From NCBI GenBank assembly GCA_048937405.1, contig JBHLNF010000002.1, positions 160,001 to 224,000 of the forward strand: 64,000 nucleotides of DNA, given 5' to 3'. The notes beneath the pieces were generated by a model. That model had not been told where the DNA came from, did no database searches, and worked only from the letters and a program-made list of their open reading frames with translations. Origin of the DNA: Promethearchaeota archaeon. Its GTDB lineage: Archaea; Asgardarchaeota; Lokiarchaeia; Sigyniarchaeales; SOKP01. Shown here piece by piece: positions 1 through 64,000 of the stretch. Position 1 is the first letter of the stretch, and each line of letters starts with the position of its first letter. A program made the position numbers and the translations under genes.

Positions 1-192
1 TCCTATATTATCATAAGTACTAGGATCTTGATTTTTTTTACCTACAAAAATACCATCTTCAACAAGGAATATGTTAATCTTATGTCCTTCTAATAATGCC
101 GTATAAGCAAATCTTAACATAGTGTATGGGCGTTCAACAGTATAACCCCCATTACCTATCACAATAGTAAAAGTCTTGTTCTTTTCCGTCAA
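1..192 (-). CDS. DsrE/TusD-like sulfur-relay family protein, 5' part (runs off window start)
   Basis: Not in the ORF track. Manual translation from TTG at 192: MTEKNKTFTIVIGNGGYTVERPYTMLRFAYTALLEGHKINIFLVEDGIFVGKKNQDP, matching the DsrE pattern 'A..GH.v.iFL.eDGv'. Confidence 0.75.
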   Translation of the reverse strand, partial: MTEKNKTFTIVIGNGGYTVERPYTMLRFAYTALLEGHKINIFLVEDGIFVGKKNQDPSTYDNIG

Positions 193-367
193 GTTAAATC
201 ATTCTCTCATTCTTTATAATTTAAAGTTAATTATTTGGACAATTACCTTAAAAGTCGAATATTTATTAATTTTTTTATAGTAATTTATCAAAAAATTCGA
301 TAAATAAAAATATAAAAAATTCTATAAATTACAAAGAGAATATCAGTATTTTAATGAGTATTATTTT

Positions 368-1264
368 ATGAACATTGAATATATAAGAAATTTTATAAAA
401 TTAACTCAATTTAAGAGCTTTTCTAAATTAGCAAAGGAATTATCTATTTCTCAGAGCACAATATCGCACCAAATTTCACAATTAGAAAAAAGTTTTGGTG
501 GAATTGTATTAATTGATAGAACCACGAAGAAATTCGAATTAACTAACGCAGGTAATTTACTACTCAAATATGGGAAAAAAATAATAGATATCTATAATGA
601 ATGTAAACTAGAAATCTATAAATTTAAAGATCATATTACCGAAAATATTATAATATCTGCTTCGACGATTCCAGGATCTCATATCTTACCTCGATATGTA
701 GCAGACTTTAGAAATAAGAATCCAAATATTAATTTTAAGATTCTAATTAATAACTCGAAAAACTCTATTGAAAATTTAAAGAATGGTATGGCAGATTTTG
801 CTGGAATTGGGAGTTTTATGGGTGCTAATGACAAAAATTTCGATTATATTAAAATTGGGGAAGACGAGCTAAAGTTTATTTGTTCACCTAATCACAAACT
901 ATTAAAAGATGGCAATAATGTGAATTTTAATGAAGTTATCAAATATCCATTCGTATGGAGAGAAAAAGGTTCTGGAATGAGAAATACTTTTAGACAACAA
1001 TTTCCAGATTATAAAAAATTAAAAATTGAATTAGAAATTAATGACAATGATTCGATAATTTCTACGGTCAGTGAATCTAATTATATTAGTATAATGAGTG
1101 AAATTATGGCTGATAAAGCAGAATCTGCGGGTTTAGTTAAATTCTTGAAAATTAAAAGCTTTCCCATTATAGCTAAAAGAGATTTGTTTTTAATTAAATT
1201 AAAAGGGATACAAATGAGCAAGTTAAAATTGAAATTTTGGGATGATATAAAGTTAAAAGTTTAG
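368..1264 (+). CDS. LysR-family transcriptional regulator (CysL/selenium-metabolism-associated type)
   Basis: N-terminal LysR HTH (SFSKLAKELSISQSTISHQISQLE); ASTIPG..ILP and REKGSG motifs of the CysL-like substrate domain. Confidence 0.9.
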   Translation: MNIEYIRNFIKLTQFKSFSKLAKELSISQSTISHQISQLEKSFGGIVLIDRTTKKFELTNAGNLLLKYGKKIIDIYNECKLEIYKFKDHITENIIISASTIPGSHILPRYVADFRNKNPNINFKILINNSKNSIENLKNGMADFAGIGSFMGANDKNFDYIKIGEDELKFICSPNHKLLKDGNNVNFNEVIKYPFVWREKGSGMRNTFRQQFPDYKKLKIELEINDNDSIISTVSESNYISIMSEIMADKAESAGLVKFLKIKSFPIIAKRDLFLIKLKGIQMSKLKLKFWDDIKLKV

Positions 1265-1421
1265 GTAAATGATAAATTCTCCATATTCATTTTCCTCTTT
1301 CTTTATCTTTTGCAAATTTATACATAAATTGATTAAATATTTAACTTAAATGTCCAAATCTTAATAGGTTATTTAACAAAGAGGTTATTAGTTTTGATAT
1401 TTTTTTTAAACATAAGGAATA

Positions 1422-2549
1422 ATGCCTCGAAAAAAGAAAAATACTGGCTTAACAGTGAAAATGGGACCTTCCTTAGGTAGTCCCTTGAAAAATTGGCTCA
1501 AACTGATTTCTTCCAATGGATTTTTTGTCAAGTTGAAATATTATCCACGGCTTTATCTTATCTTAATAGTGAGTATTTTAGGTATTCCTTTTAGAATTTT
1601 TGAACATTGGAAATTTAGAAAGAAAATTGAATTGACAGACATAAAAGATCCTCCAATCTTCATTCTTGGACACTGGAGGAGTGGAACTACTCACTTACAT
1701 AACCTTTTAACTCAAGATCCTCAGTTTGGCTATATTTCAATGCTAGAAGCCAGCTTTCCAAAATCATTTTTAATTACAAATTTCTTTAAATTCTTCATGA
1801 ATCACTTCTTACCTAAGAAAAGACCAATGGATAATATGGAAATGGGACTTGATTTTCCCCAAGAAGAAGAAATGGCAATTAGTAATCTCATACCATTTTC
1901 ATTCTATAATGCTCTTTATTTTCCTGAAAAATTGATGGAAAATTACTATAAATACATCTGTCTTGACCAATTATCTAAGAAAGTTTTAGAAAAATGGAAA
2001 AATGCATATATCTACTTATTAAAAAAGACAACGTTAAACGTTCATGGTAAACAGCTAATTCTTAAAAATCCCGCAAATACTGCTCGTATAGGCTTATTAT
2101 TAAAATTGTTTCCAAATGCAAAATTCATTCATATTTATAGGAATCCATATGTAGTTTTCGTTTCAATGAAGAATTTCTATGAAACAACACTCAGACAATT
2201 TATGCTACAGGATATTCCAATGAGTGAAATTGAAAGATTTATACTAGTGATTTATAAAGAAATGATGGAAAAATTCTTCCAAGAAAAGCAATTAATACCA
2301 AACGAAAACCTTGTTGAAGTAAAGTTTGAAGATCTAGAAAAAGATCCACTAAATATATTGGAACGGATATATACGCATTTAAAATTAAAAGGTTTTAATA
2401 AAGTGAGAAATCGCTTTGAAAAATATCTCTTGTTATTGAAGAATTATAAAAAAAATATATATCGATTCACAACAGATAAGATAAACATTGTAAAAGAATA
2501 CTGGAATTTCACGATAAAACAATGGAATTACAAATCTCCAACTAATTAA
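1422..2549 (+). CDS. Sulfotransferase (Sulfotransfer_3, Stf3-like)
   Basis: PAPS loop PIFILGHWRSGTTHLHNLL; RPMDNM, PQEEE, LKNP and HIYRNP motifs. Confidence 0.88.
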   Translation: MPRKKKNTGLTVKMGPSLGSPLKNWLKLISSNGFFVKLKYYPRLYLILIVSILGIPFRIFEHWKFRKKIELTDIKDPPIFILGHWRSGTTHLHNLLTQDPQFGYISMLEASFPKSFLITNFFKFFMNHFLPKKRPMDNMEMGLDFPQEEEMAISNLIPFSFYNALYFPEKLMENYYKYICLDQLSKKVLEKWKNAYIYLLKKTTLNVHGKQLILKNPANTARIGLLLKLFPNAKFIHIYRNPYVVFVSMKNFYETTLRQFMLQDIPMSEIERFILVIYKEMMEKFFQEKQLIPNENLVEVKFEDLEKDPLNILERIYTHLKLKGFNKVRNRFEKYLLLLKNYKKNIYRFTTDKINIVKEYWNFTIKQWNYKSPTN

Positions 2550-2625
2550 GTTGGTTTTTGAATTTAAATTGATATATGATTAAGGTTATTTTTAATTTCT
2601 TTTTACAAATTGATAGAAAAGAAAA

Positions 2626-4050
2626 TTATTTTATTAGAACTCCTGCTTGATCAAAGTTTAAAAAAGCACTAATTTTCTCTTTAAGTGGATAAATCCCCTC
2701 TTTGAGCAGAGTAATTAAGAAAATAGCTATGAACACAATCGATCCTAATCCTGGAGCAAAACCACTTAAAATGTCAAGAAATGTAGAGGAAGGATCCCAA
2801 GAGAACAATGTGTAAAATAACGAAATCCCCGCTATCAAAATTGGGATAAATGATATTATTGCAGCGGTTCTTTTACTAAGATTTAAATGGATTGGTCCAA
2901 GATCAAGTTTAAAATATTTTGGTTGTACCATAATAGATAAGACTGTATGGCTAATTACTTTTTCTTCAAATTCAATATAGACATTTAAAAATCTTCTCTC
3001 AGTTTCTTTTTTCTTCTTTTTTTCTTTCTTAGATTTCAAGGGCATAATGGAGAAAATCATTACTGGGGGATTAACTGCATCCTTTTTAACTTCGACCTTT
3101 CCAAATATCGGATGTACTTCAAATCCTTCACCTTGAATTTTAAGATCCAGAACAGGAGGTTCTTTCTTAGTTGTTACTATTGTAAAAGTTGTTTCATATA
3201 TTGTTTTTCCTTCTTCATCTACAATTTTTAGCTCTTTATGGGAAAAATATACATAAAACAAATAGCTCCTTTGTTCCATCATAACAGAATAATATTGAAG
3301 TCCCATATTAATTTCATATATAGTTGGTTGAGGTTCTTCGGAAACAACTGTAGTAGGTTCAGGCATTGGTTTTGGTGGAGGTGGTGGTCCTGCAAGAGTC
3401 TCCGAAGGAAGGGGTGGGGCTGGAGCAGCTGGGGGGGTTTCAGGGGGAGCAGCACCTCCCGAAGGTGGAGGCTTACTAGTAAAAAGTGCAGGTGATGGGG
3501 GAGCGCCCTCCTTTTTAATAGCTTTTGGGACTCCTTTTGACCTTCTTGATTCTTCTCTTTCTTTAACATCTCTTTTAAATAATTCTTCTGCTTCATCTAC
3601 TTCCTCTAAGTATTTTGCATCATCTACTTCTGAGGAAAGGATTTCGTATTCTTCATCATATGTTTCTTCATCTTCCATCTCAAAAACTCCATCTATCAGT
3701 TTTTCAGTAGCTTTTAATTTTTTTTTAGACTTTCCCTTCTTTTCTTCAGATTTTTCCTCTTTTTTTACTGACTTCTTTTTCTTTGATACTTTTAAATTTT
3801 TCAATTTTTTTATTTCAGGAATTCTCGTATTGGTAACAAAATCTATAAAATATATATCACTGCGATTCAGTTGAGTTTCTTTGAAAGATGAATAAATATC
3901 ATCTAGCACTTTAGCTATCCTTGTTGATTTTTTATATGTACCAACAAACATGAAATCTAGTATCTCTATAGATAGAATATTAGTTTTATAATCATAGAAT
4001 ATTCTATTGGTCGGAATTTCAAGACTAGAAACACTTTTCAATGATTCCAA
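2626..4050 (-). CDS. Hypothetical membrane-anchored protein with Lys-rich, acidic and proline-rich tracts
   Basis: 474-aa ORF with low-complexity K/E and polyproline segments, a beta-rich domain and two C-terminal hydrophobic helices. Confidence 0.75.
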   Translation of the reverse strand: MESLKSVSSLEIPTNRIFYDYKTNILSIEILDFMFVGTYKKSTRIAKVLDDIYSSFKETQLNRSDIYFIDFVTNTRIPEIKKLKNLKVSKKKKSVKKEEKSEEKKGKSKKKLKATEKLIDGVFEMEDEETYDEEYEILSSEVDDAKYLEEVDEAEELFKRDVKEREESRRSKGVPKAIKKEGAPPSPALFTSKPPPSGGAAPPETPPAAPAPPLPSETLAGPPPPPKPMPEPTTVVSEEPQPTIYEINMGLQYYSVMMEQRSYLFYVYFSHKELKIVDEEGKTIYETTFTIVTTKKEPPVLDLKIQGEGFEVHPIFGKVEVKKDAVNPPVMIFSIMPLKSKKEKKKKKETERRFLNVYIEFEEKVISHTVLSIMVQPKYFKLDLGPIHLNLSKRTAAIISFIPILIAGISLFYTLFSWDPSSTFLDILSGFAPGLGSIVFIAIFLITLLKEGIYPLKEKISAFLNFDQAGVLIK

Positions 4051-4274
4051 TTTCTAACTAACCTCTTTTTCTTAATGGTATGTTATTTTATTTGTTATAA
4101 TAAAGAATAATCTTTTTATAAGTTTTTATTATGATATTATCCCTAATATAGTTTTCAAGTTTGTTATTATAAACCATATCATGAAGAATGAATTAATCGC
4201 ATTAAAATCCAAGTGATTTTTCTATAATTTATTAATAATCCAAATACAATACACATAAATAACAAAAAATAATT

Positions 4275-5846
4275 GTGATAAATTTGGAAAGAAAATATAT
4301 ATTAACTCATGATTTAGGAACATCTGGTAATAAGGCGGCTCTATTCGATGTAAATCTAAATTTAGTTGCTCAAACAAAGAAAGATTACCCGTTACTTTAC
4401 CCAAAAACAGGTTGGGCAGAACAAAAACCAGAAGATTATTGGAATGCAGTAAAGGATGCCACTACAACATTGATTCAAGATCAAAATATAGATGTTGGTG
4501 AAATATTAGCATTAACCTTTGATTGTCAAATGAATTGCACGATACCTATTGACGATAATGGAACAGCTTTAATGAATTCTATTAGCTGGTTAGATACACG
4601 CGCAGCTTCTATAACACGGAAATTTTCAAAAGGTTTAATAAAAATATCTGGTTACGGACTAAAAACTCTACTCATGTTTTTAAAAATCACAGGAGGAGCT
4701 CCAGGCTTTAATGGAAAAGATCCTATTTCTCATATTTTATGGTTAAAAGAAAACAATTCGGAATTATATGATAAAACTTACAAATACTTAAGTGTAAAAG
4801 ATTATATTATCTATAAATGTACCAGAAGAGCTGTAACCTCAAGAGATTTAGGTAATACGGCTTGGATGATGGATAGTACTCCTGACAAATTTGAGTGGTC
4901 TGATAAGATAATAAATAAATTTAAAATTGATAAAGAAAAACTCCCTGAGATAAGGAAGTCTACGGAAATTGCAGGAGAATTAACTATTGAAGCTTCTAAA
5001 GAACTAAATTTAAAAGCGGGAATTCCTGTTTTTGTAGGTTCTGGTGATTTGACTTCAGCAGCATTAGGTTCAGGTGCAATTAAAACTAATAAATTAATCA
5101 TATGTTTAGGGACAGCAGATTGGGTTGCAGCCCATACCTCAAAAAGAGTAAAAGACCTTTATCATTATACAGGTTGCATAAGTTCTGCTCAAGAAAATTA
5201 TTTATGTATATCAAAGCAAGAAACAGGTGCTAAATGTCTTGATTGGGCAATATTGCAGATTTTTAGAAGTGAGAGAGGTGAATTTATAGATAATTCTGAT
5301 TTTTTATATCCATATTTAGATTCACTTACTGAAAAAGCAGAAGTTGGTTCCAAAAATCTTATTTTTACACCTTGGATGTTTGGTGAAAGAAGTCCTATCA
5401 ATAATCCAAATATTAGAGGAGGTTTCTATAATTTGAGTCTTGAACATACAAGAGAAAATATTTTAAGATCAGTTTATGAGGGGGTCGCATTTAATATAAA
5501 ATGGGCTTTAATTTATATAGAGAAATTAGTAGGTAAATCAACTGAGATAAATTGTATTGGAGGGGGAGCAAAATCTGAAGTTTGGTGTCAAATTCTAGCA
5601 GATATACTTGAACGGAAGATTCTTCAAATGGAGACTCCAGATTTAGCTGCAGCAAAAGGCTCTGCAATAATATCAATGGTGGGGATGAAGGTTTTAAATG
5701 AGTTTTCGGATGCTGTACCACTGATTAAAGTTAAAAAAATATTTTACCCTAATATAGAAAACAAAAATATCTATGATAAATTATTTAATGAATATTGTAA
5801 AATATATGGAAGAAATAGAAAAATGTTTATGAAGCTAAATCCCTAA
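4275..5846 (+). CDS. FGGY-family carbohydrate kinase (xylulokinase-like)
   Basis: HDLGTSGNK, GWAEQ.PEDYW, SWLDTRA, GERSP, EGVAF and GGGAKS motifs. Confidence 0.9.
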   Translation: MINLERKYILTHDLGTSGNKAALFDVNLNLVAQTKKDYPLLYPKTGWAEQKPEDYWNAVKDATTTLIQDQNIDVGEILALTFDCQMNCTIPIDDNGTALMNSISWLDTRAASITRKFSKGLIKISGYGLKTLLMFLKITGGAPGFNGKDPISHILWLKENNSELYDKTYKYLSVKDYIIYKCTRRAVTSRDLGNTAWMMDSTPDKFEWSDKIINKFKIDKEKLPEIRKSTEIAGELTIEASKELNLKAGIPVFVGSGDLTSAALGSGAIKTNKLIICLGTADWVAAHTSKRVKDLYHYTGCISSAQENYLCISKQETGAKCLDWAILQIFRSERGEFIDNSDFLYPYLDSLTEKAEVGSKNLIFTPWMFGERSPINNPNIRGGFYNLSLEHTRENILRSVYEGVAFNIKWALIYIEKLVGKSTEINCIGGGAKSEVWCQILADILERKILQMETPDLAAAKGSAIISMVGMKVLNEFSDAVPLIKVKKIFYPNIENKNIYDKLFNEYCKIYGRNRKMFMKLNP

Positions 5847-6837
5847 AAAAGGATCTAAAGATTTGTATTTCTTCTTTAATATCCTTTGATTTTTCAATTT
5901 CCCTATTTTGTTTAATAATTTTAGTAATAGCATCTTTAATTATATCCATATCTTTATATGCCTTAGGATTCTCATAAGTTTGTTTTTCTATATCTCCTTC
6001 CCAAGGCTTTAATTTAGGAGAAGATTCAATATATCTGAGATTCCATTTAATTTTTGCTTTATATTCTTCAGTTAAAGGTTTTAAATTAATTTCATCCCAT
6101 CTTTGAATCACCCAAGGAGCATAGTTATGAAGTTTGTCAAAATCAAATTCCAGCTCATTTTTCCATTCATACTGATGTTCCCAATTTCCAGTAGCAATAT
6201 GGTTTTCAAATCCAAATTCTTCAAATGGGAAAAATTTCCAAGTACTTCGATTTATCTCTTGATCTTTAAAAGGACGATCCTCTGCATTTAAAAAAAAATA
6301 ACCTATCTTTTCTATGGTGATCTGATCTTCTCGGTTTATTTTAAGATAAATCTCAATTTGAGTTATATCTATTCTGCTATTCATAATTTCCTCCTGATAT
6401 AACTTATAAATTATATTTAAAGCTTCGTTTGGATGGCATTTTCCCGAAAAAATTGGATAATAAGTAAAACAATAATGATCGTATACCCCTTCGGATTTTC
6501 CTTTATAGATTTCAACCCAACACTCTAAAGGTTTAATATAAACATTAGATTTAATAACATTGAAAATTAATAGTACATCAGATACAATTAAGACTACTAT
6601 AACTATAACAAATAATGTTAAACTAAAATAAATTGATGCTAGGAAATACGTGAGTGCGATGAAGATTAATAAAAAACCAGCTATAAAAAAGAAAGCTATT
6701 AAAGAGTTATAAGCTTCATGCTCTTTATCTTTTTTAGAATACATAATATCTGGAGCATTATCAATTAAAATTTTATTCCCAAAATTGTTTATGAATTGTT
6801 TAAAATCAACTTTCCTCCACTCAGAACTAGTCATCAT
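5827..6837 (-). CDS. Hypothetical membrane protein (2 TM near the N-terminus)
   Basis: 336-aa ORF with two hydrophobic helices at about aa 46-95; no family recognised. Confidence 0.7.
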   Translation of the reverse strand: MMTSSEWRKVDFKQFINNFGNKILIDNAPDIMYSKKDKEHEAYNSLIAFFFIAGFLLIFIALTYFLASIYFSLTLFVIVIVVLIVSDVLLIFNVIKSNVYIKPLECWVEIYKGKSEGVYDHYCFTYYPIFSGKCHPNEALNIIYKLYQEEIMNSRIDITQIEIYLKINREDQITIEKIGYFFLNAEDRPFKDQEINRSTWKFFPFEEFGFENHIATGNWEHQYEWKNELEFDFDKLHNYAPWVIQRWDEINLKPLTEEYKAKIKWNLRYIESSPKLKPWEGDIEKQTYENPKAYKDMDIIKDAITKIIKQNREIEKSKDIKEEIQIFRSFFRDLAS

Positions 6838-6979
6838 AAAAACGAATAAATTTCTATTTATATAAATTTGATTTAATCTGTTTAAAATATTAATATTTTT
6901 TAAATACTAGCAATTGAATAGATAAATAATTAATTTTATACTCCTTGAAATTTTTAATTGAGATAGTTCATTATAGATA

Positions 6980-9307
6980 ATGACACTATTTATGGTAAAT
7001 TTCGAAGAATTTTTACATTTTATAAAGAATCAAGATTATTATGATAACCAAGTCTTTCACATCGAGCATATTCCCGCACAAGAGGCTAGTTTTAGTACTT
7101 TACAAAAACCCCTTCGAAAACGTCTTCAGCGTTGGTTAGATACAAATAACATTAAATTATGGCGACATCAAGCAGAAGCGATTAATAAGATTCGAGAAGG
7201 ACAAAACACTGTAATTGTGACATCTACAGCCTCAGGGAAATCTCTTTGTTATAATTTACCAGTTTTACAATCGATACTGGAAAATCCTAAAACTACTGCA
7301 CTATATGTCTTCCCAACAAAGGCATTAGCTAGAGATCAATTTAATGTTATTTCAGAAATGCTTGAAGAAACCAATATAAAACAAAATAGAATAGGAGTAT
7401 ATGATGGAGACGTAGAACCTATTGAAAAAAGACAGGTTTTATCAGATGCAAATATTATCATTACCAATCCCTATGGATTACATTTTTATTTACCTTGGTT
7501 TAAACAAAAATGGAATCGAATTTGTAAAAATCTAAAATATATTGTCTTAGATGAGATTCATATTTATAGAGGGATTTTTGGCTCTAATTTCGCGTTTTTA
7601 CTTAGACGATTGAAAAGAATGCTTGAAACATATAATATTAAACCTTTATGGATTTTATCAAGTGCTACCATCTTTAATCCGAAAGAATTCGCTGAAAAAT
7701 TGGTAGGTGAAGAGTTCAAAGTAGTAGATAAAGATTCTTCTCCATCTGGAGCCAAAAATGTGATTTTATGGGACTTACCATACGATGAAATATCAAATAA
7801 ATATCGCTCCAGCCATCAAGAGACAAAAAATTTATTCATTAGCCATTTAAATCAAGGTATCCAAACTTTAACTTTTACACTTTCAAGAAAAATGGCAGAA
7901 TTACTGACTATATGGACTAGAAACGCTTTACCTTCGCTAAAAAATAAAATATTTAGTTATAGGGCTGGAATCAGTAAAAAAAAGAGGAGGGAAATTGAGA
8001 AAAACTTCAAAAAAAAGACTATCTTGGGAATTAGCTCAACTAATGCATTAGAACTAGGAATAGATATCGGTTCTTTAGATGCAACAATTAGTTCTGGCTT
8101 TCCAGGAACCATCTCAAGTTTCAAACAGCAAATTGGCCGTTCAGGCAGAGGAACTGATATATCTATCTCAACTCTTATTCCAATGCAAAATCCTTTAGAT
8201 CTTTTTTATATCCACAATCCTGACAAACTATTTGGTCCTATACAAGAAAAAGTTCTAATCACATTGAAAAATAAGTATATTGTTAAAAACCATATTTGCT
8301 GTGCAAGTAAGGAAAAATCAATAACAATAGAGGAGTATAATAAATTTGGAATTCAAGATAAGAGTACATTTGCTGATTATTTAGAAGAACTAACTTCAGA
8401 ATCATTATTAATGAAAAGAAGAGATCGCTATTATTGGAATAGTGATTTTTTTCCTAATGAAAAGTATGGCTTAAATGATCTTTCAAATCGTAGTTATAAA
8501 ATTTTATTAAGAACTAATGCTGGCAATGAATTTTTAACTGTTGAAGATGAAAGTTATGTTTTTCGAGATCTACACCAGGGAGCAGTCTATTTATATGAAT
8601 CAGAGTCTTATATCGTAGAAGAACTCGATTTAAATGAGAGATTAGTATATTTGAAAAGATCAAATGTCGATTTTTATACTCAATCCTTAAAACACACCGA
8701 TATCACTCCTCTCGAAATTATTTCAGAAAGTAAAATAGGTCGAAAAAATGAGATTGAAGCTTTTTTTGGAAAGGTAAAAGTAGAGCACGAATATTATTCC
8801 TATAAAGTTATCGATACATTAACTCAAGAAATAAAATCTAGACACCCTTTAGAAGATATTCCTCTCATCCAATTTGAAAGCCAAGCACTTTGGTACTTAA
8901 TCCCTTTTGAATACCAAAAAGAATTAGAGTTAGCCGGTTTTGATATTGGAGGTACAATTCATGCTATTGAACATGCTATGATTGCAGTAGCTCCAACCTT
9001 AGCCCAAATATCTCGGTGGGATCTAGGAGGAGTTTCAATCGACTTTGACCCTGTTAAACAACAACCTATAATTTACATTTATGACGCCTACAGAGGAGGT
9101 ATTGGCATAGCAGAAACATTATATCATAATTTACACAAATTAATGAAACTTACGTACAGTTTAATTGATTCTTGTAATTGTAATCCATCGATCACACCGG
9201 AAGGATGCCCATGCTGTACTCTATCACCAAAATGTGGCTCAAATAATGATCCACTTTCAAAAAAAGGCGCTCTTTTTCTATTACAACGACTCTTAGGAAT
9301 GGAATGA
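6980..9307 (+). CDS. DEAH-box helicase with DUF1998 Zn domain (Hrq1/MrfA/SftH family)
   Basis: TASGKS, PTKALA.DQ, DEIH, SAT, TNALELGIDIG and QQIGRSGR motifs; C-terminal HAIEH, YDAY.GGIG and CxC..GCPxC..SPKC. Confidence 0.92.
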   Translation: MTLFMVNFEEFLHFIKNQDYYDNQVFHIEHIPAQEASFSTLQKPLRKRLQRWLDTNNIKLWRHQAEAINKIREGQNTVIVTSTASGKSLCYNLPVLQSILENPKTTALYVFPTKALARDQFNVISEMLEETNIKQNRIGVYDGDVEPIEKRQVLSDANIIITNPYGLHFYLPWFKQKWNRICKNLKYIVLDEIHIYRGIFGSNFAFLLRRLKRMLETYNIKPLWILSSATIFNPKEFAEKLVGEEFKVVDKDSSPSGAKNVILWDLPYDEISNKYRSSHQETKNLFISHLNQGIQTLTFTLSRKMAELLTIWTRNALPSLKNKIFSYRAGISKKKRREIEKNFKKKTILGISSTNALELGIDIGSLDATISSGFPGTISSFKQQIGRSGRGTDISISTLIPMQNPLDLFYIHNPDKLFGPIQEKVLITLKNKYIVKNHICCASKEKSITIEEYNKFGIQDKSTFADYLEELTSESLLMKRRDRYYWNSDFFPNEKYGLNDLSNRSYKILLRTNAGNEFLTVEDESYVFRDLHQGAVYLYESESYIVEELDLNERLVYLKRSNVDFYTQSLKHTDITPLEIISESKIGRKNEIEAFFGKVKVEHEYYSYKVIDTLTQEIKSRHPLEDIPLIQFESQALWYLIPFEYQKELELAGFDIGGTIHAIEHAMIAVAPTLAQISRWDLGGVSIDFDPVKQQPIIYIYDAYRGGIGIAETLYHNLHKLMKLTYSLIDSCNCNPSITPEGCPCCTLSPKCGSNNDPLSKKGALFLLQRLLGME

Positions 9308-9521
9308 CTATTTATAGTAATAGGATAAATCATTGATTGATTTACTTCTTCAGTATTCACAGACTTCACCAACTCACTCGAATTCATTCTTCTAGATAAA
9401 TAATACGATCTTTTAAAAAAAAATAATATTCAATAATACTAATTATTAAGACAATTTTTACGTGATCAATTTTTTTAAAATGAAAAAAAAAAAATTTTGG
9501 ATTATAATTTAAGGATTTCTC

Positions 9522-12500
9522 TTACTTTTTATCATCAGTATGAATTACAATGTTTCCTCCTTGTAGTATGCCCAAGGGATCAAAACCAGCTCTATGATAT
9601 ATCTGTCCGATCTTGTCATAGACTTTTATCTGGAATACATCGTCTCCTTCATCGTTGTACTCATCCCAAACATCCACTCTCATCCTATAATTTCCCTCAC
9701 TCCAGGCAAGTTCTCCCGTTTTAGAGTTATATTTTTGAACAACGCATTTTGCTTCGAAAAAAGAGTGATTCCCTATAATAGCCATTCCCTCCCAAGCGTT
9801 TGACTTGATGATATACTCCCAATCACCTTCTCTATAGACATAAATCGCCTGACCTTTTGGGAGCCCATTCTTTTTATATTTTACATTGAACCCAAAGTTT
9901 CCTTTCCTTCCAGTTTCATCCCAAATCCATCCTCCACCTGTAACAAAATCACCTGTAGGTTCATAAATAGTGAGGGCAACCAAGTCCGAAGAATCTCCCT
10001 GATAGTAATCATTTAAACCAGGACTAAAGACGACTTTTATAAGATAACAGTTTTCTGGTAAATTAGGGACTTCAATTTCAAATACTCCTACTCCGTCAAC
10101 AAACGTAAATTCAACCATAAAGGGTCCATAAGATTCCTTTGGAACAAGTGAATCTGGCATAGGGCAATCGTAAATATAAAATGTAACATAAATTTTGTTG
10201 AGATCACCCCAGTAAAGATCAGCATCATCATAAACGGTCACTCTAAGTGTAATTGTATCTACAGTTGTAGGTATGACAGTAGAACCTGTATAGGTTAAAA
10301 CTACGAATTCTTTCTCTATGGTAAATCCAGCTGAATCAGAATCAGCTAGATACATACCATCCCCTTCAAACACCGCAGTAACAGTATAGAAATCGCCTGC
10401 TGGTTGGAGTAGTATGAGTTCAATGCTAGCAACACCAGAAGAATCTGTAACAACAGACACTGTTTGAGAACCTATGGTAAATATTATTGTTTTACCAGAG
10501 ATTGGGTCTCCTGTGACTACATCGAAGAGTTTAGCTTGAAGCTGGACAGGATCAGAGTAGAACCCACTAGTATCTCCTATATAGGTAAGGTCGCAGGTAT
10601 TTACAATCACATCCAATGATTTCATTCCTTCTGCATTACCAGCTTTATCGATACTATAATATTCAATCGTATGAAATCCTGCATCGGGTATTGTGAATGT
10701 GGTCATATCACCGTAGTGAGTAACCCAAGCACCATCATCTATGCGATATTTTATTGCAGCAACACCAAAACCATCACCATCCTGTGCTGTTATAACCAAT
10801 TCAGTAATAGCAGATATAAGATATGGTTCTTCTGTTCCTTGAAAAGGTGGGAGAATAGTAAGTGTAGATATTGGATCTGTTATATCCTTAACTGTAACCA
10901 TTAAGCTATCGATTCCTACCCCTCCATCATCATCAACTATCTTTAGATACACTGTATAGATACCAGGTACCTGATAAACATGAGTTGGTTTTAATGTATC
11001 TGATTTCACATAACCAGCTCCTTCCCCAAAATTCCAGTAATAGGTGTATTCATCTGCTCCAGGATCGGTGAAACTTCCACTGAAAAAAGTGGTATCTCCC
11101 TCGTTAATTTCCTGATCTGATCCTGCTATGGATGTAGGGGCTACATTGGAAACCGTAATATTTATTGGAGTAAGATAAACTACGTGTAGATCCTCAATAT
11201 TAACTGAACATCCAGGCATGAATGTAACAATATTAGTTCTTGATTGACCAACAATTCTAAACTGCATAGAACCATCGTCCCTATAATAGTCATCTGAACT
11301 ATTCGTCCAAGATACATCCCAAGATTTATCTGCCGCCTTAAGACCGGTTTTTTGCCAAATTAAAATCCAATTTTCTTGATCGTCTTGTACGTATAGCTTC
11401 ACATATCCACCATAATCAAATAAACTATTTGTATAATTTATCCTACATTCAACTCTATATGAATCTGGTGGCATAGTGTTGTCATAATATGGATTTATAA
11501 AACAGAAATTAAGGTTTGCTCTGGTAGTTGATGTATCTAAAATCGCGCATGGGAACCCTGTAATATCGAAATTTCCATTACCCCTATTGTTTCCACCATG
11601 ACTTGACAAAAAAACTTTAAACTCAGGTGTAAATGACTGATAGAAAGCATATTTTCTACCATCATCATCTTCTACTATTATGTTAATAATATAATCATCA
11701 TATGGTGTTCCACTAGGATTATCATCTGAGTATGTATGTGTCTCAGAAATTGAATTGGTACCTGCGGGATAGTTAAATTCCTCTAGTGGTGAACCATCGC
11801 CCCAGTCTATAGTTACTAGAAACGTATCTAATGTACTAGGATCTTTAATTGTCGCAGATAAAGTACACCTGCTTCCCTCATCAATAGACGTAGCACTCAA
11901 TCCATCAAGTATAGGATCGACATTAACTATAATAATACTAGCCAATGCTGTATCTGTGTGTAAAGAATTGGAAACCTCTACCATAACGGTTCCCGAATAA
12001 TCATCAGACCAGGTTCCCGAATAAGCATCAGACCAGATTGGATTATCGCTCCAAGGAGTATCCCATTTTCCATCATTTTCAAAATCCCATCTATATAGAA
12101 GTGGATCTCCATTAAGGTCAAAAGAATCGCTTGCATCTAAAGTTACATGTGATCCTTCATCACCATAATACGGACCACCAGCACTCGGTATAGGCTTATA
12201 ATTTACTTTTACGCGCAAATCCTTAATTTTAACATAACAGGTAGGCATGTCACCTGGAGTACCAGTATGAGATTCACCAACAATTTTAAATTGCATAGAA
12301 CCATCATATCTATAAAACTCATCTGTATTAAAAAACAGTTCTACAGGCCATGTTTTTTCTTCAGAGGGCAACCCCCCAGAACAGTAGATATTTCCCCTAC
12401 CCCATACCCCTTCCCATTCCCCATCATCCCGTTGTATGTATAGTGTTACATTTCCAAGATTGTCATTTCTCGATACCAACGGAGGAAATAATATATTATT

Positions 12501-14555
12501 ACTATAAGTAACAGTACAACTAATTGTATAGGAGTCTGGTGCGCCATAATCTCCAAAATAAGGATTATTAAAACCGAAATTAAGCCTAGCCTGGGTACCT
12601 GAGTAATATGCACCTCCCTGGTGGTATTTCCCTCTTATCGAGAGATTTCCATTACCCATGTTATCAAGCTGAGAATCTAGAACTTCAACTGTGTAGAAAA
12701 CAGGATACTGATTTATATAATCTAAAAATTCCTCGGTTTTACAATACTGACCAACAGTATACACTCCATCTTTAGGAAAGAGGTCATCAGAAGCATAATT
12801 TAAATGAACGCGTAGATTATATATCTCAACTCTTACAGTTGGTTTTCTTGAAACAAGGAGATCTGGAGAATCTATGGACTCACCGACAATTTTAAAATTC
12901 ATAGAACCATCGTCCCTATAGTACTCATCTGAAGTTTCTGTCCATGTTACATTAAACCATGTTTCATCTGTACTACTAAGACCGGTCTTTTCCCATATTG
13001 AAATCCAGTTTTCTTGATCGTCCTGTACATATAGCTTTACATATCCATTCTTATCATTTCCATTATCATAAGTAATAGTGCATTTAACTATATATGAATC
13101 TGGTGGGCCAGAATTTTCATAATAGGGATTAATAAAGCCGAAATTAAGCCTTGCTCTAGTAGTGGAGGTATCACCAAGGGCTGCTAGATACCCTTCAATA
13201 TGGAAATGTCCATTACCCATGTTATCAAGGTTCGTAGATACTATATTTTCAACTTTATACTCGGATGTATAATACTGACCAACAGTATACACTTCTTCTA
13301 TAGGAAATATGTCTTCTTGGGAGTAATCTATTTCTACGCGTAAATCTTCAATCGTAACCTCACATTTAGCGCTACCACCATCAATATCAGTAATAGATTG
13401 GCCGACAAGTTTAAAATTCATAGAACCATCGCCCCTTAAATATTCAAATGAATTATTAGTCCATGATCGATCTTGCCATTGCTTAAAGCCGAGACTAAGA
13501 CCATATTTCTCAAATATAGGAATCCACGCTCCATCATCTCGTAATATATATAGAACCACATTTCCATCAATACCCCAATTAAAAGATGTGATAGAAAATT
13601 TAACTGTATATGTGGGGCGACCATCATCGACATGAAGGGGATTATTCACTCCGAAAGTAAGACTTGCTTTGGGATTAATGTTTTTAATGAAAGGGGGTAT
13701 ATACAATCCTTCAATAATAAAATGCCCATTACCCATATTATCATTACCTTGAGATAATGTATTTACAAGATCTTCGGGGTTATATTTCTGCCCAATTGTA
13801 TACAACTCTTCTATAGGAAGTAAGTTATCAATATCATATTTTAGTTCAACACGTAGATTGGTAATCTTAACTCTAACAGAAGGGTATTGTGGAAGACCCG
13901 GGGAATAGGTTATAGACTCACCGACAATTTTAAAATTCATAGAACCATCGTCCCTATAGTACTCATCTGAAAGCATCCGTTCTACATGCCATTTTTCAGC
14001 TACCCCATCAAGATCATATTGTTCAAATATAGGAAACCATTCTCCATCATCTCGTACAATGGATAGAATTACGGATCCATTAATGTCATTCCAATTATTA
14101 TATGACACATCACATTTAACAGTATAAGAAGCTGGTATGCCAGAGTTTTTATAATAGGGATTATTAAAACCAAAATTAAGCCTTGCTCTGGTAGTGCAGG
14201 TATCAAAAGGAGCCGCCATGGGCCCACTAATATGGAAATGTCCATTACCCATATTATCAAGGCTCTGAGATAATATATCGGCTACTTTATTCTCGGATTT
14301 ATAATATTGACCGACAGCATATACCTCTTTATCAATATAGGTTGGATTAGATAGTGCTAAATTATTTTCTATATTTTCAGCTTTATTTTCATCTACGTCT
14401 TTATCAATGTAGGTTGGATTAGATAATGGTAAATTTTTTTCTTTATGTTTATCAGCATCGTATATAGGGCTTGTCCCTACCATTGTACCAATAAATATTA
14501 AAAGAGAAAAAATTATAATTAATCTTTTTTTTACAGAAGAAATCATTGATTTCAC
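9522..14555 (-). CDS. Large secreted protein with five ~175-aa repeat domains, PKD/Ig-like domains and a C-terminal FVTGGGWI domain
   Basis: N-terminal signal-like segment; repeats of VGQY..DNMGNG..RARLNFGF.NPY..RDDG.W..YRDDGSM.FKIVGES; PKD motifs (YRWDFENDG, IDWGDGS, YYWNFGEG, V.DDDGG). Confidence 0.85.
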   Translation of the reverse strand: MKSMISSVKKRLIIIFSLLIFIGTMVGTSPIYDADKHKEKNLPLSNPTYIDKDVDENKAENIENNLALSNPTYIDKEVYAVGQYYKSENKVADILSQSLDNMGNGHFHISGPMAAPFDTCTTRARLNFGFNNPYYKNSGIPASYTVKCDVSYNNWNDINGSVILSIVRDDGEWFPIFEQYDLDGVAEKWHVERMLSDEYYRDDGSMNFKIVGESITYSPGLPQYPSVRVKITNLRVELKYDIDNLLPIEELYTIGQKYNPEDLVNTLSQGNDNMGNGHFIIEGLYIPPFIKNINPKASLTFGVNNPLHVDDGRPTYTVKFSITSFNWGIDGNVVLYILRDDGAWIPIFEKYGLSLGFKQWQDRSWTNNSFEYLRGDGSMNFKLVGQSITDIDGGSAKCEVTIEDLRVEIDYSQEDIFPIEEVYTVGQYYTSEYKVENIVSTNLDNMGNGHFHIEGYLAALGDTSTTRARLNFGFINPYYENSGPPDSYIVKCTITYDNGNDKNGYVKLYVQDDQENWISIWEKTGLSSTDETWFNVTWTETSDEYYRDDGSMNFKIVGESIDSPDLLVSRKPTVRVEIYNLRVHLNYASDDLFPKDGVYTVGQYCKTEEFLDYINQYPVFYTVEVLDSQLDNMGNGNLSIRGKYHQGGAYYSGTQARLNFGFNNPYFGDYGAPDSYTISCTVTYSNNILFPPLVSRNDNLGNVTLYIQRDDGEWEGVWGRGNIYCSGGLPSEEKTWPVELFFNTDEFYRYDGSMQFKIVGESHTGTPGDMPTCYVKIKDLRVKVNYKPIPSAGGPYYGDEGSHVTLDASDSFDLNGDPLLYRWDFENDGKWDTPWSDNPIWSDAYSGTWSDDYSGTVMVEVSNSLHTDTALASIIIVNVDPILDGLSATSIDEGSRCTLSATIKDPSTLDTFLVTIDWGDGSPLEEFNYPAGTNSISETHTYSDDNPSGTPYDDYIINIIVEDDDGRKYAFYQSFTPEFKVFLSSHGGNNRGNGNFDITGFPCAILDTSTTRANLNFCFINPYYDNTMPPDSYRVECRINYTNSLFDYGGYVKLYVQDDQENWILIWQKTGLKAADKSWDVSWTNSSDDYYRDDGSMQFRIVGQSRTNIVTFMPGCSVNIEDLHVVYLTPINITVSNVAPTSIAGSDQEINEGDTTFFSGSFTDPGADEYTYYWNFGEGAGYVKSDTLKPTHVYQVPGIYTVYLKIVDDDGGVGIDSLMVTVKDITDPISTLTILPPFQGTEEPYLISAITELVITAQDGDGFGVAAIKYRIDDGAWVTHYGDMTTFTIPDAGFHTIEYYSIDKAGNAEGMKSLDVIVNTCDLTYIGDTSGFYSDPVQLQAKLFDVVTGDPISGKTIIFTIGSQTVSVVTDSSGVASIELILLQPAGDFYTVTAVFEGDGMYLADSDSAGFTIEKEFVVLTYTGSTVIPTTVDTITLRVTVYDDADLYWGDLNKIYVTFYIYDCPMPDSLVPKESYGPFMVEFTFVDGVGVFEIEVPNLPENCYLIKVVFSPGLNDYYQGDSSDLVALTIYEPTGDFVTGGGWIWDETGRKGNFGFNVKYKKNGLPKGQAIYVYREGDWEYIIKSNAWEGMAIIGNHSFFEAKCVVQKYNSKTGELAWSEGNYRMRVDVWDEYNDEGDDVFQIKVYDKIGQIYHRAGFDPLGILQGGNIVIHTDDKK

Positions 14556-14770
14556 ATTTTTAATTTTTAATTCGTAATTTCTAATTTAATTTTTAAGTAA
14601 ATGGATTTCAAGTAAAGTTATAAGAAGATATTGATTTTAAATATAACGACAAAATAGTCAAATTTCACTTTTACGATTTATCATGAAATAAGTTAAAATT
14701 GTTTTTGATTAAATAACTAATGACCTAATAATAGATTAGGCAAATACAAAATACTAAGAAGCTGAGAGAT

Positions 14771-15214
14771 TTAGAATTTCCTAACAACTGAAGTGGTTAA
14801 ACCTATTTTGTAATAAGTTCGATGAAAAGCATAGGCAGAGCAGTTGCATAAACTCCTAAGATTTGCTTGAATAAGTCGTGGCTTATTTTTATTGTTTTTA
14901 TCTAACAGATCCGTTACATATATAATAACTGCGATCTGAGATGTAAGAGAAGACCAAAAAAACAATGACTCTAATTTAGATTTTAATATTTGAGCATTGG
15001 TTTTTGCCCGTTTATAATCAAACAAAGGGGCTAACCTTTGTTTTAACTCTTGATATGTTAGGATAGGTTTTCTAAAATTTAGTAAAAATTTTATTTGCTC
15101 TTCATTTAGAATAGTTTTTAAGATTTTAAGTAAAGTTTCATTAGCTTGGAATAAAGGATTACCACTAGCTCTTACTATTATTTTGGCTGCTTTATACCAT
15201 ATCTTTTCTGACAT
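14771..15214 (-). CDS. Hypothetical protein, possibly chimeric or a remnant
   Basis: 147-aa ORF. From memory, the N-terminal ~60 aa resemble the start of lokiarchaeal 4Fe-4S proteins, but no ferredoxin Cys motifs follow. Confidence 0.45.
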   Translation of the reverse strand: MSEKIWYKAAKIIVRASGNPLFQANETLLKILKTILNEEQIKFLLNFRKPILTYQELKQRLAPLFDYKRAKTNAQILKSKLESLFFWSSLTSQIAVIIYVTDLLDKNNKNKPRLIQANLRSLCNCSAYAFHRTYYKIGLTTSVVRKF

Positions 15215-15446
15215 CTTTAAAATAGCTTATTTGAAATTGATAAGCAACTTTCTTTCTTATTATATTATACTACTGGGATAAAACTTATCTATTAAGATTT
15301 GAGATCACTAAGATTCCAAATTGAAAATAGTTTTTAGACATTTGATTTTAATGTAAAATATTTAAAGACTAAAATTATATTTATACTTAACATCAAATAA
15401 AACCCATAGAATCGGGTATAAAGAATAAAATTCTTAGGTATTTGAG

Positions 15447-15974
15447 TTGTCATACACTTCGACATATAAAATAGTAATATTTGGAGATAGTCAAACGGGT
15501 AAAACCACATTAACTCATAGGTTTTTAACGAATTTATTTAAAGAAGACATTACAATGACACTCGGAGTAGATTTTCATCTTAAAACCATTGAATCAGATG
15601 GAGAGATGGTAAAACTTCAAATATGGGATTTTGCAGGGGAAGAACGATTTAGATTTTTATTTCCTTCTTATATAAAAGGTGCCAATGGTGCTGTTTTTAT
15701 GTATGACATTACTAATTATGGATCACTTGCTCATGTAGATGATTGGTTTGAAATCATAGAAAAAGAAATCGACTATGAATTACCTATAATTTTTGTTGGT
15801 GGAAAAACAGATTTAATTCATTTAAAAGAAGTTTCTACAAGAAAGGCAATGGATTTGGCTGGAAGCAAAGGAGCAAATGGATTTATAGAATGTAGTTCAA
15901 AAACTGGTGAAAATATTGCTAAGATTTTTGATTTATTAACAAAATTAATTCTTAGAAATAGAAATTCAATATAG
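15447..15974 (+). CDS. Rab-like small GTPase
   Basis: G1 GDSQTGKT, G2 TLGVDF, G3 WDFAGEERF, G4 GGKTD, G5 ECSSK. Confidence 0.92.
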   Translation: MSYTSTYKIVIFGDSQTGKTTLTHRFLTNLFKEDITMTLGVDFHLKTIESDGEMVKLQIWDFAGEERFRFLFPSYIKGANGAVFMYDITNYGSLAHVDDWFEIIEKEIDYELPIIFVGGKTDLIHLKEVSTRKAMDLAGSKGANGFIECSSKTGENIAKIFDLLTKLILRNRNSI

Positions 15975-16091
15975 CTTTAACTTATTATGCTCTAATAATT
16001 TTTAATTTGCATTATTAAATCAGGAATTACATAGAAAAGGATTTTAGCAGTATTTAATTATATTTTTTACTAAAAGAAATCGTGATTTTAA

Positions 16092-16559
16092 ATTAAAATC
16101 TTTGAAGCTACAAAAAAAAATATCTATGAAATTGTTGAACTATGGAAAGAACTTGCTGATCGTCATTCAAAAATTGATTCCTTTTTTACCAGGAGTAAAA
16201 ATGGTCATGTAAACTTTAAATCATTTATCACATAATTAATTAATTCTGATGAGGCAAAAATATTCATAGCAATAGATAATACAAAAATAATTGGATATAC
16301 AATTGCTAAAATAGATCGATATCCTCCATTGTATTTATTAGAAAAACATGGGGCGATTTATGATATGCTCGTTACATCAAAGTATAGGAAAAGAGGTATT
16401 AGAAAAAAACTATGGCAAAATGCTCTTAACTGGTTCAGATCATTAGATATAGAAAGAGTAGAACTTAGTATTGTACCTTCTAATCCCGAGGCTTCCTCTT
16501 TCTGGAAGAAACAAGGATTTCAAGACTATATGCATAAGCTTTTTATCGAAATTAAATAA
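16092..16559 (+). pseudogene. GNAT acetyltransferase interrupted by an in-frame TAA
   Basis: The frame of ORF 16329-16559 extends upstream (IKIFEATKKNIYEIVELWKEL...SFIT*LINSDEAKIFIA..IIGY) with TAA at 16233-16235. The acetyl-CoA motif reads YRKRGIRKKL. Confidence 0.8.
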
Positions 16560-16682
16560 GAATCAAATTCATATTTTTTAATTACTAGCTTTGTACTCAA
16601 GTTTTTCAAATCTAGAGTTAATAGGAAAAACTTTATGATTTGTTAAAACAATTTTTTAAACCAAACTAATCCAATATTAATT

Positions 16683-17189
16683 ATGAATGTGTCAAAAGAT
16701 CTTAAATGGAATGATATTACTTCACCAACAATGACTCCGGAAGAATTCCTGAATATTTATAAGGAGAAAATTGAAAAAGTCTATGAAATGTATGAACCTA
16801 AAGTAGACACTCTTGATAAAATAAAAGATGTTCTTAAGAATAAAAAAGGAAAACTTCATATAATTGCTCTAGGTGCTGATTGGTGTCCAGATTGTTCGAA
16901 AAATATACCTAGAATAATAAAAATAGTGAATTATGCTAAAACTCAAGATATTGATTTGAAGATTTTATATGGTATTATGGTGAATGCTCTTCATAAACCA
17001 GGAGAAACAATCTGGCATAAAAAATGTTCACCTCCAGAAGCAACAGATCCCAAGTTTAATTTGAAAGCTATACCAACTTTTTATTTCTTTAATGAAGCTG
17101 GTGAATACATTGGTGCTATAGTAGAAAATCCGAGGTTAAACTCAACACTTGAAGAGGATATTTTGGAAATTTTGGAGGGAAAATGGTAA
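16683..17189 (+). CDS. Thioredoxin-fold protein
   Basis: ADWCPDC active site and the cis-Pro loop AIPTF. Confidence 0.85.
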   Translation: MNVSKDLKWNDITSPTMTPEEFLNIYKEKIEKVYEMYEPKVDTLDKIKDVLKNKKGKLHIIALGADWCPDCSKNIPRIIKIVNYAKTQDIDLKILYGIMVNALHKPGETIWHKKCSPPEATDPKFNLKAIPTFYFFNEAGEYIGAIVENPRLNSTLEEDILEILEGKW

Positions 17190-17304
17190 AACTTCTCTAA
17201 AGCATTACTTTCTTTTTCCATATCTTTTTTTGTCATAATATTGTTATTTAAATAACACATCAAAAGCATCAAGATTTAAATTCTAAATAAGTTATAATAA
17301 TTTT

Positions 17305-19353
17305 ATGTCGAATTTAAAAGTTAAAAAAGTAATAATTTTCAAACATGGAGTCTCATATTACATTCTTGAAGGTATTTTAAAAGGATCTGGTAAATTCGAG
17401 CTTGAATTTAAGATTGATGAAATGAATGATATTTTAAAATCACTATTTGTAATGGATACAAGTAAAAAAGGATATATTTCATCAATATCTTATGATGCTG
17501 CATTAGAAACGAGTCAATTACTTAGATCAATTATGTTAAATATCCCTGATAGAGATTCTTTTTCTTCCCTAGTAACACAAATTAAAGGTGCTGATGTAGA
17601 TCTTACTATTGGAGGTGCTAAAAAAATATCAGGAAAGATAATGGGAATTGAATCTGTTGAAAAAATTAGTAAAAGTGAGAAAACTACTGAGAAATATTTA
17701 GTGCTTCTACAAGATAATGATGTGATTTCAGAATATAACTTCTCTGAAATTCGCTCTCTGGACATTAAGAATGAAGAGATAAAAAAGGATTTGAAATTTT
17801 TCCTAGATACTGTAATTGCAGGAAAAAAAAAAGACGCAAAAAAAATCATAATTAATTCTGAATCTGGTGGGGATGATGAAATTGAAAGAAATATCTTTGT
17901 ATCTTATATTCGTGAAAGTCCTATCTGGAAAACATCATATCGGTTAATAATGAGTAAACAACAAGCATTAGAGCAAAAATGTCTCCTTTCTGGTTGGAGT
18001 CTTATAGAAAATACCACAAATCAAGATTGGGAAGATATTGAGTTATCATTGGTTGCGGGAATGCCTGTTTCATTTGTGTATGATTTTTATAGACCGATTT
18101 TTATCCAGAGACCGATAATTCAACCTCCAAAAGTATTAAGTGCCCGTCCTACTGAAATTGAAGAAGGATTAGAAATGGATAAATTTACAGAGTATGCTAT
18201 GGAAAAGGAAGTAGCAATACCCGCTCGAGAAAGAAAAGCTAAAGCAAGAGTAGCTACGACAGGAGCACAAGCTCCTAAGAGAGCTGTATTTAAGAGTGAA
18301 TATAAGCCAACTCTGACGTCTGAAGATGTTTTTATGGATAAACTTACATCACAAACAAAAACTCAAACCAAAGACTTAGGAGAATTATTTGAATATAATA
18401 TTTCAAATCCAGTTACTATTAAAAGAAAACAATCTGCGCTTGTTCCAATTCTTACAGAATCAATTAAGGCAAAAAGAATTTTATTATATAATAAAAATGA
18501 GCATGATAAAAATCCTAATGCTTGTCTAGAAATAACGAATAATACTGATTTAACTCTTGAAAGTGGTCCAGTTACAATTATCTATGACGATAATCTAGCA
18601 GGAGAAGCAATAATTCCTTTCTTAAATAAAGAAGATACGAGGTTATTAAATTTTGCCGTAGAACAAGCAGTGATTATAACACATGAACAAAAATCTGAGA
18701 ATTTAAGTGTTCATAGAGTCACATTTGGTAGTGGTTATTCTTATGAATATTATTTCACGAATATGACTACTGAATATAAAATTAAAAATAAAACTGACGA
18801 AGAAAAGGAACTATACCTAGATCATCCAAAGACTCACGAGTTCAAATTCATAGAAAAACCTGTTGAACCCGAAGAAACGCCTAATTATTGGCGATTCAAA
18901 TTGGCACTAAAACCAAAAGATGCTGTAAGTTTTAAACTGAAAGAACAAAGAGAAAATTACTCCAGTAATTACTTGTGGAATTATAACAAAGATGATCTTC
19001 TAAAACGCGTCGGTTTTTATGTAAAACATAAGTTTATTGATCCAGATTTAGAAATTAAGTTAAAAGAAATCGCAGAATTAATTCAAACTTTAAACGGCTT
19101 AAGATCTAAAGAAGAAAAACTTAGAGAAGAACGAGATTTAATGACTGATGAACAAGTAAGGCTTAGAGAAAATATCGCGGTATTAGGAAAAGATAGTCAA
19201 TCTATTTCGTTAAAGGAAAGATATATACAAAAATTGAATATTCAAGAGAGTAGATTTGAAGAAATAAATAAAGAACTTAAAATTTTAGAAAAGAAAATTA
19301 AAGAACTGAATATAGATATAGAAAATAAAATGAATCTACTTTCAACTCCGTAA
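17305..19353 (+). CDS. DUF4139-domain protein with C-terminal coiled coil
   Basis: V.IFKHGV.Y, MNDILKSL, P.WKTSYRL, NTT.QDW..I.LSLVAG.P and LGELFEY motifs; terminal EQ.RLRENI coiled coil. Confidence 0.8.
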   Translation: MSNLKVKKVIIFKHGVSYYILEGILKGSGKFELEFKIDEMNDILKSLFVMDTSKKGYISSISYDAALETSQLLRSIMLNIPDRDSFSSLVTQIKGADVDLTIGGAKKISGKIMGIESVEKISKSEKTTEKYLVLLQDNDVISEYNFSEIRSLDIKNEEIKKDLKFFLDTVIAGKKKDAKKIIINSESGGDDEIERNIFVSYIRESPIWKTSYRLIMSKQQALEQKCLLSGWSLIENTTNQDWEDIELSLVAGMPVSFVYDFYRPIFIQRPIIQPPKVLSARPTEIEEGLEMDKFTEYAMEKEVAIPARERKAKARVATTGAQAPKRAVFKSEYKPTLTSEDVFMDKLTSQTKTQTKDLGELFEYNISNPVTIKRKQSALVPILTESIKAKRILLYNKNEHDKNPNACLEITNNTDLTLESGPVTIIYDDNLAGEAIIPFLNKEDTRLLNFAVEQAVIITHEQKSENLSVHRVTFGSGYSYEYYFTNMTTEYKIKNKTDEEKELYLDHPKTHEFKFIEKPVEPEETPNYWRFKLALKPKDAVSFKLKEQRENYSSNYLWNYNKDDLLKRVGFYVKHKFIDPDLEIKLKEIAELIQTLNGLRSKEEKLREERDLMTDEQVRLRENIAVLGKDSQSISLKERYIQKLNIQESRFEEINKELKILEKKIKELNIDIENKMNLLSTP

Positions 19354-19417
19354 AATCAAAAATTTTTCTTTTTTTTCTAATTAATTTAATATTTTAGTTA
19401 ATTTACAATCATTAGGG

Positions 19418-20146
19418 ATGGTTATAAAAACAGTAAATATTGGTTTTAGAAGTCTAATATACCGAAGTGGATGGATGTATAATGCAATAACCCGTAGATT
19501 ATATGATCAAGATAAAAAATTCTCTCTTATTGCAAAAATTATAGGTAAAGGGCCAAAAAGAGTTTTAGATTTACCTTGTGGTACAGGTTATTTATTAAGA
19601 TTTTTGGATCCTTCAATAGAATATGAAGGTGCGGATCTTAACTATAGATTTCTAAGAAGAATTAGAAGTAAAGAATTAAATAAAAGAAATATCAGATTAT
19701 CAAAAATAATTTTATATCAAAAGAATATTTTTGATTTTAAAAATTATTTGGGAAAGAAAAAGGATGTAATTGTGCTTTGCGATATTCTACATCATATATA
19801 CCCTAGACATATTGAATTAATCAATATAGCCAAGAGAATTGCTAATAAAATTGTTATATGCGAGCCTTATGTAATTCAACCAAGAGAAATTACTGCTCGT
19901 GATAAATTGCTCAAAATTGTGATATTGTTTGGTAAATATTTACCAAAACCTTTATTCAAGATAAGTGATTATTTATTTTTAGATAACGACGGAATTAACT
20001 CTTATCAAATGAGATTAAGATGGAATTTTAACAAGAAAAGTCTTAAATTTTTTCTAAAAACTATGGGATTTAATAATATATATGAAATATTAGATGAATA
20101 TATTGCTATTTGGGAAACAAAAGATATTATAGAGGTACAAGCATAA
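19418..20146 (+). CDS. Class I SAM-dependent methyltransferase
   Basis: VLDLPCGTG motif I, GADLN, DVIVLCDILHH. Confidence 0.85.
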   Translation: MVIKTVNIGFRSLIYRSGWMYNAITRRLYDQDKKFSLIAKIIGKGPKRVLDLPCGTGYLLRFLDPSIEYEGADLNYRFLRRIRSKELNKRNIRLSKIILYQKNIFDFKNYLGKKKDVIVLCDILHHIYPRHIELINIAKRIANKIVICEPYVIQPREITARDKLLKIVILFGKYLPKPLFKISDYLFLDNDGINSYQMRLRWNFNKKSLKFFLKTMGFNNIYEILDEYIAIWETKDIIEVQA

Positions 20147-20148
20147 GT

Positions 20149-20826
20149 ATGATAAAGATCACTCTTTCTCTATGGGATACAGGAGGACAAGAACGGTTTG
20201 ACTTTTTTAAAACCGATTTTTTCAAAGGTGTTGCTGTACTTGGTTTAGTCTTCGATTTAAGTCGTCCAGATACTTTTGATGAAATTAATTTGTATTTTAA
20301 AGAAATGCGAAAACAATCGGGTAATATCCCAATTTTTTTAATAGGAAATAAAAATGATCTAAAAAAAGACGTAGGAGAAGCCATCTCTAGAGACAAAATT
20401 ATCCAAACAGTAAATCGGTATTATTTATTTGAGTATATTGAAACTTCCGCTCTGGATAATGAGAATGTAGAACGGTTATTTCACCGACTAGCTATTACAG
20501 CTTTATTGGATTTAAGACCTCGTCTGGGTGAAATTATAGATCCTACTCATTTCAGATTCAAAGTTCTATTAGCGGGAGCTGCTGCTGTTGGGAAATCTTC
20601 CTTAATAAGAACCTTTGCCAAAAAAGAGTTTGAAGAAGATTATAAATTGACAGTTGGATTAGATTTCATGACCCAAACTCTTGAATTCGATGAAGATGAT
20701 ATCCCTGATGAAACACATGAATTAATCAAAAAATCCATTAAAGATTATAAAAAAATTGCAAAGAAATATCGCAAAAGAGAAGAAATATCTGAGATCATAG
20801 AAACTCTAAAGGAAATTGAACAATAA
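20149..20826 (+). CDS. Circularly permuted Rab-like small GTPase (G3-G4-G5-G1-G2)
   Basis: WDTGGQERF (20173), GNKND (20344), ETSA (20440), then KVLLAGAAAVGKSS (G1 at 20575) and YKLTVGLDF (G2 Thr at 20650). ATG at 20149, directly after the methyltransferase stop, is the likelier start. Confidence 0.88.
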   Translation: MIKITLSLWDTGGQERFDFFKTDFFKGVAVLGLVFDLSRPDTFDEINLYFKEMRKQSGNIPIFLIGNKNDLKKDVGEAISRDKIIQTVNRYYLFEYIETSALDNENVERLFHRLAITALLDLRPRLGEIIDPTHFRFKVLLAGAAAVGKSSLIRTFAKKEFEEDYKLTVGLDFMTQTLEFDEDDIPDETHELIKKSIKDYKKIAKKYRKREEISEIIETLKEIEQ

Positions 20827-20868
20827 AAATAATATTCTCATAATTTTCAATATTATAGTATCTTAATT

Positions 20869-21864
20869 TTATATATAATGAGTTTGACTTGCTATCATGT
20901 CAGCTTTATGTATTAAAGTGCCGAGGTTATTCATTTCTATCGGTAAATATTTACTCCATTTACCATGATGAAATATTATAGCTTGATACATCTCATCATC
21001 AAAATATAAAATTTGACCTTTTCTCTTAATAACTGCTACAGTTTCTTCAACATGATAATCTCTTCCCTCAAAGTTAAATTTTCTTTTAACTTCTTCATGT
21101 ATTATCTCTAATTCTTCACGATTTACCTCAAACTTAGATATAAAGTTCTTTCTCTTGAAGGAATAATATGAAATTTTACCAAAATCATGATAAATAGCAG
21201 TTAAAACTGCCTTTTTAATGTTGACATCGTATTCTTTAGATTTACAGAGATTATAACTATAATTTGTTACTAATAAAATATGATCAAATAATCCTCCTGT
21301 ATACCCTCCATGAATACCTCTTAATGCAGCAGGTAATTTTTTGGCTTCTATCAAAATTTCTTCTAATAAATCTCTTTTAGAATCTTCCAAATCAACAAGA
21401 TCAAAGAAAAAGTCAAATCCCTTATAGTCAAACTCTAATTGGTTTTTAAGATCCCCATTAACGAACTGGTTAATGTCAAGAAGGTCAATTGTATTTTGTT
21501 GACTTTTCAATTTGATTTTAGAACTAATTTGTTTTAATAGATTAGTAGCAAAATCATGGTCTTGATTCTTCAAGACATAAAAAAATTTTACTATATGCTT
21601 ACAAAATTTATTGGTGTGTTTCTTTCGAGCCAAGTAATCAGGACAGTCATGCTCTATAAAATTAGAGGTATTTATCAGAGAAATATTTATATTAAGCTTA
21701 TATGGAATTAGTTTATTTCCTTGTATTTCAGCTTCGATTATACCGTTTTTTTTATCTATTCTAAGAATTCGAACATGTTTATCTGGAATAGATTTTACTC
21801 GATTTAGAGTATTTTTACTTGTTAAATTTTTAATATTTTTTTCAAAATCAATCTGTTCTACCAT
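20869..21864 (-). CDS. SWIM zinc-finger plus HD-domain protein
   Basis: HDCPD...FCKH SWIM-like motif; GGLFDH, AIYHDFGK, AIIFHHG and HKAD HD-hydrolase motifs. Confidence 0.8.
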   Translation of the reverse strand: MVEQIDFEKNIKNLTSKNTLNRVKSIPDKHVRILRIDKKNGIIEAEIQGNKLIPYKLNINISLINTSNFIEHDCPDYLARKKHTNKFCKHIVKFFYVLKNQDHDFATNLLKQISSKIKLKSQQNTIDLLDINQFVNGDLKNQLEFDYKGFDFFFDLVDLEDSKRDLLEEILIEAKKLPAALRGIHGGYTGGLFDHILLVTNYSYNLCKSKEYDVNIKKAVLTAIYHDFGKISYYSFKRKNFISKFEVNREELEIIHEEVKRKFNFEGRDYHVEETVAVIKRKGQILYFDDEMYQAIIFHHGKWSKYLPIEMNNLGTLIHKADMIASQTHYI

Positions 21865-21983
21865 TATTTCTAATACTAGTCTTGGAAATTATTTAAAACA
21901 TTAGTCCCTTATTAAATTAAATTTTTTAGAAATAAAAATAAATTAAGATATGTTTATTAAATTAAAAAATCAAGGTGTGAATT

Positions 21984-22190
21984 ATGAGTATTGATGAATT
22001 ACAAGAAGAGGTAGATAAGCTTTTAGAAGAAATGGATGAACTTCAAGAGGTATGTGATACTCTTCCTCAATGTGAAGAGGATGATGGATGCGCTACTTGT
22101 GAAACGAATAAAAAAATTGAAGAATTAGAACAAAAAATTGAAGATCTTGAAAATAAAATTGAAAAATTGATGGGAGAAGAAGAGGAATAA
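21984..22190 (+). CDS. Small acidic coiled-coil protein with four Cys
   Basis: Heptad repeats flanking C-x5-C-x5-C-x2-C; preceded by an SD-like GGTGTG. Confidence 0.7.
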   Translation: MSIDELQEEVDKLLEEMDELQEVCDTLPQCEEDDGCATCETNKKIEELEQKIEDLENKIEKLMGEEEE

Positions 22191-22280
22191 ATCCCACCTA
22201 ATCCCAATTAATTATATATTTTTTATTTTGTATTATTATATTTTTATTTATTTATTTATAATTCTTTTATAAACGATTTA

Positions 22281-23567
22281 TTACAAATTCTTAAATTGAT
22301 TTCTCAAGTTTCTTGACATAATTAATTGTTGGATTTGTCTCGCACCTCCGATAATTTCCTGAATTCGAGAAATGTTCACATAATCTTGCATCATTGTATT
22401 ATCACACAAACCTGCACCTCCCATAAGATTGGCCGCTTCATAACAAACTTTTCTAGAAAGCAAGGCACAATTGTATTTATATTCACTTCCAAAAGCTACA
22501 AATGCTCTTGAAATATTATCTGGTAATTGTGCATTATACTTTTCCATTTTTTCATCATATTTTTCAGCAAATTTTAAGATACCATGTGTAAGTGATGTCG
22601 TTTTAGCCCACAGATCGGTCAATGGAAAGCCTACCCCTTGATGGAGCAAGACCTCCTTATCAAATTGTTTTCTCAAGTTTGTATAAATTACTGCAATTGA
22701 AAGAGCGCCCCAACATTCACTTATACCTCTTGTTGAGATTGAAATTCTCTCAGGGACCAATCCCTCAAAAAGATGCTCCCTTCCTTTACCAATCCCACCT
22801 AGTATATATTCTTTTGGAACTCGTAAATTAACCAATGTTTCTTTGCCAAGATATAATTTTGGAACATAAGGAATAAATACCCTATCGCAATTCCATCCAT
22901 CCCAAGAGGTGTTTATGAGAAATTGTCCCATAACGTTTCCATTGTTTTGTTCAGCAGTAGCATAAGATACAGCCCATTTTGCTCTAGGTGCGTTTGTATT
23001 ATATACTTTTTCACCGTTTAATAGAAAACTGCCATCTTCCTGTTCTTGACAGGTAGTTAATTGGTGGACCGCATCAGAACCTCTCTCTGGTTCAGTAATT
23101 AATAGACATCCTGTATATTCTCCAGTTACTAACTCTTTTAATGCTTCAAGACGTACTGGAACATTTTCATGATGAAAATAAATAGGGTTTACACAAATAA
23201 CCGTAGCACCGCTTCCCATCGCAAATTGAGGATCAAATAAATCAAGAGCCAATATTCTCATAAAATCTATAGCCATTCCGTGTTCTTTATAATTTAAATC
23301 GATGCAATTATAGTCAAATTGACGAGTTATGTAACCTTGTTTTCCAAAAGCAGGATACCAATCATATATATCTTCATTTGGTCCATGTGTGAGTTTATTC
23401 TGCTCTTCAAATTGTAAACAAAAATCCTCAACTTCTTTAAGAAAGGCGAATTGACTTTCAGTAAGAATTGGAAATAAATTATCATTAAGATAGTTGTATC
23501 TATTTCTTAGATTTAATTTCCCTAATATTTCGTCATTAATAACCTGTGTTTCAAATCGTTTTTGCAT
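22281..23567 (-). CDS. Acyl-CoA dehydrogenase (paralog 1)
   Basis: ITEPERGSD, LNGEK..TN, RKQF, MGGAG and QEIIGGA..IQ motifs. Confidence 0.92.
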   Translation of the reverse strand: MQKRFETQVINDEILGKLNLRNRYNYLNDNLFPILTESQFAFLKEVEDFCLQFEEQNKLTHGPNEDIYDWYPAFGKQGYITRQFDYNCIDLNYKEHGMAIDFMRILALDLFDPQFAMGSGATVICVNPIYFHHENVPVRLEALKELVTGEYTGCLLITEPERGSDAVHQLTTCQEQEDGSFLLNGEKVYNTNAPRAKWAVSYATAEQNNGNVMGQFLINTSWDGWNCDRVFIPYVPKLYLGKETLVNLRVPKEYILGGIGKGREHLFEGLVPERISISTRGISECWGALSIAVIYTNLRKQFDKEVLLHQGVGFPLTDLWAKTTSLTHGILKFAEKYDEKMEKYNAQLPDNISRAFVAFGSEYKYNCALLSRKVCYEAANLMGGAGLCDNTMMQDYVNISRIQEIIGGARQIQQLIMSRNLRNQFKNL

Positions 23568-23750
23568 TTTTCTATACTTCCATAATTTTTTTTATAATTT
23601 TGATAATATGGTATTTTGATATATTTTTTTTGAATTTCGTAAAAATAATATACTTTATAGAATTTGAACAACTTTTACTATCAATATTAAAAACTAAATT
23701 ATAAATTAATAAGTTCTAAATTTCTTAAATATTACAAGATATGAGTTAAA

Positions 23751-25049
23751 ATGACTGAAAATAAAAAGTTTGAAACCCAAGTAATTAATGACGCAATTTT
23801 AGAAAAGTTAAGTCTTAAATACCGCTATACTTTTTTGAATAGTAATTTAAGTTCGATATTATCAGAAGATCAATTTAAATTTATTCAGAAGGTTCAGCAG
23901 TTTTGCCTACAATTTGAAGAAAAGAATAAAATTACTCACGGGATGAATGAGGATATATATGATTGGATGGCACCATTTGGAGCAGAAGGATATGTCACAA
24001 GGGCTCATGATTTTAAATTCCTTGATGTAGATTTTCCTGAGTGGGGATTAGTAGCAGATCTTCTTCGATATATTGCTGTAGACAATTTTGATCCTCAATT
24101 TGCTATGGCTATTGGAGCTACAGTTTTGGCAATAAATCCTGTATATGAACACCATGAAAATATTCCTATACGGCTTGAGGCTTTAAAAGGTATGGTTACA
24201 GGTAAAGCAGTAGGGGGAATTCTTATTACTGAACCTGAACGAGGTTCTGATGCGGTCCATCAATTAACTACCTGTGAAGAACAGGAAGATGGCAGTTTTC
24301 TATTAAACGGTGAAAAAGTATTCAATACCAATGTCCCCAAATCACAATGGGTAGTTGCTTATGCTACTACTGAACAAAATAATGCAAATACAATGGCTCA
24401 ATTTTTGATAAATACATCATGGGATGGCTGGAGTTGTGAACGTGCAGGAATACCATGGACCCCTAAAGTATTTATAGGAAAAGAGAAATTAGAAAATCTC
24501 AGAGTTCCTAAAGAATGCGTCTTAGGCCCTGTTGGTAAAGGGAGAGAACATCTTTTTGAAGGTCTCGTACCTGAACGCATTGGAATTGCGGTTGGTGCTG
24601 TTGCACAATGTTGGGGTGCTTTAACACACGCCGCAATATATTCTAGTTTGAGAAAACAATTCAATCAAGAGATCTTAAAATTTCAGGGTGTTGGATTTCC
24701 ATTGACCGATCTCTGGGCCAGAACCTCAAATATAACATTTGGATTACTCAAATTCTGTGAAAGTTATGATGAGTTATTTAATAAATATGAAGGAAAAATC
24801 CCACCAAATGTAAGCCGAAATATGGTTCTAAATGCATCTCAATTTAAATATCAGGCTACAAACTTATCAAAAGAAGTTTGTTACGAAGCGGCTAATCTTA
24901 TGGGAGGAGCAGGCTTATCAGATAATACATTAATGCACGATTATGTTGGTATTTCTCGAATTCAGGAGATTGTTGGTGGAAGCAGACAAATTCAACAATA
25001 TATTATGAATGGACACCTTTTATCCTTAAATAAAAGGCTACTTGCATAG
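23751..25049 (+). CDS. Acyl-CoA dehydrogenase (paralog 2)
   Basis: Same ACAD motifs as paralog 1. Confidence 0.92.
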   Translation: MTENKKFETQVINDAILEKLSLKYRYTFLNSNLSSILSEDQFKFIQKVQQFCLQFEEKNKITHGMNEDIYDWMAPFGAEGYVTRAHDFKFLDVDFPEWGLVADLLRYIAVDNFDPQFAMAIGATVLAINPVYEHHENIPIRLEALKGMVTGKAVGGILITEPERGSDAVHQLTTCEEQEDGSFLLNGEKVFNTNVPKSQWVVAYATTEQNNANTMAQFLINTSWDGWSCERAGIPWTPKVFIGKEKLENLRVPKECVLGPVGKGREHLFEGLVPERIGIAVGAVAQCWGALTHAAIYSSLRKQFNQEILKFQGVGFPLTDLWARTSNITFGLLKFCESYDELFNKYEGKIPPNVSRNMVLNASQFKYQATNLSKEVCYEAANLMGGAGLSDNTLMHDYVGISRIQEIVGGSRQIQQYIMNGHLLSLNKRLLA

Positions 25050-26168
25050 AAAATTTAAAGAATAAATATTAATATATACTTAAATTTTCATTGATTTCTT
25101 TTTTTTTAAAAATTTTATAATAATTTGAAAAATTCTTCTAAGTTCTAAGTTAACTAAAATAATTTTTTAGAGGATTAAATAGAAAATATAAGTGAAGTTT
25201 ATCAATTTTTCTCTTAAATTATGTTATTTTTGATATTAAAATCAGTTTGATTAAATTTAGTTTCTTAATTTAAACTATTGCTCAAGAATTTTATTAATTA
25301 AATTTTATTCTTTATGGAAAATTGATATGATTTTATATAAAAAATATAAAAAAAATTAGAGCATTTTAAAGATTTGTCTTAAAGCCATGCTCATAATATA
25401 TTGCTGGATTTGCCTACTCCCACCGACGATTTCTTGAATTCGAGAAATATTTACATAATCCTGCATTAATGTATTATCAGATAAGCCTGCTCCTCCCATA
25501 AGATTAGCAGCTTCGTAACAAATTTGTTTAGAAAGATTGGTGCAATGATACTTAAACTGAGAAGCGCTTGCAACCATAGCACGGCTTATATTAACAGGAA
25601 TATGACCCTCAAATTTTTCCATTTTTTCATCATATGATTCACAAAACTTGAGTATACCAAGAGTCAAATTTGTAGTTTTTGCCCATAAATCTGTTAAAAG
25701 AAAGCCAACTCCCTGGAATTTGAGGATCTCTTGATTGAATTGTTTTCTCAAATTAGCATATATAGCAGCGTGAGATACGGCACCCCAACATTGTGCTATA
25801 GCACCAACCGCGATTCCAATACGTTCAGGTACGAGCCCTTCAAAAAGATGTTCTCGACCTTTACCAACAGGTCCCAATATATATTCTTTAGGAACTTTAA
25901 GATTTTCTAAATGCTCATGACCAAGAAATAATTTATCTACATAAGGAATGTACACTCTATCACATTTCCATCCTTCCCATACGGTATTTACTAAGAATTG
26001 AGCCATTAAATTACCGTTATTTTGTTCTGCGGTAGCATATATTACAGCCCATTTTGATTTAGGAGCATTTGTGTTATATATTTTTTCACCATTCAATAGA
26101 AAACTGCCATCTTCCTGTTCTTCACAGGTAGTTAATTGATGGACCGCATCAGAACCTCGTTCAGGTTC
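24231..26168. repeat. Perfect 74-bp inverted repeat (24231-24304 / 26095-26168) inside ACAD paralogs 2 and 3; near-identical third copy at 23003-23083
   Basis: gaacctgaacgaggttctgatgcggtccatcaattaactacctgtgaagaacaggaagatggcagttttctatt and its exact reverse complement. Paralog 1 matches 24241-24321 at 79 of 81 positions. Confidence 0.9.
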
Positions 26169-26639
26169 TGTTATACATATACAACCAGATGATTTACCTG
26201 TAACCATGTCTTTTAATGCTTCAAGCCGTTCAGAAATATTTTCATGGTGCTCATACACAGGATTTATCGCTAAAACCGTAGCACCAATTCCCATTGCAAA
26301 TTGAGGATCAAAACTATCTACTGCAAGATATCGAAGGAAATCTGCTACAGCACCATAATATTCATATGTAATATCAATCATATCAAAATTGTGAGATCTT
26401 GTGATATAACCATCTGCTCCAAATGCTGGAGCCCAATCATATACGTCCTCCCCTGGTCCATGTGTGATTTCATTTTTTTTCTCAAATCTAAGACAAAATT
26501 TTTGAACTTTTTTTAGAAAATTAAATTGTTCAGGGGAAAGTATCGCAATTAAATTATTATTTACAAACGAATATCGATTTTTAAGGCTCAATTTCTCAAG
26601 TATTTCATCATTAATTGCTTGATTCATAAACTTTGCCAT
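25356..26639 (-). CDS. Acyl-CoA dehydrogenase (paralog 3)
   Basis: Same ACAD motifs as paralogs 1 and 2. Confidence 0.92.
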   Translation of the reverse strand: MAKFMNQAINDEILEKLSLKNRYSFVNNNLIAILSPEQFNFLKKVQKFCLRFEKKNEITHGPGEDVYDWAPAFGADGYITRSHNFDMIDITYEYYGAVADFLRYLAVDSFDPQFAMGIGATVLAINPVYEHHENISERLEALKDMVTGKSSGCICITEPERGSDAVHQLTTCEEQEDGSFLLNGEKIYNTNAPKSKWAVIYATAEQNNGNLMAQFLVNTVWEGWKCDRVYIPYVDKLFLGHEHLENLKVPKEYILGPVGKGREHLFEGLVPERIGIAVGAIAQCWGAVSHAAIYANLRKQFNQEILKFQGVGFLLTDLWAKTTNLTLGILKFCESYDEKMEKFEGHIPVNISRAMVASASQFKYHCTNLSKQICYEAANLMGGAGLSDNTLMQDYVNISRIQEIVGGSRQIQQYIMSMALRQIFKML

Positions 26640-26744
26640 AAAATTTACCCCACTTCTTAATGTTTTATGATTATTCGATAACTATTTTCACTAGGGTAAT
26701 AAAGTTTTGACTTTTTAATTTTTGTAAAAGCAAACTATCAAAAA

Positions 26745-27497
26745 TTAAAAAATTAATTTTTGAATTCTATTCGAAAATCTTTTAGAGATAACTAATCCCG
26801 TTTCAAATGGACAGTTACTCTTGAATTGAATAACAGATATAAAATGCTCATCTATCCCTGTTAATGACAGAACACCAAATTTTTCTAAGGAGATTAATTC
26901 ATTTACTCTAAAATTTCCTGATATAAATCTTCCTTCTAAGAGTCGAATGATTTCGGATAATATATTTGGCTCTAATGATGATACAATAACTCTGCCCGTT
27001 TGAGTTAGTAGAGCTGAAGAAACAACAAAAGAAGAAAATGTATGCAATTCATTAAAAATATCCAATAGGTCTTTTTTAATTTCATCTGAAACTATCTGAC
27101 CATGGTTTTCCATTATAGCATCTATATTCTTTTCAAATTCAAAAAATTTTGAAATTTCTCCATCAAAATTTTCATTTAGTAAGGTTAGATCATACTTATT
27201 GAGGAATTGATTCTTAATTTCCCTTAATTGATTTCTAATCTCAACAAGATTATCAGTTCTATCACTGAAAAGGGCAAATAATAACTCATCATTTCCTATT
27301 TTCTCAATCTCGAATATGAACCTAAATAGTCCAACCTCAATTTCAGATAATTCTTCAGTTTTTAGAGTTTGTTTAACAAATGAAAAAATTGCACTTAAAA
27401 AACTACTAGTTAATTTTATATTAAAAATATCTTCATAGGTTTTATAGAAGATCAATTCACCAGTGTTCCCTTTCATTATAAAGATATTTTTAATCAT
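26745..27497 (-). CDS. Longin-like domain fused to a roadblock/LC7-like domain
   Basis: N-terminal IFIM...GELIF..Y...L.SSFLSAIFSF longin pattern; C-terminal V.SSALLT..G.VI.SSL roadblock pattern. Confidence 0.65.
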   Translation of the reverse strand: MIKNIFIMKGNTGELIFYKTYEDIFNIKLTSSFLSAIFSFVKQTLKTEELSEIEVGLFRFIFEIEKIGNDELLFALFSDRTDNLVEIRNQLREIKNQFLNKYDLTLLNENFDGEISKFFEFEKNIDAIMENHGQIVSDEIKKDLLDIFNELHTFSSFVVSSALLTQTGRVIVSSLEPNILSEIIRLLEGRFISGNFRVNELISLEKFGVLSLTGIDEHFISVIQFKSNCPFETGLVISKRFSNRIQKLIF

Positions 27498-27726
27498 TTT
27501 ACTGAAGTTATCTTGAATTGTATGTAATATATAACGATTTTATAACTTAAATAAAAATTAATCTATAAAAATGCATTTATTAATTTAGCTTTTTAAGAAG
27601 GAGCAACATTTAATTTCTAAATTCTACAAAAATTTAAAAATTCAAATTAACCTAAATTGATATTCAAGAAAATAAAGAATTTGATAAATTTACAGATAAA
27701 TTGTCTTGATTTCTGATAAATACAAT

Positions 27727-28494
27727 TTAAAATCCATCAAATTTTGCCCATTCATCTTCTTCTTCTATTTCTTCATCATCATCAATGTATTCTTCAATCT
27801 CATCACTTTTGTAACTCTCAGAAATTTCTTCTTCAAATTCCTCAAGTTCATCCTCAAAACTTATGGCTTTTTCTATATCAGTTGTTGTATCAACTGCAGC
27901 CTTAACCTTTGGAATTGGCTCCATCTCTTCAATGGGCTTTTTCTTTTCAACTAGCTTTAGATAATCCCCATGAATTTTTATTGTAATGGGAGTTTCTTCT
28001 TGTAAAAGCCTCACAACAACCTCTTCACTCGAGCTAGTATCATGAGGCATACGCATTACGATTGCTCGGGAACCTTCAAATACACCACTAATTATCTCTA
28101 CAGTATCACCTTCTTCTAAATATTCTGTTACACTTCTTGGTAGGAGTACATGTTTTAATTCTATAAGCTTAATATTTTGTACGATTCTTCCCTTAATATG
28201 AGGAATCCCTTGCACAGCTATTTGTACATCCCTCTTCTGTGGAGCTTCAAAAAATATATATCCTGGAAGCAAAGGAGATACAAGCATTGCTCTTATATCA
28301 GGAATTATATCTAAGATCTTAAATCTATAGAAAATCTGTTTCAAAATATTACTTTCTTGATTTATAGTTGTCCTAACTGCGAATAAGGTAGTTAGATCTT
28401 CTTTATCTTCAAATTCAGTCATGCTTAAAATTTGCTCTGATTTTAAATCTTCATCTTCAATTTTCTTTGTTTCTTCTTCTTCTTGCTCTACCAA
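27727..28494 (-). CDS. spt5: Transcription elongation factor Spt5/NusG with acidic extensions
   Basis: NGN domain (FAVRTTINQE, LPGYIFFEA, GIPHIKG) and KOW motif (GDTVEIISGVFEG). Confidence 0.9.
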   Translation of the reverse strand: MVEQEEEETKKIEDEDLKSEQILSMTEFEDKEDLTTLFAVRTTINQESNILKQIFYRFKILDIIPDIRAMLVSPLLPGYIFFEAPQKRDVQIAVQGIPHIKGRIVQNIKLIELKHVLLPRSVTEYLEEGDTVEIISGVFEGSRAIVMRMPHDTSSSEEVVVRLLQEETPITIKIHGDYLKLVEKKKPIEEMEPIPKVKAAVDTTTDIEKAISFEDELEEFEEEISESYKSDEIEEYIDDDEEIEEEDEWAKFDGF

Positions 28495-28620
28495 TGTTTT
28501 TCACGATACCTATTTGAATTTGGGTTTTTTAAAATTTTTCTTAGGAAAATAAGTATATATTATTAATAGTATTCAAAATTAAAAAATTTTTCTATTTATT
28601 TGAATCCTAAATTATAATAA

Positions 28621-29004
28621 TTAGAGAGGGATATTATTAATATTTAAAATATCGGGGATTTTTTTGTTTCTTTCAAGCCAGGAAATCTCATGTTTCATAT
28701 ATCTCCAGGTAATTTCACATTTCCCCATCTTATCTGAAGATTCTGTCTCCCAATCCCATGGATTCACTATAACGAGATCCGCAATCCTTATCCACACTCT
28801 CTTTTTGATTTTTCCTCGTATACGACCTATTCTATGTTGACCATCTTCACAGAACACTTCCATGCGATCATTCCCAAGAACACTCACAACACGCCCGAAC
28901 ATTTCACCTAACTTTTTATTAGGAAATTTAACACGGGTTATTACGGGTTCTTCTTGAGGACTACCTCGCTTTTTTCCTTTTGCTTTTCCCTTTTTTTTTG
29001 CCAT
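28621..29004 (-). CDS. eif1a: Translation initiation factor aIF-1A
   Basis: GEMFGRV..VLG..RMEV.CEDG..R.GRIRGK.KKRVWI...D.V.V.PW; Y...E.WL. Confidence 0.95.
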   Translation of the reverse strand: MAKKKGKAKGKKRGSPQEEPVITRVKFPNKKLGEMFGRVVSVLGNDRMEVFCEDGQHRIGRIRGKIKKRVWIRIADLVIVNPWDWETESSDKMGKCEITWRYMKHEISWLERNKKIPDILNINNIPL

Positions 29005-29060
29005 CTATAATTACTCTTTTTTCTAAATTTTCTATACTATAGAAATAAATACTCGGTACT

Positions 29061-29396
29061 TTATATCTTATCATCTGGTAAATATTTTCCTTTTATAAAC
29101 ACAACTTTAATAGCTTTATCAGAATCATTTCGAATATTGTGCATTTCTTTTGGTTCACAAAGAAAAACACTTCCTTCTGGTGCACTATATTCATTATCAT
29201 CAATGATCATAATACCATCTCCTTCCATAAAATAAAAAGTTTCATCTAATATCTTATGTCCATGCGCTTTTTCTCCCATCAATTCCCCAGGCTTAAGCAA
29301 GATGACACCCCAGTCTATCGAAGGCCCTCTCATAAGATATTTAACACCAGATTCTCCTCCTCTATATTCAAAATCTGTTTCATGAACTTTTTTCAT
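29061..29396 (-). CDS. Cupin-domain protein
   Basis: H.H...ETFYF.EG and P.E.H.I.N cupin motifs. Confidence 0.85.
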   Translation of the reverse strand: MKKVHETDFEYRGGESGVKYLMRGPSIDWGVILLKPGELMGEKAHGHKILDETFYFMEGDGIMIIDDNEYSAPEGSVFLCEPKEMHNIRNDSDKAIKVVFIKGKYLPDDKI

Positions 29397-29531
29397 TGTA
29401 AATCACGAATGGTATAATTATATTATAAAACTTAGTATCTAGAGTAAATTATAAATCTTACCTATTATAAAGAGATTCATAGAATATTATAGAATTTTCA
29501 CGACTTTAAGTAAATTTTATGAGTAAGAAAT

Positions 29532-30719
29532 ATGATTCCTTCTTTTAGTTTAGCTAGAATCCCATATATAATTTTTGGTGTAGGGAAATTAGATGAATTA
29601 TATAAAATTATTCCTAGATATGGAAAGAATGTTTTATTTGTAATTGGTGGAAGATCTCTTAAACAATCAGGAGTATGGGAAGAAATTACTTCAAATTTAA
29701 GGATAATTTCAACTAATTATTCATTGATTTCTATTTCAAATGAACCATCTCCAAATCTTATAGATGAAAATGCTGAAAAATTTAAAGATAAACCACTTAA
29801 TCTCGTTGTGGGTATTGGTGGAGGTAGTGTCATTGATGCAGGAAAAGCAATTTCTGCTATGCTAACAAAAAATGATTCTATTGAAAATTATCTTGAAGGA
29901 GTGGGAACAAAAATTTATGATGGAAAGAAGGTTCCCTATATCGCAATTCCGACTACATCTGGGACGGGAAGTGAAGCGACTAAAAATGCAGTAATTAGTA
30001 GAGTTGGACCTAACGGTTATAAAAAATCACTTCGTCATGATAATCTAGTACCTGATATTGCCATAATTGATCCTCAACTAATGATTTCTTGTCCCTCATC
30101 AATTTCAGCTGCTTGTGGAATGGACTCATTCACACAATTACTTGAGGCTTATGTATCCCCTAAGGGAAACCCAATTACAGACACTTTAGCATATAATGGT
30201 ATGAAGTATGTGAGTGAAAATATTTTTTTAGCATGTACTAGTGGATCATCAGATGTAAATGTAAGAGCAGCAATGGCTTATGGATCATTAATATCTGGAA
30301 TTGTTCTTGCAAATGCGGGACTAGGAATTATTCATGGTTTAGCATCTTCGATTGGAGGAATGTTTGAAATACCTCATGGGGTTGTATGCGGAACCCTTCT
30401 CGCTGACGCTACTAAAATTAATATTAAAGTGCTTCAAAAACAAGAATCTGAAGGAAAAGAATCCTTAAAGAAACACGCTCAAATAGGAGCTTTATTAGAA
30501 GGTAAATATCAAATAGAAGAAGGAATGATCGATCAATATTGCTTAAGATTAATTGAAAAACTTGAAGAATGGATATCTAAATTAAAAATTAATCGTTTAG
30601 GAAAATATGGAATTAAAAATAAAGATGTTGAGAAAATTATAGAAAAAACTGGATTAAAAAATAATCCTGTTTATTTAAATAAGGAAGATATTAAAAGCAT
30701 TATTTTAAATAGGTTGTAA
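29532..30719 (+). CDS. Iron-containing alcohol dehydrogenase
   Basis: GIGGGSVIDAGK, IPTTSGTGSE, GLGIIHG and PHG motifs. Confidence 0.93.
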   Translation: MIPSFSLARIPYIIFGVGKLDELYKIIPRYGKNVLFVIGGRSLKQSGVWEEITSNLRIISTNYSLISISNEPSPNLIDENAEKFKDKPLNLVVGIGGGSVIDAGKAISAMLTKNDSIENYLEGVGTKIYDGKKVPYIAIPTTSGTGSEATKNAVISRVGPNGYKKSLRHDNLVPDIAIIDPQLMISCPSSISAACGMDSFTQLLEAYVSPKGNPITDTLAYNGMKYVSENIFLACTSGSSDVNVRAAMAYGSLISGIVLANAGLGIIHGLASSIGGMFEIPHGVVCGTLLADATKINIKVLQKQESEGKESLKKHAQIGALLEGKYQIEEGMIDQYCLRLIEKLEEWISKLKINRLGKYGIKNKDVEKIIEKTGLKNNPVYLNKEDIKSIILNRL

Positions 30720-30743
30720 AAATCAATGTTTAACAAAAATTTT

Positions 30744-31274
30744 TCATAAGTTTTTGACTAGTTCTCTCGCTAATAACTCAAAAGCTAAATCGACATTTTC
30801 CCCTGTTTTAGAAGAAATTTTTATGAATTCTAATAAATTATACTCATCTTTATAATATGAGATGTACTCTTCATTTATCATAATTTCTTCTGTTAAATCT
30901 AGTTTCGTACCTATAAACATAATTGGAATTTTAATGTCATTTGGTTGACAAATATTAATCCATTCATCTATTCGCTCCAAACTTGAAATTCTGGTAAGAT
31001 CAAAAAGCAATAATGCCCCTCTAGCCCCTACTGCATATGTCTTTAACAAGGGTCTGAAATGATCTTGACCTCCAAAATCCCATATTTGAAGGAGAATTTT
31101 TTTTCCTTCGATCTCAATCTCTTTGAGAAAAAACTCTACTCCAATTGTAAGACGTGTGTCAGCAAGAAAAACACCTTCAACGTATCTATGTAGAAGAGTA
31201 GTTTTTCCAACACCCCCTTCCCCACATGTGATAACTTTTAATAGGATTGGCTTAGAGTTAGTCCTGTTTATCAT
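30744..31274 (-). CDS. Rab-like small GTPase
   Basis: GEGGVGKT, TIGVEF, WDFGGQ, GTKLD, SSKTG. Confidence 0.92.
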   Translation of the reverse strand: MINRTNSKPILLKVITCGEGGVGKTTLLHRYVEGVFLADTRLTIGVEFFLKEIEIEGKKILLQIWDFGGQDHFRPLLKTYAVGARGALLLFDLTRISSLERIDEWINICQPNDIKIPIMFIGTKLDLTEEIMINEEYISYYKDEYNLLEFIKISSKTGENVDLAFELLARELVKNL

Positions 31275-31341
31275 TTTTATTCTTTGAATAAATGATTATC
31301 TTCTAAAATGTAATCAACATTTTATATTTTTATTAATTTCT

Positions 31342-31785
31342 TTAAGTCCTCTCTATAGTTAAATATTTTTTTTGTCTAAGAAAAATCGTATTTATATGAC
31401 AGTTTAGTGCCTTTTTACGTAATTCTGAATCGTTTGTTGCTAAATAAACGTTATGTCCTTGTTTGCTAAAAACAATAGCTTTTTTTAGTAAAAAATCATC
31501 AGTAGTTTCATGAATATTTTTTGTATCTTCCATGGTTTTAATTTGAAAATCATTCCTTTTCTTTTCTAAATATGATAAACCTGCTTGAAGAAAGCTTCTA
31601 AATTTAGTAGCTTCTGGATCTCTTCTTTTTTTTGCCTTTAACTCATCTAATATTTGTTTAAATATAATAAATTTTAATTCTCCTTCAAGAATTCCTCTAA
31701 TTTCAAGAAAATAATCTATTTTAAACTGAAAAGGAAGTAAAATGAAATTGGAATCAATAATCACTATATTGGTTTTAGATTTCAA
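31342..31785 (-). CDS. PIN-domain protein (Fcf1/Utp24-like)
   Basis: IIDSNF, ILDEL, TDD.L, LATND.ELR, FLRQKK. Confidence 0.85.
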   Translation of the reverse strand: MKSKTNIVIIDSNFILLPFQFKIDYFLEIRGILEGELKFIIFKQILDELKAKKRRDPEATKFRSFLQAGLSYLEKKRNDFQIKTMEDTKNIHETTDDFLLKKAIVFSKQGHNVYLATNDSELRKKALNCHINTIFLRQKKYLTIERT

Positions 31786-32303
31786 TAGGATTGGCGCTCT
31801 AATATATGTCTTGTTAAGATTTCAAAAACTTTATTTACATTTTCTCCTGTTTTTGAAGATATTTTGATAAAATCAATTAATTTAAATTCTTTCAAAAATG
31901 ATGTTGCATAGTCATCATCTACTTGGATATCATCTGCCAAATCTAATTTGGTGCCTATAAAAAGTACAGGAAGGTTTGGATCACCCTTTCTAACAATGTT
32001 AATCCATTGCTGCAAATTTTCAAGACTCATTAACCTCGTAAGGTCAAACATAAGAAGTGCTCCTTTCGCACCTAACACATAACTTTCCAGTAAAAATCTA
32101 AATCTTTCTTGGCCTCCAAAATCCCAGAGTTGCAAAGTACATTGTTTCGAATCAACCTCCGTCTCTTTTAGAAAAAATTCAACCCCTATTGTCATCTTTG
32201 TTTCTGCTGAAAATTTCCCCTCTACATATCTGTGAAGTAAAGTAGTTTTACCAACACCGCCCTCCCCTGCTGTTAATATTTTTAGAATGAATTTTTGTGG
32301 CAT
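31782..32303 (-). CDS. Rab-like small GTPase
   Basis: GEGGVGKT, TIGVEF, WDFGGQERF, GTKLD, SSKTG; its stop overlaps the PIN start (TTGA). Confidence 0.93.
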   Translation of the reverse strand: MPQKFILKILTAGEGGVGKTTLLHRYVEGKFSAETKMTIGVEFFLKETEVDSKQCTLQLWDFGGQERFRFLLESYVLGAKGALLMFDLTRLMSLENLQQWINIVRKGDPNLPVLFIGTKLDLADDIQVDDDYATSFLKEFKLIDFIKISSKTGENVNKVFEILTRHILERQSY

Positions 32304-32584
32304 TATAGTATTCTCTTTCTAATTTATGGATGAATAACTTTATGTTTTAATTATCCAGAGCTCCTTTTTAATGATTATTAAATCTTATGTTATAATAATA
32401 ATCTTAAAACGTATTAATATTCTTTTTTGAAAAGATATTTTTATGAAATAATAATTTTTTATTTTTGATTTTTATTGTATTTTTCAAATTTAAATAATTA
32501 AAAAAGATTTTGGAAAAAAAGATAACTAATATTGATGCAATAAATTCTAAAGCCTTTTTTTAGAAAAATTCATAAATATACTTA

Positions 32585-32890
32585 TTGGTGAATAAAATGA
32601 AAATGAACAAAAAAATGCCAACTGAGGAAGAATTATCCGATTTAAAAGTAAAGTCTTGGGGAACTTGGAGTAAAGAAGTTAGTGAATTTGATTGGTCATA
32701 TGGTGATACCGAAACTTGTTATATTTTGGAGGGGGAAGTAGAGGTTACTGATTCTGATACAGGAGAAAAAATTGAGTTTAAGAAAGGTGATCTTGTCCAA
32801 TTTGAGAAGGGTTTAAAATGTGTTTGGAATGTGAAAAGACCAATCCGAAAATATTTTAGTTTTGATTTAAAGTTTGGAGAAATTGATTAA
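32585..32890 (+). CDS. Cupin, DUF861/EutQ-like
   Basis: W..W....SEFDW.Y...ETCYILEGEV; GDLV.F..G..C.W.V..PIRK. Confidence 0.88.
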   Translation: MVNKMKMNKKMPTEEELSDLKVKSWGTWSKEVSEFDWSYGDTETCYILEGEVEVTDSDTGEKIEFKKGDLVQFEKGLKCVWNVKRPIRKYFSFDLKFGEID

Positions 32891-32990
32891 ATCATTTTTT
32901 TTTTTAATATTTTTATTTTATTTTTAAAGCTTTTAACTATAGTTTTGAATAGATTATCAAACAAAAATAAATTCAATTAAATGATTAAAA

Positions 32991-33455
32991 ATAGAGACTA
33001 ATTCAATAATTGACTTAAATACATTAGGAGTCGCACAATTAGGGTATATGTATAAAGATGTTGAAAAACAAGCTCAATTAATGGAAATTACTCTTGGAAT
33101 TCCAAAGTTTGCTATATTAGTAGGAACAAATCCGATTATATATCATGGAGAAAAATTGGAATATACCATGAAAATTGCCATAAGTCGATGGTTAAATACC
33201 CAGATAGAATTAATTCAACCACTAAAGGGTTAGAATATTCATACAGAGTTTATTAAAAAGCGTAAAGATGGATTACATCATACTAATGCCATTGTAGAGG
33301 AACTTGAACCTTACATTGAAGCTTTTAGAAATAGAGGATTTCAAGTTCTGCAATCTGGTCAAATAAGAAAACAAAAATTCTTATATTTTGATACCAAAAA
33401 GGCATTTGGACTAATAATGGAAATCCAGATGATACAAAAAAGAAGAAAATTATGA
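32991..33455 (+). pseudogene. VOC/glyoxalase (methylmalonyl-CoA epimerase-like) gene with an in-frame TAG
   Basis: QLGY.YKD...QIELIQPLKG*NIHTEFIKKRKDGLHH..YFDTKKAFGLIMEI. TAG at 33231-33233; the frame continues to TGA at 33453-33455. Start uncertain. Confidence 0.8.
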
Positions 33456-33477
33456 TAAATAAAATTAAATCAGATCT

Positions 33478-34020
33478 TTATGCAAATCTTTGTTTTTCTT
33501 TATGTTCTTTTACACTGATTTCCCTTTCACGGAGTCTATTAAGCTTAATCAAAGTTTCCTTAATAGATTTAACTTCTGCTCGAGTTGTAATTTTAAAGTC
33601 TTTTAAGTTATCAAGAATTTCTTTTTCTGTGAAGCCTTTATTATAAACATCTATATATTTTTCAATAGTTTTTTCATGATAGAATATGTATTGTTTATTT
33701 AGAAAAGTAATTAACCAACCTTTATTTCCTTGTTTTTGAGATAAATTAAATAATTCATCTCGAATTTTCTTCAATGGACGATTAAACTTTTTTGCTATTA
33801 GTTCATCTTCTACCTTATAAAATTTATTCAGAAATTTACGAAGCTTTTTATGAAAAAACAATTCTGGGATAAATGACAATATAAATAATATTAAAGTAAT
33901 TCCACTCATCCATAAAGCTATTAAGGGTTGATAAATAGCAACAATGATAATAACTAATATAAGGAATATAAACCATTTTCTTCCAATGTCTATAAGAACT
34001 TTTTTCCACTTTTTTGGCAA
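33478..34020 (-). CDS. Hypothetical membrane protein
   Basis: Two N-terminal TM helices followed by a basic soluble domain. Confidence 0.7.
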   Translation of the reverse strand: MPKKWKKVLIDIGRKWFIFLILVIIIVAIYQPLIALWMSGITLILFILSFIPELFFHKKLRKFLNKFYKVEDELIAKKFNRPLKKIRDELFNLSQKQGNKGWLITFLNKQYIFYHEKTIEKYIDVYNKGFTEKEILDNLKDFKITTRAEVKSIKETLIKLNRLREREISVKEHKEKQRFA

Positions 34021-34113
34021 GGTTTCACTGAAAGAACAATTTAGTATTAATTAAGGTTAGAATTTATAATATAAAAACTTAATTTAAGAAGAGATAAAAA
34101 AATATTATTGAAG

Positions 34114-34296
34114 TTTAACCACATTTACTCACGTGACCGGGTATTTTCCTTGTAGGCCATGACCGTAAGCTAACTTACAGTTTGTAGTTTCCCATAGATC
34201 GCAACTACAGTACTATCTACAACGCATACGAGTTTAACTTCCGGGTTCGGATGGTTCCAGCGCAGTAGCGAATTGCTACAAAGTAATGTGGTTAAA
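34114..34296 (-). other. Processing stem with a bulge-helix-bulge flanking the permuted 5S rRNA
   Basis: Terminal inverted repeat UUUAACCACAUU (34296-34285) / AAUGUGGUUAAA (34125-34114). GCG pairs with CGU; central 4-bp helix CUGG (34260-34257)/CCGG (34140-34137); 3-nt bulges AAC and UCA, each 3' of the helix. Confidence 0.8.
34135..34254 (-). rRNA. rrf: 5S rRNA gene, circularly permuted (3' part 34254-34174 precedes 5' part 34169-34135)
   Basis: Minus strand: CCAUCCGAACCCGGAAGUUAAACUCGUAUGCGUUGUAGAUAGUACUGUAGUUGCGAUCUAUGGGAAACUACAAACUGUAAG-UUAG-CUUACGGUCAUGGCCUACAAGGAAAAUACCCGGUC. It contains the 5S hallmarks CCGAAC.CGGAAGUUAA, loop E AGUA/GAA, GG.CAU and ACCCGG; helix I is CUUACGG/CUGUAAG. 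Length 120 nt. Confidence 0.88.
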
Positions 34297-34301
34297 AAAG
34301 C

Positions 34302-34339
34302 TATTTATAACCAATATATAAGGTCGGTTATTTTATAAG
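34302..34339 (-). promoter_or_regulatory. Candidate TATA boxes for the 5S precursor
   Basis: Minus strand CTTATAAAAT, CTTATATATT and GTTATAAATA. The middle one (34322-34313) lies ~25 nt upstream of the start of the terminal stem. Confidence 0.45.
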
Positions 34340-34446
34340 AAAATACCTACTTATATGGTTACAAGTAAATAGGAATAATAAACGCTAATAATTAAAATTT
34401 TTGCTTTTAAACGTTAACTTTAAAAGGAATAAACATAGGAGTTTAA

Positions 34447-34989
34447 ATGCTAATGATATTTCAAATAATACTCCAAGGAGTAGAATGGTATCAATTCGTA
34501 ATTAATGCAATTATAACGATTATTGGTAGAATACTTGATATGGTAAGTACTAGGTATGTTACTAAAGAATTAAAACTGGAGACTAATAAAATAGCAAGAC
34601 GCATTGGTTGGAAGGGAATGATCTTATTACAAATCCCTATCATAGTGTTAGGTTCATTGGATTTTTATATAAGTTTTTTTATATTGTGGTGGAGTGTTTT
34701 TTTATTTGCTAATAATATAGAAGGAAGTTGGTATATTAGAGAAGCGGGAGAAGAAAAATATCAGAAAGAAATTAAATTAAAATTAGAGAAATCAAAAAAT
34801 TGGAAAATCATATTTGGTGAATTATCTTCATTATTTAAATATACTCTGGTAGGAATTTTTATTATAGTTTTTTTATTTATATTCAAAGATTTTTTAGCTA
34901 TATTTCTTATTGCTTTAGCGCTAATTGTTCAGGGAGTAGTTGGAGCAATAAACTCTATTTTATATCTACTAGATCTAAAGAAAAATTAG
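34447..34989 (+). CDS. Hypothetical multi-pass membrane protein
   Basis: About five hydrophobic segments; D..ST and E.N motif. Confidence 0.7.
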   Translation: MLMIFQIILQGVEWYQFVINAIITIIGRILDMVSTRYVTKELKLETNKIARRIGWKGMILLQIPIIVLGSLDFYISFFILWWSVFLFANNIEGSWYIREAGEEKYQKEIKLKLEKSKNWKIIFGELSSLFKYTLVGIFIIVFLFIFKDFLAIFLIALALIVQGVVGAINSILYLLDLKKN

Positions 34990-35018
34990 CATAAGAAATC
35001 TTAAAAAAAACACCTTTC

Positions 35019-37148
35019 TTAACCTATTTTTTCAATTTCTTTAATAATTCGGGAATATTTTAGGAAATATTTTACGAACGTGAAAATTGTAATTCCTATT
35101 GTAGCTATAATCAAAAATGTAAATGTTATAAGTAATATACTAGTTAAAGTTTCAGATACATAAAATTTGAATCCAGGATTATTGAAGATATTAGAATTAT
35201 TAGCATAGTCTCGTGAAATAATGCAATAGGAATAATCACCTGAAGTTAGTCTATCTATTGTAATTTTAAATAGCTCTTTATTATATTCATAATTATTTAT
35301 AGAAACATAATAAAAGTAAGTCTTAAAATTATTTTTTGATATTAACAAATAAACACTTTCTATTCCAGAATTATTATCATAGGTTTCAATAATAAAAGTT
35401 ATTTGATTAGAAGTAGAAGGATTATGAGGTATTATTTCTAGTCCATTTAATTGGGGAATAGTTATATCAGAGAGAGTAGTAAAATTAAAATGAGTTGGGA
35501 CTAAATTATGTCCAGTAATGATAACATTATAATCTTCATTTGGTTGAGCAGGTAATCGAAAACTCACTGATCCATTTTCATCAGCATATGTTGTAAAATA
35601 TTTACCATCAGAGGATTCCAAATGAATTCTTCCATAGGGAATGATATTGTTATCAATATCTTTTAATATGATTGAAACTAATTGTCCTTCGTATATATTC
35701 CCAGTAAATGGATTTGATGCTACTTTAGGTTTGTTAGTATAGACATCGAGTTCAGGATCACCCAAAAGACAATAGGTTAAAATGTTTTTACGTTCGAAAT
35801 CTAAATCTGTTGAAGTTGCTCCTCTATTATAATAATCACTATTAATATAAGCAACTTTTGAATCATAAAGCGCCATTCCTTGCTGAAATTTTTTATTGAC
35901 AAAAAATTCTCTCCAAAATAATTTAGCATTACCACGATTTAATTTCTCCAGATTTTCATCATTTTCAAGATACCAAGTGACTCTTAATCCTCCAATTGCC
36001 CCAATAGCTCCACCATCTTCTTTTTTTATTAATGTTTCCCCTACACTATTATTATAATCATAACTAGCGGTTGAACAGGCGTCTAAATAGATTAGAGAAG
36101 GCATATTTTCATTTAAACAATTATTAGCATTTGAAGAAGAATATCCAGGACTAGAGGGGGTTCTATAATAAGCTGTTGGTATACCATGTCCTGCCATTAA
36201 TACAGTAGAATATCCATTATCAAAATAATTAGAAAGAGCCGTTTGTGTAAGATTACCAGCTTCTCCTACTAAGTGAGTATAATTTAGTACATCTGCAGCA
36301 TAATTTTCTATAATATAGCCAGTTAAGCGACTTTCATATTCTCCATCAGGATCTTCACTAGTGGGATAATCAGAAATTCCCCCTGCTAATAACATCCGAT
36401 TCATCCAATCACCCACTAATGGATTAGTTTCATATTGCAATGTTTTATTTACCATAATTTCAAGTTGATAAGAATTATCCGCTGGTAGTCTCCCTACATA
36501 CACTTCAGGAATCCATGATATTTCATCCAAACCATAAGAATTATCTCGCGGAGCTTCTCCCCATATTGAATCATCATCATTATCCCATGTACCTGTAAGA
36601 TCAGCATAATAATAATCTGTTGGTTTATATTCCTCATTACCAACAGTTTCAGATCTTCCGTCCCCCCATCTTGAAACATCAGGATTATATACTTTTCTTA
36701 TAGGAATTAGATTATCTTGAGCGTCACCTGCCAAAAGAACCCATCGAATATTTTCTTTTTCATAATAATCCTTGATCATATTTCGAATTTTTTCAGCATT
36801 ATCTCTTCCTTCATATAAAGAATAGTTACTTAAAATAATTGTTTTTACTCCTTTTTCATTTTTCCATTCCATTAAAGGCGTAACACCATTAATAAAACCG
36901 CTATTGTTTGGAGTAATAATCAACATTTCGATTTTTGGGTTATACCAGAGATCATTTAGTGAAGAATAATTAGTTTCTGGCAAAAAAGTCAAATCTAACT
37001 CCAAATCTCCATTAGATGTTTTAATTTTTGTAGAGATATTATTTGTAGAATTTAACAGGTTAGCATTTTGGCTTATATTGATCAGTGGCACAAGAGCAAA
37101 AACGACTACTGAAAAGTAGATAATTTTTTTAATAGATAATCTAACCAT
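35019..37148 (-). CDS. C25 (gingipain-like) cysteine peptidase, membrane anchored
   Basis: WK.EKG, VLLAGD, TDYYYADL, EVYVGRLP; catalytic GHG and DACST; LLGDP; signal peptide and C-terminal TM helix. Confidence 0.9.
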   Translation of the reverse strand: MVRLSIKKIIYFSVVVFALVPLINISQNANLLNSTNNISTKIKTSNGDLELDLTFLPETNYSSLNDLWYNPKIEMLIITPNNSGFINGVTPLMEWKNEKGVKTIILSNYSLYEGRDNAEKIRNMIKDYYEKENIRWVLLAGDAQDNLIPIRKVYNPDVSRWGDGRSETVGNEEYKPTDYYYADLTGTWDNDDDSIWGEAPRDNSYGLDEISWIPEVYVGRLPADNSYQLEIMVNKTLQYETNPLVGDWMNRMLLAGGISDYPTSEDPDGEYESRLTGYIIENYAADVLNYTHLVGEAGNLTQTALSNYFDNGYSTVLMAGHGIPTAYYRTPSSPGYSSSNANNCLNENMPSLIYLDACSTASYDYNNSVGETLIKKEDGGAIGAIGGLRVTWYLENDENLEKLNRGNAKLFWREFFVNKKFQQGMALYDSKVAYINSDYYNRGATSTDLDFERKNILTYCLLGDPELDVYTNKPKVASNPFTGNIYEGQLVSIILKDIDNNIIPYGRIHLESSDGKYFTTYADENGSVSFRLPAQPNEDYNVIITGHNLVPTHFNFTTLSDITIPQLNGLEIIPHNPSTSNQITFIIETYDNNSGIESVYLLISKNNFKTYFYYVSINNYEYNKELFKITIDRLTSGDYSYCIISRDYANNSNIFNNPGFKFYVSETLTSILLITFTFLIIATIGITIFTFVKYFLKYSRIIKEIEKIG

Positions 37149-37250
37149 TTATTATCAATAATTACAAATTTTTATTTTTATAGTTATTATAAAGAATAAG
37201 AATATAATAATAAGAATCTAATTATTATAACAGAAAATCATTTTGCTTTC

Positions 37251-37469
37251 ATGCCACTTCGATTTAACTTTTGTCCACACTGTGATGGAAAGATAACCTT
37301 TAGAATTGAGATGGAGGATATTGATTCAAAAAAATATCCCGCTCCAGTATACATAATCTGTCATTCATGTAAAAAACTCTCAACATTTTATGTGGATAGT
37401 CTTTTAAGAGTATCTTATAAAGAACTCGAAAAAAAACCAGGTGGCATAAAATCTATTAAAACAGAATAA
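37251..37469 (+). CDS. Small zinc-ribbon protein
   Basis: CPHC...YPAP..I.CHSC..FYVD. Confidence 0.7.
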   Translation: MPLRFNFCPHCDGKITFRIEMEDIDSKKYPAPVYIICHSCKKLSTFYVDSLLRVSYKELEKKPGGIKSIKTE

Positions 37470-37599
37470 AAGAAATAATTCTAACGCTAAGTTGTATTAA
37501 ATTATCAAATTTATTGATTAATTTAATAAAAAATCTTTTCTTAATTTTTCTTAGGAACAATATAATCGGCTTGCTATATTACCTTAAAAATTTACTATC

Positions 37600-39135
37600 A
37601 TGTCATTTGAATTAACTGAAATTGCTGGTATAGGAAAAGCTACTGCAGATAAGATGAAAGCTGCGGGGATAGATAGTATTGAAAAATTAGTTGAAGTAAA
37701 ACCAGAAGATTTGGTTAAATTAAAAATTAAAGGTGTCGGAAAAGCAACTGCAGAAAAATATATTAAAAATGCTATAGAATTTCTTAAAGAACTAAAACCG
37801 AACGAGATACCAAAATCTCAAACGAAAACAGTAAAGGATAAAAAATATGAACCAAAACCTAAAACTAAAGCTTCTAATATTAAGCAATTAATGAAACAAC
37901 AAGCAGAATGTAATATTGGTTTAGTAGGCCATGTAGATCATGGTAAAACTACTTTAGTGAAAGCTTTAACTGGAGATTGGACAGATCGTCATTCTGAAGA
38001 GCAAGAAAGAGGGATTTCAATAAAATTAGGTTATTCTAATGCAACAATTTTATACTGTCCTAGTTGTGATGAATATACAACATATTTCTTATCTGAAAAG
38101 TCAAGAAAAAAGGGGAAATCCCGATTTAATTGCCCACAATGTAAAGAAAATCTTGAATTCAAAAGAAATATTTCATTTGTTGATGCTCCTGGCCATGAGA
38201 TCTTAATGGCAACAATGTTGAGTGGGGCATCATTAATGGATGGAGCATGTTTATTAATTGCGGCAGATGAGAAATGTCCTCAACCACAAACAAGAGAACA
38301 TTTAGAAGCACTTCATATCGCGGGAATAGAAAACATTATTATTATTCAAAATAAAATTGATGCCGTTTCAAGAGAACAAGCATTTGAAAATTATCAACAA
38401 ATAAAAAAATTTATTAAAGGCACAATTGCAGAAAAAGCTCCAATTATACCAATTTCAGCGGTATTTGAAGCGAATATTGGTTTAGTTTTAAGAGCTTTTG
38501 AAGAAATAATCCCATCTCCTAAATTTACTGAAGGGAAATTTCAGTTTTTAATAGCAAGATCTTTTGATATTAATCGTCCAGGGAAAGATATTGAAGATTT
38601 AAAAGGTGGTGTAATAGGAGGATCAGTTCTTAAAGGAATGATTAAAATCGGTGATGAAATTGAAATTCGTCCTGGTATTCGGATTAAAGATGACTATATT
38701 CCTATCAAATCTACTATTGTAAGTATTAGCCAAGGAAACAATCTTTTAGATATCGCGAAACCTGGAGGGCTCATAGGCTTAGGCACTAACCTAGATCCTG
38801 CTTTAACTAAGGGTGATCATCTAATTGGGCATTTAGTAGGAAAGCCGAATACATTACCTGAAGTACTTCATGAAATCGAGTTAAAAGTTAGTCTATTAGA
38901 TCGAGTTTTAGGTTCTGAACAATTGCTTAGAGTTCACTCACTTAAACATAATGAGAAATTATTACTTGTTGTTGGTACAGAAAAGACTGGAGGAACAGTT
39001 ACAAAAATACTAAAAGATAGTGTAATTATAAAATTAAATCCTCCTATCTGTCCTCCAGAAGCTTTTATTTACGCGATTTCTAGAATAATAAATAGGCGCT
39101 ATAGATTAATAGGTTATGGAGAAGCAATAAATTAA
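37600..39135 (+). CDS. eif2g: Translation initiation factor 2 gamma subunit with N-terminal helix-hairpin-helix extension
   Basis: NIGLVGHVDHGKT, RGISIKLGY, Zn knuckle, DAPGHE, QPQTREH, QNKID, RSFDINRPG, RLIGYG; N-terminal GIGKATA..GVGKATA HhH pair. Confidence 0.95.
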   Translation: MSFELTEIAGIGKATADKMKAAGIDSIEKLVEVKPEDLVKLKIKGVGKATAEKYIKNAIEFLKELKPNEIPKSQTKTVKDKKYEPKPKTKASNIKQLMKQQAECNIGLVGHVDHGKTTLVKALTGDWTDRHSEEQERGISIKLGYSNATILYCPSCDEYTTYFLSEKSRKKGKSRFNCPQCKENLEFKRNISFVDAPGHEILMATMLSGASLMDGACLLIAADEKCPQPQTREHLEALHIAGIENIIIIQNKIDAVSREQAFENYQQIKKFIKGTIAEKAPIIPISAVFEANIGLVLRAFEEIIPSPKFTEGKFQFLIARSFDINRPGKDIEDLKGGVIGGSVLKGMIKIGDEIEIRPGIRIKDDYIPIKSTIVSISQGNNLLDIAKPGGLIGLGTNLDPALTKGDHLIGHLVGKPNTLPEVLHEIELKVSLLDRVLGSEQLLRVHSLKHNEKLLLVVGTEKTGGTVTKILKDSVIIKLNPPICPPEAFIYAISRIINRRYRLIGYGEAIN

Positions 39136-39150
39136 ACAAAAATTATATTT

Positions 39151-39480
39151 TTAGGAAGAATAACTGAGAAAGATTTCCCTTATTTTCCCTTTTACAAGTT
39201 TTAATGAAGGATCTACTTGAACAAAAATATTATTCAATGATTTAATAATTTCTTCCCAAGCTTTTGGATCATTTGTCTTAGGAATAATTTGTTTAGTTTC
39301 ATATAAAATAAGGGTGTTAGACACTTTAGCAAGAAAATGGAGCACAATTTCTTGCTTTAAATTATTAGTTAAGTTAAGATCATTCTTAATATCTTTAATT
39401 TCGTAAAAGATCTCGTTCATTATTTTGCGATCAAGAAAATTAATGAAATCATCAATATTATCACAAAAAATAACAATCAA
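39151..39480 (-). CDS. Hypothetical protein
   Basis: 109-aa ORF co-oriented with and adjacent to 39487-41181. Confidence 0.6.
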   Translation of the reverse strand: MIVIFCDNIDDFINFLDRKIMNEIFYEIKDIKNDLNLTNNLKQEIVLHFLAKVSNTLILYETKQIIPKTNDPKAWEEIIKSLNNIFVQVDPSLKLVKGKIREIFLSYSS

Positions 39481-39486
39481 TGTGAA

Positions 39487-41181
39487 TTATCGCGTTTTTT
39501 TATATTTTAAATAAAATATAATCCCAATTATTAAAATAATACCATTTAAACTGCTAAAGATTATTATCCAAATTGGAAAATGAGGATAACTAGTATAAAC
39601 ATAATTTATATACTTATAAGTACTACATCTAGATTCTTTCAATAATATTCCACTCTTATAGGCTTTAACTGTATAGTTTCCAGCTGGAACATTATGAAGT
39701 ATAATTTCTCCATTTTCATTTGTACTGCCAACAGCGATTGGTTGAGTTCGATTTTTCGAAATATATGTTCCATACTCTTTACCAAAATAAAAAACTCTCA
39801 CTTCTGCTCCTATTAATGGCATTTTAACACTATCTGTAACTATAACTCTTAAAGTTTGAGTTGGGTGATATTCAATTATAGAAGGACAAGTTTCTCCAAC
39901 AATTAGATAAGGAATTTTGACTAATAAACCTCGCCTTCCGGTTATAGTATAATTTAAAGGAAATTGTGCAAAAGACCTTTCGAATAGAGAATAATTATTA
40001 ATAATTTGATCTAAATAGATAGCAGGTTCATAAAATGAGATATTCTTCAAAAAGATATGTTGAGGACCACTTATTAGCGAAGGAAAATAAATACGTTGCC
40101 TTATATATTGTCCTTTAATAAGACGATCTATTGCCCATGTTTTTCCAACTGGATTGATAAATTTTAATGTAAATAAAACTGTAAAACTCAGGGAAAAAAT
40201 ACTATTTTCTCCAGTAAATCCATCTGTTAAGTGTACATTTATAGAATTATTTATTCCTAAATGTTCACTCATATCAACAGTAACATTATTTAAAACGAGA
40301 GTATGATTGATAAATGAATTTTTATCGAAAGGATCCACAGTTAGAGCAATATCAATATCATCAGCTAAGGTGGTTTCACCCGGATTTGCAGAAGATTCAT
40401 TAAATTTTTGTCCTGCTATAGTAAATTCATAGTTAAAATCTATGGTAAAATTTTGTTCTATTTCATGGATCATCAAATTTTTTGTGGATTTTTGGGATAA
40501 ACTCCAATCATTTATCTCTAATGTATATTCCCAGATAAAATACATTGTAAAATTTGTATTCTGCCATTCTTGGAAATATTTTTCATAATCAAATTTAACA
40601 AAATTATTAAAACTATCAATGGTATAATTATTTCCTGCTTCCAATTCAAAAATATTAGTGCCGTTATTAACAAATAATTGAAGTAATTCACATGGATCTA
40701 AACGTGGATGATAAATTAGATATCCTTGTGTCAAATTATTATATTCAAAAAAAATACTTTCATTCAATTTCACAGCTATTTGATAGTTATCTGAAGTGTT
40801 TTCATCAATATTGTCTACTATTGCAGATTTTGTTGTATCCATAAATTGCATACCAAGATGAGTTTTATTCAAATATTTTAAATTATAATCTTCATAAATT
40901 TCAGGATAAGTATCATTATTTTCGAAATATCCTTCTTTTAATTGACTGAAATCTATATTAGTTACCTTAATAGTACCAAGACCATATTTTTCTTCAGATA
41001 GAATTGCATCATAATCATTTTTCGAGAAATCATTCAATTGAGGATATGTATCAATAATTCCTTCATTGGAATTATACTTTACATCACTAATAACTATTGG
41101 AATTAATATAAAAGAAATAATAACTGAGATAAAAAAGAATTTGATATAATTATGAGTACCAATCTTTTTTCTATTGAACAT
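39487..41181 (-). CDS. Cell-surface glycoprotein with a carboxypeptidase-regulatory-like (Ig) domain
   Basis: Signal peptide, many N-x-S/T sequons, V.VTD...PL.GAEV...TNENG.I....VP.GNYTV, C-terminal TM helix with basic tail. Confidence 0.75.
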   Translation of the reverse strand: MFNRKKIGTHNYIKFFFISVIISFILIPIVISDVKYNSNEGIIDTYPQLNDFSKNDYDAILSEEKYGLGTIKVTNIDFSQLKEGYFENNDTYPEIYEDYNLKYLNKTHLGMQFMDTTKSAIVDNIDENTSDNYQIAVKLNESIFFEYNNLTQGYLIYHPRLDPCELLQLFVNNGTNIFELEAGNNYTIDSFNNFVKFDYEKYFQEWQNTNFTMYFIWEYTLEINDWSLSQKSTKNLMIHEIEQNFTIDFNYEFTIAGQKFNESSANPGETTLADDIDIALTVDPFDKNSFINHTLVLNNVTVDMSEHLGINNSINVHLTDGFTGENSIFSLSFTVLFTLKFINPVGKTWAIDRLIKGQYIRQRIYFPSLISGPQHIFLKNISFYEPAIYLDQIINNYSLFERSFAQFPLNYTITGRRGLLVKIPYLIVGETCPSIIEYHPTQTLRVIVTDSVKMPLIGAEVRVFYFGKEYGTYISKNRTQPIAVGSTNENGEIILHNVPAGNYTVKAYKSGILLKESRCSTYKYINYVYTSYPHFPIWIIIFSSLNGIILIIGIIFYLKYKKTR

Positions 41182-41457
41182 TATGAATATGAAATATTAA
41201 TATATTTAGAACAGAAAATTAAATTAAATTAAATAATTTTACTATAGGATTTAAGATTTAACTTTTCTACCTCAAAAACCTAATTAAAATAGGAATATTT
41301 ATAATTATAGAATTTATTTGGAATTTATTAAATTTTAAAATAAAACAAGAATACAAAAATAGTATATTTTGAACCTTTATTTTTCATAAGACTTTTGGTT
41401 CCCTTTAATTATCATATAATCAATCCACATAATATTATCTAAAATTTTTAGAATATA

Positions 41458-42846
41458 ATGAGATTAATGACCAAACAACCTGATAATACGAAATTCTTTG
41501 AAACTTTTAACAATGCAGTTGATCAATTTATCGATAGATCTTTTTCTCATATTGTAACAATTTCTCATAATGATGCTGATGGAATAAGCTGTCTTCATTT
41601 AATCCAAAATTTATTGTATAAAATGCATATCGAATATGATTATTTTATTTATAATAGATCTGTCTCTTGGAATAATTATCTAAAAGGAATTTTCTCAAAC
41701 AGAAAAACAGATAAAAATGCATTCATTTTAACTGATGTGGGTTCAAATTTAAAAGAACTAATCCCAATAATCAAAAAAAGAGAAGAAATCTTTTTTATAC
41801 TTGATCATCATGAGGTTGAAGATGATATATATATAGATGATTTTCCAGAGAATTTATTTTTTGTTAATCCAACCATTTTTGGTTATGATGGATTAGAACA
41901 TATTGCGGGAGCCACTTTGACATATATGTTTGCTAAAAAAATAAAACACTCAATAATAAAACAAGGATGGTTGACTGTTCTAGGAATTGCGGGAGATTCG
42001 CTAAAACCAATGGATCAGTTAAAATCATTTAACCGAGATATTTATGAAGAATTAGTTAATGAAGAACTTATTGAAGATAGAGAAGGTTTAATTCTATTTG
42101 GTAGTATGCATGAATCAATTCGGAATGGTTTAAAATATAGCATTTTACCTTTTCTAAAACACTTTGGAGGAGTTATGGATCAACAAATTAATTCATTTTT
42201 AGATAGGATAAATATCAATCCAAAAACTAAAATTCTTGATTTGACTAAATCTGAAGTTGAAAAAATTCAAAATAAAGCAGATTTTAAGAGTTTTGGCCAT
42301 TATACATTATTACCAAATAAATCTGATATTTTGAGTTTTGCTTTTGAACATGCTCTTTTATTGAATATACTAGGTTTCAGAAACATAAGTTCTGCTATTT
42401 TAATGGTTCAATTAAAATCTATAACACGTGATGCAAAGACTATCTATAATGAATATATAGAAAATCTTGCTAAAAATTTGAGAACTCTTTCAACCGAATC
42501 TCCTCATCATGAAACGGAGAAAGCAGTTTTTTTTGAAGTAAAGGGAAAGATCCCACCTAGTAACTGGTCAGATACAGCTAGTTTTAGCGCTGTAAATGAA
42601 CTAGTTGATCCAAACAAAATTTTATTTCTAGGAGGTCCTGAAAAAAAATCAGGGACAATTAAATTAAGTATCCGATGTTCAAAAAAATATCTCGAAAGAA
42701 ATAATGCTATTGGAGTAAATCAAGTCATATCAAATATTAGAAAAGAATTAGGAGGTGTTGGTGGGGGACATAAATTAGCGGGAGGTATAAGATTATCAAA
42801 ATCATCCTATGATCTTTTAAAAACAAGAGTAGATGATTTTATATGA
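41458..42846 (+). CDS. DHH-family phosphoesterase (RecJ/Cdc45-like)
   Basis: HNDADG, TDVGS, LDHH, and DHHA1 motif GGGHKLAGG. Confidence 0.88.
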   Translation: MRLMTKQPDNTKFFETFNNAVDQFIDRSFSHIVTISHNDADGISCLHLIQNLLYKMHIEYDYFIYNRSVSWNNYLKGIFSNRKTDKNAFILTDVGSNLKELIPIIKKREEIFFILDHHEVEDDIYIDDFPENLFFVNPTIFGYDGLEHIAGATLTYMFAKKIKHSIIKQGWLTVLGIAGDSLKPMDQLKSFNRDIYEELVNEELIEDREGLILFGSMHESIRNGLKYSILPFLKHFGGVMDQQINSFLDRININPKTKILDLTKSEVEKIQNKADFKSFGHYTLLPNKSDILSFAFEHALLLNILGFRNISSAILMVQLKSITRDAKTIYNEYIENLAKNLRTLSTESPHHETEKAVFFEVKGKIPPSNWSDTASFSAVNELVDPNKILFLGGPEKKSGTIKLSIRCSKKYLERNNAIGVNQVISNIRKELGGVGGGHKLAGGIRLSKSSYDLLKTRVDDFI

Positions 42847-42875
42847 TTTTTAGAAATTATAAGCTTTATTGAATA

Positions 42876-43172
42876 ATGGGGTTAATAAAAAAGTTAGATA
42901 ATAGAAGCTTTATGATAAGATTACAAGCTAAAACGAACTCCAAAAAGGAGAAAATAGTTAGTAATGGTGAAATATTAACAATATTTCTTAAATCAAAACC
43001 TATCCAAAATAAAGCAAATATAGAATTAATTTCTCTTATAAAAAAAAAGTTGAATATATCATCTAACCAAATTCAATTAATATCCGGTTCAAAAAGCAAA
43101 GATAAAACAATTAAAATTGCTTTTAATAAAAGTATAGAAGAAGAAGAAATTATAAAAAAGTTGTTAGAATAG
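42876..43172 (+). CDS. DUF167/YggU family protein
   Basis: P..NKAN.ELI..I...L......I.LISG.KSK.K. Confidence 0.85.
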   Translation: MGLIKKLDNRSFMIRLQAKTNSKKEKIVSNGEILTIFLKSKPIQNKANIELISLIKKKLNISSNQIQLISGSKSKDKTIKIAFNKSIEEEEIIKKLLE

Positions 43173-43173
43173 A

Positions 43174-43524
43174 TTAACTACCAATTTTCTTCATTTTACC
43201 ACACTTTAAGCATGTTATAAAGTGGGTCATCCCCTCATCAGCTCTCCGTGTTTGTCTGGTTTCTAAGTGTGCTTTTGTATAACCGCATCGTGGACATTTA
43301 AAATCTTTTATTGTGCTTCTTAAATTTTCTTCCTTCCATTCCATAACTTCAGCAAGATTTGTAACTTCTTCTCGTACTGAGTGTTCAATTTTAGTAGTTA
43401 ACTTATATGCTTCAGATTTTTCTTCTATAAATGGTTTTGTTGCACCACATTTACATTTGAATACCTTTTTTCCATTATTCTTAGAGGGTAACATCATTCC
43501 CCCACAATCATCACAAAATTCCAT
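43174..43524 (-). CDS. tfs: Transcription factor S (TFS/RpoM)
   Basis: MEFCDDCG.MM.P, CKCG; CPRCG..QTRRADEG.T.F..C.KCG. Confidence 0.93.
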   Translation of the reverse strand: MEFCDDCGGMMLPSKNNGKKVFKCKCGATKPFIEEKSEAYKLTTKIEHSVREEVTNLAEVMEWKEENLRSTIKDFKCPRCGYTKAHLETRQTRRADEGMTHFITCLKCGKMKKIGS

Positions 43525-43605
43525 TATGTAATAGACCTTAACAATTATATTTTATCTTTATCTCTTCAAATTAAATAATTATTTAAACCAAATAATTTTT
43601 TTTAT

Positions 43606-44580
43606 TCAAAATTTTAAGCCAAAAAGTAAAGCACAAAATATCACACCAGATATCAGATCTGCAGTAGTACCTGGATTTAGTTGCCCATTTTTTTCTTGGA
43701 GTTCTTTATCTAACTCTAAGGTTAACTTTAACCCTTCATTGGATGAGATACCCCCATATTCAACTATATTTGATGCAACTTTAGAGATATATAAAGCTGA
43801 TCCTAATCCCGATTTTCTTATGACTAATGTATCTGGATATTTTGATAACAATTTTAAATAGGTATTAACTGTAGCGATGTTGATGTCTCTATATAAATTG
43901 AATGAGTTAATAAAATATGGTAAACCTTCACTTAATATAATATTGAAACCAGTTGAATATTCTGAGCTAATTGAATCATAATCTTTAGAATATTCAAATA
44001 TTTTTTTTAAATTCATACCATCTTTAATAAGATGATTTGCAGAATTTTCATCATTAATGTCATATTTTTCAATGGTACCTAATCCACCAGGATTAGATAA
44101 TCGGATTGCTTTATATAATTCTATCGTATCATTTACAGAAGAATTTTCAATGATACTCTTCAGGTAATATTTTAATTTATTTATACTATTTTTTCCGTTT
44201 TTAATACAGATTGTAGCTGCGGCTGCCAATGGCCCTAAAATTAATATATGACCTAATAAGACATTCCCTCCCTTTTGCCACTTCATCATTTCCTTAACAG
44301 CTTTTTTATAAAAATACCCTAATTCGATTTTAGAATAATCATTATCATTTTTGAAAGAAATACGATAGATTTTTTCACAGAATTCTCGAAAAGTTGGTTG
44401 AATAACAATAATTCCTGCCAAAAAATGTTCAAATTTAGTGTTTCCAAAATCCTTTGTACGATGTACATTTCCTGGTTTTGGCCAACCTGCTATTTCTAAT
44501 AAACTAGCAAGAGTCACGCAATTTAATAATTCATCTATAGATTTAATAGAAATTTTATAATTTTCTCTTTCTAATGACAC
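43606..44580 (-). CDS. citG: Triphosphoribosyl-dephospho-CoA synthase family (CitG-like)
   Basis: LE....PKPGNVHR, DTL..RK.G, NPGTTAD. Confidence 0.88.
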   Translation of the reverse strand: MSLERENYKISIKSIDELLNCVTLASLLEIAGWPKPGNVHRTKDFGNTKFEHFLAGIIVIQPTFREFCEKIYRISFKNDNDYSKIELGYFYKKAVKEMMKWQKGGNVLLGHILILGPLAAAATICIKNGKNSINKLKYYLKSIIENSSVNDTIELYKAIRLSNPGGLGTIEKYDINDENSANHLIKDGMNLKKIFEYSKDYDSISSEYSTGFNIILSEGLPYFINSFNLYRDINIATVNTYLKLLSKYPDTLVIRKSGLGSALYISKVASNIVEYGGISSNEGLKLTLELDKELQEKNGQLNPGTTADLISGVIFCALLFGLKF

Positions 44581-44631
44581 ATTTAAATAAGTTTTTCTAA
44601 AAATATAATTATTTTCGAGAAAGAATAAGAA

Positions 44632-44937
44632 TTAATAATAACTTAACTCGATAATTTTCTTTTCTTTTACTATATATCCTTCAGCATCAGGATTTTTATA
44701 AGAAATTGGTCGAAAATCACCATATAATCCTTTTTTATGTAAAAATTTCTTAATTCTAAGTTTTACGGCTCTTTTTGATAATTTATTTGGCATTACAATA
44801 TTAATATTATCCCCATTTCTTTCGAGTGTTATCTGAGGTAGCACTTCAGACAAAAATCTAACTAGGTCATCAATATATTCAAGACCCTTATACCCTAGAT
44901 CCTTAGCCTTAATTACAATTGATTTTACTTCACTCAT
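44632..44937 (-). CDS. rpl22e: Ribosomal protein eL22 (L22e) homolog
   Basis: LSKR.VK..IKKFLHK.GL..DFR.IS...GY...YY matches the eL22 pattern SKRYLKYLTKKYLKK..LRD.LRVV. Confidence 0.8.
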   Translation of the reverse strand: MSEVKSIVIKAKDLGYKGLEYIDDLVRFLSEVLPQITLERNGDNINIVMPNKLSKRAVKLRIKKFLHKKGLYGDFRPISYKNPDAEGYIVKEKKIIELSYY

Positions 44938-45080
44938 AGTATTATCACTCTTTAAAATAATTAAAAATGTTATTAATTTTTTATGCTTTTAATATTATAA
45001 TTCATTATTTTATTTTCCTTAATAAATGTCCTGTATAGTTTAAAATAATTAACTAATCTAAGGATAGTTAGTGATTCAAT

Positions 45081-46361
45081 TTGGTAGATTATATAAATTT
45101 GGATTATGAACCAAGTGAAAATGATTTAGTCACTATGTATTATGTAGAAATTTCACCAGAATGTAAAAACTTACAGCATGCTTCCGAAGAAATCGCGAAA
45201 GAAAGTTCAATAGGTACTTGGACTGAAATTGCAACTTTATCTGCAGATATTGCCAAAAAGCTCAAACCTTCAACTTTTCACATTGATGATGAAAATAGTA
45301 TTATTAAGATTGCTTATACTAAAGAACTATTTGAGATTAACAATATTCCTCAAATTTTAAGTGCGATTGCGGGAAATATTTATGGAATGAAAGTATTAAA
45401 GTCCCTAAGATTGTTGGATATAAGTTTTCCTCAAGAAATTATCGAAGCTTATAAAGGTCCAAAATTTGGAATTGATGGTATAAGAAAATTAACTAAAGTA
45501 AAAGATAGACCTCTTCTTGGTACAATTGTTAAACCTAAAGTGGGATTAAATGAAATTGAACACGCAAAAATATGTGGAGAAGCATGGGCTGGTGGATTAG
45601 ATATTGTTAAAGATGATGAGAATCTCACTAATATGACATTTAATAAATTCGAAAAAAGAATCAAAGAAACATTAAGAATTAGAGATAAAGTAGAAAATCA
45701 AACGGGAGAGAGAAAATTTTATATGCCAAATATTACCGCACCAATTAAAATTATGAAAGAACGTGCAGACCACGTTATTGAAAATGGTGGAGAATATGTT
45801 ATGGTCGACATTCTTACAGTAGGATTTTCTGCTTTACAAGAAATTCGAGATTATTTAGATGATAAAAATATAGTTATTCATGCCCATAGAGCTATGCATG
45901 CCGCATTAACTCGAAACAAAAAGCATGGTTTAACTATGTTAGTTCTATCTAAATTAATGAGACTAATTGGTATGGATCAACTTCATACTGGAACAGTTGT
46001 AGGAAAAATGGAAGGCGGGAGAAAAGAAGTATTAGAATGTAATAAAATACTTACCACTCAAAAAATGTCTGATAATAATATAACCATGCTTAATCAAGAC
46101 TGGGGAAATATTAAATCTACTTTACCTGTAGCTTCTGGAGGTTTAAGTCCACTTCATATTCCTGATCTGATAGAGATATTAGGCCTAGATATGGTATATC
46201 AGTTTGGTGGAGGTTGTCATGGGCATCCCAATGGTACTAAAGCAGGAGCAAAAGCCATAAGACAAGCAATTGAAGCTGTTCAAAGTGGTTCAACACTAGA
46301 AGATTATGCTGTAAAACATAGTGAATTATTGAAGGCGATTGAAAAATGGGGTAAGAAATAA
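45081..46361 (+). CDS. rbcL: Form III RuBisCO large subunit
   Basis: ESSIGTW, GTIVKPKVGL, GGLDIVKDDE, HAHRAMH, GTVVGKMEG, SGG, GGG.HGHP. Confidence 0.96.
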   Translation: MVDYINLDYEPSENDLVTMYYVEISPECKNLQHASEEIAKESSIGTWTEIATLSADIAKKLKPSTFHIDDENSIIKIAYTKELFEINNIPQILSAIAGNIYGMKVLKSLRLLDISFPQEIIEAYKGPKFGIDGIRKLTKVKDRPLLGTIVKPKVGLNEIEHAKICGEAWAGGLDIVKDDENLTNMTFNKFEKRIKETLRIRDKVENQTGERKFYMPNITAPIKIMKERADHVIENGGEYVMVDILTVGFSALQEIRDYLDDKNIVIHAHRAMHAALTRNKKHGLTMLVLSKLMRLIGMDQLHTGTVVGKMEGGRKEVLECNKILTTQKMSDNNITMLNQDWGNIKSTLPVASGGLSPLHIPDLIEILGLDMVYQFGGGCHGHPNGTKAGAKAIRQAIEAVQSGSTLEDYAVKHSELLKAIEKWGKK

Positions 46362-46372
46362 AATATTATCGG

Positions 46373-47305
46373 TCATACCATTTCTGGGTACATTTTTGCA
46401 AAATAGTTTGGTACATGACTTGAGGCAAATATTCCTGCTTCAGTAATTAGGCCATCGATGTATCTTCTACTAACCGTTTCAAATGCAGGATTTATTATAT
46501 TGATTCCCTCTGGTGGATCTTTCCATATCTCCTGAGGATTTCTCATTTCAATAGTTTCTAATATTCCTAGATTAGTTTCTGGATTGTATTTTAATAAAGG
46601 AGATGCAACATAAAAAGGAACATGTTCTTCGTGAGCAACTAAAGCTAATAACCTTGATCCAATTTTATTAATAATAGTACCTTCAGAAGTTATACTATCT
46701 GCTCCAATTAGAATTAAATCAACTTGATAATGTTTCACAGCCCATCGCATAGCACTATCAACCACATGAATAACTTCAATACCTGCATCTAATAAAATTT
46801 TCGCGGTCTTCCTCCCTTGTAGTAGTGGTTGCGTTTCGGTATTAATGACTTTAAAATTCTTATCTTGTTTTTTCGCTTCTAAAAGAATACCAGTAACTAA
46901 ACTAGAATGACAATGAGTCATTACGTTGAATTTTTGACTTGATGAAGGAATGCGTCTAGAACCTATTTCAGCAATCTTTCTTTTCGAGTTTTGAAGCATA
47001 TCAAAATAGAGATTCTTGTATTTATCTATTATATCGGAGATATATTGAAAAATAATACTATCTTTTTCTTGTTCCATCTTATTCATTATAAACTTCAAAC
47101 CATTTTTCATAGCTGGTTCTGTTGGGCGTGCGTCCATTAAAATAGATTGTGCTTCATAGAGTTTTTTAAAACAAGTCTCAATATTAGTACATTTTAATCT
47201 TTTAGCATAATTACTTAAAAATTCAATAGCACTCATAGCAACATTACTCGCACCCTGAATCTCTAACGATATTATCTTTTGGGCATCATCTAATAAACCT
47301 TTCAT
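46373..47305 (-). CDS. e2b2: Ribose-1,5-bisphosphate isomerase (eIF2B-like family)
   Basis: EIQGA, RPTEP, THCHSS, ET.P..QG, GADSIT, NKIG, NPAFE; adjacent to RuBisCO. Confidence 0.88.
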   Translation of the reverse strand: MKGLLDDAQKIISLEIQGASNVAMSAIEFLSNYAKRLKCTNIETCFKKLYEAQSILMDARPTEPAMKNGLKFIMNKMEQEKDSIIFQYISDIIDKYKNLYFDMLQNSKRKIAEIGSRRIPSSSQKFNVMTHCHSSLVTGILLEAKKQDKNFKVINTETQPLLQGRKTAKILLDAGIEVIHVVDSAMRWAVKHYQVDLILIGADSITSEGTIINKIGSRLLALVAHEEHVPFYVASPLLKYNPETNLGILETIEMRNPQEIWKDPPEGINIINPAFETVSRRYIDGLITEAGIFASSHVPNYFAKMYPEMV

Positions 47306-47385
47306 AATATTTTCACTATTTCTATCCTTTAATCATAAATCAACGATAGTTGGACTCAAAATTTCTTATATTTTATCATATTAAT

Positions 47386-47574
47386 TCATTCCTCTGAGAA
47401 TTCCTCTGGATCCAATTGATAATCTTCAGAATCAACTTCAATAAAAAATCGACCAATATATCCACATTTTGAATCTTTGCATTCATATAAATTTGGAGCT
47501 ATTCCACCAGCAACATTTATAGCATTTCTTAATGTTGGTTTTTTGCATCTTGGACAAATTCTGATATTTACCAT
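47386..47574 (-). CDS. Small zinc-ribbon protein
   Basis: CPRC....Y.C...CGY.G. Confidence 0.7.
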   Translation of the reverse strand: MVNIRICPRCKKPTLRNAINVAGGIAPNLYECKDSKCGYIGRFFIEVDSEDYQLDPEEFSEE

Positions 47575-47724
47575 ATTTAACCATATTTTTTTTATATATT
47601 AGGAATTCAGATATTTTCTAATATTTAATAATCGTAAATAACATTTACTCTCTTTGATTTTTTATATAATAATATAAAATTGTTCAAATTAACATATCAC
47701 ATTTCTCATTAAAAATTTATAGTT

Positions 47725-49557
47725 ATGAAGGATTTGGATTTACAACGAAAAAGTCTACCAAATGAACCAGGAGTTTATTTATTTTCTGATAAAAGAGGCT
47801 CAATTATTTATGTTGGAAAAGCTATAAATCTCAAGAAGAGAGTCAATCAATATTTCTTAAAATCAAGTTATTCAGATCCTTTTTATGAAGAAAAAATTAA
47901 AGAGTTAGTAAAACTGATACATTCTGTTGAATATATTATAACTGAAAATGAGAAAGAAGCTTTAATTTTAGAAAATATCCAAATTAAAAAACATCACCCT
48001 CGATTCAATGTAATCATGAGGGATTCTAAGACATATCCTTGGGTGGCATTTTTTTACTCTGAAGATTTTCCAAGGATTCGTGTGCTTAGAAATCCAGAAA
48101 AGTATTCTCAAGATAACATATTTTTAGGTCCCTATACAGATAAAAAAGAAATTATCAGAATACTAAGAGATTTAAGAAAAATCTTTCCATATTGTTCATG
48201 TAAAAAACCCCTCAAAAAAAAAAAAAGAGCTTGTTTGTATTATCAATTAAAACTTTGTCCAGGGCCATGTATTTCCGAAATTACTAAAGAAGAATATATT
48301 GATAATATTAAGAAAATCGAATTATTTCTAAGAGGAGAAACTGATGAGTTAAAAAATCAAATTACCGAAAAAATGCTTAAATCTTCTAAAAACCAGGATT
48401 TTGAGTCAGCAGCTTTTTGGAGAGATAAATTGGAGGATATAAATCATGCTACTGATCGACAGCATGTTATAATGAGTCATGAAGATAATAAGGATATTAT
48501 TGGTTTTTATAGTTCTCAAAATTACATGGCATTAGTTATTATTCATATTAGAGAAGGTAAGATTCTCAATAGAAGGTCATTTGCTTTTGATTTACGGGAG
48601 AAATTGATTAAAAAAACAGAGATAATAAATTCAATATTAGAACAATACTATCAAAATTTTAAATCAAAATTACCCGATATTATTGTTATTCCTGATACAA
48701 ATAATCAATATACATTCTTATCTGCATTTTTAAAGGATATTAAAGAAGATTTACAAATCAGAACACAAATAAACGAAAATGAAGTAAGTTTGCAGCGAAT
48801 AGCAAATAAAAATGCAAAGGTAATGGTTGAACAGCAAATACAAATGGAACAAATTAAAATGGATGATAAAGAATTTCGAGTGAAAGTACTTGAAGAAACA
48901 AAAGAAATTTTGGATTTACCTACAATACCAAGAATTATTGAAGGATTTGATATCTCAAATATAGAGGGTAAAGATGCCACAGGATCTATGGTTTACTTTC
49001 TTAAGGGAAAGCCTTATAATAAGTATTATCGACATTTTAAAATTCGTTCAAAATCTAGCCCTGATGATGTAGCGATGATGAAAGAAGTTATAAGAAGAAG
49101 GTACAATATGCTTTTAGAACGAAACCTAGAATTACCAGATTTAATATTAGTTGATGGTGGAAAAGGGCAGTTAAACGCAGGAATTTCAGTTCTAAAAGAA
49201 TTAGGGCTTAATATACCAATTATCGGATTAGCTAAAAAATTTGAAGAAATTTATTTAACATCAAGGAAAGATCCACTTGCTTTACCTAAAAACTCATCGG
49301 TTTTGAAATTATTTCAAAGAGTAAGAGATGAATCACATCGGTTTGCTGTTAGACTTCAGAAAAAACAAAGGAAAAAACGTGTTACAGGTTCAATACTAGA
49401 TGATATTGAGGGTGTTGGACCAATTACTAGAAATAAGTTATTGAAACATTTTGGAAGTGTAGATAAGATAAAAAAAGCTACTTTAGAAGAGATATCGCAA
49501 ATAATTGGTGAAAAATTAGCTAAAAAAATTAGTTTAGAATTAAAAAAAAAATTATAA
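47725..49557 (+). CDS. uvrC: Excinuclease ABC subunit C
   Basis: PGVYLF..IIYVGKA (GIY-YIG), Cys cluster, FE.AA..RD, IEGFDISN, DGGKGQL, RDESHRFA, HhH. Confidence 0.96.
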   Translation: MKDLDLQRKSLPNEPGVYLFSDKRGSIIYVGKAINLKKRVNQYFLKSSYSDPFYEEKIKELVKLIHSVEYIITENEKEALILENIQIKKHHPRFNVIMRDSKTYPWVAFFYSEDFPRIRVLRNPEKYSQDNIFLGPYTDKKEIIRILRDLRKIFPYCSCKKPLKKKKRACLYYQLKLCPGPCISEITKEEYIDNIKKIELFLRGETDELKNQITEKMLKSSKNQDFESAAFWRDKLEDINHATDRQHVIMSHEDNKDIIGFYSSQNYMALVIIHIREGKILNRRSFAFDLREKLIKKTEIINSILEQYYQNFKSKLPDIIVIPDTNNQYTFLSAFLKDIKEDLQIRTQINENEVSLQRIANKNAKVMVEQQIQMEQIKMDDKEFRVKVLEETKEILDLPTIPRIIEGFDISNIEGKDATGSMVYFLKGKPYNKYYRHFKIRSKSSPDDVAMMKEVIRRRYNMLLERNLELPDLILVDGGKGQLNAGISVLKELGLNIPIIGLAKKFEEIYLTSRKDPLALPKNSSVLKLFQRVRDESHRFAVRLQKKQRKKRVTGSILDDIEGVGPITRNKLLKHFGSVDKIKKATLEEISQIIGEKLAKKISLELKKKL

Positions 49558-50811
49558 ATATTCACTTTTTATTCTCGTAATTAGAGCAGACATGGTTATA
49601 ATTATCCCTAAAATTATAAATGTCATATTTAAGTTCCACATGACTAAAATCCCAACGAAAGGGTAAAGAATTGCCCTTATGAAACTTGCCATCATATTTA
49701 TAGTACTTATAACAGTTGCCCTATTCTCTGTTTCAATCTGTTTATTAACACCTTTAACAAATATTAGACTCCGAGTAAATCCAAATCCGATGACAATAAG
49801 AATTAAAGGAATACTTATTGGAATGAAATATATCACTGACATTAAAATAAATCCTAATCCTGGAATTATCGTATACACTTGTAAAAATCTTTTTTTATTA
49901 CTTATTTTGCCTTCTAAAGTTGAAACTATGTTGTTAAATAGTATTTGGATAATTGTCATTGAAGTACTCACGAATCCAAAGTAAATCAATTGAACTGTCA
50001 ATGCTTCTAGATAGATCTGATAAGTCCAAATCAAAAAAAATACTAACGATTCGGTAATTATCATTTCTAATGCTAACATCCTTAAAATTTTATTTTTTGT
50101 GAGTTCCGTAATTCCAGATTTTACAACAGATAAATAATTTTCCCGGTTATTCTTCTCTAAGTCATGATTTGGTTCTTTTAAAGTTAATGATATTAAAGTT
50201 GCTAAGATAAATGGTACGAATATAAGACTCATCACTACATTCAATGCATAATAAGTCCCAATAATGGAACCAATGGGCGCTGATATTCCAATACCAAACA
50301 AATTAAAACTCCTATTTCTCCCCATTACCTTTGAAACGTCATCTTCTCTTCCAAGTTTTTTTAATGTATCATAGATGAATGCTTGATCTGTACCGGATGT
50401 TAAAGCTGTTCCAAAAGCCCATAGAGTTTCTCCAATAGCAAAAATGAATATATTTGGGTAACTTCCGTAGATTAATGCTGCAAATGCTATTGATAAAGCA
50501 CCTAATAGCAAAGAAAACTTTCGACTTATGCAGTCCGCTATTGCTCCACATGGAATTTCAAATACCAATATCATAATAGTAAAGTAACTTTGCAAAATCA
50601 TTACCCCAACAAAGGTTAACTTTCCCCATGTTAAGAAGAATGGTAATAATATTCCTGAAATTAAATGAAAACCTTCTATAAAGTGAATTAAATATGATTT
50701 CCAGATATTTGATTTCCACTTACCTTTTGTAATTTGGTTTTTCTCTGTAGTTTCATAGATACTCTCAATTTCTACTATTTTTTGCTTTATTTTACTCTTT
50801 TTTAATGTCAT
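49552..50811 (-). CDS. MFS transporter
   Basis: EIP.GAIAD..SRK, SGTD.A.IYD, RAT..S; about 12 TM helices. Confidence 0.9.
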   Translation of the reverse strand: MTLKKSKIKQKIVEIESIYETTEKNQITKGKWKSNIWKSYLIHFIEGFHLISGILLPFFLTWGKLTFVGVMILQSYFTIMILVFEIPCGAIADCISRKFSLLLGALSIAFAALIYGSYPNIFIFAIGETLWAFGTALTSGTDQAFIYDTLKKLGREDDVSKVMGRNRSFNLFGIGISAPIGSIIGTYYALNVVMSLIFVPFILATLISLTLKEPNHDLEKNNRENYLSVVKSGITELTKNKILRMLALEMIITESLVFFLIWTYQIYLEALTVQLIYFGFVSTSMTIIQILFNNIVSTLEGKISNKKRFLQVYTIIPGLGFILMSVIYFIPISIPLILIVIGFGFTRSLIFVKGVNKQIETENRATVISTINMMASFIRAILYPFVGILVMWNLNMTFIILGIIITMSALITRIKSEYL

Positions 50812-50841
50812 TATTAACCACCTTTATTTTTATTCATCCTC

Positions 50842-51090
50842 TTAGAAGAAACTAAATTGTCTATAATATTCTCTCAGAACTTCTTTACGTCTCAAGAATT
50901 GCTCATATTCCTCATAATATCTTGGATTAAATTCTGCTCTTTTATATAGCTCTAGGAATCTGCGGTTTTTGTTTTTAAATTTGTAACCCTTATATTCAGG
51001 CAATTCCTCCTTCCTTATTTTTTGAGCTCTTTCTTGATCGTGAGCTTCTCTTTTTTCTAACAATTCCTTTAATTCTAACAATTTTTTCAC
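50842..51090 (-). CDS. Small charged hypothetical protein
   Basis: 82-aa ORF with an SD-like GAGGTG at the start. Confidence 0.5.
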   Translation of the reverse strand: MKKLLELKELLEKREAHDQERAQKIRKEELPEYKGYKFKNKNRRFLELYKRAEFNPRYYEEYEQFLRRKEVLREYYRQFSFF

Positions 51091-51584
51091 CTCTTTTTAT
51101 AATTTTTTTTATTTTTTTTTAAGACTCTTTATTGGAAAAAAACATATTTGATACTTCAAATTTGAAAATTTATTGGTTCAAAGTTATAAATACGCCTAAG
51201 AAATTACGAAAAATAGTGTTTAAATCTAAATTATAGATTTTTATGGAAATATAGTATAATATATTGAAAAATAAGTATCAAAGATTTGTTGATTTCTGCG
51301 AGGTCTAAGATAATGCAATAGGAATATATAATACAAATCCTTTATACATTAATGTCATGGTTTCTGATTTACAAATAGACGGATTATTGACTAAGGTATC
51401 TCCACAATTTAACCCAATCCATTTATCATCTTTAATTACCATGATATTATCAACAAATATGTTTAAAATGAATATAATATACTTAAATATTTAAATTTAA
51501 CGGAAGATCAAATCAAATTAAATAAAAAGTGGGAAATGAATGGGAATATCCATTAATTATTTTAACTAAAAAACCTAAATTACA

Positions 51585-53015
51585 TTACATTCTATTGATC
51601 ACTAGCTTCACAAGTTCTGCTGTTGCTTCACAATAAATTCTAACTAGAGATTTCCTTTTTGCTTCGCTTATAATTCTAATTACAGGCTCTGTAGTTGATG
51701 GATGAATGAGAACAAACCACTCCTTCCCTTGACCAAATCTAAGATCATTATTAATTTGTTCGACTTCTTCTCCTTCAGCTAGCAATTCTGCCTTTAGTTT
51801 TATGATAGTATTCTCTATATTTACATTTTTAATATCTACATTAATTCGATGTGAATAGTATACAGGTAATTTTGCTACTAGTTTAGAAACTTTTTCTTCT
51901 GTTTCAACTAAAATCTCTACTAGTTTTGCTGCTGCGAAAATACCATCTCTCGTATTATTGAAATTCGGGTACATAACACCTCCACATGAGCCTTCTCCAC
52001 CAAAAACTAATTTATTCTTGGAAGAACCTGAGATTAATCTATCCATTTCATGTATTAAAAATTTCTCTCCTATAGGGGTTCTGATGACTTGGGCACTATA
52101 TTTTTCCGCTATTGCATCAAATCTTAACGAAGACGCTAAATTTGTTACAAAATATATTTCTTGATTTGCTGATTCTTGGTTTTTTAAATAATATTCTGTA
52201 ATTAATGCTAAACCGATATCTTCTGGATACCAATCTCCATTTTCTCCTATAATAACTAATCTATCAGCAGCTGAATCATAAGCAAATCCAATATCATAGT
52301 TACCTTGCCAAACATCCATCATTATATCTGTGAGATTTTCTTTTATGGGATCAATTTCTCGTGGAAAGGTATTATTCACAAGTAATTCATTGTTGATGAG
52401 TTTTATATCACAACCTAAATCACCTAATACTTTTGGTATTACGAACTTAGCTGTTCCCGCACCAGTATCTGTAGCTACACGGAGATTATTATTTCTTTTT
52501 ACCTCTTCATAATCAATATAATGAAATAAATCTTGAAGATAGTTTGGAATTGGATTATATTTTTCTATCCTGTTTTTTAATTCAGGCAGGTCAATAGTAT
52601 AAGAACTTAAATCCACATTATTCACATGATTTGCAATAATCTCTAAATCCTTATTGTCTAAAAAAGTCTTTGTAGATAATAATTTCAAACCATTCCATTC
52701 TTGTGGATTATGAGATCCAGTAATGATGATTCCCCCTGGTATATTTAATTTATTTTTAGTATAGATAATTACTGGTTTTGGACATATTCCAAGATTTAAT
52801 ATTTTAAAACCCGTACGTACTAATCCTTCGATTAATGCCTGTTCAATATGCATGCTACTAGGTCTTGTATCTCTCCCTATGATAATTCTCTTTTTATTAT
52901 TCTTAAACCATAATCCATAAGCAATTGCTATTTTCTTAATAATTTTGAAATTACAATCTTTACTTACAATCCCTCTAATTCCACTCAATGTGACAATTAG
53001 ATTACTATCTTCCAT
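51585..53015 (-). CDS. Phosphohexomutase (PGM/PMM/GlmM family)
   Basis: SGIRG, GRDTR, TGSHNP, DSAADR (variant metal loop), GGEGS.GG, STTEP..R. Confidence 0.88.
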   Translation of the reverse strand: MEDSNLIVTLSGIRGIVSKDCNFKIIKKIAIAYGLWFKNNKKRIIIGRDTRPSSMHIEQALIEGLVRTGFKILNLGICPKPVIIYTKNKLNIPGGIIITGSHNPQEWNGLKLLSTKTFLDNKDLEIIANHVNNVDLSSYTIDLPELKNRIEKYNPIPNYLQDLFHYIDYEEVKRNNNLRVATDTGAGTAKFVIPKVLGDLGCDIKLINNELLVNNTFPREIDPIKENLTDIMMDVWQGNYDIGFAYDSAADRLVIIGENGDWYPEDIGLALITEYYLKNQESANQEIYFVTNLASSLRFDAIAEKYSAQVIRTPIGEKFLIHEMDRLISGSSKNKLVFGGEGSCGGVMYPNFNNTRDGIFAAAKLVEILVETEEKVSKLVAKLPVYYSHRINVDIKNVNIENTIIKLKAELLAEGEEVEQINNDLRFGQGKEWFVLIHPSTTEPVIRIISEAKRKSLVRIYCEATAELVKLVINRM

Positions 53016-53027
53016 CTTGATTCTTTT

Positions 53028-54032
53028 TTACGAGATTATTTTATTATTTTCAATTTTGTATTTAACGAGTGCTAAAGCACCCCTTAACCCAATTTCATCC
53101 ATATATTTTGTTACTTTTATCTTTGGCGGATGATTTGCAGTAAATTTTATAGGATCCCTCTCAAACTGCTTAATTATGTGAGGAATTATTTGTTCTTTAT
53201 CATTCATCATCGCACCCCCGAAATATATTGACTTACAATCATAATAATTATTTACTATTCCAACTCCAGTTATAGTATAGAAAACACAATCATTTACTAA
53301 CTTTATAGATAATTCATCCCCTTCTCTAGCAGCCTTAAAAACTTCTTTAGCTGTTATCGTTGAAATATCTTTTCCTAAAATAGCTATTAATATTGGTGAA
53401 TTATTTCTTTTTTCTTGCAATACCTCTAGAGCCCTATTTCTTATACCTGTTCCGGAACTATATGCTTCCCAACATCCAAATGCTCCACAATTACATTTAA
53501 CTTTACTTTTCGGCTCAACAATAGTATGCCCTATTTCTGCTGCATTACCTTCTTTTCCTAATAATAAATGTCCATTACAAATTACACCTCCTCCAACACC
53601 GCTTGACATACTTATATATACCAAATTGTCTTTCTCATCATCTTCAGCTTCAAAGTAATGTATACCTATAACGCTACCATTACAATCATTTATAAAATAT
53701 ATCGGAGTTTCAGGAAATTTTTTTTGAATCGGATCTTTTAGGGGAATTTCTCTAAATCCAAGATTGGGACTATTAAAAACCTCCCCTTTTTCTATGTTTA
53801 AAGGACCTGCTGTAGAAATCCCTATTCCCAAAATACGTTCTTTAATAATATTGTTTTCAGAGAGTAACTCAAATAAAATTTGACATACTGAATTACCAAT
53901 TGAATATTTATTTTCCTTTGATGTTGGTATCCTTTTTTTTTTAATATTTTTTTCATCTAAATCTACAGTACAAATAGCAACTCGAATCCAAGTCCCTCCA
54001 ATATCTACACCCGCGATGAATTTTTCATCCAT
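53028..54032 (-). CDS. ROK-family sugar kinase (glucokinase)
   Basis: GVDIGGT, IND.N, GVGGG, EIGH, C.CG..GCWE. ATG at 54032 is the likelier start. Confidence 0.9.
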   Translation of the reverse strand: MDEKFIAGVDIGGTWIRVAICTVDLDEKNIKKKRIPTSKENKYSIGNSVCQILFELLSENNIIKERILGIGISTAGPLNIEKGEVFNSPNLGFREIPLKDPIQKKFPETPIYFINDCNGSVIGIHYFEAEDDEKDNLVYISMSSGVGGGVICNGHLLLGKEGNAAEIGHTIVEPKSKVKCNCGAFGCWEAYSSGTGIRNRALEVLQEKRNNSPILIAILGKDISTITAKEVFKAAREGDELSIKLVNDCVFYTITGVGIVNNYYDCKSIYFGGAMMNDKEQIIPHIIKQFERDPIKFTANHPPKIKVTKYMDEIGLRGALALVKYKIENNKIIS

Positions 54033-54137
54033 TTTCCTCTCACATTCATAATTTCTGTTTTTTCCTAAAACTCTAAACAAAACATAGTGTTAGAATACAT
54101 CAACATATTTTTATAGAAATAAAAGTTTTTCTATGAT

Positions 54138-54938
54138 TTAATAAATTTTTATTTCAATATTATCATTATTGATTACCTCTTTAAAGATTTCTGCAATTTC
54201 CTTTTTTCTTTCATCGTCTATTGAGAAAACATAATATTCTGCCGGAATTCTTGCTGTTGAATAAATTTGAACAAGGTTAGGTTTTATTTTTTTTATTACT
54301 TGAGCTAGTTTAGAAATATTTTCTGAAGTATTATTCGATATAAAATCTTCTCTATACGAATTATAAATTAAGATTTGGAGTGCTAATTTGTTCCTTTCCG
54401 GCATTTCTTGCCTTAAATTTATTAAAGAATCTACAATTGTATTAAAGTTAGGAATTTCCAGGTGTGGACGATTTGTTCGAATAAAATTTTTTTGATCACC
54501 TACATCTAATTTCGCTAAAATTAATTCAAATTTTTTGACTCTTTCTCTTATTTCTCCAAAATGGAGAGTACTAGAATTTGTAAACAATGTAAATTTCGGA
54601 TCTTCTTTTGTCCAATTTAACTTACTTCTTACTTCTTTAGCAATATTTAGAAAATCTAATAAATGTTCATTTAGAGTCGGTTCACCATTATAACCAAATG
54701 TGATTGAGTCTAAATGTGGTACATATCTTAAAATAGAGAATAATTCTTTCCTGAAATTAGATGATGGTGGCAATTTTATCCGAAAATGAGGTGAAACGAG
54801 ATTTTGTTTTGCAGTTTTACCAATCTCGCAGTAAACACAATTAAAGGTACATAATTTATAATTAGTTAAAACATTCACTCCTAACGAGAGACCTAGACGT
54901 CTAGATTGAAATGGCCCATATACATATTCTCTTGGCAT
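54138..54938 (-). CDS. Radical SAM protein
   Basis: YGP..SRRLGLSLGVN, CTFNCVYC, GEPTL. Confidence 0.9.
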   Translation of the reverse strand: MPREYVYGPFQSRRLGLSLGVNVLTNYKLCTFNCVYCEIGKTAKQNLVSPHFRIKLPPSSNFRKELFSILRYVPHLDSITFGYNGEPTLNEHLLDFLNIAKEVRSKLNWTKEDPKFTLFTNSSTLHFGEIRERVKKFELILAKLDVGDQKNFIRTNRPHLEIPNFNTIVDSLINLRQEMPERNKLALQILIYNSYREDFISNNTSENISKLAQVIKKIKPNLVQIYSTARIPAEYYVFSIDDERKKEIAEIFKEVINNDNIEIKIY

Positions 54939-55712
54939 TTACTTATAATTGTTTAAATAATTATTAATAAAATTCTCTATTGAGTCATTTACCTCCTTAG
55001 GTTTTTCTTCAATGACACTATGAGCAGCTTTCTCAATTATATAAAATTGTGAATTAGTTATTTTTTCATGAAAAAACAGTGAATATTTTAAAGGAGTTGT
55101 CTTATCTTCTTTTCCACATATGATTAAGCAAGGGGTTTCAATTGTATCTGTTTTATGTAAGGTATCAAAAGCATCACAAATTTTAAAATCAATATAAGTT
55201 ACTTCAGGCTGTATCTGAGAAGCTTCCAGAATTGAGTCATCTATTATTTTTTTAGAAGTTTTTTTATAAAATGACCTTGCTCGTAAGTTATCCAAAAAGG
55301 TTTGGTAGTTAGGTTTTATAGAATTAAAGATAATAGGACTTACTCTCAATCTTGCTCCAGTAGCGCATAAAATTAAGGCATAAACATCTTCTGAATATTT
55401 GAAATAATAATCCTGAATAATTGCTCCTCCCATCGAGTGTCCCCCCAAAATTAATTTTTTAGGTTTTAATAAATCAACATAATTTTTAACAACATCAGTA
55501 TATAAATCTAAAGATAATTTGGGAAATTTACTTGATTTATTATGTGAAGGTAAATCAATTGCAACGATATTATAATCTATATTTAAATAAAACTGATTCT
55601 CCCACATATTTGAATTATTTGCAGCCCCATGAATAAGAATAAGCAAATTTTCTGAATCATTATCTTTAATCTGGTAAAAAATCTGTTTTTTAGAGTATTC
55701 AAAGTAAGGCAT
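54939..55712 (-). CDS. Alpha/beta hydrolase
   Basis: LIHGA, DLP.H, GHSMGG nucleophile, G.ED..TP, AAH. Confidence 0.9.
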   Translation of the reverse strand: MPYFEYSKKQIFYQIKDNDSENLLILIHGAANNSNMWENQFYLNIDYNIVAIDLPSHNKSSKFPKLSLDLYTDVVKNYVDLLKPKKLILGGHSMGGAIIQDYYFKYSEDVYALILCATGARLRVSPIIFNSIKPNYQTFLDNLRARSFYKKTSKKIIDDSILEASQIQPEVTYIDFKICDAFDTLHKTDTIETPCLIICGKEDKTTPLKYSLFFHEKITNSQFYIIEKAAHSVIEEKPKEVNDSIENFINNYLNNYK

Positions 55713-55831
55713 TTTTAGATATGATCATAAATTTTTAATTAATTAGATAAAAACTAAATTATAATTTAGTTTTATTATAATTTAAAAAGCAGAGTATTAG
55801 GAATTTTCCAAGATCCTTTAAAAGTTAGTAT

Positions 55832-58048
55832 TTATCTGTTGTAATCAATATCTCGATGTTGCATTTCTAAAAGACTCTTATATTTTCCATTTAAAGCAAT
55901 CAGCCGTTCATGATTTCCTTGTTCTATTATTCCTTTTTTATCAGTATCTAATACAATAATATGATCAGCATTTTTAATTGTCGAAAGACGATGTGCAATA
56001 ATTATGGTTGTACGGCCTTTACGTGCTTTATTTAATGCATCCTGTATTAAAGTTTCTGTATAAGGATCTACTGAAGATGTTGCCTCATCTAGTATTAAAA
56101 TTTTAGGATCAGTTATCAAAGCGCGCGCAAAAGCTATCAATTGTCTCTGACCAATTGAAATATTACTACCATTTTCTTTTAATCTAGTATCATATTTATT
56201 ATGTAAAGCTTCAATAAAATTATGAAGTCCTAAAAACTCTGATACTTTAATCATTCTTTTTTCAAGTTCTGGTGAAGGACTCTCATATCCATATAATATA
56301 TTTTCTCGAATAGTTCCTGTAAATAAAAATGCATCTTGTGGGACAATACCTATTAAATCTCTTAAATCTTTTTTTTTAACTTTTACTACTTCAATATCAT
56401 CTAAAAGAATCTTTCCTTCATTTATATCATAGAATCTAGCAATTAATTTAATTAATGTTGTTTTACCTGCTCCAGTTTCTCCAACAATTGCTAGTGTAAT
56501 CCCTTCTGGGATTTTTAAAGAAAGGTTTTTTAAAACGAAACCCTTTGAATCTAGGTGCTGAAGAAGTGTTTTTTGTTCATTAATGGCATCTTTTACAATT
56601 TTTGGTATTCTTTCATCTATCTCAGGAGGGATGGATATTTTGGCTAGTGTTTCTAGAACTGCCTGAGGAGAGTTTTCCTTACTTTTATTGTTAATCATTC
56701 CCTCTCCTTCTCCACCAAAACCCGTACTCTGCTGGAGTTTTGTTTTATTTCTTAATATATTTTCTAAGAATTTAATCTTGTCTAGAATATCTTCATCAGT
56801 TATATTAGTTTCAAATTCCTCATTTTCCTCAATTCTTTGTATCTTAGATTTATATCTCTCTTTTCCGTTATTATTAAGTATATATCCAAAACTCACATTA
56901 TCAAATTCAATAGCACCATTTATTTTGTTAAGCAAAATTGGATTTTTTGTATCAGGGATCTCAACATCTTCTTCTAATAATGAATAAATGCGATTGCTAG
57001 CGGCCATCGCTGCTTCAATAACATTTTGAATTTGCATTAGTGTCATAAATGGTCTAAAAAATTGACCTAGAATAGTGATAAATGCACTTAAAACTCCTAT
57101 CGAAACAGTAGTCCCTAAAACTGAAATATTTTCCGATGAAACAAAACCTCCCACTAATATAATAGTTGCAGTAATGATAGTTGTTGTAAGACTGATTAAA
57201 GGAAAAATGATTGCCATATAACTTCGGATTTTAAAAGAAATTTTATAATTTGCCGTATTTGCTTGATCAAATTCTATAACAGCACGTTCTTCTTGTCCAT
57301 ATGCTTTTACTACCCTTGCGCCCTCAATATTTTCCTGTATTGAAGAAGTAACCTTCCCAATTGTTTTTCTTTCTTCCTTAAATAGTGCGGAAGCAATTCT
57401 TCTAAAAAATCGAGTAATAATGAAAAATATTGGAAAAACTATCATACTAATTAACGCTAAAAAAGAATTGAGGAAGAACATAAAAATTATTGTTAATCCA
57501 ATCGAAACTATACTCCGAATAATTTGAACGAGTTGTCCTCCGACTAATTGATTGAGTAAGGTAACATCATTTGTCAAAGTAGATAGTATTTGTCCTGAGG
57601 ATCTTTTATCATAATAATTTAATGACATATCTTGTAGTTTAGAAAAAAGATCATTTCTAATTTGAAAAGTTACTTTTTGAGATATTTTGCCCATCCCATA
57701 CAAGGCAAAAAAATAAGTAATTGACATAATTATTATTAATATCAGGAAAATCCCGCACATTATAACCACATAATAAGAATTTTTTGCAACAATACCTTTA
57801 TCAATTATATTTGCAGAAAAAATAGGGTTTAAGGCGGAAATAATAGTTGCTACTAAGAGAAAAAACAAGAACAGAAAGAATTTTAATCTTTGAGGTTTTA
57901 AGTATGAAATCATCCATCGCCATAATTCTCTTCTTGGATGATCCAGTACTGCTTTATCCCCCTCTAACATAAAACGTTGACGAGTACTAGCACTTGGTTT
58001 GATAATATCTTCTTCCTTATTATCATCTTTATGTTTATCATTACTCAT
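55832..58048 (-). CDS. ABC exporter (TMD+NBD) with a ~115-aa insertion in the NBD
   Basis: TM domain, GETGAGKT, ISIGQRQL, ILDEATS, AHRLST; insertion between FDNVSFGY and FVLKNLSL. Confidence 0.92.
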   Translation of the reverse strand: MSNDKHKDDNKEEDIIKPSASTRQRFMLEGDKAVLDHPRRELWRWMISYLKPQRLKFFLFLFFLLVATIISALNPIFSANIIDKGIVAKNSYYVVIMCGIFLILIIIMSITYFFALYGMGKISQKVTFQIRNDLFSKLQDMSLNYYDKRSSGQILSTLTNDVTLLNQLVGGQLVQIIRSIVSIGLTIIFMFFLNSFLALISMIVFPIFFIITRFFRRIASALFKEERKTIGKVTSSIQENIEGARVVKAYGQEERAVIEFDQANTANYKISFKIRSYMAIIFPLISLTTTIITATIILVGGFVSSENISVLGTTVSIGVLSAFITILGQFFRPFMTLMQIQNVIEAAMAASNRIYSLLEEDVEIPDTKNPILLNKINGAIEFDNVSFGYILNNNGKERYKSKIQRIEENEEFETNITDEDILDKIKFLENILRNKTKLQQSTGFGGEGEGMINNKSKENSPQAVLETLAKISIPPEIDERIPKIVKDAINEQKTLLQHLDSKGFVLKNLSLKIPEGITLAIVGETGAGKTTLIKLIARFYDINEGKILLDDIEVVKVKKKDLRDLIGIVPQDAFLFTGTIRENILYGYESPSPELEKRMIKVSEFLGLHNFIEALHNKYDTRLKENGSNISIGQRQLIAFARALITDPKILILDEATSSVDPYTETLIQDALNKARKGRTTIIIAHRLSTIKNADHIIVLDTDKKGIIEQGNHERLIALNGKYKSLLEMQHRDIDYNR

Positions 58049-58064
58049 CTTTAAAAGTTCCTAC

Positions 58065-59828
58065 CTATGTATTTTGTCCTATTTTACTTTTCGATGTTTG
58101 TTTTTGATATAAAGTTTCATAGATTTGTTTATATAAAACATTTGCTCTAATTAATTCATCATGAGTCCCATAACCTACAACACGGCCTCTATCTAAAATT
58201 AAGATATAATTTACCCCTCTAATCGTTGAGATTCTCTGTGTTATAATTATGGAAGTTATACCTTTCATAATTCTTGCCAAAGCTTGTTGTATTTTATATT
58301 CGGTTTCTACATCAACAGAACTGGTGCTATCATCAAGAATTAATATCTTAGGTTGTGTTAAAAGAGCTCTTGCTATTGATAAACGTTGCTTTTGACCTCC
58401 TGATAAACGTGTACCTCTTTCTCCCACAATTGTGTCATAACCCTTAGGTAGATTAACAATAAAATCGTGTAAATCAGCAATTTTAGCAGCTTCAATTATT
58501 TCATCCCTAGAAGCATTCTTATTACCATATGCTATGTTTCCTGCTATTGATTTATTAAATAGGAAGGTTTCTTGAGAGACAATTCCAATATTTTTACGTA
58601 AATCCGCTAGTAAATAATTTTTAATATCATTTTGATCAATTTTAATAGTTCCTTCATTCACCTCGTAGAATCGTGGAATTAAATTTATAATAGTGGATTT
58701 ACCTGATCCTGTTGTGCCTAAGATAGCAAGTTTTTTTCCAGAAGGAATTTTAAATGTAACATTCTTTAAAATACGATGATCAGGTGTATATCCAAAACTG
58801 ACATTTTCAAAATCAATATCCCCTTTTAAATTTGATATTGGTAATGCATTAGGAAGATCTTTAATTTCTGGACTGGAATCTAAAATATCTCTTACCCTAG
58901 TAAGCGCGGCATCAGCTTGAATATAAATCAGCATCATCTGACCTAGCATCATCAAAGGAAATCCCAGTGAAGCAATATAGCTAAGAAGAGTAACAATTGT
59001 ATCTAATCTCATTGTACCATTTATAAACCCACTGCCACCTATAAATAAGAGTAAAACTGTCATGATACCAATGATTATATAAATTGAGGGCAAATTAAGT
59101 GAATTATATTTAACGGATTTAACACTAGCATTATAGAACCTATTATTGTTTTCTTTAAATTTTTGAAGTTCTTTATCTTGCATACTAAATATCCGTACTA
59201 CTTGAGCACCAATAATATTTTCCCTTATTGTCGAGGTTAAATCACCAAAACTGTTTCTTGTTTCTAAAAATATTGGTTTTAATTTTTTAGCAATATAATA
59301 TGATAATACAAGAGAAATACTAATTGCTGAAACTAAAATAATTGATAAATCAAAATTAAAAGCAAAAAAGCCAATAATAATTCCACTTATCTGAAGACTT
59401 GATTGAAAACCAAGTATTAACCCCATACCAAAAATTTGACGTGTTTCTTCAATATCACTTGTAGCGCGAGAGACTAATTGACCTGTTTCAGTTTTATCAA
59501 AATATGAAAATGACTGGCGATAAATTGCATTACTAACATCATCTCGTAAATAATATAATGCTCTTGAAGATACTTCTGCCGCTTGAAATCGAGCAGCTCT
59601 ATTGAAAATATAAGTTACTATTCCACATAATAATATAATGAAAAAGTAAATTAAGAAAAATGTGATATTAAAGCTTGGAAGATTTGGATCTAATAATCCA
59701 ACCATTCTGCCTATAAAAATTGGAATGATAGTACTGAAAATCGTCGAAACTGTTAAAAAAATAAATTCCAAAATGAATTCCTTCTTCGATCTTGCCCAAT
59801 ACTTAAATATCATTCGAGCAGAATTCAT
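58065..59828 (-). CDS. ABC exporter (TMD+NBD), degenerate-site partner of a heterodimer
   Basis: GTTGSGKS, LSGGQKQR, ILDDSTS (E to D), TQR (H to Q); typical TM287/288-like pair. Confidence 0.92.
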   Translation of the reverse strand: MNSARMIFKYWARSKKEFILEFIFLTVSTIFSTIIPIFIGRMVGLLDPNLPSFNITFFLIYFFIILLCGIVTYIFNRAARFQAAEVSSRALYYLRDDVSNAIYRQSFSYFDKTETGQLVSRATSDIEETRQIFGMGLILGFQSSLQISGIIIGFFAFNFDLSIILVSAISISLVLSYYIAKKLKPIFLETRNSFGDLTSTIRENIIGAQVVRIFSMQDKELQKFKENNNRFYNASVKSVKYNSLNLPSIYIIIGIMTVLLLFIGGSGFINGTMRLDTIVTLLSYIASLGFPLMMLGQMMLIYIQADAALTRVRDILDSSPEIKDLPNALPISNLKGDIDFENVSFGYTPDHRILKNVTFKIPSGKKLAILGTTGSGKSTIINLIPRFYEVNEGTIKIDQNDIKNYLLADLRKNIGIVSQETFLFNKSIAGNIAYGNKNASRDEIIEAAKIADLHDFIVNLPKGYDTIVGERGTRLSGGQKQRLSIARALLTQPKILILDDSTSSVDVETEYKIQQALARIMKGITSIIITQRISTIRGVNYILILDRGRVVGYGTHDELIRANVLYKQIYETLYQKQTSKSKIGQNT

Positions 59829-59903
59829 TTTACCATAAAATATTATTATTTTTGATATTACTTTCTAATCATAAAAAATAGTTATTGACTTATTTCCATT
59901 TTA

Positions 59904-60086
59904 TTAAATGATCGAATGCCAATCAACAAGGATGCTTATAGATGTACTTTTCCTGACACTATTTGGACCTAATATAGCAAATATTTCACCTTTCTTTATA
60001 TTAAAACTAATATCATCAAGAGCCAAAACATTCCCTTGTTCATAGGTTTTGATTAGGTTTTGTACTTCAATTATATTCTGATTCAT
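59904..60086 (-). pseudogene. Truncated ABC ATPase fragment
   Basis: IIEV.NL.K.Y...ALDDISF.IKKGEIFAILGPNSVRKST: decayed Walker A, stop at 60 aa. Confidence 0.8.
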
Positions 60087-60089
60087 CCT

Positions 60090-60656
60090 TTATTTTCCTT
60101 TTACCATTTCTTTTAATTTATCTATTCTTTCTCTTATTCTTTGAGATTTTTCTTCTAGTTTTTTCATATCTAGAGAAATTTTCAATTTTTGAAGTTCAAG
60201 AAACTCTAATTGTTCTTCCTCTGATTTCTCATCTAATCTATCTAACATCAGTCTAAGTGGACTGATTTGATGAAATCCCTTTGGTAATTCACCTCTCTCA
60301 TCGCCTAATACTGCAGTTTTTAGAGTTTCAAATGATTCTTCAATAATTTTTTGCTTTTCAAGCATCAATTTCAATGTTGCTTTACCTTTTTGCGTGATTT
60401 CATAAATTTTCCTATTCCTTCCATCCTCAACTAGTTGCTCTTTGAATGTTATTAGTTGATTTTTTGTCATAGCTTTTAGTAGTGTATACAATGTTGAAGA
60501 TGGAAGATCCCATATCCCTAAAGTACGGTTTTCAATTTCTTTACTTATTTTATAACCATAGGAAGGATTTTTCTCAAGAACTATTAAGATAAGGGAACTT
60601 ATATATGCAGTTTTCATAGAATTTTCAAATTTCTCTGCAATTTTTTCTGCCATCAT
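60090..60656 (-). CDS. PadR-family transcriptional regulator
   Basis: IL..L...PSYGYKI..EI, STLY..L, GR.RKIYEIT.KG. Confidence 0.9.
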   Translation of the reverse strand: MMAEKIAEKFENSMKTAYISSLILIVLEKNPSYGYKISKEIENRTLGIWDLPSSTLYTLLKAMTKNQLITFKEQLVEDGRNRKIYEITQKGKATLKLMLEKQKIIEESFETLKTAVLGDERGELPKGFHQISPLRLMLDRLDEKSEEEQLEFLELQKLKISLDMKKLEEKSQRIRERIDKLKEMVKGK

Positions 60657-60685
60657 AAATTCCTTAATTTTTAGAATATCTCAAG

Positions 60686-60719
60686 TTATGATATATATAA
60701 TTATTGATATATGTCATAA
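60686..60719. promoter_or_regulatory. Putative PadR operator (13-bp inverted repeat, 8-bp spacer)
   Basis: TTATGATATATAT-aattattg-ATATATGTCATAA, 12 of 13 complementary, 30 bp upstream of the PadR start. AT-rich, so a chance match is possible. Confidence 0.5.
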
Positions 60720-60941
60720 TTTAAAAATTTTTATATTATTGAAAACAAGGTTTAAGATATGTTTTTATTGCTTTTATCATCCTACAACAATTAATTTAAT
60801 ATAGTGATTTTTTATTACAGATATTTTAATACGAACTATTTAGGATTTAATAGATAAGTAATAAAATCGTTTTTTTACACATTTGATAAATTTCTGAAAA
60901 ATAAATAAATATTTTTAAAGAGAACTTGCAAATAAATTATT

Positions 60942-61709
60942 ATGGATTTAAGTTCTATTTATTCAGAATTAAGAGAACTCTTATCATTATCTGATAAGAA
61001 TTTCAATTTGGAAAAAGATATAAATCAATATTGCAAAACAGAATCAGATGAATATAAACTTGAAATCTTAGGGGATATCCTAAACTTTGTAACTAAATTT
61101 TCTTTGTTTAAGGAGATAAAACCATTTATGAACTCATTGTATATTTGTATTAGCAATACTCTCGAGATAAAACCTGACTCTATCTTTGATTTTGAAGATT
61201 TATTAATACGAAATTCAATAATACATTTTGTTCAGGAATACATAAATTATTCTAAAATTACTCAAAAAGATCAAGTCTTAAAATTTTTATCTGATTCATT
61301 TGAAAAACTTAAGATAGAACCATTAATAATGAATTTGGGATTATTACTTAAACCTATATATCAGGATCTATCTTATCTCAGTAATCTTCAAAATCTAAAA
61401 GAAGAAATAGTAACTTATAATTATTCTGATGATGTAGAAATACAAATTAAGCAAGAGATAGATACGTGGCTTAGTAAGAAACATATTAGTTTTGATACTC
61501 AAGATGATCTGAAAGAACAATTAACACAGGAATTTAAAAAAATGGTTACTAAATATAATTTAGCACTAGAACCTGAAAAATTGAAGAAATTAAAACTAGA
61601 AATCATGGAAATGTTCACAATGAAATTAACTATGATAAGTCTTATGGAACAAATCCCCGATGATTCTTTTGAGCCCATTCCTATAAAATATAATCTTATA
61701 AATCCATAA
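60942..61709 (+). CDS. Hypothetical helical protein
   Basis: 255-aa ORF, no recognised motif. Confidence 0.7.
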   Translation: MDLSSIYSELRELLSLSDKNFNLEKDINQYCKTESDEYKLEILGDILNFVTKFSLFKEIKPFMNSLYICISNTLEIKPDSIFDFEDLLIRNSIIHFVQEYINYSKITQKDQVLKFLSDSFEKLKIEPLIMNLGLLLKPIYQDLSYLSNLQNLKEEIVTYNYSDDVEIQIKQEIDTWLSKKHISFDTQDDLKEQLTQEFKKMVTKYNLALEPEKLKKLKLEIMEMFTMKLTMISLMEQIPDDSFEPIPIKYNLINP

Positions 61710-61787
61710 TTTTGTGATTATTCACATTGTACTTCTTTTAGTTTTAAATTATTTTAAGGATTAAGTAAAAATTATTAAATACGAAGT

Positions 61788-63203
61788 TTGTTATTATATT
61801 TAAAAAAATTTCAAATATTTACATACGTGAGAATTTTGGGTGAAAATGAAAAACCTTTATCTCGTGAAGAAATTGAAGAACAAAAGAGATTAGTCGACGA
61901 TCTATATAAGAAAGAAAAGGAAGAAAGAGAAATCTATTTAAAAAGCATAGAAGATGAAAGGAAAAAAGCTTTTGAAGAAGGAAAAGATAAAATTTCAAAT
62001 TTAATTGATGAGAAAGCATTTAGAATTGATCGTCAAAAAGAAACTGTGGGACAACTAAAACAATTGCATCCTGATATTGAGGGTACTGCAGAAAAAATAG
62101 AAAAATCTGTAGGGGAGAAAGCTTTTAGAATAGAAAAACAACGAGAATTAGATGATCAACGTAAAGAAATGCACCCTGATATTGAGGGAACCGCTGGAAA
62201 AATAGAAAAAACCATTGAAGAAAAGGCTTTCCAAATAGCAAAACGGAGGGAATTAGATGAACAACGTAAAAAGATTCATCCTGATTTAGATGGAGTGGGA
62301 GAAAAAATAGAGAAAACTATAGGAGAAAAGGCATTTAGGGTGGAAAAACTGCGAGAACTTGATGAACAACGTAAAAAGATTCATCCTGATTTAGAAGGAG
62401 CGGGAGAAAAAATAGAGAAAACTATAGGAGAAAAGGTATTTAGGGTGGAAAAACTACGAGAACTTGATGTTCAACGTAAAAAGATTCATCCTGATTTAGA
62501 AGGAGTGGGAGAAAAAATAGAGAAAACTATAGGTGAAAAAGCATTCAGGGTGGAAAAACTGCGAGAACTTGATGAACAGCGTGTGAATATACATCCCGAT
62601 CTAGAAGCTACTGGAGAGAAAATTCAGAAATCGATTGGAGAGAAAGCGTTCATGATGAACCGTCAGAAAGATATTATTACCCAAAGAAAAGAATTACATC
62701 CAGATATTGGAGGCACAGCAGAGAAAATAGAAAAATCTGTAGGAGAAAAAGCCTTTATGATTGATCGTCAGAAAGAAATGGTATCACAACGTATTGAATT
62801 ACATCCAGATATTGAAGGCACAGCAGGGAAAATAGAAAAATCTGTAGGAGAAAAAGCCTTTATGATTGATCGTCAGAAAGAAATGGTATCACAACGTATT
62901 GAACTACATCCAGACATTGAAGGAGTAGCAGAGAAAATAGAAAAATCAATAGGAGAGAAAGCGTTTATAAGTGATCGAAAAAAGGAAAGTGCATTTCAAC
63001 GAAAAGAACTTCATCCTGATATTGAAGGAACCAGTAAAAAAATTACTACTACAATAGAAAAACAAGTAGAACAAATTGAAGAGCAACGCAAACTTGAGGC
63101 TCATCAATTTGATATCAAAAAAGAAGCTAAAAATATTGTTGAAAAATTTAAATCTGAGGTTGATAAAATAAAAAATGATGATGATAAACAAAATAACACT
63201 TAA
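61788..63203 (+). CDS. Tandem 35-aa HPD-repeat protein (start possibly TTG at 61836)
   Basis: Ten copies of HPD(I/L)EG.(A/G)EKIEK(S/T)(V/I)GEKAF...QR.. between charged helical ends. Confidence 0.85.
   Translation: MLLYLKKFQIFTYVRILGENEKPLSREEIEEQKRLVDDLYKKEKEEREIYLKSIEDERKKAFEEGKDKISNLIDEKAFRIDRQKETVGQLKQLHPDIEGTAEKIEKSVGEKAFRIEKQRELDDQRKEMHPDIEGTAGKIEKTIEEKAFQIAKRRELDEQRKKIHPDLDGVGEKIEKTIGEKAFRVEKLRELDEQRKKIHPDLEGAGEKIEKTIGEKVFRVEKLRELDVQRKKIHPDLEGVGEKIEKTIGEKAFRVEKLRELDEQRVNIHPDLEATGEKIQKSIGEKAFMMNRQKDIITQRKELHPDIGGTAEKIEKSVGEKAFMIDRQKEMVSQRIELHPDIEGTAGKIEKSVGEKAFMIDRQKEMVSQRIELHPDIEGVAEKIEKSIGEKAFISDRKKESAFQRKELHPDIEGTSKKITTTIEKQVEQIEEQRKLEAHQFDIKKEAKNIVEKFKSEVDKIKNDDDKQNNT
62067..63020 (+). 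repeat. Coding tandem repeat, 105-bp period
   Basis: First HPD codon at 62067 and tenth at 63012, exactly 9 x 105 bp apart with no indels. Confidence 0.92.
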
Positions 63204-63207
63204 TTGT

Positions 63208-63705
63208 CTAAATATGGATGTTAAATCTAAATAAGGAGTTTAAATTCATACTTTCCAATCTTTTTTTATAGTTTAATACTGAAGGATCTACTTCTCCATT
63301 AAAATTATTTATAAAATTTTTAAACCGGAGATAGAAATCATCCACAATCTCTCGCATAATACCTCTTTCAATTTGTAGATTTGTCTTTTTCGTAATCCCA
63401 ATCGCTAAAAGTCTACCTTCTCTTTGATATAAAATTCTTGTCCCTCTAAAATTAATTTCCTGAATTTCTTCATTACTTCCTATATTTACCTCATTTATAA
63501 ATAAATTAATCGCATTTAGAAAGCTGCATATTAAGTCATCTTTTAAAAAATTTAAACCATCAGAATATCTATTACTTACGAGTAAAGCTCCTGATTCATA
63601 GTCAATGAAGTAAATTGCATGAAATCTACACTCTTGAGACTTATATCTATCAAATTCAAATCCAAATTTAGTTCCAATATCATTATAATTATTTTGAAAA
63701 TCCAT
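63208..63705 (-). CDS. Longin-like domain protein
   Basis: IYFID.ESG.LL....Y.....DDLI.SFL.AI..F..E......I.EI.F...RI pattern typical of Asgard longin-like proteins. Confidence 0.6.
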   Translation of the reverse strand: MDFQNNYNDIGTKFGFEFDRYKSQECRFHAIYFIDYESGALLVSNRYSDGLNFLKDDLICSFLNAINLFINEVNIGSNEEIQEINFRGTRILYQREGRLLAIGITKKTNLQIERGIMREIVDDFYLRFKNFINNFNGEVDPSVLNYKKRLESMNLNSLFRFNIHI

Positions 63706-64000
63706 TATTTCATCCTAAAATTAAAAAAGTATTTTATGGAGATATTATGTATTGAAAATTAGATTTATATATAAAATATAAATGTTATACTAGTATTATG
63801 GGAGTATCACCAAAGATACAATCCTGTATAATCTTTTTAATTTAGAATAAATCAAAAGCAAATAAAATTCGTTTCATTTAAAGAATAAAAAAATGAATAA
63901 AATAAAAAAGCAAAAAACTTTATATATCCTTACTCAAATATAACTTTTAATTACCATAAGGTTTTTGATTATTATGGAACCAGACAAAAGTACTCAAAAA

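Follow-up and report, generated by a model that had tools for sequence, protein, structure and literature searches.

The only GTPases with the motif order G3-G4-G5-G1-G2 that we found described in the full-text literature are the eukaryotic CPRas proteins, which carry the cpRAS domain (Elias and Novotny 2008, Biol Direct 3:21, PMC2430557). As set out there, cpRAS is a RAS-family domain with a "TIE" G2 motif; it is rare and specific to eukaryotes, always lies inside large VWA or COG2373-like proteins, and has not so far been examined as a protein on its own, and an earlier survey had argued that a permutation of this type would impair folding (PMC2430557). Other natural permutants of the G domain, YRG/YlqF-RbgA, YqeH, and RsgA-YjeQ, also have helix 5 joined to strand 1. 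Their order, however, is G4-G5-G1-G2-G3, with the break after strand 3, and they belong to the TRAFAC GTPases of ribosome assembly, have additional RNA-binding domains, and are universally distributed. Asgard archaea possess canonical Rab-like GTPases, such as the Thorarchaeota Rab (PDB 7EZB; PMC10933270), which lack the prenylated C-terminal extension of eukaryotic Rabs and have no evident membrane anchor (Tran et al. 2024, PMC10933270).

The gene described here lies at positions 20149 to 20826 on the plus strand of the window (the whole stretch of 64,000 nucleotides that was analyzed). A previous sequence-only reading had taken it to encode a circularly permuted Rab-like GTPase of the order G3-G4-G5-G1-G2 and had named eukaryotic cpRAS, embedded in larger proteins, as the known case of that order, in agreement with the published description (PMC2430557). 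The archaeal protein resembles cpRAS in the order itself, in a break between strands 2 and 3, in the joining of helix 5 to strand 1, and in the retention of all GTPase motifs. It differs in its Rab-type G2, TVGLDF, in a conserved linker of its own, and in its setting: cpRAS is eukaryotic and sits in large proteins with VWA or COG2373/macroglobulin-like regions, whereas the present family is archaeal and either small and free-standing or membrane anchored at the C terminus. In contrast to the YlqF/RsgA type, G3 is at the N terminus, the break falls in the strand 2-strand 3 hairpin, and there is no close sequence relation. With the canonical Asgard Rabs the protein shares the superfamily, the G motifs, and the lack of a prenylation cysteine, but its halves are swapped and its tail leaves from strand 2 with a basic amphipathic helix or, in relatives, a transmembrane (TM) anchor. 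A search of the full-text literature returned no description of an archaeal permuted Ras-like GTPase. Since cpRAS is the sole described precedent, the family is probably a separate and apparently undescribed archaeal case within the Ras superfamily, with a permutation type known from cpRAS, rather than a new topology.

The open reading frame runs from an ATG at 20149 to a TAA stop at 20824 to 20826 and comprises 225 codons; its assignment as a permuted Rab-like GTPase draws on the translation, the swapped Pfam Ras match, the orthologues, and dN/dS. Upstream, a class I methyltransferase reading frame (19418 to 20146; Methyltransf_12/23 by Pfam) stops 2 nucleotides ahead of the ATG, so that, as had been noted from the sequence, there is no room for a lost N-terminal G1. 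A Shine-Dalgarno-like GAGGT (20132 to 20136, plus strand), 12 nucleotides 5' of the ATG and within the 3' end of the methyltransferase gene, may serve as the ribosome-binding site. An alternative TTG start at 20110 would lengthen the GTPase reading frame and make it overlap the methyltransferase gene. This start is disfavored because the conserved strand-3 motif is preceded by only 1 to 4 residues in nearly all aligned homologues; the N termini of four homologue rows are longer and were probably miscalled.

Profile and sequence searches placed the GTPase motifs in the order G3-G4-G5-G1-G2, which departs from the canonical linear order G1-G2-G3-G4-G5, with each element present once and the catalytic residues all intact. 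Pfam Ras (PF00071) matched at 122.7 bits against a cutoff of 21.6 (1.4e-35) in two stretches of swapped order, and NCBIfam TIGR00231 (small_GTP) matched at 61.8 bits against a cutoff of 42.5, also in two stretches; no NCBIfam model is specific to this GTPase family. Scores for TIGR03597 (YqeH; 22.5 bits, cutoff 297.4) and PF03193 (RsgA; 14.7 bits, cutoff 30) fell below threshold. In the Pfam match, residues 3 to 115 correspond to Ras profile positions 47 to 157, that is, strand 3 to helix 5. When phmmer was run against all PDB sequences, residues 5 to 115 aligned with Rab11 residues 58 to 166 and residues 135 to 183 with Rab11 residues 6 to 54, and the best 60 PDB matches were all Rab/Ypt proteins, headed by Rab11, Ypt31/32, and Rab25.

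All parts of the protein are encoded on the plus strand. The first half, residues 1 to 120 (20149 to 20508), holds strand 3, switch II, strands 4 to 6, and helices 2 to 5, as delimited by Pfam, the Rab11 alignment, the AlphaFold2 model, and superposition. Within it lie G3, DTGGQ, at residues 10 to 14 (20176 to 20190), including the catalytic Gln14; G4, NKND, at residues 67 to 70 (20347 to 20358), for guanine specificity; and G5, TSA, at residues 99 to 101 (20443 to 20451). In an alignment of 26 family members, D10, G13, Q14, K68, D70, S100, and A101 are invariant and N67 is nearly so. A new linker between helix 5 and strand 1, residues 121 to 133 (20509 to 20547), was delimited from the alignments and the model and has a conserved R-L-G-E core: G127 does not vary across the wide alignment, and among closer members D121, R125, and E128 are invariant along with it. 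The second half, residues 134 to 181 (20548 to 20691), comprises strand 1, the P-loop, helix 1, switch I, and strand 2, and aligns in sequence with approximately residues 6 to 58 of Rab11/Ypt31. It contains the G1 P-loop GAAAVGKS at residues 143 to 150 (20575 to 20598; G143, V147, G148, and K149 invariant in the 26 sequences) and the G2/switch I Thr168 with the Rab-type TVGLDF at residues 168 to 173 (20650 to 20667; T168 and D172 invariant). A C-terminal helical tail, residues 187 to 225 (20707 to 20823), was recognized from the AlphaFold2 model and from windows of hydrophobic moment and charge. Taken as patterns, G1 GxxxxGK[ST], the G2 Thr, G3 DxxGQ, G4 NKxD, and G5 SA are all present and invariant or nearly so across the 26 members. 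By eye, two of the Rab signature motifs RabF1 to RabF5, reportedly defined by Pereira-Leal and Seabra in 2000, are recognizable, namely RabF1 (IGVDF) as VGLDF and RabF5 (LVYDIT) as LVFDLS, with RabF2 to RabF4 weakly kept.

We further rebuilt the canonical order by script, moving residues 129 to 183 ahead of residues 2 to 122. The re-permuted sequence aligned colinearly, and without a gap at the junction, with the nearest canonical paralogue from its own genome (47% identity over 165 residues); it also gave single colinear matches to about 58 other small-GTPase reading frames of that genome. The gap-free colinear alignment indicates that the break falls exactly where the strand 2-strand 3 hairpin turns and that nothing is duplicated or missing. 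Pfam, phmmer, and the re-permuted alignment thus agree on the motif order and the break point that had been read from the sequence, and the Pfam and phmmer stretches, together with the invariant G1 to G5 residues, bear out the claim that every element occurs once and intact. The peptides quoted in that reading were all recovered, for strand 3/G3 (residues 2 to 17), NKND (67 to 70), TSA (99 to 101), the linker (120 to 134), strand 1/P-loop (137 to 151), and switch I/strand 2 (165 to 173). Altogether, these sequence comparisons confirm that the gene encodes a true, strongly conserved Rab-like GTPase with its halves swapped.

AlphaFold2, given the 26-sequence family alignment, returned a model with a pLDDT of 82 and a pTM of 0.78. 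The first half was modeled as strand 3 (residues 2 to 11), helix 2, strand 4, helix 3, strand 5, helix 4, strand 6, and helix 5 (107 to 120). The linker, which forms a short strand at residues 129 to 131, is followed by strand 1 (134 to 142), helix 1, a low-confidence switch I, strand 2 (171 to 180), and a long helix (187 to 224) along which the block-mean pLDDT falls from 85 to 59 toward the C terminus. Sequential aligners superpose only one half on canonical GTPases; accordingly scoped, Foldseek aligned about 94 to 127 columns with root mean square deviations (rmsd) mostly of 1.1 to 2.5 Å, and VIA-align placed Rho/Rab chains on model residues 1 to 120 with Z scores of 12 to 13 and rmsd of 1.5 to 2.1 Å. 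The YlqF/RsgA/YqeH-type and pre-60S permuted GTPases, on the other hand, superposed on model residues 14 to 179 across the junction with Z scores of 9.4 to 12.2: the pre-60S factor 8pv1_Cd (Z, 12.2; 149 aligned residues), YqeH 3h2y (Z, 11.0; 137 residues), YlqF 1puj (Z, 10.7; 137 residues), and RsgA/YjeQ/YloQ (Z, 9.4 to 10.4; 121 to 129 residues). These superpositions across the junction suggest that the second half of the model packs on the first as in a real G domain. Both halves are therefore predicted to fold into a single alpha/beta G domain, and the concern that they might fail to do so was not borne out by the model. The swapped Rab11 alignment and the model also put switch II at the N terminus and switch I late in the G domain, as had been anticipated. 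A two-copy complex prediction gave a score of 0.00 and hence no support for a homodimer or domain swap, a result that we do not count as evidence either way; the domain-swapped polymers that the sequence-only reading had considered possible are thus unsupported.

A word-indexed search of 5.8 billion proteins found 438 relatives. The best 120 of these 438 are 65 to 88% identical to the window protein, of near-equal length, from Asgard metagenome bins, and share a common start and motif order; more distant members (39 to 58% identity), recovered by an exhaustive HMMER search of 1.8 billion representatives, also start at strand 3. Publicly, the relatives carry generic names: "ADP-ribosylation factor-like," "GTP-binding protein," "Rab-8A," and "hypothetical." Against ten orthologues, dN/dS was 0.06 to 0.15, with dS of 0.8 and above and saturated in some pairs. 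The orthologues share both termini in dozens of independent assemblies, closed chromosomes included. The conservation of order among Asgard homologues, which the sequence-only reading had named as a check, is thus what we found. The shared start and order, the genome counts given below, and dN/dS exclude a misassembly, a decaying fragment, or a chance reading frame.

To place the family taxonomically, 399 genomes of the phylum were surveyed, with seven candidates scored per genome, a depth at which very divergent members elsewhere could be missed. In the window's genus, 49 of 53 genomes had a match at E ≤ 1e-30 (one match in 46 and two in 3, of which at least one double match is a gene split across contigs), and the four genomes with no match are 58 to 88% complete. 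Matches were present in 63 of 133 genomes of the window's family and in 3 of 14 of the sister family in the same order; none appeared in the approximately 30 other families sampled. The loci belong to Promethearchaeota/Promethearchaeia (Lokiarchaeial) bins, for example, Loki_b32, WORC5, and ABR01, and the cultured Promethearchaeum syntrophicum and Lokiarchaeum ossiferum yielded canonical-type matches only. Within this sample, the family does not extend beyond a single Lokiarchaeial order of Asgard archaea. The window's own genome (4.47 Mb) holds only one permuted copy, against about 65 canonical small-GTPase genes, which accounted for 102 matching stretches. The substitution ratios and counts indicate that the GTPase is kept under strong purifying selection, usually in one copy per genome, which would make this small, conserved archaeal protein a tractable one for testing how an interswitch hairpin can be broken without loss of the G domain. 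Within a sister genus, the gene was found in only 1 of 42 genomes; being nearly absent there, it is dispensable in close relatives. The family is of real but specialist interest, as a lineage-restricted variant with a function that we infer throughout.

A tandem two-domain protein is the classical intermediate for permutation by duplication. Tandem Rab-like GTPases do exist in the same genus and match residues 3 to 180 of the window protein colinearly, which would also be expected if the reading frame were a decaying or misassembled piece of such a tandem GTPase with no function of its own. We regard that explanation as hardly credible. The tandem proteins (P0143, also seen in two genomes of the genus) are only 32 to 42% identical to the permuted protein, no closer than canonical paralogues, and P0143, the sole tandem protein examined, has no linker similar to that of the permuted family. 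The permuted homologues, moreover, are not tandem proteins but match the window protein in length and order; they share their ends across assemblies and evolve at the low dN/dS ratios given above, and the methyltransferase gene ends directly before the ATG. The same comparison yielded no extant tandem precursor: with P0143 no closer and its linker unrelated, an origin by duplication stays at the level of a probable route.

A quick maximum-likelihood tree combined family members, in re-permuted form, with 54 canonical G domains from the window's genome and 45 representative hits. In it, the family formed one group (SH-aLRT, 78) of two strongly supported subclades (98 and 99), nested among canonical Asgard GTPases. 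Both subclades have an identical break point and share the conserved R-L-G-E linker core, which lends independent support to a single origin. The permutation probably arose once, in one Lokiarchaeial order, from a canonical Rab-like paralogue, probably by a tandem duplication or a fusion after which both ends were lost.

With respect to cpRAS, which we compared by its published description, the two possibilities offered at the outset were an independent origin and a relationship between the two. The same rare order and the same strand 2-strand 3 break point would be natural if the archaeal family and cpRAS shared one origin, by vertical descent from an Asgard ancestor or by gene transfer, but the remaining evidence makes this very improbable. 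As noted above, cpRAS is a RAS-family domain with a "TIE" G2, embedded in large VWA or COG2373-like proteins (PMC2430557). The archaeal proteins have a Rab-type G2, find their best solved matches in Rab11/Ypt31, have a canonical paralogue from the same genome as the nearest relative, and are restricted to a single order. The window protein has GTPase-type Pfam hits only, and its long relatives have no Pfam domain besides Ras. Furthermore, the 150 top-ranking matches from 1.8 billion representatives included no cpRAS-like protein, nor was there one among the 13 multidomain GTPases returned by a search for longer homologues, a search that did not recover even the long forms of the family itself. 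The Rab-type G2, the Rab11/Ypt31 matches, the lack of any other domain, and the archaeal setting, together with the nesting among canonical GTPases and the restriction to one order, lead us to favor an independent origin, that is, a single local origin separate from the RAS-type cpRAS.

In canonical Rabs, the C terminus follows helix 5 and emerges on the domain's far side. The permutation would place the chain's C terminus after strand 2 instead, and the family appears to use this new end. A hydrophobic C-terminal helix was present in 23 of the 134 family proteins long enough to judge; these anchored proteins either measure 268 to 316 amino acids and bear the helix at their very end or measure 428 to 755 amino acids. 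Those of the longer type fall in the more distant subclade and add a Pro-rich/acidic spacer, a conserved beta-rich region, and membrane helices. For their C-terminal region, AlphaFold2 on 5 sequences gave a pLDDT of 55, too poor for a fold search, and a protein-atlas feature search gave only weak, unnamed hits. In a family tree rooted on the more distant subclade, all basal lineages are membrane anchored, and the anchor state changes at least 3 to 4 times. The window copy has no TM helix and sits in a crown clade that lacks the anchor. The description of the protein as stand-alone holds for the window copy, which is free-standing; the protein is, however, no isolated case but a member of a conserved family, in which the stand-alone form is the derived state.

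The charged helical tail mentioned in that description was recovered in the AlphaFold2 model as helix 187 to 224, first polybasic and then acidic. Residues 189 to 210 are polybasic and amphipathic: in 18-residue windows, the hydrophobic moment is 0.60 to 0.68 and the net charge +5 to +9. The last 15 residues are acidic. In the tail-anchored relatives, the TM helix follows the region equivalent to this tail. The 225-residue protein contains no cysteine, and the C-terminal Cys motif for geranylgeranylation is absent. By its composition, the tail bears the signature of a basic amphipathic helix and could bind anionic membranes.

Because the new C terminus at the end of strand 2 is used for attachment, the protein is most likely a membrane-held GTP/GDP switch. 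Our main reading, to which we assign a probability of roughly 0.8, is that the gene encodes a functional permuted Rab-like GTPase of single origin that acts as a membrane-associated switch through its new C terminus; activity, membrane binding, the coupling of nucleotide to tail, and the duplication origin are the parts of it that we infer. In this scheme, the P-loop Lys/Ser, Thr168, Asp10, Gln14, NKxD, and SA, all intact, would support nucleotide binding and hydrolysis. Basal members would attach by a spacer with a TM tail anchor or by a long region with membrane helices; the crown group of the window copy would have lost the anchor and kept the polybasic amphipathic helix. The interswitch end, near switch I and the effector face, would then be the part by which the membrane holds or recruits the switch. 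The family would bear on Asgard cell biology as a case in which one lineage attaches a Rab-like switch to the membrane via a new C terminus.

The main rival to membrane tethering is that the window protein is a soluble cytosolic switch, with a charged tail helix that engages a partner protein or takes part in a coiled coil. The window copy lacks a TM helix, the tail is acidic at its end and shows an i/i+3-4 hydrophobic pattern, and its pLDDT falls to about 60. A candidate partner is a very acidic 68-residue coiled-coil protein (21984 to 22190), whose gene adjoins the GTPase gene in most loci, even those lacking the methyltransferase and HD-domain genes. However, basal relatives are membrane anchored through the same chain end, and the 68-residue gene persists in place at sister-genus loci that have no GTPase gene and thus does not depend on the GTPase. 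On balance, we consider a soluble switch unlikely and prefer the membrane-associated one.

A stronger version of membrane association, by analogy with Arf/Sar1, is that the permutation is adaptive: an anchor placed after switch I and strand 2 might be mechanically coupled to the interswitch, so that the nucleotide state controls orientation or membrane engagement. In Arf/Sar1, the nucleotide state is coupled to exposure of a helix. The likeness is a functional analogy only, between small GTPases that bind membranes by a terminal amphipathic helix beside the interswitch strands; in Arf/Sar1 the helix is N-terminal, ahead of strand 1, and the domain is not permuted. We view such a coupling as doubtful, more so than the soluble switch. 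If true, the coupled anchor would be an archaeal, prenylation-independent way of placing a Rab-like GTPase on a membrane.

The gene order around the GTPase gene is maintained through the genus. In the window, the neighborhood comprises a small GTPase (15447 to 15974), a thioredoxin-like protein (16683 to 17189), a 682-residue protein (17305 to 19353), the methyltransferase, the permuted GTPase, an HD-domain protein on the opposite strand (20869 to 21864), and the 68-residue protein, after which come two acyl-CoA dehydrogenase-like genes. We considered this neighborhood as a functional clue and rejected it, because the 682-residue gene and the GTPase gene occur apart. The former is present in 103 of 133 genomes of the family, including 38 of 42 in the sister genus, where the GTPase is nearly absent; conversely, 13 genomes of the window's genus gave no match for it, and of these at least 10 have the GTPase. 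At three sister-genus loci, the block of thioredoxin-like, 682-residue, 68-residue, and acyl-CoA dehydrogenase-like genes is intact and the GTPase, methyltransferase, and HD-domain genes are cleanly absent. The conserved gene order is synteny by descent and not a functional module, and the methyltransferase and HD-domain genes come and go among loci.

We compared the locus of the permuted GTPase with three loci of the sister genus g12 (L093 to L095) that lack it. In these loci, the block comprising the genes for the thioredoxin-like protein, a 682-aa protein, a 68-aa protein, and the acyl-CoA dehydrogenase-like proteins is unbroken, and the permuted GTPase, methyltransferase, and HD genes are all missing, at about 3350-3800 in each locus. 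The segment looks either to have been cleanly lost in g12 or else to have been gained elsewhere. The HD gene, present in some but not all orthologous loci, lies at 20869-21864 (−), convergent with the permuted GTPase gene, with the two stop codons 42 nt apart. The HD phosphohydrolase domain of its 331-aa product is C-terminal, and the N-terminal part has no Pfam match.

The 682-aa protein (17305-19353, +) gave a weak DUF4139 match (E = 0.008) and no other domain match, and NCBIfam holds no model for it; judged by eye, its C terminus is Lys/Glu-rich and coiled-coil-looking. The protein is carried by 103 of the 133 genomes of the family, at 54-89% identity. The 68-aa protein (21984-22190, +) is a very acidic coiled-coil protein whose middle part carries a C-x5-C-x5-C-x2-C cluster; the position of its gene beside the GTPase locus is kept in most loci, and the gene occupies the same place in the sister-genus loci without the permuted GTPase. 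Divergently transcribed, the two acyl-CoA dehydrogenase-like paralogues (22281-23567, −, 428 aa; 23751-25049, +, 432 aa) are kept beside the GTPase locus throughout the family.

Rab-like proteins with two G domains in tandem, of about 365-369 aa, were found in the window's genus (G203, contig C98, 3960-4481; G207, contig C16, 42500-43021; protein P0143). Such an architecture could be the kind of source from which a permutation arises by duplication; the tandem proteins themselves are not closely related to the permuted family. Long relatives of the permuted GTPase (P0126, P0129, P0130, P0135, and P0137; 428-755 aa) belong to the more distant subclade and come from other assemblies. In them, the GTPase is followed first by a low-complexity spacer of Pro-rich/acidic character, then by a conserved beta-rich stretch of about 120 residues that has no Pfam match, and finally by membrane helices at the C terminus. 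Structure prediction for their C-terminal region reached a pLDDT of 55, too low for the fold to be assigned.

The window's own genome (4.47 Mb) holds about 65 canonical small-GTPase genes, for example, at window 15447-15974 and on contig 13 (221117-223038), where three paralogues stand side by side; several are fusions within longer proteins of 330-570 aa. Elsewhere in the window, the gene at 9522-14555 (−) probably specifies a surface protein; its 1677-aa product contains PKD and bacterial Ig-like domains.

What the first reader, a model, noticed from the sequence alone, without database searches (positions are those of the whole stretch)
34114..34296. Circularly permuted 5S rRNA gene apparently restored by BHB splicing into a circular RNA
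Seen in sequence (minus strand): the 5S 3' portion (CCAUCCGAACCCGGAAGUUAA...AGUA...GGGAAAC...CUGUAAG, 34254-34174) comes before the 5' portion (CUUACGGUCAUGGC...UACCCGGUC, 34169-34135). The two strands of helix I are linked by a UUAG tetraloop. The flanks pair (UUUAACCACAUU/AAUGUGGUUAAA) and form GCG/CGU, then a 4-bp helix CUGG/CCGG with 3-nt bulges AAC and UCA on opposite strands, each 3' of the helix; the inner side is relaxed. Established: the archaeal splicing endonuclease EndA cuts after the second nt of each bulge and RtcB ligates, as for permuted tRNAs and the permuted SRP RNA of Thermoproteus. Applying that rule gives cuts at 34255/34254 and 34135/34134, a 120-nt product, and the junction ACCCGGUC^CCAUCCGAACCCGG, which rebuilds the conserved helix III/loop C. 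Inference: this organism makes its 5S rRNA from a permuted gene through a covalently closed circle, which is either the mature form or reopened at UUAG. I know of no described permuted 5S rRNA gene, and standard rRNA finders would miss or truncate it.
Basis: partly seen in the sequence, partly recalled or inferred. Interest (0 to 1): 0.97.

Follow-up and report, generated by a model that had tools for sequence, protein, structure and literature searches.

The report
Permuted, splice-restored 5S rRNA gene
This Lokiarchaeial (Asgard) genome encodes its only 5S ribosomal RNA back part first, between tRNA-intron-type cut signals, so a normal 5S can arise only by cutting and re-joining the transcript, most likely into a 120-nt ring; more than a hundred related genomes share the layout, which hides the gene from standard annotation.

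Summary
Observation confirmed and interpretation supported, but no RNA-level evidence could be obtained.

On the minus strand, 34296-34114 holds a 12-bp leader/trailer stem and a leader hairpin. Inside these lies a bulge-helix-bulge (BHB) motif: GCG-CUGG-AA|C paired with CCGG-UC|A-CGU. It encloses 5S positions ~36-120, a UUAG cap, then positions 1-35.

- **Only 5S-like locus.** Rfam scores the genomic order below threshold (32.2 vs 38 bits), and it is the genome's only hit.
- **Re-ordered product fits 5S.** The re-ordered 116-120 nt matches a canonical-5S HMM end to end (56.8 bits) and fits all five 5S helices.
- **Widespread.** A covariance model of the permuted core hits 117/130 genomes of the same family, two sister families and Odin-like genomes. 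The sister family that probably holds the cultured Lokiarchaeia has ordinary 5S genes.
- **Several layouts, one product.** Relatives use three different breakpoints and two loop-C BHB introns. The same cut rule restores the same 5S sequence in each. BHB helices covary (C-G to U-A, G-C to A-U).
- **Enzymes present.** The genome has RtcB and two EndA paralogues, apparently a heteromeric type.
- **Open point.** Whether the ring is the mature form is unproven (my odds ~0.6).

This scan had already noted the same phenomenon in other Asgard genomes. I found no paper describing it.

The parts
34314..34321 (-). A/T-rich TATA-like box about 20 nt upstream of the processing stem; candidate promoter
   Evidence: Sequence only. 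A similar TATAA(A/T)-GGT element sits at the same distance in congeners. Inferred, not tested.
34285..34296 (-). 5' arm of the 12-bp leader/trailer processing stem (UUUAACCACAUU)
   Evidence: Pairs with 34125-34114. In 15 congeners the stem is 97% paired, with two pairs changed on both sides.
34265..34279 (-). Leader hairpin GUAGC-AAUUC-GCUAC
   Evidence: 100% paired in 15 congeners, with a G-C to A-U double change. This is the stretch that Infernal mis-reads as a 5S 5' half.
34261..34263 (-). BHB outer helix h, 5' strand (GCG)
   Evidence: Pairs with CGU 34133-34131. It is GCG/CGC in most relatives and ACG/CGU or CGC/GCG in others.
34257..34260 (-). BHB central 4-bp helix, leader strand (CUGG)
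   Evidence: Pairs with CCGG 34140-34137. The helix covaries across the family: CCGG/CCGG, CUGG/CCAG, CUGG/UCAG, CCGA/UCGG.
34254..34256 (-). BHB bulge 1 (AAC); predicted EndA cut between 34255 and 34254
   Evidence: 3-nt bulge 3' of the central helix. Applying the cut-after-second-nucleotide rule restores canonical 5S in all five layouts seen.
34135..34254 (-). Predicted excised and joined unit: the 120-nt 5S rRNA in permuted order
   Evidence: Re-ordered, it gives one end-to-end hit of 56.8 bits to a canonical-5S HMM, against 38.5 + 0 bits in two pieces in genomic order. It fits the 5S fold at -23.4 kcal/mol, against an MFE of -25.4.
34174..34254 (-). 5S 3' part: loop C 3' side, 3' strands of helices III and II, helices V/IV with loop E, 3' strand of helix I
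   Evidence: Rfam RF00001 alignment; HMM columns 35-114; covariation in alignment A2.
34170..34173 (-). UUAG tetraloop capping helix I, where the normal 5S ends would be
   Evidence: Among 82 relatives the cap is UUCG in 41, UUAG in 18 and UUUG in 12. In one further locus the cap is replaced by a 31-nt extension.
34135..34169 (-). 5S 5' part: 5' strand of helix I, loop A, 5' strand of helix II, loop B, 5' strand of helix III
   Evidence: HMM columns 2-34. Helix II pairs with the upstream 3' part, with double changes in 6 of 9 pairs.
34137..34140 (-). BHB central helix, trailer strand (CCGG); also the 5' strand of mature helix III
34134..34136 (-). BHB bulge 2 (UCA); predicted cut between 34135 and 34134
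   Evidence: the same bulge occurs in 24 of 30 type A loci.
34131..34133 (-). BHB outer helix h, 3' strand (CGU)
34114..34125 (-). 3' arm of the processing stem (AAUGUGGUUAAA)
34096..34102 (-). Run of seven T about 12 nt after the stem; candidate archaeal terminator
   Evidence: Sequence only. T-runs follow the stem in congeners. Inferred.

Best explanation
This is the organism's 5S rRNA gene in circularly permuted order.

1. A stand-alone transcript of about 200 nt is made from the minus strand.
2. Its leader and trailer pair into a 12-bp stem. A 3-bp helix and a bulge-helix-bulge motif follow, with CUGG/CCGG flanked by the bulges AAC and UCA.
3. The archaeal splicing endonuclease cuts after the second nucleotide of each bulge, at 34255|34254 and 34135|34134. 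Here it is apparently a heteromeric, relaxed-specificity type made of two EndA paralogues.
4. RtcB joins the 2',3'-cyclic phosphate and 5'-OH ends of the excised 120-nt piece.
5. The join recreates ACCCGGUC-CCAUCC and so completes helix III and loop C. The CCGG that paired with the leader now pairs with the downstream CCGG of helix III.

The product is a covalently closed 5S whose natural ends are replaced by a tetraloop cap on helix I. I think this ring is what enters the ribosome.

Shown here: the permuted order, the conserved and covarying fold and BHB, the absence of any other 5S gene, and the presence of the enzymes. Inferred: cleavage, ligation, and the ring as the mature form.

The confidence of 0.6 is for the whole chain, including the ring as the mature form. 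For the cut-and-join step alone my odds are about 0.9.
For: 1. **Permuted order and 5S identity.** Rfam aligns only the 3' two-thirds convincingly. A canonical-5S HMM hits columns 35-114 and then columns 2-34 in genomic order, and gives a single 56.8-bit hit after re-ordering. All five helices are 86-100% paired in re-ordered type A products. The core fold has 17 of 28 pairs changed on both sides, 0/500 shuffles reaching that.
2. **Only 5S in the genome.** The genome is 100% complete by marker genes. None of 24 congeners searched reaches the Rfam cut-off, while the sister family scores 53-68 bits.
3. **Family-wide.** The covariance model R1 hits 117/130 genomes in 13 genera, plus families f3 and f4 and Odin-like genomes.
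4. **Five independent layouts give the same 5S under one cut rule.** These are breakpoints A (GGUC^CCAU), B (CCGGAA^GUUAA) and C (GGAA^ACACC), and loop-C introns at GAA^CCC and CAU^CCG. Types A and B occur within one genus, and each encodes the other's predicted junction contiguously.
5. **A structure-only BHB finder recovers the right site.** Its top hit is the 5S-restoring site in 82 of 97 distinct loci.
6. **The BHB covaries at positions defined by homology alone.** Type B loci are 98% paired against 85.9 +/- 1.2% with shuffled partners (0/1000). Double changes seen are C-G (27 loci) to U-A (15), and G-C (25) to A-U (14).
7. **Enzymes.** RtcB is present. Two EndA paralogues are 30% identical: one aligns to the C-terminal half of fused EndA and keeps Y/H/K-like residues; the other aligns to the N-terminal half. 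Heteromeric EndA has the most relaxed BHB recognition (PMC4731332).
8. **Ring as final form.** The cap is mostly a UUCG-type tetraloop, varies freely and tolerates a 31-nt extension, and shows no second processing motif. The circular SRP RNA of Thermoproteus stays circular and functional (PMC4731332). Circular 23S rRNA is reported within archaeal ribosomes (PMC12918454). E. coli tolerates circularly permuted 5S whose native ends are not free (PMC7283268).
Against: - No RNA data.
- In type A genes the BHB itself is almost invariant, so its covariation comes from type B relatives.
- The inner side of the BHB is unpaired in this window (a relaxed motif), and the outer helix is only 3 bp with one G-U.
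- The minimum-free-energy fold of the precursor does not draw the two bulges exactly.
- Rfam's covariance model could not be run on the re-ordered sequence.
- Nothing excludes a later nick in the cap.
Confidence: 0.6

Rival explanations
1. The same cut-and-join happens, but the ring is only an intermediate. A second nuclease opens it in or near the helix I cap, giving an ordinary linear 5S. This is how circular pre-16S/23S rRNAs are thought to be reopened in many archaea.
For: Circular pre-rRNAs are classically described as intermediates that are opened later (PMC8339473). The cap sits exactly where normal 5S ends lie. An earlier check in this scan priced 'the closed ring is the ribosome's 5S' at only 35/100 on other DNA.
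Against: No conserved sequence or second BHB lies at the cap. The loop is a variable, mostly UUCG-type tetraloop and accepts a 31-nt extension. Circular SRP RNA and circular 23S show that rings can be end products (PMC4731332, PMC12918454).
Confidence: 0.3
2. The transcript is trimmed but never ligated. The ribosome would use a linear permuted 5S with a capped helix I and free ends in helix III/loop C, comparable to the rearranged mitochondrial 5S of brown algae.
For: Helices I, II, IV and V form without any joining. Permuted end products exist for brown-algal mitochondrial 5S (PMC4267664).
Against: The break would lie in the most conserved part of 5S. The breakpoint also sits at three different places in close relatives, two of them within one genus, which is hard to tolerate unless the break is erased. 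A precise BHB is conserved and covaries at every breakpoint. EndA products are the natural substrates of RtcB, which is present.
Confidence: 0.06
3. A collinear but degenerate 5S gene at 34283-34172, as Infernal aligns it, with the downstream 'CUUACGG...' stretch unrelated.
For: Full-length RF00001 alignment at 32.2 bits, E = 9e-5. This fold is 88.5% paired in 15 congeners.
Against: - The score is below Rfam's cut-off of 38 bits.
- There are no double changes, and the fold is no better than shuffles (500/500).
- The supposed 5' half forms its own covarying hairpin and lacks loop A.
- Type B relatives have the same leader but no room for this fold.
- The downstream stretch covaries with the upstream one in helices I and II.
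Confidence: 0.02
4. Assembly artefact or decaying pseudogene, with the real 5S missing from the assembly.
For: The genome is a 29-contig assembly, and rRNA genes are often left unassembled.
Against: The same single-copy layout is found in more than 140 independent assemblies. Two of these are record-titled chromosomes, CP070831 (3.34 Mb) and CP070805 (2.27 Mb). Purifying selection is visible as compensatory changes. There is no other 5S hit at E <= 10 in a genome rated 100% complete.
Confidence: 0.01

Closest known systems
Permuted, circular SRP RNA of Thermoproteus tenax / T. uzoniensis (Plagens et al. 2015, PMC4731332)
   Same: A universal structured RNA is encoded in permuted order. Leader and trailer form a BHB that is cut by a heteromeric, relaxed-specificity splicing endonuclease. 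Ligation restores a conserved functional loop, and the circle is the functional end product.
   Different: The RNA here is 5S rRNA, a ribosome component. The clade is far larger: a whole Lokiarchaeial family plus other Asgard lineages, rather than two species. The breakpoint moves between close relatives and co-occurs with BHB introns. Cleavage and circularity are shown for the SRP RNA and only inferred here.
Circularly permuted tRNA genes (Cyanidioschyzon merolae, Soma et al. 2007; Thermofilum pendens; cited from PMC4267664 and my own knowledge)
   Same: The 3' half lies upstream of the 5' half, a BHB forms at the termini, and a circular RNA arises by the tRNA splicing machinery.
   Different: In tRNAs the circle is an intermediate that RNase P and tRNase Z reopen at the linked acceptor ends. 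No comparable reopening signal is seen at the 5S cap.
BHB-dependent circular pre-16S/23S rRNA, circular or permuted mature 23S (PMC8339473, PMC7758197, PMC12918454)
   Same: A processing stem carries a BHB, EndA and RtcB make a circular rRNA, and in some archaea the circle (or a re-cut permuted form) is what sits in the ribosome.
   Different: Those genes are collinear, so circularisation joins the natural ends. Here the gene is permuted and the join lies inside the conserved core. PMC12918454 states that 5S rRNAs are not processed this way.
'Permuted' mitochondrial 5S rRNA of brown algae (Valach et al. 2014, PMC4267664; Rfam mtPerm-5S)
   Same: A 5S with unconventional connectivity around helix I that standard models miss.
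   Different: There helix I is replaced by a terminal hairpin, and the RNA stays permuted with an open three-way junction. There is no re-ordering of the conserved halves, no BHB and no ligation.
Engineered circularly permuted 5S fused into 23S rRNA in E. coli (Huang et al. 2020, PMC7283268)
   Same: It shows that a 5S whose native ends are not free can still support ribosome function.
   Different: It is artificial, bacterial, linked to 23S and not a free ring.

Membership tests
5S rRNA (Rfam RF00001) | Score at or above the Rfam gathering threshold (38 bits) | tested here: not met
   The genomic order scores 32.2 bits. The re-ordered sequence could not be given to Infernal. As a substitute, nhmmer with an HMM built from 13 canonical 5S genes gives 56.8 bits end to end.
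5S rRNA (Rfam RF00001) | Three-way junction with helices I-V, supported by covariation | tested here: met
   After re-ordering, helices I/II/III/V/IV are 100/86/99/100/94% paired in 24 type A products. The core has 17 of 28 pairs changed on both sides, 0/500 shuffles.
5S rRNA (Rfam RF00001) | Conserved loop C/helix III and loop E sequence motifs | tested here: met
   CCCAUCCGAACCCGGAAGUUAA is formed across the junction, and AGUA/GGGAA flank helix IV.
5S rRNA (Rfam RF00001) | It is the 5S of the organism, with no better candidate elsewhere | tested here: met
   It is the single hit at E <= 10 in the whole 4.47-Mb genome, which is 100% complete by markers.
BHB-processed permuted RNA genes (permuted tRNA / SRP RNA type) | 3' part encoded upstream of the 5' part, with the native ends linked | tested here: met
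   HMM columns 35-114 come first and columns 2-34 follow; a UUAG cap links them.
BHB-processed permuted RNA genes (permuted tRNA / SRP RNA type) | Leader and trailer form a 4-bp helix flanked by two 3-nt bulges on opposite strands, plus flanking helices | tested here: met
   The motif is GCG-CUGG-AAC / CCGG-UCA-CGU. The outer helix is present and the inner helix is absent, so the motif is relaxed. It is conserved in 30 type A loci and covaries in 43 type B loci.
BHB-processed permuted RNA genes (permuted tRNA / SRP RNA type) | Cutting at the bulges and joining restores the canonical RNA | tested here: met
   In silico, five different layouts all restore the same 5S.
BHB-processed permuted RNA genes (permuted tRNA / SRP RNA type) | Splicing endonuclease and RtcB ligase encoded | tested here: met
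   Two EndA paralogues and RtcB at 564 bits.
BHB-processed permuted RNA genes (permuted tRNA / SRP RNA type) | Junction-spanning or circular RNA observed | not testable with these tools
The metagenome scan for the junction gave only canonical genes of other archaea.
Brown-algal mtPerm-5S type | Helix I replaced by a terminal hairpin, open three-way junction, halves not re-ordered | tested here: not met
   Here helix I is kept (8 bp, covarying) and capped, and the conserved halves are swapped. The definition comes from PMC4267664.

The most novel reading that the evidence does not exclude
In a whole family of Lokiarchaeia, and apparently in other Asgard lineages, the ribosome carries a covalently closed circular 5S rRNA. 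Because the ring erases the gene's start point, the breakpoint can drift neutrally. That would explain three breakpoints, two of them within one genus, and the BHB introns in the same 16-nt region, seeded by the self-complementary CCGG of helix III. The cultured Lokiarchaeia would then be the exceptions with ordinary genes.
Probability: 0.5. Interest if true: 0.92.

Novelty: new variant of a known kind. Interest (0 to 1): 0.86.

Why it matters
5S rRNA is universal, and archaeal 5S is thought not to be matured through circularisation (stated in PMC12918454). A permuted gene that needs the tRNA-splicing machinery would have four consequences:

1. It would make 5S the third class of permuted RNA gene after tRNA and SRP RNA, and the first ribosomal one encoded that way.
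2. It would imply a circular 5S in ribosomes of the closest prokaryotic relatives of eukaryotes.
3. It explains why 5S genes look missing or sub-threshold in more than a hundred Asgard MAGs, and it gives annotators a model to find them.
4. It gives a natural series (three breakpoints and two intron sites in one hairpin) for studying how BHB elements arise and move.

It is directly testable with RNA from sediment metatranscriptomes or enrichment cultures.

Tried and rejected
- **Junction scan.** The one metagenome-contig scan, for the spliced junction (31-mer), found seven contigs. All were ordinary collinear 5S genes of other, GC-richer archaea, with no capped helix I. This says nothing either way.
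- **Rfam gathering scan of the window.** No hit. ARAGORN found no tRNA.
- **Collinear 5S reading from Infernal.** Tested on the alignment and rejected: no compensatory change, and no better than shuffles.
- **Infernal on the re-ordered sequence.** Not possible, because the tools take only stored sources. An HMM and my own pair counts in Python served as substitutes.
- **Crude BHB scorer.** For the window itself it ranked a chance site one point above the real one, because of the G-U in the outer helix (L001). For 82 of 97 loci the real site ranked first.
- **Flanking ORFs.** Neither has a Pfam match. The next ORF on one side is a C25 peptidase, so context adds nothing.
- **Literature.** Searches for 'permuted 5S', 'circular 5S rRNA', and Asgard/Lokiarchaeota with 5S and BHB found no description of this.

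Full report
**What is in the sequence.** Read on the minus strand, 34296-34114 contains the following, in order:
- a 12-nt stem arm (34296-34285);
- a short spacer and a 5-bp hairpin GUAGC-AAUUC-GCUAC (34279-34265);
- GCG (34263-61), CUGG (34260-57), AAC (34256-54);
- a stretch that Rfam recognises as the 3' two-thirds of 5S rRNA (to 34174);
- a UUAG loop (34173-70);
- CUUACGGUCAUGG...ACCCGG (34169-34137), which looks like the first 35 nt of a 5S;
- UC, then A (to 34134), CGU (34133-31), GAGUA, and the complementary stem arm (34125-34114).

A TATA-like box lies about 20 nt upstream, and a run of seven T lies 12 nt downstream. The flanking ORFs have no Pfam family, so the unit stands alone.

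**Is it 5S, and is it permuted?** Rfam's gathering-threshold scan finds nothing in the window. At a relaxed threshold RF00001 gives 32.2 bits (cut-off 38) for 34283-34172. It forces the leader hairpin to play the 5' half. This is the only RF00001 hit at E <= 10 in the whole 4.47-Mb genome, which is 100% complete by markers.

I built an HMM from 13 ordinary 5S genes: nine from the sister family and four from unrelated archaeal contigs. In genomic order it matches columns 35-114 to the first 79 nt of the unit and, separately, columns 2-34 to the last 35 nt. After opening at the cap and joining at the predicted junction, it gives one end-to-end hit of 56.8 bits. Over 83 related loci the median rises from 21.9 to 45.7 bits.

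The re-ordered 116-mer can adopt the standard 5S fold with 34 standard pairs at -23.4 kcal/mol, close to its MFE of -25.4. Helices I, II, III, V and IV are 100, 86, 99, 100 and 94% paired across 24 type A products. The same alignment columns pair in bona fide 5S genes.

**Comparative evidence.**
- None of 24 congeneric genomes searched reaches the Rfam cut-off. The sister family f2 has ordinary 5S genes at 53-68 bits, often in tandem.
- Fifteen congeners share the window's layout base for base. The full precursor structure is 96.4% paired, with 8 pairs changed on both sides, 0/500 shuffles.
- A 94-position covariance model of the part common to all variants was built. That part is 5S positions ~52-120, the cap, then positions 1-24, in that genomic order. 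It has 17 of 28 pairs with double changes, 0/500 shuffles.
- This model hits 117 of 130 genomes of family f1 in 13 genera, usually once per genome, at 76-111 bits. It also hits f3 (1/1) and f4 (1/4). Family f2 gives only weak matches.
- In a phylum-wide sample it also hits all four genomes of a family with small 1.3-1.4 Mb genomes. I read these as Odin-like from their size; their names are not given.
- Record titles of 80 listed loci, from 91 stretches matching a layout-specific pattern, are almost all 'Promethearchaeota/Promethearchaeia archaeon' MAGs (Loki_b31/b32, ABR01-11, CP070831, CP070805 and others).

**The splice motif.** The decisive observation is that relatives carry the break at different places, each time inside a BHB that restores the same RNA under one rule: cut after the second nucleotide of each 3-nt bulge.
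- **Type A** (this window; also found in genera g14, g17, g18): GCG-CUGG-AA|C ... CCGG-UC|A-CGC. Junction GGUC^CCAU.
- **Type B** (most genera, and several species of the window's own genus): GCG-CCGG-AA|G UUAAAC ... GAAC-CCGG-AA|N-CGC. Junction CCGGAA^GUUAA.
- **Type C** (family f3): CGC-CCGA-AA|A ... UCGG-AA|A-GCG. Junction GGAA^ACACC, in loop B.

Type B genes encode the window's predicted junction contiguously, and the window encodes theirs.

In addition, 22 type B genes carry a 30-nt insertion in loop C that is itself a textbook BHB intron (UCCG-AA|N, a 5-9 bp inner stem, CGGG-AA|C). One congener has a second intron site (UCCC-AU|U ... GGGA-AA|C). Both restore CCCAUCCGAACCCGG exactly.

A finder that knows only the BHB geometry ranks the 5S-restoring site first in 82 of 97 distinct loci. 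With positions fixed by 5S homology alone, type B motifs are 98% paired, against 85.9 +/- 1.2% when partners are shuffled among loci (0/1000). They show double changes C-G (27 loci) to U-A (15) in the central helix and G-C (25) to A-U (14) in the outer helix. Type A motifs are 100% paired but nearly invariant. Related genomes are not independent, so these numbers overstate significance. The multiplicity of layouts does not depend on that.

The Odin-like genomes have a type B motif with a perfect 10-bp outer helix and CGUG/CACG as the central helix.

**Mechanism.**
- The genome encodes RtcB and two 197/200-aa EndA paralogues that are 30% identical.
- One paralogue aligns to the C-terminal (catalytic) half of fused EndA and keeps a Y...H...K pattern. 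The other aligns to the N-terminal half and lacks the His.
- This suggests a heteromeric enzyme, the class with the most relaxed BHB recognition (PMC4731332). That fits the missing inner helix of the window's motif.
- I infer transcription, BHB formation, two cuts and RtcB ligation of the 120-nt piece.
- The trailer CCGG switches partner, from the leader's CUGG to the CCGG of helix III. This self-complementary CCGG occurs on both strands of helix III. It probably explains why BHBs keep arising in this 16-nt region.

**Ring or reopened?** The cap is a 4-nt loop in 82 of 83 loci: UUCG 41, UUAG 18, UUUG 12. It covaries as a closed hairpin, carries no conserved motif, and in two members of one genus is replaced by a branched ~30-nt extension (one of them is the 83rd locus). 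That favours a permanent cap.

Circular SRP RNA (PMC4731332) and circular 23S in ribosomes (PMC12918454) are precedents. E. coli tolerates circularly permuted 5S whose native ends are not free (PMC7283268). Nothing here excludes a later nick. I put the ring as the mature form at about 0.6 and a reopened linear 5S at about 0.3.

**Rivals rejected.**
- The collinear reading from Infernal is 88.5% paired in congeners but has no compensatory change and equals every shuffle. Its '5' half' is a covarying hairpin, and type B genes have no room for it.
- A never-ligated permuted 5S is hard to reconcile with breakpoints that move within a genus.
- Artefact or pseudogene is excluded by more than 140 independent assemblies, including two record-titled chromosomes, and by selection on pairing.

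**Known or new?** The searchable literature holds no permuted or circular archaeal 5S. PMC12918454 states that 5S rRNAs, unlike 16S/23S, are not processed via circularisation. The brown-algal 'permuted' mitochondrial 5S (PMC4267664) is a different rearrangement.

The closest precedent is the permuted circular SRP RNA of Thermoproteus. This scan has already flagged the same phenomenon in other Asgard genomes (Heimdall, Odin, Hel, Njord groups), and one note reports junction reads in environmental RNA for Heimdall relatives. I re-tested only the Odin case.

New here:
- the family-wide extent in Lokiarchaeia;
- three breakpoints, two of them coexisting within one genus, together with two BHB intron sites;
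That would explain why the phenomenon escaped notice.

**Limits.** No RNA data could be obtained. The junction scan of metagenome contigs returned only ordinary 5S genes of other archaea. Cleavage, ligation and circularity are inferences.

Noticed in passing
L058, L061, L062, L072, L079, L081, L086, L114 and others (22 loci; the part just downstream of the R1 core): A 30-nt BHB intron sits in loop C of type B permuted 5S genes: UCCG-AA|N, an inner stem of 5-9 bp, then CGGG-AA|C. Removing it restores CCGAA^CCCGG. These genes are both permuted and intron-bearing.
   Followed up: partly
L055:1595-1660 (G129, same genus as the window): A second loop-C intron site: UCCC-AU|U, an 8/9-bp inner stem, then GGGA-AA|C. 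It restores CCCAU^CCGAAC. The intron contains a copy of GGAUAAUACCCGGUCCC, so it looks like a local duplication.
   Followed up: partly
L011:1351-1690 (G026, family f3): A permuted 5S with the break in loop B (CGC-CCGA-AA|A / UCGG-AA|A-GCG) and the same leader architecture: a long stem plus a 5-bp hairpin.
   Followed up: partly
L012, L014, L017, L025, L027, L029, L066, L067, L080 (helix IV / loop D of the 5S core): A roughly 30-nt hairpin expansion lies in the helix IV loop of some species, with different sequences in different lineages. It is absent from the window.
   Followed up: no
L070 and L072 (genus g16), helix I cap: The tetraloop cap is replaced by a roughly 30-nt branched extension with a GC-rich hairpin.
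   Followed up: no
window 34344-34402, minus strand: A conserved upstream block is shared with congeners. It has an A/T-rich AAAGTTTAATTATTAGC-like element, then an imperfect inverted repeat CCTATTTACTT...AAGTAGG (34373-34347). It could be a second promoter with a leader hairpin, or a separate small RNA. Rfam has no match.
   Followed up: no
L079:981-1121 (G115): A second, weak (35.7 bits) copy of the permuted core lies about 700 nt downstream of the good copy, with a long insertion in the helix IV region. Possibly a decaying duplicate.
   Followed up: no
L004 (G032), L005 (G039); G055: Sister family f2 has collinear 5S genes in tandem arrays of two or three copies about 370 nt apart, each with its own TATA-like box. 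Tandem duplication is one route by which a permuted gene could revert to normal order, or the reverse.
   Followed up: no
L021:1351-1771 (G031, family f4): A divergent 5S-like hit (28.6 bits) is flanked by a direct repeat (UUGUCGA) instead of a helix I. Its layout was not resolved.
   Followed up: no
G000 C27:74041-74634 (-) and C8:4871-5473 (+): Two unlinked EndA paralogues of 197 and 200 aa, 30% identical. Only the first keeps a His at the catalytic position. This suggests a heteromeric splicing endonuclease in this Lokiarchaeon.
   Followed up: partly
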